From positions 132,060,001 to 132,124,000 of the forward strand of contig OZ336870.1 of assembly GCA_965287045.1 (NCBI GenBank): 64,000 nt of DNA, read 5' to 3'. The notes under the pieces are model-generated. The model did not search any database and was not told the origin of the DNA. It saw nothing but the letters and a program-made list of their open reading frames with translations. The stretch comes from Carcharhinus amblyrhynchos (taxonomy: Eukaryota). Positions 1 through 64,000 of the stretch are shown piece by piece; positions within the stretch are counted from its first letter, which is position 1, and each line of letters starts with the position of its first letter. Position numbers and translations under genes: made by a program.

Positions 1-2367
1 CCTATTTAAGATGATGGCTACCTGTACTCTGTTTAAAAAAATGATGAGGTGGAAGTCATATGTCATGGGCCTCTAGCATGTGGAACAAATAATAGATTGC
101 TGAACTGAAAAGTTTGTTTTGCTGTTTACCATCTAACTTATAGCCTCTCTTGCCCAAATGGAATAACTGATTCCCATCTACACTGTTTCTGCTGAAAATC
201 CTGTGCCATTGCCTATGGAGACTGATTCATCTCTGTGTGCCAATCTTATTGTGTGAAGTCAACGCCACTGGAAAAGTGAATTCTGCAAGATCAATTTTCA
301 GTGCACTGACCTCCATGACAAAATACTTTATTGGATTCCAGAGCCAAAATCAAGGCCCATGTGAACCAATAATATTTTCTCTGTACTATGGAACTTTATC
401 TGTTTTTGGTGTTCTGAAACTTTGTTCTTTGTTCTCTTTAAGTAGCCATGCCAAATCACGAAGTTTTCAGAATAACTACTTTAATCAAGCTAAATAGCTA
501 GGCCGCTGGAATGTCTGCTGGTGGTCAGTCAGAGTTCAGAATTCATGATTACACAAGCAGATATTATTTCATCTTTGATTACAAGTAATTAACATTTACC
601 CATCAAAGTATAGGGGTTATCTCTATCCACTCTCAACTATTGATTAGAGTTACATCATGCATAAGATACGAATGTTAAAACCAATTGCTGCCATTGTATG
701 CCTGTTTAATTATAATATCCAATCAGTGTAAAATTTGATTGTGTTAGCTGTCCATTGTTGCAAGTTATCCTTGACATGCCAGCTTAATCATCTCTCCCAT
801 ATCCAGAGGTCTGATTTGTTGAATTCTCTCAGACTAAGGGCCTTTGTTAAATAAACCTATATTCTATGGTTTCCACTCTTGCTACTAGTTCTCGAAGCTT
901 ATTGGGGTCAACTGTAATAAAGAGTTATTGTTTCTCTCATAGCAGCTTATGTGTTTTTTTTAAACTTCGTGATAGTGAAAGGGCTAATAATCACACCTCG
1001 GGATTGCATTATGAACCACATTTTGAGTATGTGCAAACTAACCCTTTTTGCTGCAGAGTTATGAATAGAAAATTGGATCAACATTATCAGAGAGATTGGG
1101 AAATACACCACTGTTAATAAAGAGGGAAACAAATCAAAACCCTTTTCTGCTTATGGAAGGGTGATGAGAGGAATAATTTCATGCTGTTTAAATTAACCCC
1201 CATCTGTAACACATGACGTGCAACATGGTGATACCTTTAGTTAACGTGATCACTCAAAAACGAGAACTATAGAGAAATGTGTGTTTTGGATTGAAACTTG
1301 TTATGAGGTGGATGCTAAAATTGATTAATTTTCTGCTTTTCATTATAGACTGTTTTTCATATAAGGTACAATTAAACTGGAGGAATGTGATTTGGTTGAA
1401 ATCCACTTGTGCTTATAATCCTGCTGATTATAGTAGTAATGAAGATGTTAATATAGTGCATTGATTTTGGTATTACAATTACGCGATTTTTCAAAAATCA
1501 CTCGCCCTCCCCCTCTACTCATCCTGCTGGACGGAAGCCAATCATTTATTAGTATAGTTCATTTACTTTGGCCAATAAAATGCTAGTCTCTGATGGCATG
1601 GGAATACATATATAAAATTATTTCTCCCTGTATCCTAGCAACTCTTTATCGGGAAATTGTATTGCTCTATTCATTCTCCAGTCTGGGACCAACACTGATA
1701 AGAGGGTTCCTTTTCTTCTGTCAGTAGCTAGATTGTTTTCAAAGAACGTGGTTGTTCTTAATGAGCTATATCCCATCATGCTTAGAGCAGTATAATTGGC
1801 CAAGGTGTATGCTTTTAATACTGAACATAGTAAGTTTTCAAAAATACATATAACCTGTTGGAGAATTTAAATATGTTTCTAATCAAACAGTACCTTTGTA
1901 ACTCCAGGTACTTTTTAACTTTCACTGTACTATATACACTATAATATACTATAACCTATTCTGACCTGTTAGTCTTTTTTATTCCCAGGTTATCCTAAAC
2001 CCCTTCTAACAATACCAAATCCCTTGTTTTGCAATTTGTGGCAGTTATGCTTTTTTTTTTATGATATTGGATCAAAGATGGAAATGCACAGAAATAAGTT
2101 ATACACAACAAAAGCTAACTGATGTCAGAATCTTAAACTGTTGAGTTCTAGCCTAATAACTGTCTTTATATATCACATCACTGATAAACTGATAGTGAGA
2201 ATTGCTAAGATTATTATTCAGTTTGTACGGCTGTTCATAAAAATTGCCGTTGTGGAAGTTATTTTATCTTATTCTGAGTTGAACTGAATTAGTCAGCACA
2301 TTGAAATGTTATAAACCATACATAATGGCATTGTTCCAGTAAATAGTTTTTGTATCGAATTTGAGTT

Positions 2368-2515
2368 TAATAAGTTTGTTTAATAATGTCACAAGTAGGC
2401 TTACATTAATATTGCAGTGAAGTTACTGTGGAAATCCCCTAGTTGCCACACTCTGGCACCTGGTTGGGTACACAGAAGGAGAATTTATCACGGCTAATGC
2501 ACCAGCACGTCATTC
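2368..2515 (-). mobile_element. V-SINE, tail type B, 3' part
   Basis: Reverse complement of cacagtaacttcactgcaatattaatgtaagcctacttgtgac tail. Confidence 0.8.
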
Positions 2516-2694
2516 ACCACAACGCCACTATAATATTCTACAATCAATGCATTCAACATAGTAATCTATATCCTAAACATGTTGTACATATCATGTGGAG
2601 TTCCTGTTCCAATTTTATGCTGGGAATTTTCTATGTATATATGTATAATTTGCTACTCTATGCATTTTATAATGGAAGAGCTCTGTGTAAACAT

Positions 2695-2980
2695 GGGCAG
2701 CACAGTGGTTAATACCGTTGCTCACCATGCTAGGGACCCAGGCTCAATTCCAGCCTCAGATCATTGCCTGTGCAGAGTCTGCACATTCTCCCATGTCTGC
2801 GTAGGTTTCCTCCAGGTGCTCCAGTTTCCTCCCACAGTCCAAAGATGTGCTGGTTAGGTGCATTGGCCATCCTAAATTCTCCCGACCAGGCGCCTGGGTA
2901 TGTGGTGACTAGAAGATTTTCACAGTAATTTCATTGTAGTGCTAATATAAGCCTACTCGTGACACTAATAAATAAACTTA
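2695..2980 (+). mobile_element. tRNA-derived V-SINE, tail type B, full length
   Basis: Pol III A/B-box head (cagtggtt...ggctcaattc), V-domain gtttcctcccacagtccaaagatg, tail gcctactcgtgacactaataaataaac. Confidence 0.85.
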
Positions 2981-3955
2981 TAAGTTCACCATAGCTGTTG
3001 ATGAATCTATCAAATCACATAATGCAGTTTACTTAGTAACAAACTTGAAAGCCAGACTTTCACAAATCACAGGATTGAAAAATTATAGATTGAGTAATCT
3101 GATTTCTATTTATCAATTGAAATGTTTCTGTCTTCCATAACCTCCATCAAAGGTTTCAGTTAAAGGCCTCAGCTTTCCTCAAAGCTCAGAACAGTGACTC
3201 TAAGCTGAAAGTAGATCCCACAGAGTATGTTCAATGCGTACTCTTTCCCATGGTACATCTGTGACTTTTAAGCTTGTAAATGATGAAATACTTTTGTATG
3301 ATTAAACTCTGTGACTGTGTTTCAAAATTATTTGTAGAAAAGCTAGAGGGCAAATTTCCAAATGTTTAATGATAGTTAAAGCAACGTTGTGCATAGACCT
3401 GCGATGAGGCAGAGGAAAAAGTGTAATGTACTAAGCACAAACCTATTGCTTTAGCTGATGGATATTCTATAAACTAGAAAGAACAAAATACAGTGTATTT
3501 CCACTTTTTAATTTGAGAATGTTAAAGATGAATTTTGAATACAAACAGAAGTCTGACCATTATCTACATTTTGCTGATAATTGAAAATGTAAACAATCTA
3601 ATTAGACTCATCATTGCATGAGGCAGCAGGTGAGTGAAGCTCACAGTAGAGAAAAAATTACTTCATCCATTTTCCACCCAGATAGTAATGGCAAAACGTC
3701 TCATTTTAATGCTTGCAAATGTTTCTTGGAAAGTTGTAAACTGGCGGTCATGCTGGGGTTTGGCAGCAATGGGTTTTAATGGTACACCTTCTACTAAAAT
3801 GTTCTAATATACAGTTGGCTAATTAATTAATTATTGGCTTTAAACCACTTATGTGAATGCTGTATCCACAGTTTATTGTATGGAATAATTGTTTGAATTG
3901 AAAAGTGTATATTACATGAATCCAAAGTAATCCTTTTTTTTTGTTTGGTTTATAG

Positions 3956-4001
3956 ATCGTTCCAATAGAAATAAACCTGACCAATCAGTCCGCAGTTCTA
4001 G
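3956..4001 (+). CDS. SH3D19: SH3D19 exon (46 nt, phase 1 to 2): (D)RSNRNKPDQSVRSS
   Basis: T-rich tract + tatag acceptor, AG|gtaagg donor; resembles human DRNERNKPEHRSSS. Confidence 0.85.
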
Positions 4002-7000
4002 GTAAGGAAAATGTGACACTTTGGAAAGCATAAGTTGGATGTATGGAATATGTTGTTTTCCTCATTTGCACTAACCCTTTAGTGTGTTAGACAGAGACAG
4101 CAATGTGGTAACTGAGCATTGTAAGGGACCATACCTTCACAAAAGAACCATTTTTAAGAGAAACATCTACTGAATTGGACTCTATTGTCACAAATAATAA
4201 TTCAAAACAGAGTTCAATTTAGAACGATTTGTTTCTTGACATGTTTATGGAATCTACTGTGTGTTTATTTTACAAAGTAAAACATGAAGATGGGTGGCAT
4301 GATGGCACAGTGGTTAGCATTGCTGCCTAATAGTATCAGGGACCCAGGTTCGATTCCAGCCTTGGGTGACTGTGGAGTTTGCACGTTCTCCTCGTGATTG
4401 CATAGGTTTCCTTCAGGTGCTCAGGTTTCCTCCCACAGTTCAAAGATATGCAGGTCAGGTGGATTGACCGTGCTAAATTGCCTCTTGGTGCCCCAAGATG
4501 TATACGTTAAGGAATTTGGTAGGTTAAATGCATAGTGTTACGAGGGATAGGCAGGGGTACATCTGGGTAAGATGCACTGCCAGAGAATCAGTGCATTTTC
4601 GATTGGCAGAATGGCCTCCTGCTGTATGGAACACTACCATTGCTGAATTCCCCCGCCCCATCAACATCCTTATTAGAAACTGAACTGGACTAGCCATATA
4701 AATACTATGGCTCCCAGAGCAGTTCCAAGGTTAGGAATCTTGCAGCAAGTAACTAACTCACCTGTCCCTTCACTGGATCAAAATCCTGAAATTCCCTCCC
4801 TAACAGTACTGAGGGTGTATCTATAAGATATCAATCAAGTTGAATAGGTTGGAGGTGGGATGGGGGGGGGGGCTGTGTGCAGGAGGTCTAAAGTCTGTCC
4901 GTCATTGCTTCCTTTAGTTGCAAAAGCAGCAGTTGTGGAAAAGCTCAGTAGGTTTGGCAGCAGCTGTGGAGAGGGCAGATGAGATACTTTAGTTACTCCT
5001 CATTCCCCAGAACTGTAAGTTAGGACAGATTAGCTTTTAGAATCATAGAATCTCTAAAGTGCAGAAGAGGCCACTCAGCCCATCAAATCTGCACTGACTC
5101 TGAGACTATCTAGTGCACACCTGGTTCCCATGTTCTAGTCTTGTGTGTTAAGATATTCAGCATTTTGAACTGTATAGCAAACTGATCAGCATCTGAAACA
5201 AAAGGATGAATTACTCTGCTGGCATGATCCTCCACTCTCATAACTAACAAGGATTAGCAGAACTCGTGAACTTGTTACCAAGACTGATATCCCATCAGCT
5301 GCCTCTGCCACTGCTCTTCCTTCATCAATCCCACTTGGCCAGACTTCCTCCAGTATTCCTTCTACCCTAATCCTGAACTTTTTAAAAAAAATTATTTTCC
5401 AGTTTCATGCCTTTTCTGAGCTTATCTTGTCTAACACTCACCTCCTGTTCCCTCATCCTATTCTCAGTAAACAGCTGACCACCTAATTTCTCTTCCTAGT
5501 CCCTGTGTTAGCTAATACTGTTAATTGTGTTCTGTGCCCCCCTCTTCTAAACCTGCAGTCATCACCCCTCTCAAGAAAAAATCCTGACCTGTTTAGTCAT
5601 GCAAACTACCTCCCTTTCCTCTCCATATACAGTTTTGACAAAGGGTCATTTGGACCTGAAACATCAGCTCTTTTGTTCCTTACAGATGCAGCCAGACCTG
5701 CTGAGATCTTCCAGCATTTTCTCTTTTGGTCCCTTTCCCTTTCTCTCTGATGTCCTTGAATTTGTTGTCAGCTCTCTAAATCCATGCCATCTTTCCTAAG
5801 TCTCTATGCTTGAATGCCTCTGATCAGGTTTTCACAACAGTACTGAAACAGTTCATATCAAAGTCATAAGTGATATTCAACGAAAGTAAATAATCCTTTC
5901 TCATCTTTCTAAACCTGCCTGTTGCCTTTGACCGGGTTGATCCTGCTATCCTCTTTCAACATCTCTCCATCATCCTGCAGTGGGGTGGGACTGCACTTGC
6001 CTGGTTCCATTCTATCTAGTTGTAGCCATTGTGTCATCTGCAATGGCTTCTCTGCTCGCTCCTATACTCTTACCTCTGGTGTCCCCCAAATGCCATTCCT
6101 ACAATTCTCCATCTACACACTACACTGGGGCGATTATCACCAAAATTACAGCATCAGTTTCCACATGAACACTGACAATACTTAGACCTACCTCACTTTA
6201 CCTCTTCACTCTCTTTATATTTGTCAGGCTATTTGTCTCATTGTTTTGGATGAGCAGCAATTTCCTCCAATTAAACACTGAGAAGACTAAAATCACTGAT
6301 TTCAGTGCTACCTCCAAACTTCTATCCCTAGCTGCCAACTCTGTCCTTCTGCTTGACAAGTCTGAGGCTGAGCCAGACAGTCCACTAAAATTTTACGTTT
6401 GACCCCCAAGCTGAGCTCCCAATATAAGTCTATACCATTATAAAGATAGCCTATTTTCACCTCTGTAAAGTCGCTTTATTTCATCACTGCCTCAGCTTAT
6501 CTGGTACAAATTCCTTTTCATATTTTTGTTATCACTAAATGTTATTATTGTAACCTAATGCTGGTTGATGCTCTGCTTTCTATCCTCTGTAAACTTGAGC
6601 TCAACCAACTCTGCTGCTCGAGTCCTAACACACACTCTTCACACATGTACCGACTGATCTAGCTTGGCTTCCAGTTTAACCATGCCTCAGTGTTAAAACT
6701 TTACTCTTTGACTGTATTTTACACTGGGGGTGAGGTACCTGGCCCCAGAGGCCCTGCTTCAGAGCTACCAGCCAACCCAATGGCCAGTGGCTCCCTTTTC
6801 CCAGCACCACTGGGAGTTGTGGCCAATATGGGACTGCCGCAAGTCCGAGAGGGAAGGGAACTGTGATGAAGCGCAGATGAAGGCACGTCCGCGATCTCAC
6901 CAAGACCGGGCTGGCAGGCCCCTGGGTGGAAGGTAGGATCAGAGAGGGGTGAGGTGGCTTCTCTCAGGTGAGGGGACCTGGAAAGGAAACCCATCCCCCA

Positions 7001-10000
7001 TTCCCAGCCATCAGTCCACTAGGTTTTACTTGGCAGGCTGGATGACTGACTGATTCTTGAATTCCCCATCAAGAGTAAAATCCCAGTGACATCCTTGGGC
7101 CACCTGACAAACTCTCTTCTCCTCCTTCCCCCGCCTGAAACCCTCTTCCAGCAATCCTATTTCAGAGGGAAGGCCCTTTAAAATCCCAACCTTGATTTAA
7201 AATCCCTGCATTGCATTGCCACACTACTTCCTAGTTCCGTCATTTTTGTTTAGTTCCACATCCCACTGAGATATCTACACTCCATTCATTCTGGCAACGC
7301 CCTTTAAAATACAACTCTTTGACTAAGATTTTTGGCTTTCAGCCCTGCATGGCTTGATGTCAAATGTTGCTTTATAATGTTCCTGCATAGTCCTTGGGGC
7401 ATTTTATTACATTGAAAGTGTAGTGTAAATACAAATTATTGCCGACTTCTCAATACTTAATGCTTAAGTCTGTTTCAATGTTGGTGACTCACGTCATCCC
7501 TCCTGAAGCTACTTTAAAATAAAAAGTAATTTGCAATTTATTGACTGTGAAGTACTTGGAAGCATCTTGAGTTTTGTAATTCACTAACTTTCTTCATTCT
7601 TTAAACAGTTAATTCAAGATGTCCTCAATTAGAGTAATTTCCGCCCCCCCCCCCCAGTCAGACATTGTGCTACTATGAGATTGGAGCAGTTTGGCTAGTC
7701 CTAGTTTTGTCCTTTGAATTTAAGATTTGCACCCTTTGCTACTCTAGGTGTGAACTTTCAGAGGTATCGTTCTTAGATGAGCTTGACATATCTCAAATTA
7801 CACCTGCAATAAATGAAAATGACCCTTATGAAATTATAGAACATAGAAAAACTACAGCACAAACAGGCCCTTTGGCCCACAAGTTGCACCGATCATATCT
7901 CTACCTACTAGGCTTACCTATAACCCTCAATCCCACTAAGTCCCATGTACTCATCCAGAAGTTTCTTAAAAGACTCTATCAAATCTGCTTCCACCACCAC
8001 CGCCGGCAGCCGATTCCATGCACCCGCCACCCTCTGAGTGAAAAACTTACCCCTGACACCTTCTCTATACCTACTCCCCAGCACCCTCAACCTGTGTCCT
8101 CTTGTGGCAGCCATTTCAGCTCTGGGAAAAAGCCTCTGAGAATTCACCCAACCAATACCTCTCAAAATCTTATGCATCTCTATCAGGTCACCTCTCATCC
8201 TTCATCTCTCCAAGGAGGAAAGACCGAGCTCTCTCAACCTATCCTCATAAGGCATGCCACCCAATCCAGGCAACATCCTTGTAAATCTCCTCTGCACCCT
8301 TTCAATGGCTTCCACATCCTTCCTGTAATGAGGCGAGCAGAACTGAGCACAGTACTCCAAGTGGGGTCTCACCAGGTCTTATACAGTTGCAGCATTATCT
8401 CCCGACTCCTCAACTCAGTTTCTCGATTGATGAAGGCCAGTGCACCATATGCCTTCTTAACCACATCCTCTACCTGCGAAGCCAATTTGACAGTCCTATG
8501 AACCTGGACCCCACGATCCTTCTGATCTTCCACGCTACTAAGAGTCTTACCCTTGATATTATACTCCTCCATCCCATTTGACCTGCCAAAATGAACCACC
8601 ACACACTTCTCCAGGTTGAAGGCCATCTGTCACTCCTCCGCCCAGTCTTGCATCCTATCTATTGTCTTGCTGCAACTTCTGACATCCCTCCAAACTATCC
8701 ACATCACCTCCAACCTCCATGTCATCGGCAAACTTACCAACCCACCCACTTCCTCCCCCAGGTCATTTATGAAAATTGCAAACAGCAAGGGTCCCAGAAC
8801 AGATCCCTGGGGCACTCCACTGGTGATCAAACTCCATGCAGAAAAAGACCCATCTACAACCACTCTCTGCCTTCTGTGGGCAAGCTAGTTCTGGATCCAC
8901 AAAGCAACGTCCCCTTGGATCCCATGCCCCTCACTTTCTCAATAAGTCTTGCATAGGGGAACCTTATCAAACACCTTGCTGAAGTCTATATAAACCACCT
9001 CTGCTGCTCTTCCTTTGTCAATGTGTTTAGTCATATTTTCAAAAAACTCAACCAGGCTCGTAAGGCACGATCTGCTTTTGACAAAGCTGTGCTGACTACT
9101 TTTGATCATATTATACGTCTCTAAATGTTCATAAATTCCGTCTCTCAGGATCTTCTCAAGTCCCTAAAATTACACTCATTTCAGCATTTCAAAAATATGT
9201 AATAGTCCTCAAAATATTTTTTGGCTTTAAAAGCAACATTAGTTCTTTTTTAAAAAAGTTCTTGCTGAGCTGGTGAGCGTGGCATTTGTTCATAGAATCA
9301 TAGAAATCCTACAATGCAGAAGGAAGCTATTTGGCCTGTCAAGTCTGCACTGGCAACAATCCCACCCAGGCCCTATCCCTGTAACCCCACATATTTACCC
9401 TGCTAATCCCTCTAACCTAGGCATCCCTGACACCAAGGGACAATTTAGCATGGTCAGTCCACCTAACCCGCACACCTTTGGACTGTGGGAGGAAACCATA
9501 GCACCCAGAGAAAATCCACGCAGATACGGGGAGAATGTTCAAACACCACAGACAGTTACCCGAGCCAAGAATTGAGCTCGGGTTCTGGAAGGTGTGAGGC
9601 AACAGTGCTAACCACTGTGTCACTGTTGCGTATCCCTGAACTAAAATTGGCTCCAAAAGCTCTTCGAAAAGAAGCCGTATAGTACCAAAAATCTGTTTAT
9701 GGGGGGAGAGGTAGAGAAAAATCGCAAGTTTCACTATAAAATGAAATGCGCATTCATTTTTGCGGTAATTTCATTGCAGTGTTAATATAAGCCTACTTGT
9801 GACTAACTAATGAATAAACTTTAAACATTTCTAAATTCACCTTACTACAAACAGCACTTCTATGTTCTCAAGCTTTTTCTTGTGTCCCTGAACTAGCAGC
9901 AGCAGAACATTTACTGTATGGGGTGGCACAGTAGCACAGTGCTGCTTCACAGTGCCAGGGACCCAGGTTCGATTCCTGGCTTGGGTCACTGTCTGTGTGG

Positions 10001-13000
10001 AGTTTGCATGTTCTCCCCATGTCTGCGTAGGTTTCTTCCGGATGCTCTGGTTTCCTCCCATGTTCTTAAAGACGTGCTGGTTAGGTGCATTGATCCGAAC
10101 AGGTGCCGGAGTGTGGCAACTAGAGGAATTTCACAGTAACTTAATTGCAGTGTTAAACATCACTTGGGACTAATAAATAAAACTTTTATTTTAAAATAGC
10201 TGCAACTTAAGTTATTGACCTGTGTCCTGTTGCACTTTGTGTGTTCATCTTTAGATGCCGTAACAATATTCTGTACTGTTTTCGATCTTCCAGCTTCTTT
10301 GGGCACTTTGTCAGCTTCTCTTTTTTTTCAGATTGATATTATGCAAGCGAAAAGAAAAATTTTATAATCTGTTTTGGAATCAACTTCTATACAGAAGTTT
10401 GCATATCTACCATCTTGGTGCTATGCATCTGGGAGATGTGTTATATTTTATTGCCTGAAGGATCAGTGTTCAAATTAACTTCCAATGCTGCCAAGCAATG
10501 GAAGTGCTTTCTGCACATAGTTCACTAAACTGCCTAGTGGAGCTTACCTCCCTGATAACGATGGACACAAACAAAATCTGAATGCAGCACAACTCCTGTT
10601 TGCTATGCATCACTTTTTAAGAGAAAAAACTGTACTGGATTTCTGAAGCTCAGCAAGAGAAATCAAAATCTATGATGCGAAGTTGACTTGCACTATGTCC
10701 AGTCATGACAACAGTGAAAATAAAGATATGGTAGTCGTAAAAAAAGAGTTGAGAGAGGATGATCTCTTTTGATGATAATTGAAAACTTTGAGATTTATGT
10801 TACACCAGCTTTTAGGAGTCCTTGTGAATGCTTAGGCCTGTACTGAACAGCCAACAGATCAAACATTGAACCTGGATCTCATTGACCTGTGTGAGGCAAT
10901 GACACATTGCTCAACATGTTTATAAGCTGAACTGTTTTAGAGCTCCCTCCTATATGCTTCTATTTCCTTTATTTTGGTTGGCCTTTTTAAATGCAGAATA
11001 AAAATATTTATGTGGAAAACTTAAGAGTTAATGGTTCTTGGCTAATAAACAACAGATAAATCACAAATTTATAGTCCAGTTAGATTTTCTATGTGTAACA
11101 GATGTTTGAAGCACATAAACAATGATTCATGAAACACAAAGCCAAAAAAACAGATGTATCATTTTAAAATGAAATTTTGTTGCAGATTGTCTGCATCACT
11201 TAATTACTCTACATTTATAACAAAACTGAATCTTTGCAATTTTGTTGTGTATCGCTTGCATGGATAGATGGAAAGATTAGAAATTTGTGTAGTTTTCCCC
11301 AACACACCAGTGAATCGAGGGAGGAGTGGGAGGGTGCATACAAATCTGTGCTTCCTGGTCAAGCCTGACCCATGGCTAACTCCATAGGTATCTGCGGAAG
11401 AGCGTCAGAGTCCCTTCACTTGCCCTCTTTCCAGTTCCACCAGCGGAAGCAACCACCTTCAGAATGAAGTTCCATGGAAAAGAAAACAAACAGGAAAATA
11501 TCCATATTTATTTGAGTTATTCATATTATGGGCTCTTTGCCCCTTTTGAGATGGGGAAGTGGGATGTTGTTTGATACAGATTTTTCAATGGCTGTTGTCA
11601 ATATTCAATCGTATGTTAGTTGAAATGAGGCGTGTGTTGGTGACATGTAGCCATTGAAAATGGCCAAGAGTCGTTTGTGGTAGGCAGTTATGTTTGAACA
11701 CTCAATTCAGATGGGTTTCAAACTTGAGCCACGTGAACTGCCATCTACAGCTAAAAGTTCAAAATAAATCGAGTAAAAGGACACAACAACTTAACTGAAT
11801 TACTGCGCAATTTGCAAAGGCAAGCACTGTGACAGACACAGAACAAGGACTATCCAGGGTATATTTGAGTTTTTCTTGAATTATTTTGTTTGCCATTGAA
11901 GATGCTACATGTTATGTGATATGGGTGCCAGCAGCTCTTAGGCTGTTCAATAATAAACAATTTCACAGTCCATCCTAATCTTGTATTTACTAGTCAGTAT
12001 AAAAAAAATCAAAAATCCTGGCACTTTTTTTTTCCTTGCCTTACCCCAGCTCCATTCCAAAACTCTAGGGAAATTACAGCGCACACATTTCTTTCTCCAC
12101 ATCAATCAGCTGATGGTGACCAAACTTAAATTTGAATTGAATATTTTCTGGCAGTTTATTAGACTGCACCTGATAAAGCATCGCCCACATCAATTGAATC
12201 AGATCAATTGAGGGTTATATTTATAGAATCATAGTGTGAATCAAAAGCCTCTGTGCTTTTGGGGAGAAAACTATGCCAGAACTTTCTGGCCATTCACACA
12301 AGTGGGAATTTGTGATGTCCCCGCACACCGCTGTGGATTTTGCAGCCATGAGGAATGCATTCAGTGGGAAGCCTATTGCAAGAGGTGGGTGTGTTGCTCT
12401 GAGACAATATCAGCAAAGTGGTGGTTTTCAGCATAGTGACCCTCCTGCCCCTTGAGTGCCTTTTACGAAGGGACTACCACCACCATACACCCCAGGACCC
12501 CACAAGCAAACATAATTGTACACAGCCCAAAAGGCAAGGCTGTGACTACTGCCCTGTTGAATACCACCAAGTGGAGAGATTGGGCAATAAATTGCCTTCA
12601 CATCCTGGACTTGGAATATAACTGGGAAGGCATGGTGTCCCACTGAAAAAAATGCCCACCCTTGCCTCCGAATTTGCCATGGCAAAGGACATTAAATTCC
12701 ACCTGTCAGTTTCATTCTCAACTCCTCAGATGAGGAACCTGTCCATGTCCACATGGAGCAAGACCTGGACACGATCCAGACTTAGGTTGCCAAGTGGCAA
12801 GTAACATTCATACCATTGTCAAGCAATGGACATTGCAACAAATCTTTTAACTGTCACTCCTTACCATTCAGTGACAGTGTCAGTACCAAATCCCATCCAA
12901 TAACTTACTGGGGGCTCACAATTGACCAGAAACTTTAAGTTGACCAGCTATAAAATTTACCTTTAACTTTTGATATGCTGTAGTAGCAGTTACTTTGCAG

Positions 13001-16000
13001 TGTGCACCTGACACCTCAAAATTGTCATCTGAGTCTTTGGGCTTGGGAGGAGAAGATTGCCACGTTAGGGACTCATGTATGCTCACCTTCCTGTCTGTCC
13101 ATTTGATGGATCATCCATTTCCAGTACACACTCCCCATCCTCTTTCAACTTTCTGAAGAGGGAATTTCCTCTGATTTCCCCCAGACACATCTTTTGCTCC
13201 AATAATTTCTGAAATGATTATCTCCTTTCATCTTGCATAACCATATTCTTTGTCTTCAATCATTCCTTGACTTCCATCCAGTCACATACTATTCTCTCTT
13301 TTTCACTTCATACCCTTTTCCTACACTCTGTTTTTCCATAAACTGCCCAATCTGTAACATTTCCAGTATCTTCCTGGTACAGGATCATTGACTGAACTGT
13401 TAACCCTACCTTTACCTCTGTGCAGAAGCTGCCTGAATCAGGGTTTCCAGCATTTTTCTGTTTTAACTTTTAGAAGGCAATTCATCTTTGGGTTTGTACA
13501 ACTGATCTCTGTCTGGTGACCTCTGCTAAAAGTGCAAAATGATGAGGACAGAACCCAGCTTAGAGCAGTGCTGTCCAAGGTCAAATAGTTTACCGATACT
13601 ATGCCAACGATCATGCATTAATATTGGCCACTTGACCAAGATATTGGTGATGCCTGGAGCTCATTGACTGACTGCTTGCTAAGCTGCAGTTCAATTCTTT
13701 TTGTAAGAGAAGGAAGATAAATGAAGAAATGTCTTTCTCTGCTTTCATGAGAAACAACACCATCTTTTTGTCTAAAGATGTTGTTGCTTAGGTACTCATA
13801 TAGGGAACACAAATCACTTCAAGGCATGCTTCAAACAGTCAGGATGACTGTGCTAAAACTGAATATAGTTTCCTTAGTCAGGGCACATTTCAGTTGGCTG
13901 TTTGTAGTTTTCTAAAACATCCCTACCCTGTACTGAAGGAGCTGCACCCACATGCTTTTCATATTGGGAGGGTGGCAGTGAGCTGTTGGTGTATGTCTGT
14001 AAAATAGTTACCTAGAAATTGGAAGAAATTTTGATTCTCCTAACGTTCTGTGGGTAGCTATTGATGGAACCCAGAGGAAACCACCTGAAGTTTGTGATCT
14101 TAGCTGCACTTCTGAATGCTTCCCAGGGCAGGGCAATTGCTGTATCTCCCGCACCCACCCTCCTCCATAAGATATGCCCTCGTACTCAGATGTTACAGCC
14201 CTTGTGTCAAAGCAGCAGCAGTGGTGGAAAAAAAGTTACTTGAATACATTGGTTAGAAATTGTAAACTGTAAAACCCATTTTCATTGAACTAGAATATAT
14301 GGAATTGCATTGTGCGGCTGCCTGAATGATTCATTGAGTAGCTGAGCTATGCAGAGTCTGAAGGTCTGGGGTTTGATGCCCGACTTGTGTTACATTCATC
14401 GTTCTCAGCTGTTTGTGTGGTCAGCAGGTCAACCTGTCAGTTCCCAGCAGGTGACAGGATGAGTGCAAAATACACTCACTACTCTGACTGTAGGCTCAGG
14501 ATATTTCAATTCTGGGGCTTCTCTACTTGTCGCTGGTCAGCTCCATGTCTGAAATGTGAGGAGAGCACAGCCAGCCAATGGGCAGAAGCAGAAGTTCAGG
14601 CAGTCAGGGACTGCTGACTGTTGTGTGGAAGGAGCCTCAGAAGTATCCCAAAGGCAAGGACATGGCAGGAGAGATTGGGCCATCTCTTGTGAGACTTTGA
14701 GAAGCATTCTGCTTGGCCAAAGCCCACACTTGAAGGAATTAGTATAACTGGGTTCTCCCAAAATATGCTGAGCTACTTTAGTCTGGTGGGAAAGTCACAA
14801 TGGCTTACCCACTCAGATGAGTTTAAATCTGATTGGGATTCTGCGTTAGTATACATTTGAGTTCCATATGGTTCTAGCCAGTGACTCAGCCATTGAACTG
14901 CAATGAGAAGTGTAATCTGTGGGGTTCCCAGGGGTATGGGATGTTGGGGTTTGATACTCCATTTTGAGGCCACCCTGTCTCACTTCACCAGATGGATTAA
15001 ATCTCCCCCCACCACTCCTAAAATATATTTTAAATGTTGCTTCTTATCATCTGCTTGGTTTCTACTGCAAGACCATAGAACCCCTACAGTGCAGGAGGAG
15101 GCCATTTGGCCCATTGAGTCAACTCTAAAAGAGCACTCTACCTGCCCACCCTCCCTGCTGAATCCCTGTAACTCCATGTATTAATAATGGCCAATTCACC
15201 TAATCTGCACATCTTTGCACAGTGGGAGGAAACCCATGCAGACACAGAGAGAACATGCAAACTCCACACAAACCGTCACCCAAGGCCAGAATCGACCATG
15301 GGTCTCTGGTGCAGTGAGGCAGCAGTGCTTGCCACTGTGCTGCCCTTTTGCACATTGAGTTGCCACCACCCTAGAGAGTGGCACATGTCATAAGAACATA
15401 AGAAATAGGTGTAGGCCATCTAGCTCCTCAAGCCTGCCCTGCCATTCAGTAAGATCATGGCTGATCTGATAGTGGTTCAGTTCCACTTACCCGCCTGCTC
15501 CCCATAACCCTTAATTCCCTTATTGATCAGAAATCTATCTACCTGTGACTTAAACACATTGCCCATTGAAGCAGTGGAGGCTACCTCGTTAAATGTGCAG
15601 AGAGTTCCAAAGATTCACTACCCTCTGAGAGAAGTTCCTCCTCAACTCTGTTCTAAATTGACTCCCCCTTATTTTGAGGCTGTGCCCTCTAGTTCTTGCT
15701 CCTTTCTAAGTGGAAATAATCTCTCTGCCTCTACCCTGTCTAGCCCCTTCATTATCTTATAAGATCCCCCCCCCCCCGCTTAGCCTTCGAAACTCCAACG
15801 AGTACAGGCCCAATCTACTCAATCTCTCCTCATAAGCTAACCCCCTCATCTCTGGAATCAACCTGGTGAACCTAATCCAGCCCTGCTTTGCACCTTGAGC
15901 AACCCAGGCCTTTAAGCTAGTCCTTATCCCAAAGTTACAGGTCTGACTTGCCAATTTCCTTTACCTACATTGTTCTAATGTGCCACAACATGCCAGAGGC

Positions 16001-19000
16001 TGTTCACCTTGGAGACCTGCTCCAAATATGGGTACGGTCCAGTGTGAGATTTACAACATCTTCCCCCAAATATTAAAAGGCTAATGAGAGCTCCCCAAAT
16101 GCTGCTGGAATCACAACACTTCCCTGTTTACCCTTTCCCACAGTTCTCTAATCTGGGAAGGTGGATTAACACTATATGCTATTGTTTGCCATGAACACCT
16201 GTGCTGGTATCTTTAGTTTCATTGTTAGTTTAATGATAAGATAGTAGGTGCCAATCTCAACTAGCTTTTCCCCCTCAAAAATTGAAAGATCCCAATTATC
16301 AGCATGAAGGCAAGATTTGGTGACTGAGCTAAGATGCAGTTTGAGGATTTAAGATTCTGGGCAAATGCAACAGGTTCTGTGTGAAATGAGCTCGCCAAAC
16401 TCCAAGGATGCAATAGCAAAAAGACTTTAGCAAGGAAGCTTCTAATGTGATGAAGAAAGGACAGGGAAAGTAAGGTGTAAAATGGACATTCTTGGGGGAA
16501 TTTGATCTGCAACAGTGGGGTTAAACAGATAGCAAATGGATAGCCCATTAAAAACTAAAGTAAGGTTTGGTGTAAAAGGGTGGGCAATTTGCTGTTACTC
16601 TTTGTGCTATCGCTGATGACCCAGTATTTTAAGTCACTTGCAGGAGTGCATTAACACACCTAGTCTACTTTAATAAGTCACTGGAACACCTGAATGAGCC
16701 ATTTTCTGATAATTGAAAAAAAAACAAACACAAAATATTTTGTAACGGAGTTGTATTTTAGTGGTTATGCTGGATTTCTGTGATACTACTTTCTTTGGAA
16801 TCCAGGCATCATATCTAAAATCTTGCCGGGTGAAGAGCCACACTCAGATAACTGCCCATTACAGCATGCTCAAATTCTTGTTTTACATCATTAACAAAAG
16901 AAGCAAAATCAAATGTAAAAACTTTTCTCAGACAAAAATTGACACCATACCAAAGGAGATGATCCTAAAGGTGAGTCAAAGCCAGGTTTTTTTTTGCTAT
17001 GCCTCAATCTTGACTTTCATATAGTAGCATCAACATGTAATGCCGCAATTTAAAGGAATACAAAACAATTGTCATGCTTTGATTTCCACAATGCACAAGT
17101 GTGTAAGAAAGTGTAGAGCTGAGCCCATGAGTAAAGGAATCAACTTGCTGGGTTCTTCAACATCATCAGACACTTCTGTAGTGACATAGGTGAACTGTCA
17201 ATTTTAGCCACCGTAAGACTAAAGGAAAAAAAAAGCTTCGACTTTCAACTTCTCTTTAATCCCTGACAATTGGTTTTTCTTTGTAGAAGTTTGTGTGCAG
17301 GTGCTACTTTGGGTTAGATTCAGACAGATTCAGTCCATGAGCTGACTGTAAAAACACCCAAAAGACTTGCATTTATATAGTGCCTTTCATGATCTCTAGA
17401 TATCTCAATGTATTTCACTTATTCACTGTATTAATGTAGAAACATGGCAGCTAATTTGTGCACACCAGATTTCCACAAACAATAATGTGATAATGATCAG
17501 AAAATCTGTTTTTGTGATGCTGATTTGAGGGATAAATATTGGCCCCCAACACCAGGGTAATTCCCTACTCTTCCAAATAGTGTCATGGAACCTTTCACCT
17601 GAGCAGACAAATGGTCCTTCTTTTAACAACATCTCTGATGGTACAAGAACTTTTAGCAGTGCATTTTTGATTGCCTTGATTTTTACATAGGGTAGGGTAC
17701 CTCAATTAAATAAATATTTTTGGAGTCCTGCCCACCACCTGGCCAAATTGACTAGCTATTGTGTGAGAATGGGAACTTGACACCAAGGGGCCACAAGCAG
17801 GGAGCCTTGGGAACAGTCTGCGGCAGTTTGTGGTTGGAGAGGTTTTCCTCACAGCAGGGAAAGGGATAGACTGAGGTTTCCTTTGACCAACTTTTGGGGG
17901 AATGATGGGACTGGTGATTTTCCCCAAAGTTTATGGGGATTCCAGGATTGGGAATTATCTGAGGGCATGGTGTTTGGGGATGAGAGTCCCACTGACCCAT
18001 CTTGCCTCATATGGAGTTCATGGACAGGCAATGTTAAAATTAACCTGAGTTGCTTCTTAGCAGCGGACCTTCCCATCCCGTTGTTGATGCTGGGCTTGCT
18101 ATGAACCTTAAAATGACGTAGTGCTCTCGATTACATCTAGAGTTTCAACTTCTGAATCTTAAATAGGTTTTTAGTAGGAATCTTGTCAATAGCCTTTGAC
18201 AGAGTGGACACTTGAAGATATAGCTGCTTGGAGACACAATTTAGGATTTTTAACCCTTCCTGCCTGTCAATTTCGAGATTCTTATTCTTATACAACAAAA
18301 TCCTGCTCCTTTTATCCTGACAGTAGGGTCATGCACTCTGGTTTTAGTGGGACAGCGATTCTGCTCCCTTAATAGTTAAGGTAGATTTGGAGTTATGAAT
18401 ACAAGCGACAGAATTGTATGTTTTCCCCATTGGTGACTGTTGGGGGCAATAGGAAGAGGGAAGGGCTCTCTCTCAGATGGCTTTCCCAACTCTCTGCAGT
18501 TTTACGGTGGGATGGTTCATTGAGGAACTTCAAAGGCCAGTTAATGATTACTAAGAAATTTCCCACCCCATCTCAATTTTCAGGCTGGCAGAAGAAGTTC
18601 AGGAGTTGCGGGGGTGGGTGGGTGTAGTAGTCTCACCTCTGCCCATCTTGGAACCCCCACATTTACCTGGTTTTGCAGTCCCAGTCCTGTCCCCTGTAGA
18701 TTGTGGTACTGCAGGGACCAAAAAGCTGCCAATCAGTTTGGCCCAAGCACTCTGAGGCTGGACTTCATCTGGACTAAGGGGCAAAAATCCCGTCTCCAGC
18801 CAGTTAATCTCCTTGGACCATTAAATACACAGTGATGTGTTGATTTTAGGATGGTGGGGTTTCTCCTCCCCCGAACCAAAGAGTAAGGAACTTTTAAAAA
18901 AATTTACACTCTATTCTCGCGTAAGCACAAAGGCCTGAAAAGTTAACTCTTATTTCTGTGTTACTGATGCTGCCTGGCCTGCTGAGTATTTCTAGAATTT

Positions 19001-22000
19001 TTGTTTTCATTATACATTTCCAATACCAATATTTTGCTTTTTGTTGTAGCTTGCTGCCATCTTGTCTTTGTTATTTTTCATATTTCCACATTTGTAACAG
19101 GGTGACCTATCACAGAAGATGAAGGGACAGCCTGCCGGGGGATCCGTAAAATTGATGGGAGTGTGTCGGAGCTGTGAGATTGGGAGGGATGGGTGCTGCC
19201 CCAGCTATGAGAGTGGGAGGGGAGGGGGGGGCTTGCTGCTAGTGGAGCTGAACACCGGAGTTGGGGGGAAGGGTACTAAATTTATGCTCTCATAAACGAA
19301 TTTTTCCATTCTAATCTTTTTACAAAGTGGCTGTGTGGTGAAGTGCACCAGGAGTTTTAATTTTCATTCCACAGGACGATGCAGCGTTCACTGTCAGGGA
19401 GTGGCCCTCCAAACTTCACCTGGAAAGACCAGTTTGTCTTGCATTGTCGCAAAGTACAAGTTTTGGATGGAGGTAGACCATGCAAATACTGGTGTGGGGT
19501 GTGTCCCAGTTCACACAAATGCTGGGAAAGGAATGTGTTCTGACAATGTACAGATTTATGCAGTAGGAATCTGTGGTGAAACTAATAAAGGTTCCTGAAG
19601 GTGGAAAGACTGCTGCACTTTGTTGCCACTCCCTGAGATTAAGTTGTGAAACTCCTCTTCAGGACCAGGTTTATGACCGTAATGTTAAATCTAATGGCAA
19701 AATTGCACTTGTCTCTGTCCTGGCTGGCATGTTTCTGATCAATGGAGTGAGGATGGCCTGAGTAAAATGCTCTTTCTGAAAGTTGGCGCAGACTCGATGG
19801 GTCAAATGGCCTTCTGCACTGTAGGGCGTTTATGGTTCTTTGGTTCTGTGTTGTTGTGGATATCCCAAGTTGCTTGGATTTGTTATAGTTCAATTGCCCA
19901 TGGACAATCAGTGATAATCAAGCGTCTATGCATTTCCAGCTGAAAATCAGACTCCATATGTAGACACCTGGCTCCACAGCTAACTGTAACTTCCAGTACT
20001 GTCGCTCCTGCTCTGAAGCAAGGGACTTTGCTGCAAGCTGGATGGAAATAACTTGAGATAGGCCTTGCAAGATCAGGAATTTCCAACCACAGCGTGCAAC
20101 AGGGTTTCTGAAGCAGCGGTAAAATCAAGTAAAAATAACAGAAGCTTGATGCAAATTTTTGCTGCAGTCTTCTGTGTTTTCAAGAACTGGTGGTTTTGAA
20201 AATACCTAAAGCTTAAGTTCTGGCCGGCCTGTACCTCATTGCAATTTCACCTAAGTGCATGTCAGATATCTATGTTTTTTCTTTTAGTCTGGAGAGCTAT
20301 TGTTCAATATCTGTAAATTTTCTAGGTTATCTTGTACATCATTTGAAATCTGCCTGTGGCATCTAGTTTTGTCCCTGTGAAACTAGGTTTCAATAAATTG
20401 AGGTAAAACTACTATACTAAAGCACTGTAAATGCTTTTGTTTAGAAGTCTGAAGCCGTACAAGCTTCAACTCACTGAACTTTTACTCCTCAGCAAGGAAC
20501 TTGACTAATAACTTGGAAGATGACTCCTTGTGGCTTCAAGTTATGAAAAGTTTATTATCAATAATATTTATACATGTACAAGCAATAGCTAAATGTAACC
20601 GGAAGCTAACCTGGACTAAATCACATGTGAAGGAATAATTTCTTAATTGCTCGCCAGTGGGCTTGGAAATCTAGATGAAGGGCCAATGTCTAGAGTGTGG
20701 AACATAACCAAGATTGAAAAAAATGAAAACCAGATGAGGTGAATTAGGAATTCATGATGATCATGACACTAAGCTTATGTTTTTAAAAGCTTGAAAAAAT
20801 TGAGAGGCAGGCAAGACTGAAGGAAGTAAGAAATTCCAGTACTTTGAGAGTTAATTAGAACAGGAGATGTGGGATGAATCCAATAGGCAGGATATAGGGA
20901 GGAGCGAGAGCATTGTCAGAGGATGTGTGCTTGGAGCTTGGCAAGGATGAGAAACACAAGTTCAGTGGGACATGAGAATTTAAGTCTACTCTGCTGCAAC
21001 AAGGAGGTCTGTAAATTTTGCAACAGTGCGGCCAACATTAACAGTTGAGATATTTGTGCAGATCGCAGATGGAGACTAAAGGTCAGGCTCAGAGGGAAGA
21101 GGTCAAACTAAGAAGGAGAATGAGGAAGAGAGCAAGCGACCAGCTGCACAGCTGGCAAACTAAGACCGAGGTCAGCTGACTAGTTGGAATATTATAGAAA
21201 GCAACAAGTAGATAAAACTGAATGATGAGATGAAGATAATTCAGCTGATACTTGGGTGAGGTGTATTTTGAAATGTGTTGAAAGTGTGCTTTGTTCTGCA
21301 GCAACACCAGGTTTATTTTACAACTGTGAAAATTGTGCAGAAAGAGGGATGTACAGTTGACTTGGTGCCATGTGTATGGTCTGAATACCTTCTTAAACAG
21401 CTAACATCATAAACCATAGGAATAAATGCTGTAACCTAAACATTAAATTCCTGTCATGAACAGTTCTTTCTTTTAGTGTTCTATATGATATATAAATAAT
21501 AGTAAATTGTGTGTGCACACTGTGTGTGTGAGAGAGAAAAAGTTCCAAACCCTTCTTTGCGTGAATGCCTCATTGCCTGCCATAGTTATGTTCCAAGAAG
21601 GGCTTTCTCCTCCTCTGATGCTATTGCCTCAGGATTAAAACTTGTGTTTAATAAGTCACAGCAGACTGTAGGGAAATCCCACAGAGTTGTCACCGAGAGA
21701 ACGCTGCCTTCATGATTTGGTATCCCAGACCGCGGCTTTCCCTCGTCCTGAGTTGCTGGAAACATTTGTAGCCTTCCGCAGTTGTTTCATGAGCGTCATT
21801 CTGTTCCAGATTCAGAATTAACTGTGTGCCAAGAGAAATGAGTATACTGATGGAAAACTGAGTTATATAAATTGGTTATGCAAACGGGATTTGTTTTTTG
21901 GCAGGAAGGCTGAACACGTTTAGGAGGCAATTAGAAAATCTATATGTAATGGTGACATAGTAAATTGGAATCGGGACAGCAATAATACAGCTCTGGATAA

Positions 22001-25000
22001 GGCAATCTTAATGTACTAACTAATAACAAGCTTCAAAGTGGTGGTATTCCATTTGGATACAATATTCTGGACCAGTGCAGTTGTACTTCTACATCTTTTG
22101 ATTTGGGAAAGTATCGAAGCGTTATAGGTTAATGTGGGACAGTATTCTCAGTTGAGCAGTAGAGTTCATCCAAACTGTGACGTATTGGTGCTTTTTTTTA
22201 AAATAAACTGGTTTGACACTAAATGCTCCTTGTTTTCCTTTTTATTTTGCTGGTTAGTCTGCATTATTAGAACTGTTAACCCTTTTTTTAAGGACATATA
22301 CTGAACCAAAGTGAAATATTACATCAGATTAAATGTTTACGTTTAGCATGTGCTCATGCACAGAATGATAAGCAAGTACTTCATACTGGCATTGTGCCAC
22401 ACCCGCCTTGTCGGGGGAAGTTCTTCCAACTCCTGCTGTAATTTCGGCGAAGATTGGCAAAAGCAGCAGGAAAATGGTGCAAGCCACCACTTTCCTGACA
22501 TTTTCACTAAAACTCAGTGTGATCAGGAAACCTCAGTTGGGGAGAGGAAGAGGAGGGGATTTACCCCAATGTGTCATGAAGAAGGAGTGCTTGTGCTTGT
22601 GTTTTTATGGTAAGCTTCTCATTTGGGAAAGACATGGATAGGGTGAAACTGCAAATATCTTATTGCTCAAGAGGATAAATGCACTCCAATAACAACATGC
22701 TGATTTTCTATCACAGCTCACTAGCTAGCTCAGGCAACCCTGAAGCAAACTTTAACGATCCATTCCACTTTGACCGCAATCAGTTAGTACAGACCAGGAC
22801 TGCGGTTCTCCCATCCTGCTGCACTAGTCTTTTAGCACAGTGAGCCAGAGATTCTCGCATCGACTAATTCGCAGGGTTTGAGCCCCGCTAGTTTGTCTCA
22901 GCGCTGGATTTCCAGTGGCATCAGATTCGTGCCAGAAATCAATGGGGAGGTGCAAAGTCAACTTAAATGGTCATTTGTATGTCATTTAATGTGATTAGTG
23001 GGCCCGGGACTAAAGTCTCTGGGTCCATTAGCCCCTCCCCTAGACAGAGTACGGGGCTTACACTAGCTCCTTAGTACCTAGTTATACTAGGGATTGGTGG
23101 GGGAAGAAGGGAGGGCAGCAGTTGGGCAAACAGCCTGCTTGGGGGGATCAGCACTGTGTTTTGGACAGGTGGTTCAGAACTTGGGGTGGTTATCTGAAGA
23201 TTGGGGTGGACCAGGAGGGGGCCAGGTTCAGGGTGGCTGGCCCAGGAATAGTCGGGGGCCAGTGATTGAGCCGTGGGGGACATAGAACCAGGGCTGCGGG
23301 GCTGGCTAGCAATTGGCAGGCCATCTGTGCGCTGATTTCAGTCTAGTTTCTAATAATATTTACACTGGTGGCCTTTGCAATGCACAGTGTGGGAGATTCT
23401 TCTCTTTTTTTTTGTTTTTTCATGATCTTAAGGTAGAAAATGATGGAAATGTTAATTTTATAGAAGGAACTTAGAGAAAGTAATGACGCGATGCAGATGT
23501 ATTTCCGGATGACTGAACATTTGTGTTTTTTTAAAACAGCCACGGACCATTATCTACAATAAAGGCAGCTATCAAGAGAAGTAAGTAAACAGCATCTTTG
23601 AATGTATTCTAGCTTGCATAATGGCACAGGCAACTGGAGATGTCCGCAGTGAGGTCAGAGATTTCAAACTGGTCGTTCAAAACAGTTTGCGGAACACGCT
23701 GTGATGCCAAGGAGGAGTCCAAAATCTCCCAATAGCCAAGCAAATGATTAGCCAACTTTTCATGTAATGGACAAACTCTGCTTTCACTTTTGGACTCAGA
23801 AGGCAAACTTCTCAGCCACTGGATGGGATTTTCTACCCCAACCCCAATTCTGGCAGATGGAAATAATAGAGGAGGTGGAGAATCCAACAGGGATCCCAAA
23901 ACAATTTTTATGCTGTTGAGATTTTCTGTTAAGATTATCTGAATCCCCTCGCCAATGAAGTAATGGTGGGAATACTATTAGCACACCTTTTTCTATATAC
24001 TTTATCAGGCCTTCTCACTGTATCCTACCACCACTTCAGAGTGTTCACCCCCCCACACCCCCAACCAGCATGATATCATGTCACACCGGGGGCACACAGG
24101 TAAGTACATTCTTAGGGGAAAAGATCAAGTGACAACAGTATCCTGGCCATGGTTGGACACTTCCCCTGACACTGCGGTAGTTCCTTTTATTATCTATTTT
24201 GATCAGGGTGCCCTTACCTGACAGGAGTTGAGGTTGCTGGGTAAGCTCTGTGGCGGGACATGCCCATTTTTTGAGGTCCTTAGGAATACTGTGGGAAAAC
24301 CTGGCAATGCAGTTGGCAGGCTGCTTCTGCCGGAGACAACACTTAGAAAGCAAATTGAAAATACCCGCCCACTGTGTCTGGGAGATTTTCAAAAACAGGA
24401 GAAGCTTTTTGTTTCATGTCAAACTGAGATGGAATGCTGTTGTTCAGTATTAGAAACTCTTATTCCCATCACAAACGTGGAGTTTTGTCTTTGTCATGTT
24501 GAAATAATTTGGATTTCATCTATATTTAACCCTTTAAGCAGTGGACAATGTTTCATGTCGTTGTTATTATGTATTACTTCTTGAAAGTTATTTTTGTAAT
24601 TTTCTGAAGATGAATATTGTAAAGGATAAGAATATATGGAATTGGAAAAACGTCATTTTTGGTCCCTCTGGTTTGTCTCAGACGTTCAGAAATAGAATGC
24701 AGAGTTCATTACCAATATCACTCAGTCAATTTTCTATTCACTAAATGCCTGTTCAACTCAAGTTACTGATGTTATCAGCCTCAGCAATTAATTCCAAACA
24801 CTCACCGCCCACTGCATGAGGAGATTGTCTGATCAATCCATTCAACTTTGTCTCATTCTATACACTTGATTAATTCAACACTCAGGATAGCAGGGGATTT
24901 TATGAAGGTATTCAAGATCCATATTCGCAACAGTAAGTTGAACTCTGAAAACATTGTCTAGAATCATAGAATCCCTAAAGTGCAGAAGATTTCGGCCCAT

Positions 25001-28000
25001 CGAGTCTCCACCAACTCTCTGACAGAGTATCTGACCCAGGCCCCCTCCTCTGCCCTATTCCTGTAACCCCGCATATTCATCATGGCCAATCCACCTGACC
25101 AGCATAATTTTGGGCACTAAGAAGCAATTTAACATGGCCAAATCTACCTAAATCGCACATGTTTGGAGTGTGGGAGGAAACCAGAACACCCAGAGGAAAA
25201 ACACACAGTCAACAAGGCCGGAATTGAACCCAGGTCCCTGATTTGATTTGATTTATTATTGGCACATGTATTAGTATACAGTGAAAAGTATTGTTTCTTG
25301 CGTATTGTACAGATAAGGCATACTTTCATAGAGAAGGAAACAAGAGTGCAGTATGTAGTGTTACAGTCATAGAATGAAGTTTTAGAAGCATGTAACGAGA
25401 GCAAAAGATAGAATTATAAGGTATGCTAGGTGCAGCTTTCAAGAAGTCACCTTGCTCCGGTGCCATGTTTGGGGGGGAGGGGGAGAAAGGTGACACCTGA
25501 GGCAGACTGCTAACCATTGTGCCACCATGCTGTAGAGAACAATAATAGAAACATAGAAACTGGAAGCTGAAGTAGACTGTTCAACTCTTCGATCCTGCTG
25601 TGCCATTCATTATGATCATGGTTGATCGTCAGATTCAATATCCTGATTTCCCCCCACCCCATCCCTTGAGTCCCACGAGTTATAGAAACAACTTACTGAT
25701 GCACATATGGATTTTGAATACCTTCATTAATTCACACTCAGGATGGGAGGGGATTTTATCAAGTGTTGCTTATCAAAGTAAGGAATATCCCCACTGAGAA
25801 ACAATTTATTTTCCCATTTCTGTCATCTAATATCTACATTTAGCATAACCAAGTCAGATTCCTCTACTTATCAATGTAGCTTAATCTGAGTCTTAGAAAT
25901 ATACCTCAGCCTGAACCAAGGTGATGTTTCTTTTTCATATACCAACCTTGAATGTGGTTTCCAAATGTTGGCAATTTATTGCAATTTTGTAGCCCAAAAA
26001 TTGGCTGATAATACCCTAACCTCCTTTAAAATAGATCCTAACAGTCAACGTACAGAAGTGATTTTCACTCCAAAAGAACATGGTTAAATTTCAGAAACGA
26101 GAGTAGTGTGTAATTATTGCACTGTCCCATTAAAATTTGCACCGTTGATATTTTAGTGCATCGACATTACTGCAATCCCCAAGTTAAATAAATCGAGCCC
26201 TTCTTAAATTGCTTGAATCTGAGAAAACAGTGGTGAGCAAGTATCAGTGAGCAATTCCAGTACTGAGGGCTAACTCATTTTCACTGACCCACTGAAAGGT
26301 ATTGTATGTGAGGCCACAGTAACTGTGGAAATCTGAGGAAAATCAATGCCCAAGATGCTAATTTGTAAGTACATCACTGTCCTGCCAAAAAAAATCACTG
26401 GGCCTATTTGTTCCTACTAAACAGATACTGTTGATTTGAATGAATGTTTCCATTAACAGTTCTCTGCAGTAGAAGCAAATTAGTATTTTATCAGATTCTT
26501 TGTTTTCTCCTGATTCTGTTATTTAGCATCAATTCGCACATCGTCGCAGACTGAACTGCGGAGAGAAAGAAGGTATGAAGCTTATTTTTGTCTGTTTAAA
26601 ATTGATATTGCCCCTTACTTTATTTCATCTTTCACTCCTCCAATCTTGCTCACACACTTAGTGTAGCTGGAAGGACAGGTGGTTGAATGTGTACCCATAT
26701 TCTGGTAGCATTAATATGAACCAGATATTGGAAAGGGTGGGATTCCTTCCAATTTTTTTATTCCGTGAACCCGAAGCCAAGCGCTTCTCCATAGCATGAT
26801 GACTAGTATTGGGTGGGATCAAATCTACTTCCTAATAAGCATCCTTTACTGCTTCAAATCAAGGCCCAAAATTGTACAGTTCTGTTTTAAAGACTGTGGT
26901 GCATGTCAGTGTGATTACATAACATAATAAGAACATAAGAAATAGGAGCAGGAGTAGGCCATCTAGCCCTTCGAGCCTGCCCCGCCATTCAATAAGATCA
27001 TGGCTGATCTGTCGTGGCTCAGTTCCACATTCCCGCCCTCTCCCCATAACCCTTAATCCCCTCGCTTATCAAAAACCCATCAAACCGCGTCTTAAAAATA
27101 TTTAGCGAGGCAGCCTCCACCACTTCAACGGGCAGGGAATTCCAGAGATAACTGAACATAGCATGCACTTCACCAAATGGTGAGCAAAGTATTGAATTAG
27201 TTTGTCTGTTTCTTTTTGTTCATTGACTGGACTTGTACTTTACAGCATAGTTCACTGGATTGGGAGTGGGAACTTCAGTTGCTTTATTTCCTTCGGTCTC
27301 GGGGCACAGATACTAATTATTACGGCTGATGCCTTCATGGATGAGATCAATTAATTGGGCACGTAACTGAATTTTAAGATTTGCACATTTGTTTGTTCAA
27401 CTATTTCTATTTTTGTAACTGTCTATGGAACAAGTAAGGGAATTCGTTATTGTAGTTCACAGCCATATGGTGGGATGTTTTCTCTCAACACCACTATGTT
27501 TAAAGTTTATTTATTAGTGTCTTAGATAGGCTTACATTCACAGTTTTATTGCACTGTGAATGTAAGTTTCTGTGAAAATCCCTTAATCGCCACACTCTGG
27601 CACCTGTTCAGGTACACTGTGGAACTAGATCTAACAACCATTTGTGTATCGAGAGATATGCCTCTTTAGTTCTACATTTCTGGGTCACTGAAAGTATGTT
27701 TCCATCTCCTCTCAGGCGGCCAGACATTACAGTCATAGCTGCAGAGCCTATAGGACCAAGCTCTTGGTATCCAGGTTCACCAGGGAACTGTGCAACTTCT
27801 GCTGGGCTGGGACTTCCATACCCACGGACTCTCTGGAGAATTGATGAACCTGTTGCAGCAGAAGTAAGGAATTAGTTTGTACAAGAGCTTGATCTTATTT
27901 GAGAATTACTTTTGCTGAGATTATGTTGATGGGATATTCATTTTTTGAACTTTGGTTGCAGCCTCCACCATCCTATGAGCAGGTAATCAGAGAAATCAAT

Positions 28001-31000
28001 CAACAGCCAGTGGCCAGACAAGCTGCCCCAAGGCGTTCAACAACTACCATATCGACACAGACTGAATTCAACCAGGACATTGAGAATTTTGAGACGAGGA
28101 GTGCTGATGCTGATTTTGCAAGTTTGAGAGGGAACACTCCTGTGACAGGTAGAAAAGCACGATGTTCTTCATAGCCTATATAATTCAAGGGCAGAATAAG
28201 ACTAATGCTTGCTCTGAATAAAATCAGTATCTATAATTAGTGGCATGGTAATAACAAATTTGCAACAATAAGTAGCAAATTAGGTGTAACACTTGTCATT
28301 ATGGGTAGGAACGTAAGATCCCTTTTGAGGACCATGGAGTTTTGATTACAGTCAAGGTTTTGAGCAGTTGGGTCATTCTGAATGTAGCTGATTTGGATCA
28401 GAGGTCTGCGTAGATGTCAGTTTTCCTACATGTATTAGTTTGTGTATCCAATTTTCTACTGTTCAACTTGCTAGAGTCACATGTTATTCTCTGGCAAGAC
28501 TTGTAAGTTGACAAACTGATTGCTCGCCATGATATAGAGGGGAGGGTTGTCCTTACAAGAATTGAATATTATATCAGTTTAAAGAAAAAATACTGTGGAT
28601 GCAAGATTCTGAAACAAAAACAAAAAATGCTGGAGAAACTCAGCACGTCTGACAGCATCCGTGGAGAGAGAGAGACAGAATAGAACCAGTGATTCAAGCC
28701 TGGATGACCCTTTTGTCAGAGCTCGACTTTGATACTTGGTTTTACACAAAAATGTATTTTATTGTGTTTTTATCTCAAAATTTTCCTTTTGACTTCTTTA
28801 GCTGTAGCTAATGATGGGATGGGTGCAACCAGCAGTTTCCCATTAACTTATTTCAGGAATGTCAATGTTGGACAGTGGAACAGAAAACAACTATAGTCAA
28901 TCATATTTTCATTGGACATGTACATGCATTTATTGCAAGGGCTACAAGGAATGTGAACCAATTCTCATTCCCAGCCAAAAACACAGAGGTCAAGTGCAGC
29001 ACAATCTTCTAGTTTTTCTTCTTGTTGCTGGAGCAGGTGAGAAAGAAGGGCTGTGAACGTGCTCTTTACACAGCTTTTCTTGCAATATTGTACAGCACTT
29101 AAGAAGAAATAAATCCTGGAGTGCCCCACTCCATCATATTGGTGGGCAGGGCCTGAAAGAGCTGGCAACATTGATGTTCCAGAGATATTCCAAAGATGTC
29201 CTTTTGGGGTGTCCCTATAATAACTCGAATAAGTTTAATAATTCAATTGAATGCGAGGTTACAGACATGTCTTCACTCATATAAAAGCAAATTACTGTGG
29301 ATGCTGGAATCTGAAACAAAAAGAGAAAATGCTGGAAAATCTCAACAGGTCTGGCAGCATCTATAAGGAGAGAAAAGAGCTGATCTTTCAAATCCAGATA
29401 ACCCTTTGTCAAAGCAGATGACAAACTTTGACAAAGGGTTGTCTGGACTCAAACCATCAGCTCTTTTCTCTCCTTACAGATGGTGGCAAATCTGCTGAGA
29501 TTTTCCAGCATTTTACCTTTTGAGCCCTTCATCCATGATGCTGTACTTCAGACTATCCTTTTTTAAAAGAAATTAGTTTTAGTGAAGAGGTAGTACTCAA
29601 AGAAAAAGAATTAGATTGAAGTTTGATCAATCCCCTGGACAAGATGAGCTGCATCCCAGAGCGTTGAAGGAGATGGCTAAAGAGATGGTGAATGTATTAG
29701 TGATTATCCTTCAAGATTCTATAGATTCTGGGAAGATTCCTGCAGTCCATCGCTGAATCCCCTACTATCAACATCCTGGCAGTTACTATTGACCAGCAAC
29801 TGAACAGGACTAGCCATATAAATACTGTGGCTACTAGAGCAAGTCAGAGGTTAGGAATCTGACAGTGTGTAATTTACTCCTGACTCTGCAAAGTCTGTCC
29901 ACAATCTACAAGGCACAAGTCAGAAATGTGATGGAATATTTTCCACATGCCTGGATGAGTGCAGTGTACACCAACCAGGACAAAGCAGCCCACTTGATGG
30001 GCACCCCATCCACAAACATTCAATCCCTCCACTGCTAACACACAGTGGCAGCAGTGTGTGTCATCCACAAGATGCACTGCAGGAACTCACCAAGGCTCCT
30101 GAGAAAGCACCTTCCAAACCCATGACCATTACCATCTGGAAGGAGAAGACACATTGGAACACTGCCATCTCAAATTCCCAAGCCATCCATCATCCTGACT
30201 TGGAAATATATTGCTGTTCCTTCAGTGTCACTGGGTCAAAATCCTGGAACTCGCTCCCCAACAGCACTGTGGGTGTACAGGTTGTGCAGCAGTTTAAGAA
30301 AGCAATTCACCACCACCTTCGAGGACAATTAGGGATGGGCAATAAATGCCAGGGTGACACATCCCACAAATAAAACAAAATATTGGAAAGTAGGAAATAT
30401 AACCCCATTATTTAAGAAGGGAGGGAGAGAGACAGTGGAAAACTACGGATATGTTAGTCTGACATCAGTAACAGGGGAAATGTTAGAAGGATTATGAAAG
30501 ATGTGATAACTAGACAATTGGAAAATAATACAATATGGCAGAGTCCACATGGATTTATGAAAGGGAGATCATGTATTTGTCACTTGTAGCATAGATAAAT
30601 GAGAACCAGTCAATTTGGATTTTCAGAAGGCTTTAGATACGATTCCACACAGGAAGGTAGGAGTACTTGGGATTCGGAGTAATATATTGATGCAGATGAG
30701 CAGAATGGCCTACTTTCTCCTGTTTTTCATGATTTTCGTGTTCTAATGAGTCATTACTGATGGAGATATTGTTAGGTGAATAATAGGGACGTAGTGAATT
30801 GATATGTTCATGGGGCTAGTGGTAGCTTTGATAGGCAAGGGCATTTGAAGAAGTGTTTGCAGTTATTAAACTTCTGCATCCAGTTCCTTTGGAGCTAAAT
30901 TCCTAGTACTGAACTCTGCCACTATCTGTTGTCTTTGCCTTCTGGGCATGTGTCTAGAGGATGTTTGGATTCTTCTTTATTAAAAAAAAAAGTAGGATAT

Positions 31001-34000
31001 CTCTTTTTACCTTTTCCATCAGGACCTCTAGTGTAGCATCTGAAATCTTTGACGCACGCTCTGTCTGATGGTCATTCATTACTGATACTTCTGCAGATAA
31101 TACTTAGAATGATCTCAGTGACATGAGCAGCCACAATGTACTACCCATGAGGAGGTGCAGTCTAACTCTAAGTAGTGTTGGACCTAATTATTTGGCCACC
31201 ACTAATGTGTGCAGCCAATAAAGAACACAAAGTATTGGCTGCATAGAGCAATCATAGAAATGAACAGGAATCAGAAAAGTTGCTATCCTGCTAACCACTG
31301 GGTATAGGTTAATAGGATTCTTGCTCCTAATTCTGGGGATTGTCCAATTTAAATCTAAACCAGGAGGGATAAATTAAAATATTTCATTAAATCTAATATC
31401 ATGTACAGGATATGAAATAAAAAGTGAGAAAGAGATATGAAATTAAGAAAAAGATGTTCAGGACAGAAAATAAATTTAAAAGAAAAGAAATATATATATA
31501 TACACAATATATTTTGTAATCTCCAACAATGTTTACATTTTACAGGATGAGACTCGCATGTGCGCCAGTCCAGTTTTCAGAGCTAGTGAGATTATTTGGC
31601 AGTAATTCAGACTTAAAAACGTTTTCTCCTGCAAACACTAGCCTTATTTCAAATAAGTAACTCGTGGAAATTATTGCAACTTTTATGCTCTGTATTTTGT
31701 GATGAATATATTAGTGAGATGCTGCTGTAACAAATCTTATGGAAAGACAAGGCATCAGACATCAACTTTCAGATTTCCACTTTTATTTGTGGACACCAGA
31801 TGTTGCTGTCAGATCTGCTCCATAACAATGAGCACTGATAGCCAGACCATTTTCTCACTCTAAAATATTCATGCTTTCAGAGGATTAGAGTTGAGAATCT
31901 AAGCAAACCACTTCAGCATCATTTTTGGGCACCAAGATCATAGATTGTAATTCATATTCTTTTGTTTTTAATATGCTTTATGATTTTTAATTTTTCACCC
32001 ATTAGTATAAACATACAACCTTTTGGTGTAACCTGACTGCAACGTATATAATCTGCAGCAATTGTCCAAGACTACTTTGGCAGCACCTTCCAAACCTGCG
32101 ATCTCCATCAACTAGAACGATCAGGGCAGCACGTGCATGGAAACACCATCACCTCTAACGTCCTCTCCAAGTGAAATGCCAACCTAACTCGGCTGCTTGG
32201 CCATATATCACTGTACCTTTAATACCCCCTAATTTCCTACCTAATGAAATTGTGCAGGTAGCTTCAGGGAACAGGCTGCAGTATTTAAGAAAGAGGTCCA
32301 CCACTACCCGAAGGGCTACTAGGAATGGGCAAAAGTTGACAATCTTGCCAATGACCTCCAAATCCCAAAAGTAAATTTTCAAAAAAATTATGTATGTTTG
32401 TCTATTCTTTAAATAGCTTGTTTTTAACTCATTTTGTATCTCTTTTGTTCTAGATCAGAGACCAGTGAAACCTGCCAGACCAGCTGTGTGCCTTATTCCT
32501 ATTCGACCTGTAGAAACTGAAGAACCTTTGATTTCGATAGAAAGTAATTCCAGTCAGGATCAAAGTGTTCAAACAAACACTAATGCTGTGGAGCGACCCA
32601 TACCAAGGCCCAGGTCCTTAGGTAACTTCAAGTTACTTTTTGAAGAACCGCAAAGTAAAACTTCTGAGGGAGAAGATAAAGAAAGTGGTGTTGTACGTGG
32701 GCCAACATTGTGCCAAAAGCTAACAACAGAAGATAAATTTGCCAACCAGGAAACAATGGGAGATAACAGTGGACACAGCTTCCTTGCCAGGATAAAGGCA
32801 TTTGAAACACCAACAGATTCTGAAAGTTCCACTGGTAACATACGGCCATCAAAAAGACCAGAAGTTGCTCCACGATCTTTCGGGCCAAAGCCTGCGGTGG
32901 TCTGTGGAAAACCCTCTGTTGCTCCCAAACCTTCTGCAGCTGACAAGAATTCAGGGGGATCTGATAAGGTGGCTGAAACAAAACCTGTAGCAGCAGAGAG
33001 GCATGGGCCAATCCTCCTTCCAAAACCACACAAGTTGTCTGCAACTGCTAGACCCAAGCCAGAGCCACCCAAGAAACCAAAATCCAATACCTCCGCGGAG
33101 TTAAAACAGAGCAATGGAAGTAACAATCCTTTAGATCCTGGGGAGGAAGTATGTCCAGCTACTGTCATGCCTCAGAAAGAAAGACTTCCTGATAGAAGGA
33201 ATCAAGTTCCTGTTCCAGCACCAAGGCCTACAGTGGCAAAAAGGACCATTTCTGAAAACCGTGAAGCATCTTTTACAGCACTTAAACCTCCTGTTTCTAG
33301 ACCTTCAGTGTTACCCATAACAAAGGCCTCCGTGATACAGGTTGAAAAATCTTCAACCAACAAACATGCAGCTTCTCCCGATATGATTTCAAGCTCACAA
33401 GATCTGATAAGTTTTGATGATGATGATATTGTACCTGCTATCCCAACAGGAGATAATGTGACCTCTCTAGTGACAGTAGGTAATGAAATGTTAGCTTGGG
33501 TTTTCTCTAGACTGCATTGTATGCACTCCTTGCTTGTACAGAAAGAGAAGGTAGCATGTGAGCTCTTGAGGATTATTTTCTTCTCAATTGTTTGCCTCTT
33601 TCTTCAAAAGTGGCAGATTATCAATAGTTTCCAGTAGCCTTCTGGTACCTTGTACATTAGATCATGTGAAGCCAGCCAATGAGTACTAGAAAGTTATTGG
33701 ACCACGGAGAGCATTACAGTGAAGGCCAGTCCTCTCCTCACCCAACTTCGACATCTATACATGTCTGACAAGGTTTATCCATCAGATGGCAGTTAGGATC
33801 AGGAACTCAAGCCAAATTATTTATTTTGCCTCAACTCCCACCCTCTGTCTAAGAGCTCTTAATGTTAATTGTAACATGCATAGTGCTTCCCTAACTATTG
33901 CAACACAGACCACCTTTCTGGATTATGTACCTGAACTAATTGTATCTTTAATCTGCTAAACCACTGAACACCAATTTACTTTAAAGGAAGATTTTACTGA

Positions 34001-37000
34001 TATCCTGTAAATAACTAGGCTATATGACTAGACTATCACACTGTCTTCCACTGCCCTCTGCCACATTTTTCATCTGTAGTATATATGTTCCCTTTGCCTT
34101 GTAAATTCCCTCAAGCAATCAGTCTGTCCTGAAACCTTTGTAATTTCAGTTCCCATTGTTCGGAAGTTGGAGAGTTCCAAGTTAATTCCTTCAAATTTCC
34201 CTTCCCTTTTCGCTTAGGTTTAACTACCTGGTTTCCACTTGATGCTTTGTTGAGAGGGAAATTGCAGGCATGAAACTAAGCAAAAGCTCTTCATGGAGAA
34301 CTTTTAAGGAGAATTTTAAACTCTACTATACCCAATTCTATTAATCTCTAAGCATTTATTACAGAAGAGCCTAGAAATTCCCTTTCTTGACTTGGCCTTC
34401 TGATCCTCTTAGCAGCCTGAGAGCTGATGTTGTCTCAACATTTTCTATTCCACTTTGCCAGTGAGCTGCCTGTTAATATTTGTAGCATCCTGACCAACGA
34501 TGGTGATGAGGCCTCAGGTCTAATATACATCTCTAGTCTCACTATTAAAGTGCAAGAATTGTTCCCAGACTCCTTGCCCCTACCCCACTCGTCCAAAAGT
34601 GAGCACACCCAAATTTCTACATCCACAATGAACAGAAGCTTTGAACACTTAATTGTTTAAAAATTATGCACATGTTTAAAAACTTACTGGGAAACAAAAA
34701 GTAGTGATTTTCAAGTGAATTAGTTTAAATCCCATTCCACAACTTGAGCATGAAAACCAAGCTGACGCTTCAAAAGTGTAAACTAAATGTCATCTGTCGG
34801 TTAAGGTGGATATAAATGCTTCCACAGTCATGGCCAACATTTATTCTTCAGTCAATACCACTAAAATAAAGAGTAAGGTTATTTTTATCTCAGCTATACA
34901 GAGCCCTGCTTAGACTCTACCAGCTGTTCTAGACCCCACACCTCAGAAGAATATATTGGTATTGTGGGAAGAGCAGTGTAGAGTTACCAAAATGATATCT
35001 GGACACAATTAAATTAATGGAAGCAATTATAAACTAGGGTTGTGTTCCCTTGAATTAGAAGACTAAGGGTGATTTGATCAAAGTTTTTGAGATATCAAGT
35101 GGAACAGATAGGGCCAATGGAAACTATTCCTATGAGTCTTGGATAAAGGGGCATGGTCTGAAGCTTAGAGCTAATCTGTTCAGCGGTGAAGTTAGGAAAT
35201 ATTTCTATTTGCTAAGTGTGGAATTAGTTTGGAACTTTCTTCCTCCCAAAGCAATTGACGTGAGGTGAATTGTTAATTTTAAATCTAAGATTGATGCCTT
35301 AATTCTTTTGATTAATAAAAATGTATGCATGACAAAGACAGGTATTTTGAAGTAGGTCTCAGGTCAGCCATGATCTCACTGAAGGGTGGACGACACTTTA
35401 GGGGCTAAATGGCCTAATCTGTATCCCTTTGTTTGTGGGACCCTACTTAAAGCAAGCTGGCTGTTGCATGGTGGTGCAGTGGTTAGCACCGCTATCTCAC
35501 AATGCTCAGGTGACTCTCTTTATGGAGTTTGCACATACTCTGTGTGTCTGTGTGGATTTCCTCTAGGTGCTCATGTTTCCTCCCACAGTCCAAAGATGTG
35601 TGGGTTAGGTTGGCCATGCTGAATTGCCCCTTAATGTCAGGGGAATTAGCAGGGTTATTTAGTGGGCTTACAGGAATAGGGCCTGGGTGGGATTGTTGAG
35701 GGTGCAGGCTTGATGGGCCAACTGGCCTCCTTCTGCACTGTAGGGATTCAATGCAAGGTTCTATTCCATTTTCTATAATAATATCTGCATTTGCAAAAAT
35801 AAATCACAGATCGTAAAGCACTTCAAGACATCACAAGAAAGTGAAGTACACCACACAAATCGTGCATGATCAGTGCTGGGTGATTTTAGAAGATGGTGAC
35901 AGATGAAGGGCATATTCAGATTTAATATTTAACATTTTCCCTGTACTATTTTCTGTCCTAACAGATCCTTTTCAGACTTTACCTAGAGGTCAGAAGGCAC
36001 CCACAGATACTACATCAAATCGGCCACCTATATTGCGTAAACCAACAGTAATTCGCATACCTAACAAACTAGATAAAGGTAAGTGCTCTTTGCTCACACA
36101 TTTGAGGCTTCTTATTGTTCTCTTCCTCACCATGTTTTTTGTGTGGTAAGTTTTAGAATTGCCACCTTTTGCCCAATCCACGTTGCGCAACAACAATCAG
36201 GAGTTTGTCACTGGAAAGTGTTGGAACTTGCATCATTTCAGTGGGAAAATGTGATATTGTTAGATAGTTTGGATAAGCTGAAATTCAGCAGAATTTCTGT
36301 TTGTGTCATTTAAATTTTGGCTCGCAAGATGTGTGCGCTGTAAAGTTAACTTTTCATCGAGTGTATCCTGACTGTGCTTTCTTGTTTCTATCACTAGCAT
36401 CTTCTGAAGACATTGAAAGTCCACCCCCTCTCCCTGTGGAGACTCCTGTTGGCAATTTACTTGCACAGAGGCCCAGCATTGCGCCCAAGACTGCAGTTGA
36501 GGTAAGACTCACATTTCCTACATACTTGCTTTCAGAATTTACATGTTTTTATCGTTATAAAAATAATTCATTTTTATGGTTCATTGAAGCAATGATATTT
36601 TTTCTATACAGAATGAGAAGCTGAAAGGTGCAGTTTGTACAGTGGATATAGGCTGACCCAGTAATGATGAGCTAGTGACAGTCATTATCGTGATGGAAAA
36701 TAATTTGTATCTCATTGACCCTCTACATAGTTCAAACAAAATATATTAAGTAATTAGTTGTAAATGTGCATTAAAGTATTGCCTAAATGCATCTGAGAGG
36801 GTTTTGCCAGTTTTTACCTCAAAAGAAATACCTGGAAGAGTTCCGTATCACCGGCTGCTGTACTGCTGCTTTTTCTGACCCACTGCTCATTACGCATGAG
36901 CCCGGTTAGTGACTGTGAACAGTCTGCTCAGGCTTATATTTCACTCATGTCCCACCCTCAGTTATAAGGAGTCAGTGGTATTCAATACTTTTTTATCCTT

Positions 37001-40000
37001 TTCCAACCTGACCATCAGCCTTCCTCCAGTGGGTGTCAATGCATTGCAGAAGTTGGTCTAGAAATCTGTGAATTCTCCAATCTCCTCATGTAACTTCAGT
37101 CGGAGACTGGTAGAATCCATGGAGGGCCACTATAAATAACTAAAACAACCATTTATGCCATTTATCTGGAGTTTCTATAGAACAAGCATTGATAATTTTC
37201 TAGACCAGTGTCATGATTGTATATGGATGGTGGAATGACTAAAAATAAAACCTGTCAACATTTATTATAATCTCATGGGTGAAAGTGCATGCAATATTAT
37301 AGAATCATAGAATCTTATACTGCAGAAGGAAGCCATTTGGCCCACTGAGTCTGCACTGACCACAATCCCACCCGGCCCTATCCCTATAGCCCCATGCATT
37401 TACACTAGCTAATCCTCCCAGAACTAGGGTCAATTTAGCATGGCCAGTCCATCTAACCTGCACGTCTTTGGGATCTGTGAGAGGAAACCCACGCTTGTAC
37501 TGAAAATGACAGTGTTGACTTGGTAGTGAAGCCTCCCATAGTCAAACATCCTATCGATGTTCCCACATATAGTTGCTCAGGCGTCGTCCTGGAGAACCGA
37601 AGGGAGACGATAAAGGTGACCATAAAGGTAAAGGAGGTGAAAGATAAGGATATGGTTCTTCATGAATACTTTACATTGGCTTTCAGGAAAGAGGCTTATG
37701 GAGCAGACATTGAGGCTTATGGAGAGGAAGGAACTAATAAGGGGGTTAGTATCCTTGAAATAGAGAAATCATTGGGCCGAGATGCAATATATCCCAGATG
37801 GCTAAGAAAAGCAAGGGAAGTAACAGCAAAGGCTCTGATCATCATTGTCCAATACTCTGGCTACAGGTTAAGTGTCAGAGCCTGAATTACCTACTTTTGT
37901 GTCATAAATTGTCTTTGTTTCTGTTTGCTCTGACTCAAACACCATTTAAAATTTACTGAAATATTCTGCATATTTCACGTTAGGAAACCATTGCCCAGTT
38001 GCTGTTTTCTGCTGGCCGCTTTCAATTTCTTGACTGGCTGCTACTTTTCCACCAACCGTTTGCCCATTCCTTAATGGTATTTCTCCTCCTGTTCAATACC
38101 AACCAATACCTTTCATGCAGTGATTGTATTCTTACTCTGACATGGCTGATGCTACAATAAAAGGAACGAGGGACATCAGTTATGTGAGAGATTAGCAAAG
38201 CTAAGTGCTCTCTTTAGAGCAGGAAGGTTAGGGTAAGATTTAGTAGCCATGTTTTAAAATTGAGGAGTTTTAAAATAGTTATTAAGGAGAAACTGTTTCC
38301 ATTGGCAAGGAGGCCAACGACCAGAGGACATAGATTTAGTATAATTGACAAAAGAACCAAAAGGTAAATGGGGATAATTTTGTTTCTGAACAGCAATTTC
38401 TCATCTGGAATGAAAGCGTAGTAGCATATTCAATAATAACTTTCATCAGGGAATTAAATAAATAAATAATGAAAAGGATGCATTTTTCTGGGCTATGGAG
38501 AATGAGTCACATTGGATAACTCCATCAAAGAGCCGCACAGGCATATGGGCCTCCTGCGCTGTAGGATTCTATGGTTCTATGATAAGCTACTTCACTATTC
38601 CAGTTTAAAAATGGGGATTTTGTAAGTCTACAAAAAGAGCAGGTGAATCATCATCTTAAGACAACCGTAACATTGTGCCACTTGAAGATATTGGGAGCAG
38701 GTTACTGGAAAATATTATACAGAAAGGAGTGATAGTTTTCAGTGCTAAGCTCCAGAGGCTAAGAGAATGAAGACAAATGGAAGCTTTCTGAGCACAATTT
38801 GGCTGCTGAGTTTCCTTCATTATATAAGTAATGAAGAGTTCTGCAGGGTTTTGGTGAGACCACGTCTGGAATATTTATTCAGTTTTTGGTCTCCACATTT
38901 TAGGAAAGGATGTATCACATTAGGGGTGATACAGTGAAGTTTCAGTAAATTGGTCCCTAGGTTGAGGGGATGGTCCTATGATGAGAGGAGAATTTTTTTG
39001 TACTCCAAGAATACAACTGTACTGTCTCCTATCGTGACCATATTCTTCTCTTCTCCACTCACCTAAACATAGCGAGTCTCCTCATCCACCCTGCAGTCCT
39101 CCTCATCCACCCTGCAGTCCTCCTCATCCATACAGGTAGCAAGTACCACCTATTGGACAAAATCTGGGACTGAGGCTCCTCCATCACTACCCCTGTTGGA
39201 TCACCTTACGTGCGTGATTCGCTATTACACTCTATTGTCCCTGACCAGTAATCAACACTGGAGATCTATGTCAGCTAAGGGGTATGACCACCGTAAGAAG
39301 AATTTTCTGAAGGATGTTCCCCTTAGGGTGCCCTGTGTTTGTTGAACCTCATTCAACTAATACATAGACTGCGAAAGACAGCATATATTTGAAGAACGAA
39401 AAGGAATTTATTTGCTAATGCGTGCATCAGGAGAGAGACACAGTCATTGAAGGTTGACTGTGCTCTCTGACCCAATATTGTCCAATAAAATTATATTATT
39501 CTTAACATTTCAACATCCTGCCTCATCTTGTCAATCAGACTGGAGGGCCCAATCACAATATTCAACTTTATTATCTTAGCCAACAATATTCGCTTTATCA
39601 GCAGGAACAGGAGCTTATTAGCTTATTGCCCATGTAGCTTCCTTTACCTAGGAAACCTAACCCACGCCATTACCAGGAACCAAGGCCATAACGAACTTCT
39701 GTGATTTTTAATTGGTGAAAGAAGTCACTCTTTTGCTGGAACCCGGGCCTCCTTAATCAGCTTGAGAAACTGCTCTAGCCTCGCTACCCATGAACGAATT
39801 GACTCTCATATCAAGCCTGTGATTAAACTTGCCTTTTGCATATCCAAAAACCGATAACAGAAGCTGCCTTTCTGTGCTCCATTGTATTAACAGAATTTGG
39901 CCTGTCTACTACTTTGTTTCCCATCATGCTGCACTCAGAACAAAGTTGGCCAAGGTGCACAATACAGGATTGAAAATACAGTTTAAGCTTAGAATACTTG

Positions 40001-43000
40001 GTTAATTTGTGGAAATACAGTTTATAATACCTTTGCATATATTGTTCCAGGCACATTGTGAATTCTTACTATATATGAGGCACTTTATAATTACCTTACC
40101 TAGCCTACTTATTAAGGTAAAACTAAAATGAAGGGCCTGATACTAGAATTCTATACTACCCTCCTGCCAATCAACCACCTTCTGTTACAGAGTTTCCAGG
40201 TACATTCCCCTCCCTGATGCTGAAGCTGCTCAAGCCACATACCTCATATACTCACTGGTGATGGCCTTAACCCTGGCACCAGGCAGACAAAATTGGTGTC
40301 CTGGAGCTCCCACAATCTTCAGTTGCAACACAACACTTGCGCTGCTATCTTTTTATTAAGTGTTAATTTATTAAATTAATTTTAATGAATAAACCCTACC
40401 ACTCCCAATAAGCTTTTTATTTTAGTTATTTATTTAATCTTTTATTTAGCCAGGTAAGGCAATTGAGAACCAATTCTCGTTAAAGTAATGACCTGGCCAA
40501 GAGGCTAATGCCATAGCAACATAATTTACACAATATAATTTTTTAAATGCTGAAAACAGTAAAATACAAATTGGCAGTTAAAGGGAATTGACAGTTTAGC
40601 AAATACAGGTATCAGTCAATAGAGCCTTAATCTTTCAGTGCAAGGGAATAAAATTAGTTAGTTTCAGCTTTAGTTGTATCTCATGTCAATCATTGGCAGC
40701 TGCAAACAGAAATGAATTACAACCAAAGACTTTGCTCACTCTTAGAATGATCAATTTGATCAACTCAAACGACCCCAGATTATAAGAGACGGTAAAATGT
40801 GACAAACTTTTCAAATAGGTAGCTGTTCCCTAGCAAAGTTCGACTCCGACTACAAAACCATACTATGAATAAAATCTTAATTACGAATATTTTGTACCAG
40901 ATTTTAAACTTTAAATGAGCAAAATGAACAAAATCCTTACCAACCAACTGCTTACCTAATTTCCTTATTTTCTCCAAATCATGGACAGTCCACAGACTGG
41001 ACCCACAAGCTAACTCTTTTCAGCGCCTGGCTCTGCTGGATGTCTCAGCCACCCTTGTGCATTTTGAAGCCTCCAGGTCCACTATTTGCTTGGCTCCGTC
41101 ATTAACAGTTGTGTCCAGGATGATTCATCCTGGTTGGTGGTTGGGTGAAAGTGAGATATCAATGCCAGTTCAGGTTTGCAATGTGTTATGAGCCCTGTTT
41201 TAGGCATGCAGGTTCTCCACAGCGAAAGCATCAAGTGTGGCCAGTAGAGATAGTAGCAGATTGTTGGGTCAAGTAACTGTTCTCTCTCTCCATCTCTGAC
41301 ATCATTCTGTCTGTGGTTGCACTTGTTGAGACTGTCCTTGAAATGTTTCGTTGGGCTACCTGTCTGTCTTCAGTCGAGCATTCTGACAATATACCCCACG
41401 TGTCACAGCTGAGTGGGATTATTCAGGCCACTATACCCAGCAAGACTGTGTTTGTTCTTTTGTCCTTCCATTTGATTTGCAAGATCCAACTCTGACAGCA
41501 TTGATCATTTTGTTCTCAGGCCTTGATATGACATCTCTCAGGTTGTCCAACCTTCCATGCCATAGATTTCTTGGGAGAACCACTTGAGTTTAGCGTGGGA
41601 TCTGACACCAGTTTCTTAAAATCCCATGTAATTTATCACAGGCTGAGTTAGCACGTTGGATTTGGTGGTATATCTCTTCGTCAATGTCAACTTTCAGGAA
41701 TAGCTTTGGTTCCATTCCTTTGCATCTGGATGCAATCAGCAATTATTTCTCTCTCCTTTTGTATTCATTTATTCTAATTGTTTATAGGGTGTGAGTGTCA
41801 CAGGCCAGACCAGCATTTAAGCTGGTTTTATGCTCAACCTTACGCTTGAAAAGATGCTGGTGAATTGCTGCAGAACATCTAATGAAGGTACACTCACAGT
41901 GATGCTAAGGTGGGAGTGCCAAGATTTTCACTCAGCGACAGTAAAGGAACAGAAATATCACTCTGGTGTGTGACTTGGAGTGGAATTTGCAGGTGGTGAT
42001 CCCATGTGACTACCAATTTATCAATCTAAGTAGCAGAGGTCACAGGTTTAGAAGGAGCTCAAAGGAGGCTTGGCAAGTTGTTGCAGTGCAACTTGTAAAT
42101 GGGTACACACTGCAGCCATGTTGTATCAATGTTGAGGGAGTGAATGGTTAAGGTGGTGGATCAGGTATTGATCAAGCACTAGTTTGACTTGAATGTTACT
42201 AAGCTTCTTGAGTCTTGAATGGGCTGCACTCATCTAGACAAATTGAGGCTGTTGCAGCACACTATTGATTTGTGCCTTGTGAATGGAGGACAAGCTTTGG
42301 GGAGTCGAGGCAAGTTACTTGCTGTAGAATTCCTGCCCTTGTAGTCATGTTAGTTGGCTGGTCCAATTGGGTTGCTGGTCAGGTTGTTGATGGTGGGATA
42401 TTCAGTAATAGTAATGCCATTTAACATCGAGGAGAGATAGTCAGATTCTCTCTTGTTGGAAATAGTAATTACCAATAATTGTCCTTTTATCATCACAGGC
42501 CTGAATGTTGTCCAGGTCTTGTTAGATGTGGGCACGAACAGATTGACATCCTATGGTATGAGGCAGCTTCATGGGCAGCTCTTCACTCTGCTTTTGTTGA
42601 GCAAGTTTAAAAACCATAGAACCCTACAGTGCAGAAAGAGGCTCTTCGATCCATCGAGTCTGCACCAACCACAATCCCAGCCAGGCCTCACCCCCATATC
42701 TCTACGTATTTTACCTACTAATCCCTCTAACCTATGCATCTCAGGACACTGAGGGGCAATTTTTAACATGGCCAATAAACCTCTTTGGACTGTGGGAGAA
42801 AACTGGAGCACCCGAAGGAAACCCACACAGACACAAGGAGAATGTGCAAACTCCACACGGACAGTGACCCGAGCCAGGAATCGAACCCAGGTCCCTGGAG
42901 CTGTGAAGCAGCAGTGCTAACCACTGTGCTACCGTGCTGCCCGAAGTTATTCACATTTGTGCATTTCTAATCTTTACTTGAGTATTTTTAAGCAATCTTT

Positions 43001-46000
43001 ATTTCTCCTCTATCAATCAAGAATTTGCACCAGTTGTCAATTTGCCATAGAAGATCATCTTTGAATTAGTTCTTCAGATACTTTCAACCTCACTATTGTA
43101 GCTGTGCCTTCATGATCAGAACAATGCTTAGCATGTCAGCTTTTTAAAAACTTTAGGTTCATAGGACAGGTTTGAAGTTGCGGAGAATACTATTTGATCA
43201 GGTGAGAAAAGGCATCTGTGAAACCAGCGAGTTTCACGCTATTTTCCATGCCTGTTCCAGCAATGTACTATTTTGGGGAAATTCCATATTCCTTATTGAC
43301 ATCTTGTTAACTGTAATCTCCACAAGTTTCTGACATAAGGCAGCGTTGTCAGAACGACAGCACTATATACTTTGAGCTTGATCTGCAGACTCACGCCTGT
43401 GTTGTTCCAGAGGCACTCTTGAAGTTTATCAAAAACTGAGCTGATTTTGGTGAATCTGCAGGATGCTTCTGTATCAATATGGATTTCGTTAAATTGGGTA
43501 CAGCCTAGGAAAGTGAATCTGACCATATTCTCAGACATGTGATCACAGTTGTGCAATCCTTGCCTGCGGCTGTTTGGAATAGTGCCACTGTCTTTTTAAG
43601 ACTGATATCATGCAAAATTTCGGCCAAGCACTGCAAAGTGGTTAATGATTGTTTGCATTTCTGAGAATGGGTCAAGAGTTCAGTGAAAGGTGAGTTCTTC
43701 CAATGTATTAGTTTTAGCTTGTTATTTTCTGAGGTTAAAGAGCTGCTCATCTGTGCTGAATCTAACCTTAACTCCGATTTTGTGAGATTGAAAGCTGTAA
43801 GAAACATGGCAGCAAATGAAATGTTGAAGAATTATTATGAGTGTGTACCTTTGCTTTATATCATTTATAACAGCATTAATTAGCGATTAGGATCATCTCC
43901 CACAAGTCTAAGCCATTATGGAGTTGTTAAAGCATCTCAATGAATTTGTGTGGACAACCAAATCAGATGTGGGTTTCCCAGAGACCTTTTCCACTGACAG
44001 TGTCAATTGCTTTTGTTAGGTCAAATTGATCTTTGTTAGATCAACTAAGGTCTTCATTTTGCTCTCTGCACATTTCTTGGAGCCATCTGGGTGATTAATT
44101 CACTCAGTGTTGGAGGATCAAAGATACCATGTGTGTATCTTCGACTCAATATTCTTGCCCCCAGCTTGACCTTGCTGTCTGATTGCTCCCTTGACTGAAC
44201 CAGTTACTTAAACTTGGAAGTTCACATAGTATCCATTACAAAGACTGCTCATTTCCAACTCCACAGAAATCCCCTCCTTCCTGTTTCTCAGCAATACCCG
44301 CCACCCACTGCCTGTCCACTGCCACTGAAGCCCTTATTCACATTTCATGTTTAACATCTTCACTTTTCACAGGCTTTCCCAAGCTTCATCTTGGAAAAAC
44401 TCTGTATACAAACTCTATGCCCAACAACCTGAACTACAGTCTGTTACTTTATCAGATTGTGATTGGTTTCTTATCCCCTGATGCAAGGAATTCCAAATCT
44501 TTGTCCTTGTTCAGGGATATTTCTGTGGTCACATCTGCCTTGAACTGCAACATCCAACGGCCCTTTGATTGCCCCTTCCTTCTAGTTGGGTGTTGAAAGA
44601 AGTGACGTTTTAATTTCCACCCCATCCCGTCATCACCCTCACCGTTAAAGATTGCACAGATGTCTCTTTAACAAACGCAATGTGGATTTCATTTAGCTGT
44701 ATGTTGTTCAGAATATTGGCAGGCTGAGGGTCCTTTGTATGCAGTCAGACAAAGCCGTTACACAAACATATAAATGTTGCTGGAGAAAAAAATGAACAAC
44801 CCAGCAGGAAGAGAATGGAAACACAGCTCTCGTTGCTGGGAAACAGCTGTGGATGATGACATTGATGTAAAATTCAGCTTACAAAATGAATTTGTGCTTT
44901 TTCTGACCTTGCCTTCCCTCTGTTGCTGAGAGTGCCAAATTTATAGCTACTATTCGTCAACAATCTGACAAGATCATGTAATGCAGACCAGTTAATGAGC
45001 ATCACAGTTCAAGCCATTCCTGGATCATACACAGAGCCACCTATTTTGTTTAGTAAATTTGTTTGGCAGCGAAAGCTTCAAAAATGATTTTAAAAAATCA
45101 GAATATTACCAATGCTTGGAAATTTGAAGCAAGATGTATCCAGAGCAGAGGAGTTAACATTTTGGATGCATATCCTTCTTAACAATATTTTGCAAGAGTC
45201 AGCACAGGAAACATTAACTTGTCTGTTGTATTCACAGATGCTGACTAGTGTGTTTCCAGTATTTTATATTTATTACTGCTTAGAACAAAAGTCTTTGTGA
45301 AATTCTGCAAAGACAACAGGAAGATCCTCCAAAGTCACATGATAGATGTAGTGTAAAAGGGATTTTTTTCCCACCGGCACAGTACTTTAACTTTTTACCA
45401 TTTGCTGGTGGAAAATTATAGTTAGTAATGCAGATGCTTTTCTTTCTTAAGTGTCACAAGTAGGCTTACATTAACACTACAATAAAGGTATTGTGAAAAT
45501 CCCCTAGTTGCTGCACTGCAGTGCCTGTTTGGATACACTGTTTGGAAAACTTAGCATGGCCAGTGTACCGAACCAGCATATCTTTCGGATTGTGGGAAGA
45601 AACCAGAGCACCTGGCAGAAACCCACACAGACACGGAGAGAACGTGCAGACTCCACATAGACAGTGATCCAATCCGGAAATTGAACCCGGGTCCCTGGCA
45701 TTCTGAGACAGCAGTGCTAACCATTGTGCTGCTCCTAAAGTCTGTTGTTTTGGTTTGCAGGACATCATTAACTCAATGACTGGCTGTCCCAAAATGTATC
45801 TATACTGGTAAAAATTTTGAAACATCATTTACCCTCCAAAATTTGAAGTTGAAATATTATAAAATTTGTTCAGTGAATTGGGATTTTCAGTGGGCGATAG
45901 AAGTGGCCTTAGTTCAGCAACACTCAGTTTGACTGTTGCTTTTCAAGTGGTCTCCCTATTTTCTTTGGAAGTAGTTGCGTGTGGAAGCTCCATGGAGGGA

Positions 46001-49000
46001 ATTAGGAAGAAAAACCGTCAGCCAAAGAGGAATCTTTCCACTGCAGAAGATGGTCAGGTTAATCATAGTGAAGTGATTCAACAATGGGAAGGTGATATCA
46101 AGCAATTTGGTCATTACTTGTTAATCTCAAAGGAGAGGAATGGTGCACTTTTTATTGGACTTATCAGTAAGAGGATAAGGAAGGACTCGCAGCAGCATAT
46201 TTATATCTGTGGTATTGTGAACAGTCTCGGTTAACTCTGGAGAATATGAGGAACCGACTTTGAGCACAATTCAGTTTTTAAAAATTACAGCTTTGAAAAA
46301 TAACATCAAAATTGGACAAAAATGTTTCAAATTAGGTCAAAATTAATTGGGTAAAGCACAATTGTGAATTTCATCACCCCAGGTAGTGTGTTTAAGGATA
46401 GTTATGGGCAAATCAGTTCTAATACACCACGTTTTTGATAATGATGGATAGCACTTTGAGTCAAACGGCCATAGGTTTACGTTTTACTCCAAAACTTGAG
46501 CATGTAATTAATCTAGGTTGACCCTGAGTGAATGAAATGTTATGTTGCAATGCCATGGATGCTAAAGGCCCACTACAGTGTTGGGAGACCAGGAAGTTCT
46601 AGTGACTGGCAAACATGTGCGTCAACCAATACCACCAAACAACTTCTATTTGTGGATATTGGTGTGTACAAAATATTTACATTCAGCTTCAATAGTAATT
46701 TTATGTGAGACACATTGGGAAGTTTGTAAGCCAAATGCAAGTTAATTATCCAATAAAGAAGCTCTCTGCAGTGGAAGTGTGAATGATTGCGTTTGAAGCA
46801 TTAGTGCAATGTGTAAGAATGGTAGTCTTATGGAACAGTGGACAGCGTTATTACTTCAGAGCCAGAAGCTCTGGGTTTGTGTACCATTCCAGGACTTGAA
46901 TGCCATGGAAGGTGTATTCATATTGCACTCAAATAGGTTGGTTGCATTTCTGCACATCCTTCCAACACACCAATGGCAGGTGATGAGTGTGGGAAAACTC
47001 CTGGTGCTTGATGTGGAGTGGTGACCAAGCTATAGATTTAGGATAGTGACCTGTTCCATCAGAAGTAACCTACAGAAAGTGACATAAGCATGTGCATTGT
47101 CTGCCTCATGCACCTCCAGAAGCGGGAATTTAACTAAGTCTAATATGCAAGTTCACCATATTTCATTCCACTTGCCATAAGCCCAGCAACACCAGGATTA
47201 GCATATTGATTGTTTTTTTCTCCAGAAACCCCTGGAGCAACTTGCATTAATATAGCATCTTAAATGTAGAAAAATGCTGCATGACATTCCACAGAGAGAG
47301 AATCAGATGAAGTTGGACACTAAGCTAAGAAGAAGTAATGCTGCACAGTAATCAAAAACTTAGTCAATGGGCTGAACTTGAATCTTAAAGGAGGAAAGGG
47401 AACTGGAACAGTGATGGGTTTATGCAGGGCAATTCATAGTCTGGAGCAGTGTCAAAGGGGCTCCTTTGTGATGTTTGAGGGCTGCCATTAGGTTTTCAGG
47501 TGCTTCTTGAAGGTAAAGCAGATCTAATGATTTAAGTCAGAAACCAAATTGTTCCAAGTAAGGGGAAATTTCTTGGACATCCCACTGAGGGATCTTGTAT
47601 TCAGCCAATCTCAGCAAACACAAAGACAGTATACGAGTAAAAATGTTCTTTAATTGACCAACATGTTGGTAGAGAGATGGTCAGAGGATGTCAACTTCTC
47701 TTTGCCTTCACGTAACAGATATACATTTCTGAAGATTTGATACACTGTCCAAACTCAACGATTCAATTACATTAATATACTTAATTTACTTTGGCCAATA
47801 GCATTCTACCTTCCAGTAGAATTAGAAATTAATTGGTCAACTGACCCCCACCAACCCCGTTGCCTAGTAACCTTACCTTTTTAAATCCGGTAAGTTCAAG
47901 GGTCACCCCCCTCCCCCCAACACCTGTAGTCCTCAGAACTAGAAAGGAGTCACTTTCACTAGTCTGTTTCATTCTTTTATCAGTGGAGGTTGAATTGCAG
48001 CTATTCATTATAGCTAGGAGCTGAATCCTTCTTTTCATTTCAATAACTTGGGTTGCCTGTAGCTACTTGGTCTGCCTCTGATAATAAGGTATATGCTCTA
48101 TGCTTCATTGTTCCAAAAGTATATGGTCAGTCTAATTAAACATTTCCAATTATGCTAAGGGGTAAACTGCTGTCAGCCAAAGCTGAAGAAAATACAAAAA
48201 TACAGTTTAATTCTATAATACTTCATCAAAAATGATGATATATGTGCTTATACAGATGATATATATGAGGCACATTGTGATACCTTAAATATATATAAGG
48301 CACAATGTGGTCCCTGTTTAAACTAATGTACTTGTTTTAATAATTGCAAAAGCAGGGATTTCTGTATTCCCTGCTACATTCTCAAAGCAGGAATTTGCAG
48401 ACATGCTGTTGACCTCTGTTAAATGACATGAAAGTTAGTTAGGCAGTCAAAAATGCAACAATTAAAGCTTTCTGTCATCTCCTCCTCCTCCTCCTCCTCC
48501 TCCTCCTCCTCCTCCTCCTCTCTCTCTCTCTCTCTTCCTCCACCCCCCCCCCGCCCCAGCATATCACTAAATGCTTGGAGTGTCATGCTCTTCTGGATGG
48601 ACTGTATTCCCATTTCCTACACAAGAAAACATTCTGTTTAACAAAAGAAAACACGCTGCCACCCAAAAAAGACTTACATACAAGAGAAACATTGAAAAAA
48701 ATCTAAAGGGAGCAAGCAAAATTGATTGCCTTTTTCCTTCTATCCCAGATGTCTACGTTTAAACTTTACTCTTAAAATAATTTATTGGACAAATATAAGA
48801 GAGGAAGAACGCCATTGGAAAGGATTTACTATTTTTCTTATTTGTTTGGCTCTTGTTACTCCAGCAGTAGTTCATAAATGTGAAAGTCAAGATCAGGATG
48901 AGGGCTTTAGAAGGAAAAGAAAGATATTACAAGAACAATACCTGTTCTTCAGGGGTTTAATTATGAGAAAATACTATACAAATTAGACCTGGGTAATTAG

Positions 49001-52000
49001 GAGGGTAAGGGATGACTTGATTGATATTAACAGGAAAAGGCTGGGTAGATAAATTATTTCCACAGTTTGGAGACTCTCAATTGAGGGAGCATATTCTAAA
49101 AATTAGAGCCAGACAGTTTGAGAGAGGTTAGGACACACAATGGTTGGTAGAGGTTTGGAACACTCTTCCACAAATGACTGTTGATGCTAGATCAGTTGCT
49201 ATCTTTAAATCTGGGGGATTTTTTCTGTTTCAGTAAAGGTATGAAGGGATATGGAGTTAGGCCACAAATTATCACTAAATGGCGGATCAGGCTTGATGGG
49301 CTGAATGGCTTACTCCTGTTCCCATGTTCTTATATTTTTCAAGAAAAGGACGAGGAAAATAATCAAAGTGAGAAAGTGAGCAACGTTGCCTGCTGGAAAA
49401 AAGGTTCCAAACCGTAACCACACTGTGTGTAAAAGGATCCATAATCCTGGATTGCAAGTCCAGTCAATCCTCCTGGGTGTCACAGATGTTCTCTATTGTG
49501 AATACTAAAGGCCCAGTGTTTGTAGGTCCACAGGTGTGCCATGACCCCAATACATAGAATCAATCAAACATCACACAGCCGATCAATCTCAGGGGTTACT
49601 TCTATCACCTCAGTTAAGGTTGTTCAGTCCGACTTTCTGCCTCTCTTCCACAGTTACATGTGTGCCCAGGTATCCTTGGAGATAGTGCATGCAGTGTCCA
49701 CTGATCTACTTAAGGCACTCCACAACCTGTGTGTGCCACAGGAGTTGAAGTACATCATCGACACTCATAACAATGCTTTAATTTAAAAGGTTTCCTTTTG
49801 TTTTGTTACAATAATGTGGAAATGCTCATTTAAAGGGGTGAATTGTTTGTTTATTCATCACCATTAGTTCTCAAAACAATATAAAGCGCTGGCAATCTGT
49901 TCTGCAAGGTTAGTGCCAGGCAATGGAGTTGGAAGTGTCTGTTATTCCCTGACCAGTTCACTTAAACTAAGCAAGTTTTATTTGGTGATATCAATCAAGG
50001 AACAAAAGCAGTCAGTTACTTTGTGTTCCAGATGGCACTAAGTTCCTATGTTTGTGTTCATCCTGGAAGCAGAGAAGGTACTTAATCCCAAAAATTGAAC
50101 TTTTTTCTCCCCATGGTTGATTGGTATTTGATGATGATTCAAAAATGGATTTGAATCCTCTGTCCATACCTACTTCCTCAACAGATGCCAATGGCTCATT
50201 TCCCTGCCCATCTCCACATATATAGACTGTAAGACTCATTTCCGTCCATTATTTTTGGCCTTGGCTGTAAAATCATTGGCAACAACGGTTAAGTACAAAT
50301 TCAGAGTTCTGTTGGGTGCAGGCTTGTTAAACTATTGAACATTTATGGTTATTAATTTCATTTATTTTTAAAATTTCTTTTCACTTTTTCAGAATCTTAG
50401 TGATGTGCCAGGACCAGCTGCTAGCCAGCCTTTGTAAGTATTTATAGCTCAGAAGCAGATTGTATAACAATCTACTTTCAGTGTCTCTAAAAGTGAAACT
50501 GCAGGCTCAGCAGAAATTATGGACAACAATTTATCTTGGCAGCCTGCGTAGAATGTATTATTATTTATTTATTATTATTGTCACAAGCAGGCTTGCATTA
50601 ACACTGCAATGAAGTTACTGTGAAATTCCCCCAGTTGCCACACTCCGGCACCTGTTCTGGTACTCTGGCCATGTTAAATTCTCTCTCAATGAACCTAACT
50701 AGCATGTCTTTTGGACTGTGGGAGGAAACCAGAGGAAATCCACACAGACACGAGGAGAACATGCTAACTCCACACAGACAGCAACCCAAGCTGGGAATGG
50801 AACCTGGTCCCTGGCACTGTGAGGCAGCAGTGCTAACCACTGTGCCACCCCACATCAGCCGCCCTGATGAAAATGAGAACTAGAAAGAGAAACTACAAAT
50901 GTGAAATCTGAAACAAACTAGAAAATGCAGTAAAAACATAAGGTCCTTTAGCACGTGGAGGAGAAATGTGGACCACTATTCAGGCCCTTCTTGAGTTCAG
51001 ATAAAGAGTCCAGCTCAAAACTTTAACCTGTTTGTTCTGATCTCATGCGCTGAGGTCCACATTTTTGTTCCCAGCTCAGGTGCACAGAGATGGGAAAATC
51101 CCTCTTTGTCGTAGCACAAATGTTTTGTAAAGTCTAATCTGATGTTTCCTTATCAACAGGTATAATCTATGTTCACTCTAGGATTCAATAGTTATGACTA
51201 TTTCAGAATGTTACTGTTTGCTAACATGTATAGGAAAAGCCCAAAATTTATTAGGCACAGGCCACACCTGTGAGCAAAACATGTGTAGTTAACAATTCAG
51301 GTAGCTGACCTAACAGAACTAGAAGATGTTAAATGTGCACCAGACACAAGTCAAGTTATTGTGACTTTTATGAGTACTTTTACCAAGTCAGTCATATTGG
51401 CCAGTAGATTTGTCCTTGAAACTCAGAAGTCAGCAATCATTGAATTCACAGTCTGAACCACTTCGTATAATTAAAGTTCTAGGATTGTGTTTGAATAATG
51501 ATGCTGAATTCCATTTGTTTGGTAAATTTAATCCAGTGTACATATCAGAAATATTCACATATATTTTGACCCTGATCAGTGCTAAGTTTGCTGATCCCAG
51601 CCTGTTAAATGCTACAGTAGAAGTATGGAAACTAATCCAAACCCACAATGAATAAGTCCTACCTCCAATTTAGGGAGCAGATGAGAAAGCTACCAAACTC
51701 AATTCCAGCTCCGGATCAGTGTATGTATAGAGTTTGCACATTCTTCCTGTGTCTGTGTGGGTTTCCTCCCACAGTCCAAAGATGTGCAGGTTAAGTTGAT
51801 TGACCATACTAAATTGCCCCTTTAGTGTTGGGGGGGGTGGGTTAAATAAATAAATAACTTAATGAGGTAAATACTTGTGGTATGGGGACAGGGCCTGGGT
51901 GGGATTGTTGTTGGTGCAGGCTCGGTGGGCCAAATGGCCTCTTTCTGCACTGGAGGGATTCTATGCTATGGAGAAGCACCTGAGAGACTTTAATACAGTG

Positions 52001-55000
52001 CTGAGGCTGCGTTCTTCGGTTTTTTGCAGCCAGTGTTTCCTGAGAGGCAGACAACCTGAGAGCTGAAGGGAGCTAGGAAATGCCTGATCCAATAGGCTCA
52101 GCCCCGTGGCGCCCCCACCCCCTCCCCACCCGCCATCCTGTCGCCGGCTCCCCTGCCATCCTGTCGCCACTGCCCCCCATTCCCCTCCCCGACTTCATCA
52201 TGATCTCCCTCCACCCTATGAACTGCATCTTCTCATGGTCCTCCTTTACAATTTCCTGTCAAACACCATTCCTTTCTTTTCCCACACCATCTTTTTTCTT
52301 GACCCCTCACCCCTACCATCTTCAGGGTGCTGGTACAATCATACTGCGGCAAGAAATAAATGCTTTAGGAGAGGTGAGTAATCTGGTTCCACCAGTCTCA
52401 GCTATATTTGTTGTGCAAATGGAAGATGAAATTTTTCCCCTTCAAGTCCACCAGTCCATCTGTTCCTCTGTATCAGTGGATATGAGACTTCCAATCTTCT
52501 TGATGAAATAAATTAGATCCATTTATTTGTATGCAAATTTTAAACTAGAGGCTATCTTCAAATGTGTGATTTTTTTTACTGTACTGTACATGAACATTGA
52601 TAAACTATTATCGAGCAATAGAATTTAAATAAAGGGACTGGAGAGTTGCTTAACAGACTGTGCAGTTTGCAGGATTTTGCTTGATTTTCCTACATCACTT
52701 TTTGAGGAATTGACATTTTGATTTGCTAACTTGGTTTGTTTTTTTTTCTGTTGATATTGGGGTCTGTTTTTGATTTTAAATTGTTCCCCACAAACAGACT
52801 TAAGATTGAGCTCTTGATCTCAGTAGTGCAAACTTTTTTTAAAAATTGTTAATACCAGCTATGATTAGTGGCCATTGTTCACAAGACTGTTTATAGCATT
52901 TTCTATTGGTATTTTTAATAGAAAATGTCAGTTAATTTAAGAGAAGTCTTTGAGCAACACCTCAGTGAAATGTAAAACATAATTCTGATGAATGTTCAAG
53001 TTTGTGTAGAACTTTAACAAAAGCTACAATTGATTTGACTTCATTCAACCTGTAGGCATTCTGTTCAAACCATGTGACTGGAGCTTTTTTATATTCCAGG
53101 ACAGTTCCAGGCAAAGTGCCTCCTGCACGGCCTCCCCCAGCTAAAGCTGGTCCAGCTCGTCCTCCTCCTCCAAAGGTTTCTACTGCACCAAACCATCTCC
53201 GCCGTTCTTCATCTGAACTGGGAATAAACAACACTGCAGGAAAAAGCAGCCCACGTGCCCTCAGCAAGATTCGTCCAAAAAGTCAGGTTTTTCAGAAAAA
53301 ACGCCCTGAACTTCCACCGCGACCAGCTCCTGGTCATCCACTCTACAACAAGTACACGGTAATCAACAGGCAGAGACATTGGTCAGTTTTGAGAATGTCA
53401 GCGTGTTTCCTCTATGTAATTTCTCACAAAGGTTCAGATGCAATTCCAAGATACAGATACAATCTCAGAAGGGAATATTGGAAAATTACTTGATCAAGTG
53501 GATAATTACAGGCCAGCTTCATCTTGCCCAGTGTCCATCTAAATCCACTGGATAATGATGAACAACAGGGATCTTAGCTTTTTTACCCCTCCTCACTATG
53601 TTGAGGCCAAGTGTAGAACACCTACCATTTGCAGCTGACATCAATCCACCCATCATAGACCATGAATAGAATCTGAAATACTGAGGGCTGATTTAAAGCT
53701 AATTACAATTGTAATTGAGTTCTATATGTTTTAGATTTTAGGTGTTGGTTCTTTTCTTTATAAAAAAGACTTTGAAATGTCCACTCCGGAATAGTTTAAG
53801 TTTAAAAATGGTAAATTAGAAAGAGTTCCATTTTTCTCAAAGACCCAAAAATACTTGCCTTCTTGTACTGTTAAAATTGTGTTTTTTAATTGACTTTCCT
53901 GTTCATCCCCATTTTTTTCTGTGCCATTCTTTGACTTAATGAGCAATAGGTTGTGCCTGGACTTCTCTGCAAATGACAGAGACCAGACATCATAGTGTGC
54001 AGTGCTTCAAATCCTCTTTTAAAAAAATCAAGCTGGTCTTTCCTATCCCTCCTGAGGTTATGCTGTTGAAATGCAGTATTGTGTAAACAGTTAACATTGC
54101 CTGATTTACACCATCACCCAGTTAAAATTGCCCCAGATACTTTAATTCTTGTCATGTCCTAAAATTAATTTCAGAATCATTTGCTATATGTTACAGAATG
54201 TAAGAGTGAGTGTCAGATAGAAAATGCAGAACAACCAAAAAACACTGAATCTAATTGCAAATTTATAATATAAAAAATAGTCATTTGGGAGTTTAGAACT
54301 TGAGTATTGTTGAAAAGAGACATTTTGTCGCAACTTGCAGTCTTGCACTGGACAATCACAAGAATACAACGTCAGTTCTTGTTTTTCCTGACATTGATAT
54401 TCTTGTGATTGTTCTGAAGAGTGCAAGATGAAAAGCTTTGACAAAAGGTCTTTTCTCAGTTATATTTTTTAAAAAAAGCTAGAAATATACTTTCAGCAGC
54501 TGAAACGTGATCCAAGTTTAGTTGTTCATATTGATAAAATTGCATTTTCAGATGTTCACTTCTTATCTGAATTGAATTGGAAATTGGTTTTCACCTTCTG
54601 ATTTGATGGGATTGTGCTTTTAAAATTGACATCCTGCTTTTTCAGTGTGAGCTTATTCAAACAGGAATTTGCAAAGTGTTCATGAATCCTCTTCTGTATG
54701 TAAAAAAAAATCACGTTTCCCTGGACGATGCATTTTTAATAATGAAGGTAGCAACCCCAAGCCAGCTGAAGATAGAAATGCATCTTTGATCATAAAATCC
54801 AATTAAGGAGGGTTGGAGGACACGATTTCATGTTTGATACGTGTAGCAAAATTAGAATCACATTCTGCAAACTTAAATTTATAATTTTACTGCAATAACA
54901 TTGTACTTGAGTGCATTAAGCTGTATGTTCATGATCTGGCAATAAAAAAGGTATGCAACTTGCTGTCATGTGTGAAGAAAAAACCTCATCTTTGTGATGA

Positions 55001-58000
55001 GCTTTTATTACACCAGATTTTTGAGTTTTGCCTTTTGACTCAATAACAGCATCCTTACTTCTGACTCTACAGTTGTTGGTTAAAGCACAACTCTGGGATT
55101 TGACCGCGTATTCTAAGCCAGAGCCTCCCAACTGCTCTCACAGTTCTCAACCACCTTCACCCCTCCTATTCTCTTAGCCCTTTGTTTTCCCCCTCCCCCA
55201 CTCTCAAAGCTCTATCCACCGTCCTGGCTCACACCCTGGGATCATGGCAACTTTCAAGCCTCAAAATGAGGTTGCAGTGGGGAAAACTTCAGGAAGCATT
55301 GATTTATGCTGACACTTCAATACTGAGAGTGTGTGACTTGTTTTTGTTGGAGATACCGTCTCTCGTAACTAATAAACCAAGGCCCCATCAAAGCTCTCTG
55401 TTGAATATAAATGATCTTATTGCACTAATCAATCAAGATTGACAAAATCTGCTCACCTATTCAATTGTCTCATTGCCACGTATAAATTGGCTGCTGCATT
55501 TTCCTACAAAACATTTTGAACACCTTGAAATAAATCGTTAGCTTTGGGGATATTTTGAAGACATAGAGTTGGATATTTGCAGTTAGCTTGCAGATTAGCC
55601 ATTAAATCACTCAATAGCAGAACAGATTTGAAGAGCTAAATGGCCTACTCCTGTTCCTATGTGTCTACATTTCTATAAATGAATGTTTTATCTTCCTTTT
55701 TCTAATTCTCTGCTTTATGTTTGCTAAAACAATGTATTTTCAGCTGCCTGTGCCTCACGGAATTGCTGAATGTGACATCAACTCCAGGGTCCCAGGAGAA
55801 CTGTCATTCCAGGTGAGATAGACCTCCAGTAGACAGTCTGTATTGTATAGAATATTGCAGAGGGATTGCAAGCAAGTACACTGTTACTCTGAATCAATTG
55901 CAAGGACAGTGTAGCAGCACTCTTCTTTTAATTTTAATGTTGCCAAAACAATTTCTCAGTGGAAAATGTTAAGGTTAAGAGTTCTAATGATTCCATCATT
56001 TGACACTCCAACAGAGCACAGTTGCTTCAAGTGACGAAGCAATTGAATTTTTTTGGTGATGGAGGAAACTATTCAGAGTTGCACAGCTTTTTGAGGAAAA
56101 GCCTAGACCAGCAATTGACTGATTCGAAATGATGATTTCTTTTCTGTCTTCGTTTTATTTGGAATCACCAAAGATAAATTTGTTTTAGTTTCATTATAGG
56201 TAATGGGTTGCATTGATATATTTTTGACATATGGCTATCTCGTAGAAGAATGGATGGGAGATAATGAGAAGGGCTCAGTAAAACGTAAACTAATATTAAA
56301 ATTGTATATTTTTGTCTTTTTTTTCTCGCTGTCTATAGCAAGGTGAAGTCCTCATTCTCCAACAACAGATGGACCAGTCTTTCCAGTGCCAAAAGGGGCT
56401 TGATACTGGGAAGGTTCCTTCATCTCATTTGAAGATAATCACTCCACTGGATGAGGAGGTGGTGAAAGGGACTGGCAAGGTCAGTGTGGGCAGCACATTT
56501 GCAGTTCAACCTAGTGGAATAGCCATGTTAAATTCCGTTGTAAAATTTCCTAAATGGCAATGGTCTTTACATTGTTATGAAAGAAAGTATACTATTTACA
56601 ACCAGTTTTCCTTCGTTATTCCAATTATAATTGGCCTTAGATGTAGATGAGGTTGTGTGCAGGGAGCACAAGTCGTAGGAATGTAACATTTTGTGTAAGT
56701 GAAATTTAAAGGGATCAGATAATTAAAGGGGAATGTCGCAACGGACTTTGGAAAAGCTCAAAGACATTTCAACTTATTGACCATCTTTGCCAAGGGTTAT
56801 GGTGAGAATAATAATAAATGATGAGTCAAGATGAAGAGAAAGGAAACCCATGATGTAGACATGGGGCTGAAGGCATAGAGCAGCACCTGATCTGTTCGAT
56901 AGACATGTTGTATGTGGTGCTTCATAAAGTAATTTTGAGTAGGGTTGCCTTCTGTGCCATTCCATGCCATTATTTCTATTAGTTTATGATTGCAGCATGC
57001 CTGGAAGCAGGTACTGCCAAGTTTCCGGTTAAAACTGATCATTACGACCATTAGGTATTCCAGACCTATGTAGCATGGTGACTGCAAGTGTCTTTACAGC
57101 AGAAGATACAACTGTGTCTGATGTCTTGAAGCCTATAAGTCTTCCATTATTTGATGGGAGCAGTCAATCAGTCTGTTGGCCAACTTATTTTGGCTACGCT
57201 GCAGACCAGGGAGTAACTGTGGTTTGTGGGCAGGTTATAGAACTGTATAGTCTTCATTGTCATGTTTGGCTGTCTCCAGGTTTCCCAATTAAAACAATGA
57301 TTTACTGCCGAACCATCAATTCAGAGGGTTTCAGAGGCATACTAGCTGTGTCAGTTATTTGCTCTCTATCATGATATTGGTGCTGATTTATATTGATACA
57401 GTTAGGACTGGTGAGGACATGTCAGAACTCACTCTTTCTCACTCCTTCATTGATCATAACAGAGTGTGTTGTAATCTATAAGGGCAAAGGCATTAATTCA
57501 GTGTCTCATGGCAATAAATCAATCTGACAGGCTGATTTGAGTTTAAACATAAAGGTTAGTCTTAATTTAAAAACTAAAAACCCAACCTGGTAAAGATATA
57601 AGACTGTTAAGATGGGAAAGTAAACCCACATCCTGACAATTGCAACACAGCTTTTAGCAAGCTTATGTGCATAAAAATATTGAGAGTTCACTGGTACTTG
57701 TGGCTAAAGCAGGTTTTTCCCATTGTGATATTGAAATTTCGATGAGATTGAAGCAGATATAAATTTCAATTTCTGGAGGCTGTTCTTTTTTGAGACATTA
57801 TCCATCTTTTGCAAAAGTTGTTGATATTGCACCTATGTTCCTTTCGATGGAAATTCTCTATCTCTGTGATGGATTCCAAACTGTAACATTTGAATTAAAG
57901 AAAGAGAGTGATGATGTTAGTGCTCCTTTGGCAGACTTCTACCAAATTGTCATTTTAGAGGCTTACGGGTTCGAGTAAAAGATAGTTCAAATTGATTATT

Positions 58001-61000
58001 CTAGTTGCATGACCTCTCTCCCTATAATGATTTCAGGAAGTAATTGATTAGCTCTTGTGTGGACAGACTTTGGCTATTGTTTTATGGCCCAGGTAATGAG
58101 TTTCTTTATTGCTTCTGAATGGACTGTTCTTCCCTGTAATGAGCGAGGAAGAACGCCTATATGGCCATTGTCCCTAGTAGACTTTCTGCCATTAAGTACA
58201 CTTAATTTTTGAAGTAATTCGTGATTTACGCAGGTGTGAAATTCCAAAGGCGGATGCCTTCGCATGTCTTAATTCTAGTGCATATTTGAAATGTGTAGAA
58301 ACTGGCCAAGTTGTAATACCAGACATGTCAGGTGACTTGTGGCAGTTATCTTGAATCAGATTCAAAGCACCAGATGACCTCCTATGCGGCTAGGGTCATG
58401 AGTTGTTGAGTTACATACATTTTGTAATTGTAAACTCTTTTTTGTTCTGATTTCTTTGCATTTAATTTTTTCTTTTTGTTTCCCTTTTCGCCTCCACATT
58501 GGAAAAAGTGAAAAGGACATAACTATCCATTTTCTTTGTCTTCTGTTTTCTTAGAAACCTATCCCTTCTGAACAGCAGCTTGGAGAAAGCAGTGCTCCCC
58601 ATGCTATAGTGCTGCATGACTTCACAGCGGGTAAGGAACTCTGCAATTCTGGGAAAGTTCAGCACTTTCAGCAAAATGTTTTACCAAACTATCATCTAAT
58701 GCTCACTATTACTCTTTTCTATTATATTGACCCTAGCATTAAAAATAAGCTGTTAAATATATGGGGCAAGTTTTTATTTAATATTAGATTGATAAATCGT
58801 CCTACATACTTTTATGTGATTGGTGATGGAATAAGTTTCAAAGCTTTGTTTAATAACACAGTCAAAAGAATTTTATGAAGGCCACAAGTGTGGGAAACCT
58901 GGCATGTGAGGTAATTTAATGAGGTGCAATATGAAATCAATAAAGTCAGTGGCGGCATGTTTGTGGTATGTTGAACCTCACGTCAGCACATACAATGTTC
59001 ATTCTAGTAATATATTGCATGCCATGAGCACTCATTAGTGTAATACATTTTTAAATTACATTCTACTTTCAAGACAAAGTCAACAGTGCGCAAGAATCTG
59101 ATGGCAACAGATTCATATCTGTTTAAAGGTAGCATGCACCTGTCAGTTTTGTGCAATTGTTGTAAGTGGTTTTCTTTATTTAACTTTATGACACAAGGGA
59201 GGGGAGCGGGAGAATGACAGCTTGCCTGCAGGCTTGGAACAGACAGGGGTGAGTCAGTAGTAAGGGGTGGATTGTGTGGAGTGGCATCAGGGACAAAGAG
59301 TGGAAAAGGATCCAGAAGAGAACAAAGAGTGCGATTAGGCGCATAATGTAGTGAAGTGGGAAAGGCATGATGTCCTGGATGTAGTCAAAGGAGGGTGGGG
59401 GAACAGTCAGTCAAGGTAAGAAAAGAGGGGACTATGGGGCAATGTCAGTACTGTCCAAATGTCTGTCCTCCTCATAGCGTTGGCTGGCAGAGTCCTTACA
59501 GGGTTTTCAGTTTATCCCTACTGAGCATGATCTTAAATAATGTCCTTAATATGCAGAGAAGGGAGGGTCAACTCAGCCTATAAGTTCAGCCATGTCCCAC
59601 AGTCCAACATTGGAAACTAACATGAACATTCAATAAAGAGTTAACCAAAACACAACATTGATTCTTTCACAATAAAATAAAAGTCTCTAAAACTCCTCCG
59701 TAACCATCAGTGTGTGCCAACCATGTGCCATGCCAATAGCTTTCTGATGAAGCTAGTCTTAAAAAAAAATGATGATGCACACATGAATAAAGTGAAATCG
59801 GTGCAATGTTGAATATTTATCAGTAAAATTTAAATTTGATAAGTACCTTTTAAAAATTTCTGGCTATGATCAAGAACCTCCCTGAATGACCAGGAGGCTT
59901 GGTTTATTGGCCACCCATAGGTGCTGCGTGGTCAGCTGAGGATGGGTTCCACCAATGAACAGCTACCCCAGCTGCAGAATGTTTGCCACACACATCACCG
60001 GCGCTTAAAGCTTTGACTGTAATCACAGGGGAACCAGGAAATGTAAGATAATAGAAGAGACACACACTTCTAGTTCCTCCCTGGGAACAGTATACTGTTA
60101 ACAAAATTGTTTCTAAAGTTTTTCCCTGTGCCACACACAGGCTAATTACTCACAATGTGACTCTGTCAGTCAAGGAACAGACAATTGCTTGTAAACAGGG
60201 AAATGCATCAATTTTCAGGTTTGAACTTTACTGGAATTTTCTATGTATTTTGCAGTCAGAATAAAAGAGGATTGTAGATGAGATTTGCTATTGAACTTTC
60301 TATTAAGATTGTATTTCTTGAGTTCATCCTTCTGACTTTCAGCACGTAGTACCAGCTGGTAAGAGGCAGACTGAACAACTGACCAATATTCCCCTTGTTT
60401 TGTGAGTGAGCCCTGAATTGTCTACCACCCCACAGTCACTAAGTTCCATGATCTAGCAGTGATGTGAATCATTGATCTATACCAAGTGACTTCTAGTGGG
60501 ACCACATTGTAATTTCTTCTGCTTATTTCCTGGAGGGGAGTACTTAGAATCATAGAATCCCTAGTACAGAAAGAGGCCATCGAGCCTGTACCGATCACAA
60601 ACGCATCCAGGCCCTATTCCTGTAACCCTACACATTCACCCTGTTAATTCCCCTGACAACTAGGGTCAATTTCACATGGCCAATCAACCTAACCTATACA
60701 TCTTTGGGAGGAAGCTGGAACACCCAGCGGAAACTCGCGCAGACACGGAGAACATGCAGACTCCACGTAGACAGTCACCCAAGACAAGAATTGAACTGGG
60801 ATCACTCATGCCATGCGGCAGCAGTGCTAACCACCGTGCCATCCTTAGACTTGGCTTCCCTTGAGGGACAGTATTAGTTCAGGGGATTATTTATATAATG
60901 ATGTTGCTCAATGATCCAGTAGGTAAACTTTTTAAAATCTGCACCTGGCTACTTTCCCACATTCTCGTTAAAAGGGGAATGTAACATTCATGTTCACTCT

Positions 61001-63101
61001 CAATTAAGTTCAGATCCAAACTTTGTTTTACACTAGTTGTAGATTAATGGGAAATCAGCTTTGTATGTGAAGTAAATTAAATGTGCCTATACGAATGCAT
61101 AATCAAAGTTAATATCTGTATGAAATTGGTGTCAGACTGTCAGTTTACTATGTTTGGATGTAAGCTGGAGGTTATGTGGCTCCTTATTTCTTTCTTTTCC
61201 CAGATCAAAATGATGAACTGAATCTTAAGTCAGGAGATACTGTGTACTTGCTGGAGAAATTGGACAAAGAATGGTTTAATGGGAAATGCAAGGGGCATAC
61301 TGGGATTTTTCCTGCCAACTTTGTCAAAGTTATTGTAAGTTGTTGGTTGAAAATTTCCTCAATTAAAAATACTAATCCTGATTTTAGTACCAACAGTTTG
61401 GGCAAGTTTTTTGTTTTTTGATAAATCTACTCCTTTGATTTATCTTCCTTGGTTCCTTCCTGGTTTCATCTCCTTATTTGAAACTAATAAGTCATAATGG
61501 AAGAGTTTCATAGGCAGCTCTCTTCATTTACCATCTCTCCAAATGATATTGTCATGCTTGAGAACAGAAAATATGGGCAAGTTTCCTGGACAAAAGGAGG
61601 TGGGTTTTATGTGTACCAAGGGAGTTAAATCCCCAAAATTTAACATTGGTTCTGAGGCCATCAGAAATCCTGCTGGATCTAGCAGGAAACTAATCAACAG
61701 CAATTAAGAGCTTGTTTAACCCTGGGTATTGGATTTCCTAGGCAGGGCATCTACTTTTAACATCTGTTAGCAACTCACCTGAGTCTCTGAGGTTGAGGTG
61801 AATGCACATTTGGAAGAGCTTCTTCAGTGAAACTTAACACACTAGGAAGCTTTTCATCAGTGAAACCGAGGAGATGCAGTCCTGGGCAGGTGAAAGGCTG
61901 CCCTTCAAAGCAATCCTTTTCTGAGAGTGATATTACTGCTTGACAAGTGGTTGCAAACTTTCTTGAAAGACACTTCACTCACCTCTGGGAATACGTCCTT
62001 GCTGCCAACCATCACCAAGACATAGGGGCAGCTCCACCTTGCCCCTCTCCTGAATGGCAAGAACAAAAGTAGCAACACCATTTCCAACAGCACAATGAGT
62101 TGCCTTTTCCTCAGCCTCATACCCCTCGAAAGGGCAGAGGGGTTGGACAGTTTCCTTGTGGGGAGGATCAGTAGTTGTGGTTGCAATGGGTTTAAACTAA
62201 ATTGGCAGGAACTGGGCACCAGAATAAAGAAACAGCAAAAAGGAATAATGCACATAAAGGAATGAGAGTGCTGGATAGTATTAAAGAACGCAGTACTACC
62301 ATGTTAAATGGAGCTGACTAAGAAGGACTATGAGGATAAGAAGTATTTAGAATGCACGCTTGTAAGCACACACACTGATGAATAAGGTTGGTGAGTTACA
62401 AAAGCGAATCACCAAGTGGGAATAGAATGTAGTGGCAAAATGAAAAGGCTAAGTAAGTTTGGTGACTTTGCAACTACAGGGGCTACACTCCCTCCATATG
62501 TAGGTGCCAACGTCTGTGACAACAAAACTGGTTCCTATTTCCCAGGTCATCCTCTCTTTTTCTTTATCCCTCTCCACTAGGCAGCACTCACAATGGGAAG
62601 TCATGCTTGATTTTCGCTCTTCTGAAATACACCACCTGTAACATTTCGGTGGCAGCTAGGGATGGGCAATAAATGCTGGCCCTGTCAGCAACACTCAACC
62701 TGAAAAAGGGATTTTTTTTAAAAAATTCAGGATGGGTTTGGCATTCAGAGTGTGTAAAGCAGCAGTGAAGACTGGTTCCGCTTCCCATCAATATTCTTTT
62801 CCTCTTTTTAGAAAGTATTCCACTCAGTAGCTTCATGATGATCTGCTTGAGCTTTGGAATTCCCCATATGAAGAAACTATTGAAATGAATATTCCACAAT
62901 AGAGGAATATTAAATGTTGTAAAATTCCCATTGTTTGTATTGCACATGTCTGATTACATTATTCTTGAGGTCAGTTTTGAATACTGATGACTACAATGTT
63001 GTAACCTGACTAATTTCTTTTTGATAGGTTGATTTACCTACAGATGACTCACAGGAGAGCAATGTGAAGAAAGTTGCATTTAAATCAACTTCACTTGTCA
63101 G
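3956..63101 (+). CDS. SH3D19: SH3 domain-containing protein 19 (multi-exon, partial: 15 exons in window, 5' and 3' ends outside)
   Basis: The spliced translation matches recalled vertebrate SH3D19 blocks in order: RNKP..GPLSTIKAAIKR..RRRPDITVIAAEP..PPSYEQVI..TQT..RIKAFE..KPSVAPKP..DLISFDDD..DPFQ..RKPTVIRIP..SPPPLP..KVPPARPPP..KSQVF..LPPRPAPGHPLYNKY..VPHGIA..KIITPLDE..APHAIVLHDF..GIFPANFVKVI. All junction phases are consistent. Confidence 0.95.
4292..4626 (+). mobile_element. HE1-like V-SINE
   Basis: tggcacagtggttagc...ggttcgattcc head, V domain, atggcctcct 3' region. Confidence 0.85.
5560..5730 (+). mobile_element. Penelope-like element terminus with hammerhead-like motif
   Basis: ttgacaaagggtcatttggacctgaaacatcagctc...gatgcagccagacctgctgag...ccagcatttt; related copies at 28581, 29281, 13370, 18930. 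Confidence 0.7.
6709..7190. mobile_element. MITE-like GC-rich insertion inside the L2
   Basis: Imperfect inverted ends (ctgtattttac...ttaaaatcccaac); L2 sequence resumes at 7191. Confidence 0.45.
7836..9155 (-). mobile_element. CR1-clade (HER1-like) LINE, 5'-truncated, frameshifted RT
   Basis: Minus-strand ORFs ITSGVPQGSVLGPLLFAIFINDL, FNLEKCVVVHFG, RGDLIE..TRGH..FFTQRV; (ttctatg) tail at 7836. Confidence 0.93.
9291..9629 (-). mobile_element. HE1-like V-SINE, full length
   Basis: catagaatcatagaa tail, V domain, gtgctaaccactgtg head (reverse complement). Confidence 0.88.
9920..10190 (+). mobile_element. V-SINE, tail type B (an isolated tail also at 9765-9826)
   Basis: ggttcgattcc B box, V domain, cacagtaacttaattgcagtgtt tail. 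Confidence 0.85.
13040..13465 (+). mobile_element. Old Penelope-like fragment
   Basis: Pyrimidine-rich body ending gttaac...gctgcctg...ttccagcatttttctgtttt. Confidence 0.45.
15073..15345 (-). mobile_element. HE1-like V-SINE
   Basis: catagaacccctacagtgcag tail; agcagtgcttgccactgtgctgccc head (reverse complement). Confidence 0.85.
15389..15873 (-). mobile_element. CR1 LINE 3' fragment
   Basis: (cataagaa)2 tail; minus-strand RFTRLIPEMRGLAYEERLSRLGLYSLEFRRL. Confidence 0.9.
15877..16124 (-). pseudogene. Decayed 28S rRNA fragment
   Basis: Reverse complement of vertebrate 28S: tccttatcccaaagttac...ttacctacattgttc...caacatgccagaggctgttcaccttggagacctgct...atgggtacgg; many differences are CG to TG/CA. 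Confidence 0.9.
17362..17680 (-). mobile_element. DeuSINE (SacSINE1/AmnSINE1-like)
   Basis: cttgcatttatatagtgcctttc L2-type tail; gagggataaatattggcc and ctcttccaaatagtgtcatgg Deu-domain-like blocks. Confidence 0.7.
18241..18794. mobile_element. MITE-like element
   Basis: Inverted ends ggatttttaaccctt / aaggggcaaaaatcc. Confidence 0.4.
21540..22609 (+). promoter_or_regulatory. Candidate internal promoter / alternative first exon
   Basis: Stretch with no recognisable repeats, local CpG retention, GGGAAATCCC kB site (21671-21680), CCCGCC GC box (22402-22407), ATG|gtaagc donor at 22609/22610. Confidence 0.4.
23540..23580 (+). CDS. SH3D19: SH3D19 exon (41 nt, phase 2 to 1): (S)HGPLSTIKAAIKR
   Basis: ttttaaaacag acceptor, A|gtaagt donor; resembles SQGPLSSIRAVIKR. 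Confidence 0.9.
23821..24370. mobile_element. Non-autonomous DNA transposon (PIF/Harbinger-like MITE)
   Basis: Imperfect TIRs GGATGGGATTTTC / GAAAATACCCGCCC flanked by ACT on both sides (3-bp TSD). Confidence 0.5.
24958..25532 (-). mobile_element. HE1-like V-SINE split by an insertion in its tRNA head
   Basis: SINE runs 24958-25240, then resumes at about 25497 (tgaggcag...taaccattgtgccacc). Confidence 0.8.
25241..25496 (-). mobile_element. Retroelement 3' tail with (CAAAT)n end, possibly Rex1/Babar-like
   Basis: atttgatttgatttattattggcacatgtattagtatacagtgaaaagtattg. Confidence 0.55.
26527..26572 (+). CDS. SH3D19: SH3D19 exon (46 nt, phase 1 to 2): (T)SIRTSSQTELRRER
   Basis: atttag acceptor, AG|gtatga donor; resembles SSRTSIQSELHRDR. 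Confidence 0.9.
26921..27150 (-). mobile_element. Young CR1 3' fragment
   Basis: aagaacataagaaataggagcaggagtaggccatctagccc; CpGs retained; same family as 15389. Confidence 0.85.
27501..27623 (-). mobile_element. V-SINE type B tail fragment
   Basis: taaagtttatttattagtgt...taggcttacatt...gccacactctggcacctgtt. Confidence 0.7.
27716..27863 (+). CDS. SH3D19: SH3D19 exon (148 nt, phase 2 to 0): RPDITVIAAEPIGPSSWYPG...VAAE
   Basis: ctctcag acceptor, GAA|gtaagg donor; conserved RP(D/E)IT(V/I)xAAEP. Confidence 0.93.
27962..28148 (+). CDS. SH3D19: SH3D19 exon (187 nt, phase 0 to 1): PPPSYEQVIREIN...ISTQTEF...PVT
   Basis: ttgcag acceptor after a 98-nt intron, CAG|gtagaa donor; conserved PPSYEQVI and TQT. 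Confidence 0.88.
28581..28724 (-). mobile_element. Penelope-like terminus
   Basis: tactgtggatgc...aatgctggagaaactcagc...ggatgacccttttgtcagagc. Confidence 0.7.
29281..29520. repeat. Inverted pair of Penelope-like termini (about 95-bp arms, 11-nt spacer)
   Basis: 29319-29414 is the near reverse complement of 29426-29520. Confidence 0.9.
29620..30740 (+). mobile_element. CR1 RT fragment interrupted by a nested LINE
   Basis: SPGQDELHPRALKEMA..DSGKIPA | WKVGNITPLFKKGGRE..NY, split at 29745/30382. Confidence 0.8.
29746..30381 (+). mobile_element. LINE 3' fragment (gggcaataaatg-tailed family); related copies at about 4634-4825, 12520-12960, 32030-32386 (+) and 41770-42550 (-)
   Basis: gactagccatataaatactgtggct...gatgcactgcaggaactcacc...aatcctggaactc...ttagggatgggcaataaatg + A-rich end. 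Confidence 0.75.
32454..33479 (+). CDS. SH3D19: SH3D19 large proline-rich exon (1026 nt, phase 1 to 1)
   Basis: ttttgttctag acceptor, G|gtaatg donor; ORF 32465-33637 contains RIKAFE, KPSVAPKP, VPVPAPRP, DLISFDDD. Confidence 0.93.
34910..35425 (+). mobile_element. Old CR1 3' fragment
   Basis: agactaagggtgatttgatc, gggcatggtctg, tggaactttct, aaatggccta. Confidence 0.65.
35466..35750 (+). mobile_element. HE1-like V-SINE
   Basis: gtgcagtggttagcac head, V domain, ggcctccttctgcactgtagggattc tail. Confidence 0.85.
35965..36078 (+). CDS. SH3D19: SH3D19 exon (114 nt, phase 1 to 1): (D)PFQTLP...RKPTVIRIPNKLDK
   Basis: cctaacag acceptor, AAG|gtaagt donor; conserved DPFQ and RKPTVIRIP. Confidence 0.93.
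36398..36501 (+). CDS. SH3D19: SH3D19 exon (104 nt, phase 1 to 0): (A)SSEDIESPPPLPVETPVGN...AVE
   Basis: tcactag acceptor, GAG|gtaaga donor; conserved SPPPLPxExPxGN. Confidence 0.92.
37298..37495 (-). mobile_element. HE1-like V-SINE 3' half
   Basis: tagaatcatagaatc tail, gaaggaagccatttggccc, atttagcatggcc. Confidence 0.8.
38170..38583 (+). mobile_element. Old CR1 3' fragment
   Basis: ccagaggacatagatttag...ctgtaggattctatggttctatg tail. Confidence 0.65.
39078..39130. repeat. 21-bp tandem repeat, about 2.5 copies
   Basis: (ctcctcatccaccctgcagtc)x2 + ctcctcatcca. Confidence 0.9.
39292..40173 (-). mobile_element. Solo LTR (ERV or other LTR retrotransposon), about 880 bp
   Basis: ACCAC direct repeats at 39287-39291 and 40174-40178; minus-strand termini TGATT...CTTACG (TG...CA with one change); AATAAA on minus strand at 39407-39412; the host repeat resumes across the insertion. 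Confidence 0.7.
40432..40800 (-). mobile_element. L2-clade LINE 3' end of a second family
   Basis: Minus-strand VSKVFGCNSFLFAAAND*HEIQLKLKL; tail gagaattggttctcaattgccttacctggctaaataaa. Confidence 0.65.
42614..42942 (-). mobile_element. HE1-like V-SINE, full length, young
   Basis: Intact head ggcagcacggtagcacagtggttagcactgc and gggttcgattcc (reverse complement). Confidence 0.92.
43050..44120 (-). mobile_element. RTE-clade LINE RT fragment
   Basis: Minus-strand FTFLG..IDTEASCRFTKISSVFDKLQECLWNNTGVSLQIKLKVYSAVVLTTL; DLTKA and GCPHKF remnants near 43950-44025. Confidence 0.75.
45448..45735 (-). mobile_element. V-SINE, tail type B, full length
   Basis: gtgtcacaagtaggcttacattaacact tail + V domain + tRNA head (reverse complement). 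Confidence 0.88.
48478..48557. repeat. Compound (TCC)n-(TC)n-poly(C) microsatellite
   Basis: Directly visible pyrimidine tract of about 80 nt. Confidence 0.95.
48930..49332 (+). mobile_element. Old CR1 3' fragment
   Basis: agggtaagggatgacttgatt, gggagcatattctaaaaattagagcc, gggctgaatggcttactcctgttcc. Confidence 0.65.
50393..50433 (+). CDS. SH3D19: SH3D19 small exon (41 nt, phase 0 to 2): NLSDVPGPAASQP(L)
   Basis: Long T-rich tract + ttcag acceptor, gtaagt donor; supplies exactly the phase change needed between the 36501 and 53100 exons; sequence weakly conserved. Confidence 0.75.
50560..50850 (-). mobile_element. V-SINE, tail type B, full length
   Basis: tcacaagcaggcttgcattaacactgcaatgaagttactgtg tail + head (reverse complement). 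Confidence 0.88.
51718..51968 (+). mobile_element. HE1-like V-SINE, 5'-truncated
   Basis: gagtttgcacattct V domain to ctgcactggagggattctatg tail. Confidence 0.8.
53100..53358 (+). CDS. SH3D19: SH3D19 exon (259 nt, phase 2 to 0): TVPGKVPPARPPP...PGHPLYNKYT
   Basis: ttccag acceptor, ACG|gtaatc donor; conserved KSQVF and LPPRPxPGHPLYxKY. Confidence 0.93.
55300..55580 (+). mobile_element. Old DeuSINE-like element (similar relics at about 34730-34910 and 46460-46740)
   Basis: gctgacacttcaatactgag...aaaccaaggcccc...aaattggctgctgcattttcctac. Confidence 0.5.
55744..55812 (+). CDS. SH3D19: SH3D19 exon (69 nt, phase 0 to 0), start of SH3-1: LPVPHGIAECDINSRVPGELSFQ
   Basis: ttttcag acceptor, CAG|gtgaga donor; resembles LSVPHGIANEDIVSQNPGELSCK. 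Confidence 0.93.
56339..56479 (+). CDS. SH3D19: SH3D19 exon (141 nt, phase 0 to 0), rest of SH3-1: QGEVLIL...CQKGLDTGKV...KIITPLDE
   Basis: Polypyrimidine tract + ctatag acceptor, AAG|gtcagt donor. Confidence 0.92.
58555..58630 (+). CDS. SH3D19: SH3D19 exon (76 nt, phase 0 to 1): KPIPSEQQLGESSAPHAIVLHDFTA
   Basis: ttttcttag acceptor, G|gtaagg donor; start of SH3-2 (AxVLHDF). Confidence 0.92.
60546..60842 (-). mobile_element. HE1-like V-SINE, full length
   Basis: tagaatcatagaatccc tail; gcagtgctaaccaccgtgcc head (reverse complement). Confidence 0.88.
61204..61334 (+). CDS. SH3D19: SH3D19 exon (131 nt, phase 1 to 0), SH3-2: (D)QNDELNLKSGDTVYLLEKLDKEWFNG...GIFPANFVKVI
   Basis: ttttcccag acceptor, gtaagt donor; canonical SH3 W and GxFPxN(Y/F)V motifs. 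Confidence 0.95.
63028..63101 (+). CDS. SH3D19: SH3D19 linker exon (74 nt): VDLPTDDSQESNVKKVAFKSTSLV; probable GC donor
   Basis: ctgactaat branch-point-like motif + tttttgatag acceptor; VDLP matches IDIP after SH3-2; best donor CAG|gcaagc; in-frame TAA at 63109 if unspliced. Confidence 0.75.
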
Positions 63102-64000
63102 GCAAGCCTAAATACTCCAGGAATCGTGAATCATTGATTAATTATTTAGTCCCCCTGCTGAACTTTAACATATTTCCCCTTTGAATTGTTGATTTCCAGA
63201 TGCAGTAGATTTTGCTATTTGAAAATGCTTTATTTATTCCTTTTTCTTTACCATTCAGCCAAGTACAATTTATATCACATTCATATCAATCCATCATGTT
63301 TTTGTGTTTATTGGGACTATTTATTTGATCAATTCATTAAATTTTATATCAGTTTTGAAAAGAACAATATTATTTGAATGTCCTCAGTTTGCACAAGTGA
63401 AGCTGCATCTGTACAAGCAATGAGACTCCATCATGTAGTGTAGGCAACACTGGTGTCAGTTTTAGCAGTATTGACACTAGAGTGAATGAATGAACATGCT
63501 CTGAGCTTATGAATGCAGACCAGTATTACAGTTGAGTAGTCCAGCTACAACTTGCCACATAATTATCACATTATGTAACTTGCAACCATAAATGCACCAT
63601 CACTCAACCTCTGTCGCATTGAAATCAAAATAATTTTGTCCTTCATTTCCAAGTTCAGATTGAACCACAATTGGTTTAAATAAATTACCCATCTTTACTT
63701 ACACTCACAAAATACATTATCAGAGTAAATTGTATAGTGTTGAACTGAGTGGTACACACCAGATGGCCTAGGTTTAATCCTGAATTTGTGCTAAATTGTG
63801 ACCTCTGGGTTCCAGAGGGGAAAACATCCAGGGTGCCCTGATACTAAGCTTTATCCAGTTACTTTTTCTAGTGAAGACAGATGTATGAATTCAGTTGTAG
63901 TGCTCTTAAAGTTAAATAACTTTCTAGACTCGCATGAACAAACAGCTATTTTGCTAAGGTATGGAAGAGATGGTAGCAATGATGATATTTTACCCCAGAA

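What the first reader, a model, noticed from the sequence alone, without database searches (positions are those of the whole stretch)
5631..5669. Minimal hammerhead ribozyme in a Penelope-like terminus with a compensatory U3-A8 core
Seen: AGTT-TTGACAA-A-GGGTC-ATTTG-GACCT-GAAA-CATC-AGCT. This folds as a type I minimal hammerhead: stem I AGTT/AGCT, stem II GGGTC/GACCT, GAAA, and an NUH triplet AUC (predicted cut after 5665). The core reads UUGACAA instead of CUGANGA. The same TTGACAA is in both arms of the 29.4-kb copy, so it looks like a subfamily trait; the 28.7-kb copy reads CTGACAA. Known: Penelope-like elements carry minimal hammerheads, and positions 3 and 8 form a tertiary Watson-Crick pair for which U3-A8 is a tolerated substitute. 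Inference: a CpG-driven G8A was rescued by C3U, implying selection for self-cleavage in an active shark subfamily. Stem III is only A-CA-U (likely an ancestral palindromic ACGU needing a dimer), so this copy, in sense in the SH3D19 pre-mRNA, is probably a weak or dead relic.
Basis: partly seen in the sequence, partly recalled or inferred. Interest (0 to 1): 0.72.

Follow-up and report, generated by a model that had tools for sequence, protein, structure and literature searches.

The report
Shark Penelope hammerhead, swapped core pair
This is a worn 100-base stub of a shark jumping gene whose whole subfamily carries a small, likely self-cutting RNA motif with one core base pair swapped (U-A for C-G), a swap already published for such elements, so it is a new example of a known thing.

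Summary
The motif is there as described. It is the first 39 bases of a 100-base stub (5631-5730) of a Neptune-like Penelope element, in sense in an SH3D19 intron. U3-A8 is the founding state of its subfamily (A): 62 of 64 unbiased copies, none with G8; C3 in only 30 of 1,671. A sister subfamily (B) was founded as C3-G8. The 28.7-kb 'CTGACAA' copy belongs to B and is plain CpG decay, not an intermediate. All six A/B differences inside the motif keep the fold (0.4-1.7% by chance), which favours past selection. 'Active' is not supported: copies are about 6% diverged and none of 150 scored had an intact ORF. The order G8A-then-C3U cannot be read. This copy is likely dead. U3-A8 is published for Schistosoma PLEs (PMC4209133) and other hammerheads (PMC3088659). 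Extra: copies start at the motif's first base, 30 nt below a TATA box (likely the transcription start), and almost never at the cut site. The scan found both the swap and this start pattern before on other DNA.

The parts
5631..5730 (+). Subfamily-A pLTR stub of a Neptune-like Penelope element; starts at the motif's first base, ends at the first of two common 3' end points
   Evidence: 8 mismatches in 96 aligned bases and one gap against the A consensus, 20 against B; end clusters
5631..5634 (+). Stem I 5' strand (AGTT; AGCT in the subfamily); 5631 is the inferred transcription start position of the source RNA
5635..5641 (+). Core U3-U4-G5-A6-C7-A8-A9; U3 (5635) and A8 (5640) are subfamily founder states
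5642..5657 (+). Unpaired A between 9 and 10.1, then stem II (5 bp) with 5-nt loop; C11.1 has decayed to U in this copy (5657)
   Evidence: the unpaired base is a stated trait of PLE min-HHRs (PMC4209133)
5658..5665 (+). GAAA, minimal stem III (A-CA-U; A-CG-U palindrome in the subfamily) and triplet AUC (GUC in the subfamily); predicted cut after 5665
   Evidence: six-base duplex energy -3.1 kcal/mol for the subfamily palindrome, 0 for this copy
5666..5669 (+). Stem I 3' strand AGCT
29286..29415 (-). Subfamily-A arm (U3-A8) of an inverted two-armed insertion, with the long tail
29426..29521 (+). Second subfamily-A arm (U3-A8) of the same insertion
28589..28723 (-). Subfamily-B copy (founder C3-G8); its A8 is post-insertion CpG decay
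   Evidence: 14 mismatches to B, 22 to A; B statistics

Best explanation
This is a decayed 100-base stub of a Neptune-like Penelope retrotransposon whose subfamily was founded with a U3-A8 hammerhead core; the ribozyme likely cut in the source element and is likely dead in this copy. Shown: U3-A8 is the founder state of subfamily A, the same terminus is linked to RT plus GIY-YIG coding sequence, and a C3-G8 sister subfamily exists. Inferred: the swap was kept because selection on the source lineage preserved a weak, dimer- or protein-assisted self-cleaving fold (cut after GUC, +35). Inferred for how the stub arose: a TATA box in the upstream repeat starts transcription at the motif's first base; reverse transcription begins internally near +100 or +135 and runs off the 5' end of uncut RNA, pasting a short stub. 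Cut RNA is hardly ever the template, so cleavage would act before or apart from insertion (processing read-through RNA or removing the capped leader).
For: Founder state: of 100 listed copies with both other CpGs intact, 95 A8, 1 G8 (547 copies); 27 of 30 T3; C3 in 30 of 1,671, all with A8; copies picked by downstream sequence only: 62 of 64 T3-A8, 2 G3-A8, no G8 (64 of 90 reach the core). Sister B: positions 7-8 CG 27, TG 40, CA 30, TA 3 of 100 listed (by eye), the symmetric decay of a CpG; T3 independent of A8 (Fisher p=1). Six A/B differences in 39 nt all fit the fold: 0.4-1.7% of random placements, 0.03-0.3% with a 3-8 swap. Element: RT (Pfam RVT_1 E=2e-4, below its cut-off), CxxxCxxC-type linker and degenerate GIY-YIG upstream of A termini. 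Start: 23 of 90 A and 24 of 70 B copies begin exactly at the first base; TATA 30 nt upstream in 21 A copies and 30-31 nt in 5 B copies with different spacers; a full-length copy begins there too; loose ends peak there in 4 of 4 public runs laid. This copy has five changes in the motif, incl. C11.1 and the stem III palindrome, and in 100-nt context stem I pair probability is 0.01.
Against: No cleavage assay and no raw RNA reads. The selection test rests on one A/B comparison and on a descriptor I wrote after seeing the sequences; the same bases may be constrained as initiator, splice or protein-binding signals. Copies give no footprint of cutting: 2 of 90 A and 3 of 70 B starts fall within 2 nt of the cut, against 2.5 and 3.75 expected. 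In the anole element, ribozyme mutants still insert in vitro and no reads ended at the cut (PMC11167929). The first two bases (AG after a pyrimidine tract) also look like a splice acceptor.
Confidence: 0.72

Rival explanations
1. The fold is kept as a structure or signal at the RNA's 5' end (RNP recognition, initiator, cap protection) and cleavage is negligible; U3-A8 preserves the tertiary fold, not catalysis.
For: Genome-wide, 465 copies start at the first base against 21 at the cut, and 15 of those 21 are fold-back joints through the shared AGCT (the two patterns pass about 34% and 28% of random flanks). Ribozyme mutants do not block insertion in vitro (PMC11167929); min-HHR activity in vitro is low (PMC4209133).
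Against: The kept positions are the catalytic ones, and H17 changes only between allowed bases (U in B, C in A). The anole motif cuts when its protein is present and the 3-8 double mutant partly rescues.
Confidence: 0.18
2. The double change is neutral: G8A by CpG decay and C3U by an unrelated transition or by correction of the short inverted repeat CTTT-GAC-AAAG, carried along by one successful source element after the ribozyme stopped mattering.
For: Both changes perfect that short inverted repeat (sequence, direct). A and B also differ at 8 of 96 positions outside the motif, and no intermediate subfamily exists for those either, so missing intermediates prove nothing.
Against: A single template switch from CTCT-GAC-GAAG gives neither arm of the A form (sequence logic). 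The two other CpGs of the motif stayed intact in the A founder though they decay in 64-70% of copies. Random placement rarely keeps the fold. The same swap arose independently in Schistosoma PLEs and other hammerheads.
Confidence: 0.08
3. The subfamily is still active and this or a close copy cuts the SH3D19 pre-mRNA.
For: Copy is intronic and in sense; only 150 of 6,393 RT candidates were scored, so an intact master is not excluded; 7 of 64 A copies still fit the descriptor.
Against: Divergence 0.063-0.069 (K2P) even in pattern-picked copies; the same terminus is held by runs of several differently coded organisms; no frame near the roughly 900 codons needed; this copy fails the descriptor and has no tandem partner.
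Confidence: 0.02

Closest known systems
U3-A8 minimal hammerheads of Cercyon PLEs, Schistosoma mansoni (Cervera and De la Pena 2014, PMC4209133; read parts 1-2 of 4, searched 2 of 3 supplements)
   Same: Type I minimal motif in a pLTR, unpaired base between 9 and 10.1, G10.1-C11.1, palindromic 15.2-16.2, U3-A8 in place of C3-G8, mostly solo copies (about 1,300 hits there).
   Different: Vertebrate host and Neptune-like element; 5-bp stem II; here U3-A8 is tied to one dated subfamily with a C3-G8 sister in the same genome. No shark is named in the parts and supplements I saw.
Natural U3-A8 hammerhead variants (Perreault et al. 2011, PMC3088659; passages)
   Same: C3-G8 covaries to U3-A8 in nature; such ribozymes are stated to be active in vitro.
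   Different: Not tied there, in the passages seen, to a PLE subfamily; those motifs have full stems.
Poseidon element PAc of Anolis (Frangieh et al. 2024, PMC11167929; read parts 1-2 of 4)
   Same: pLTR hammerhead; two internal reverse-transcription start sites that define the tail; uncut RNA is the main template.
   Different: There the ORF starts at stem II; here the ATG lies 171 nt after the motif's first base and the motif sits at the inferred RNA 5' end. Different clade.
EN+ PLE insertions with inverted pLTR, tail and putative TATA/Inr (Arkhipova et al. 2013, PMC3846280; Craig et al. 2021, PMC8557442; passages)
   Same: Inverted arms, palindromic joints, 30-40-bp tail, TATA-like box in the pLTR, zinc-finger-like linker of Neptune/Nematis.
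   Different: The passages seen do not place the start at the first base of the hammerhead; Drosophila Penelope uses a TATA-less internal promoter (PMC2377424, passages).

Membership tests
PLE minimal type I hammerhead | Core CUGANGA...GAAA...UH or a Watson-Crick 3-8 variant | tested here: met
   U3-A8 core, GAAA and AUC in this copy; GUC in the subfamily
PLE minimal type I hammerhead | Stems I and II can form | tested here: met
   Subfamily motif: stem II pair probability 0.99-1.0, stem I 0.43-0.89 (39 nt); this copy in 100-nt context: stem I 0.01, stem II 0.19-0.26
PLE minimal type I hammerhead | Unpaired base at 9/10.1 and G10.1-C11.1 | tested here: met
   Met in the subfamily; C11.1 decayed to U in this copy
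PLE minimal type I hammerhead | Palindromic minimal stem III for dimer formation | tested here: met
   ACGU in A and B founders; lost (ACAU) in this copy
PLE minimal type I hammerhead | Located in the pLTR of an RT + GIY-YIG element | tested here: met
   Long copies join the same terminus to RT/EN coding remains
PLE minimal type I hammerhead | Self-cleavage at the NUH site | not testable with these tools
   No assay; genomic ends show no excess at the cut
Rfam hammerhead families | Covariance-model hit | tested here: not met
   No hit at E<=10, also for the C3-G8 control copy; not filed under an Rfam family
Neptune (or Nematis) clade of EN+ PLEs | CX2-5CxxC linker before a C-terminal GIY-YIG domain | tested here: met
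   CNCRTCNTC in L463 and CNRRRCNTC in L251, ahead of a degenerate GIY-YIG motif read by eye; definition from PMC8557442
Neptune (or Nematis) clade of EN+ PLEs | RT phylogeny groups with Neptune | not tested
   No reference set; 'Neptune-like' rests on the linker and on Neptune being widespread in vertebrates
Non-LTR retrozyme | Non-coding head-to-tail tandem repeats with one hammerhead per unit | tested here: not met
   Single stub here; family linked to an ORF
Currently active subfamily | Near-identical copies and an intact ORF | tested here: not met
   6% divergence; longest frame 557 aa among 150 of 6,393 candidates; not exhaustive

The most novel reading that the evidence does not exclude
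An autonomous vertebrate Penelope-like lineage fixed a compensatory U3-A8 catalytic pair in a hammerhead that forms the very first 39 bases of its capped RNA, yet the cut product is almost never copied; the ribozyme would then be a self-decapping or transcript-partitioning switch under selection, and the A/B sister pair is a natural experiment on what PLE hammerheads are for.
Probability: 0.25. Interest if true: 0.6.

Novelty: new member of a known kind. Interest (0 to 1): 0.27.

Why it matters
The role of hammerheads in Penelope-like elements is stated to be unclear (PMC8557442), and ribozyme mutants still insert in vitro (PMC11167929). A compensatory core swap fixed in an element lineage that then made on the order of 10^4 copies (estimate from 3,191 exact 35-mers at 6% divergence) is indirect evidence that the fold was under selection in vivo. 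The U3-A8 and C3-G8 sister subfamilies give a ready pair for bench comparison. The swap itself is already in print and this copy is likely inert, so the locus is ordinary.

Tried and rejected
Rfam: no hammerhead hit, also on a C3-G8 control. C3-A8 intermediate lineage: rejected; C3 is 30 of 1,671 A copies, like T-to-C at the neighbouring T's (1, 2 and 2 of 100 listed). U3-G8 or B-type U3-A8 lineage: rejected; 13 of 40 B-type T3 rows have A8, the B background (by eye). Cut-site footprint: none in 90 A and 70 B copies; genome-wide 21 A hits, 15 fold-back joints, 3 small deletions, 3 others all preceded by CAA; 8 B hits whose context I did not see, so an A-versus-B difference is open; the control offset gave 40 hits, mostly small indels in the 30 viewed. 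Splice-acceptor origin of the 5' end: disfavoured, since 31 of 44 boundary copies keep the AG (chance about 7%) and share no upstream exon. Intact ORF: none among 150 scored; identical-score hits on one contig are a 99.5%-identical segmental repeat with a broken frame. Expression: no RNA holder listed on record and only contigs served, so no test of RNA ends. Pfam missed short broken ORF pieces. No clean target-site duplication seen at 5631-5730 by eye. Lunse et al. (RNA Biol, PMC5785218) on PLE hammerhead dimers and Przybilski and Hammann on 3-8 exchanges were not held; I saw them only as reference entries, and either may already cover shark or U3-A8 cases. PMC7151607 (one passage) added nothing. 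Searches for prior print on shark U3-A8 or a TATA start at the motif; only PMC4209133 (U3-A8) and PMC3846280 (pLTR TATA/Inr) came close.

Full report
OBSERVATION. A descriptor for minimal hammerheads (C3-G8 or U3-A8 core) finds only this site in the 64 kb and nothing in 100 shuffles. Rfam finds no hammerhead here, nor in a near-consensus relative or a C3-G8 relative. The host exon at 53,104-53,355 is 99% identical to SH3D19 of a named houndshark record. Related proteins map exons at 27,714-63,102 on + and a first coding exon about 53 kb before the window, so the motif is intronic and in sense.

WHAT IT IS. The motif opens a 100-base repeat copy, 5631-5730. Longer copies elsewhere continue upstream into broken coding sequence with RT motifs, a CxxxCxxC-type linker and a degenerate GIY-YIG domain (Pfam RVT_1 E=2e-4, under its cut-off). 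That layout is described for Neptune and Nematis PLEs (PMC8557442, passages); no RT tree was made. One full-length copy runs from the motif's first base through an ATG 171 nt later and a broken ORF of roughly 900 codons. So the terminus belongs to an autonomous element.

TWO SUBFAMILIES. Subfamily A (this copy, both 29.4-kb arms) and subfamily B (the 28.7-kb copy) differ at 14 of 135 positions, 6 of them in the motif. In A, among 547 copies with the other two CpGs intact, the 100 listed show 95 A8, 3 C, 1 T, 1 G, and 27 of 30 viewed have T3. With CpG decay allowed there are 1,671 copies; 30 have C3, all with A8. Of 90 copies picked only by a downstream 35-mer, 64 reach the core: 62 T3-A8, 2 G3-A8, none G8. 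In B, positions 7-8 read CG 27, TG 40, CA 30, TA 3 in 100 listed of 891 (counted by eye). In 35 of 70 unbiased B copies that reach the core they read CG 8, TG 10, CA 11, like the other two CpGs. B was therefore founded as C3-G8, and CTGACAA copies such as 28.7 kb are decay after insertion. T3 and A8 are independent in B (Fisher p=1; 13 of 40 by eye). No amplified C3-A8 or U3-G8 lineage appears, so the order of the two changes cannot be read. Older, more distant copies in random stretches read C3-G8 (three seen), and A is the younger (K2P 0.063-0.069 against 0.092-0.096, non-CpG), so U3-A8 is likely the derived state.

SELECTION. The six differences in the motif are C3/U3, G8/A8, two loop II bases, H17 (U or C) and the first stem I pair (U-G or U-A). 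All keep the fold. Random placement of six changes does so in 0.4-1.7% of 150,000 trials per setting, and with a 3-8 swap in 0.03-0.3%. The two CpGs that cannot be compensated stayed intact in the A founder, though only 23 and 19 of 64 copies retain them. Limits: one comparison, a descriptor written after the fact, and possible other constraints on these bases. The motif is not within the main ORF.

NOT ACTIVE, AND THIS COPY LIKELY DEAD. An RT query gave 6,393 candidates; among the 150 scored the longest open frame was 557 aa. The terminus is held by runs of several differently coded organisms. This copy has five changes in the motif against the A consensus, including C11.1 to U and loss of the ACGU palindrome; the six-base duplex energy goes from -3.1 to 0 kcal/mol and stem I is not predicted in 100-nt context. 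7 of 64 A copies still fit the descriptor.

WHERE COPIES START AND END. 23 of 90 A copies start exactly at the motif's first base and 41 within 3 nt; 19 run more than 50 nt upstream; background is 0.5 per position. B gives 24 of 70 at the first base (that count includes at least one long copy). Long copies have a TATA box 30 nt upstream (21 A copies; 5 B copies at 30-31 with different spacers). Loose ends peak at the same base in 4 of 4 public runs (443, 363, 30 and 19 contigs; 156 further rows not shown). The AG is kept in 31 of 44 boundary copies, which disfavours a splice junction. I infer a transcription start. 3' ends fall in two groups, near +100 and at or past +131, like the two internal reverse-transcription starts of the anole element (PMC11167929). 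Starts at the predicted cut are at background: 2 of 90 and 3 of 70. Genome-wide there are 465 first-base starts against 21 at the cut, 15 of which are inverted arms fused through the shared AGCT. Those 15 fit cDNA folding back on the DNA image of stem I, but joining of a cDNA from cut RNA is not excluded. The 8 B hits could not be viewed. An earlier AI note on another shark reports a few percent of starts at the cut; I did not find that in subfamily A.

KNOWN. U3-A8 in PLE minimal hammerheads is reported for Schistosoma Cercyon elements, about 1,300 hits (PMC4209133), and natural U3-A8 covariation with in vitro activity in PMC3088659. Low activity, dimer need and protein help are in PMC4209133, PMC6765202 (passages) and PMC11167929. 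A putative TATA/Inr in a pLTR is in PMC3846280. Earlier AI notes of this scan reached both the U3-A8 and the TATA-start readings on other genomes; I had tested both before seeing them (note), and they are not independent support.

VERDICT. Real motif, real founder-state swap, likely selected in the past, known in kind; copy likely inert; subfamily old. New member of a known kind, interest 0.27.

Noticed in passing
L501-L521 (e.g. L504, L507, L508, L514): 15 of 21 junctions at the predicted cut are an antisense arm ending at the motif's first base fused through one shared AGCT to the sense arm from +35; fits cDNA self-priming on the DNA image of stem I.
   Followed up: partly
G000-wide, one search list: About half of the 100 listed first-base starts are preceded by CAA, as expected for two arms joined head to head through one AGCT; contexts not viewed.
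   Followed up: no
L494 (G000:C7), L033, L226, L259: The main ATG follows a pyrimidine tract plus AG 171 nt after the start; a short upstream ATG frame begins at +56; a GT at +32 lies inside stem III. An intron from there would remove the cut site and the upstream ATG (idea only).
   Followed up: no
L158/L258/L267 (G000:C1:124265580): One long copy has U3-A8 and A-type flanks but a B-type loop and 3' stem; a recombinant, conversion or early A form.
   Followed up: partly
G000:C32, about 0.6-3.9 Mb (L495, L496): Many identical-score RT hits; two fetched 8-kb stretches are 99.5% identical, a recent segmental or tandem array holding a broken PLE piece.
   Followed up: partly
window 4910-4975 (-), 18935-19041 (+), 13394-13465 (+), 45198-45271 (+): Older, more decayed termini of related Penelope-like families.
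   Followed up: no
window 54342-54427: An 86-base near-perfect hairpin (weak Rfam microRNA match, E=0.097) next to a short AGCTTTGACAAA fragment at 54434-54450.
   Followed up: no
L250, L257, L255, L256: Young-looking CR1-type LINE pieces (96% identity between two loci over 1.27 kb) sit next to several long PLE copies.
   Followed up: no
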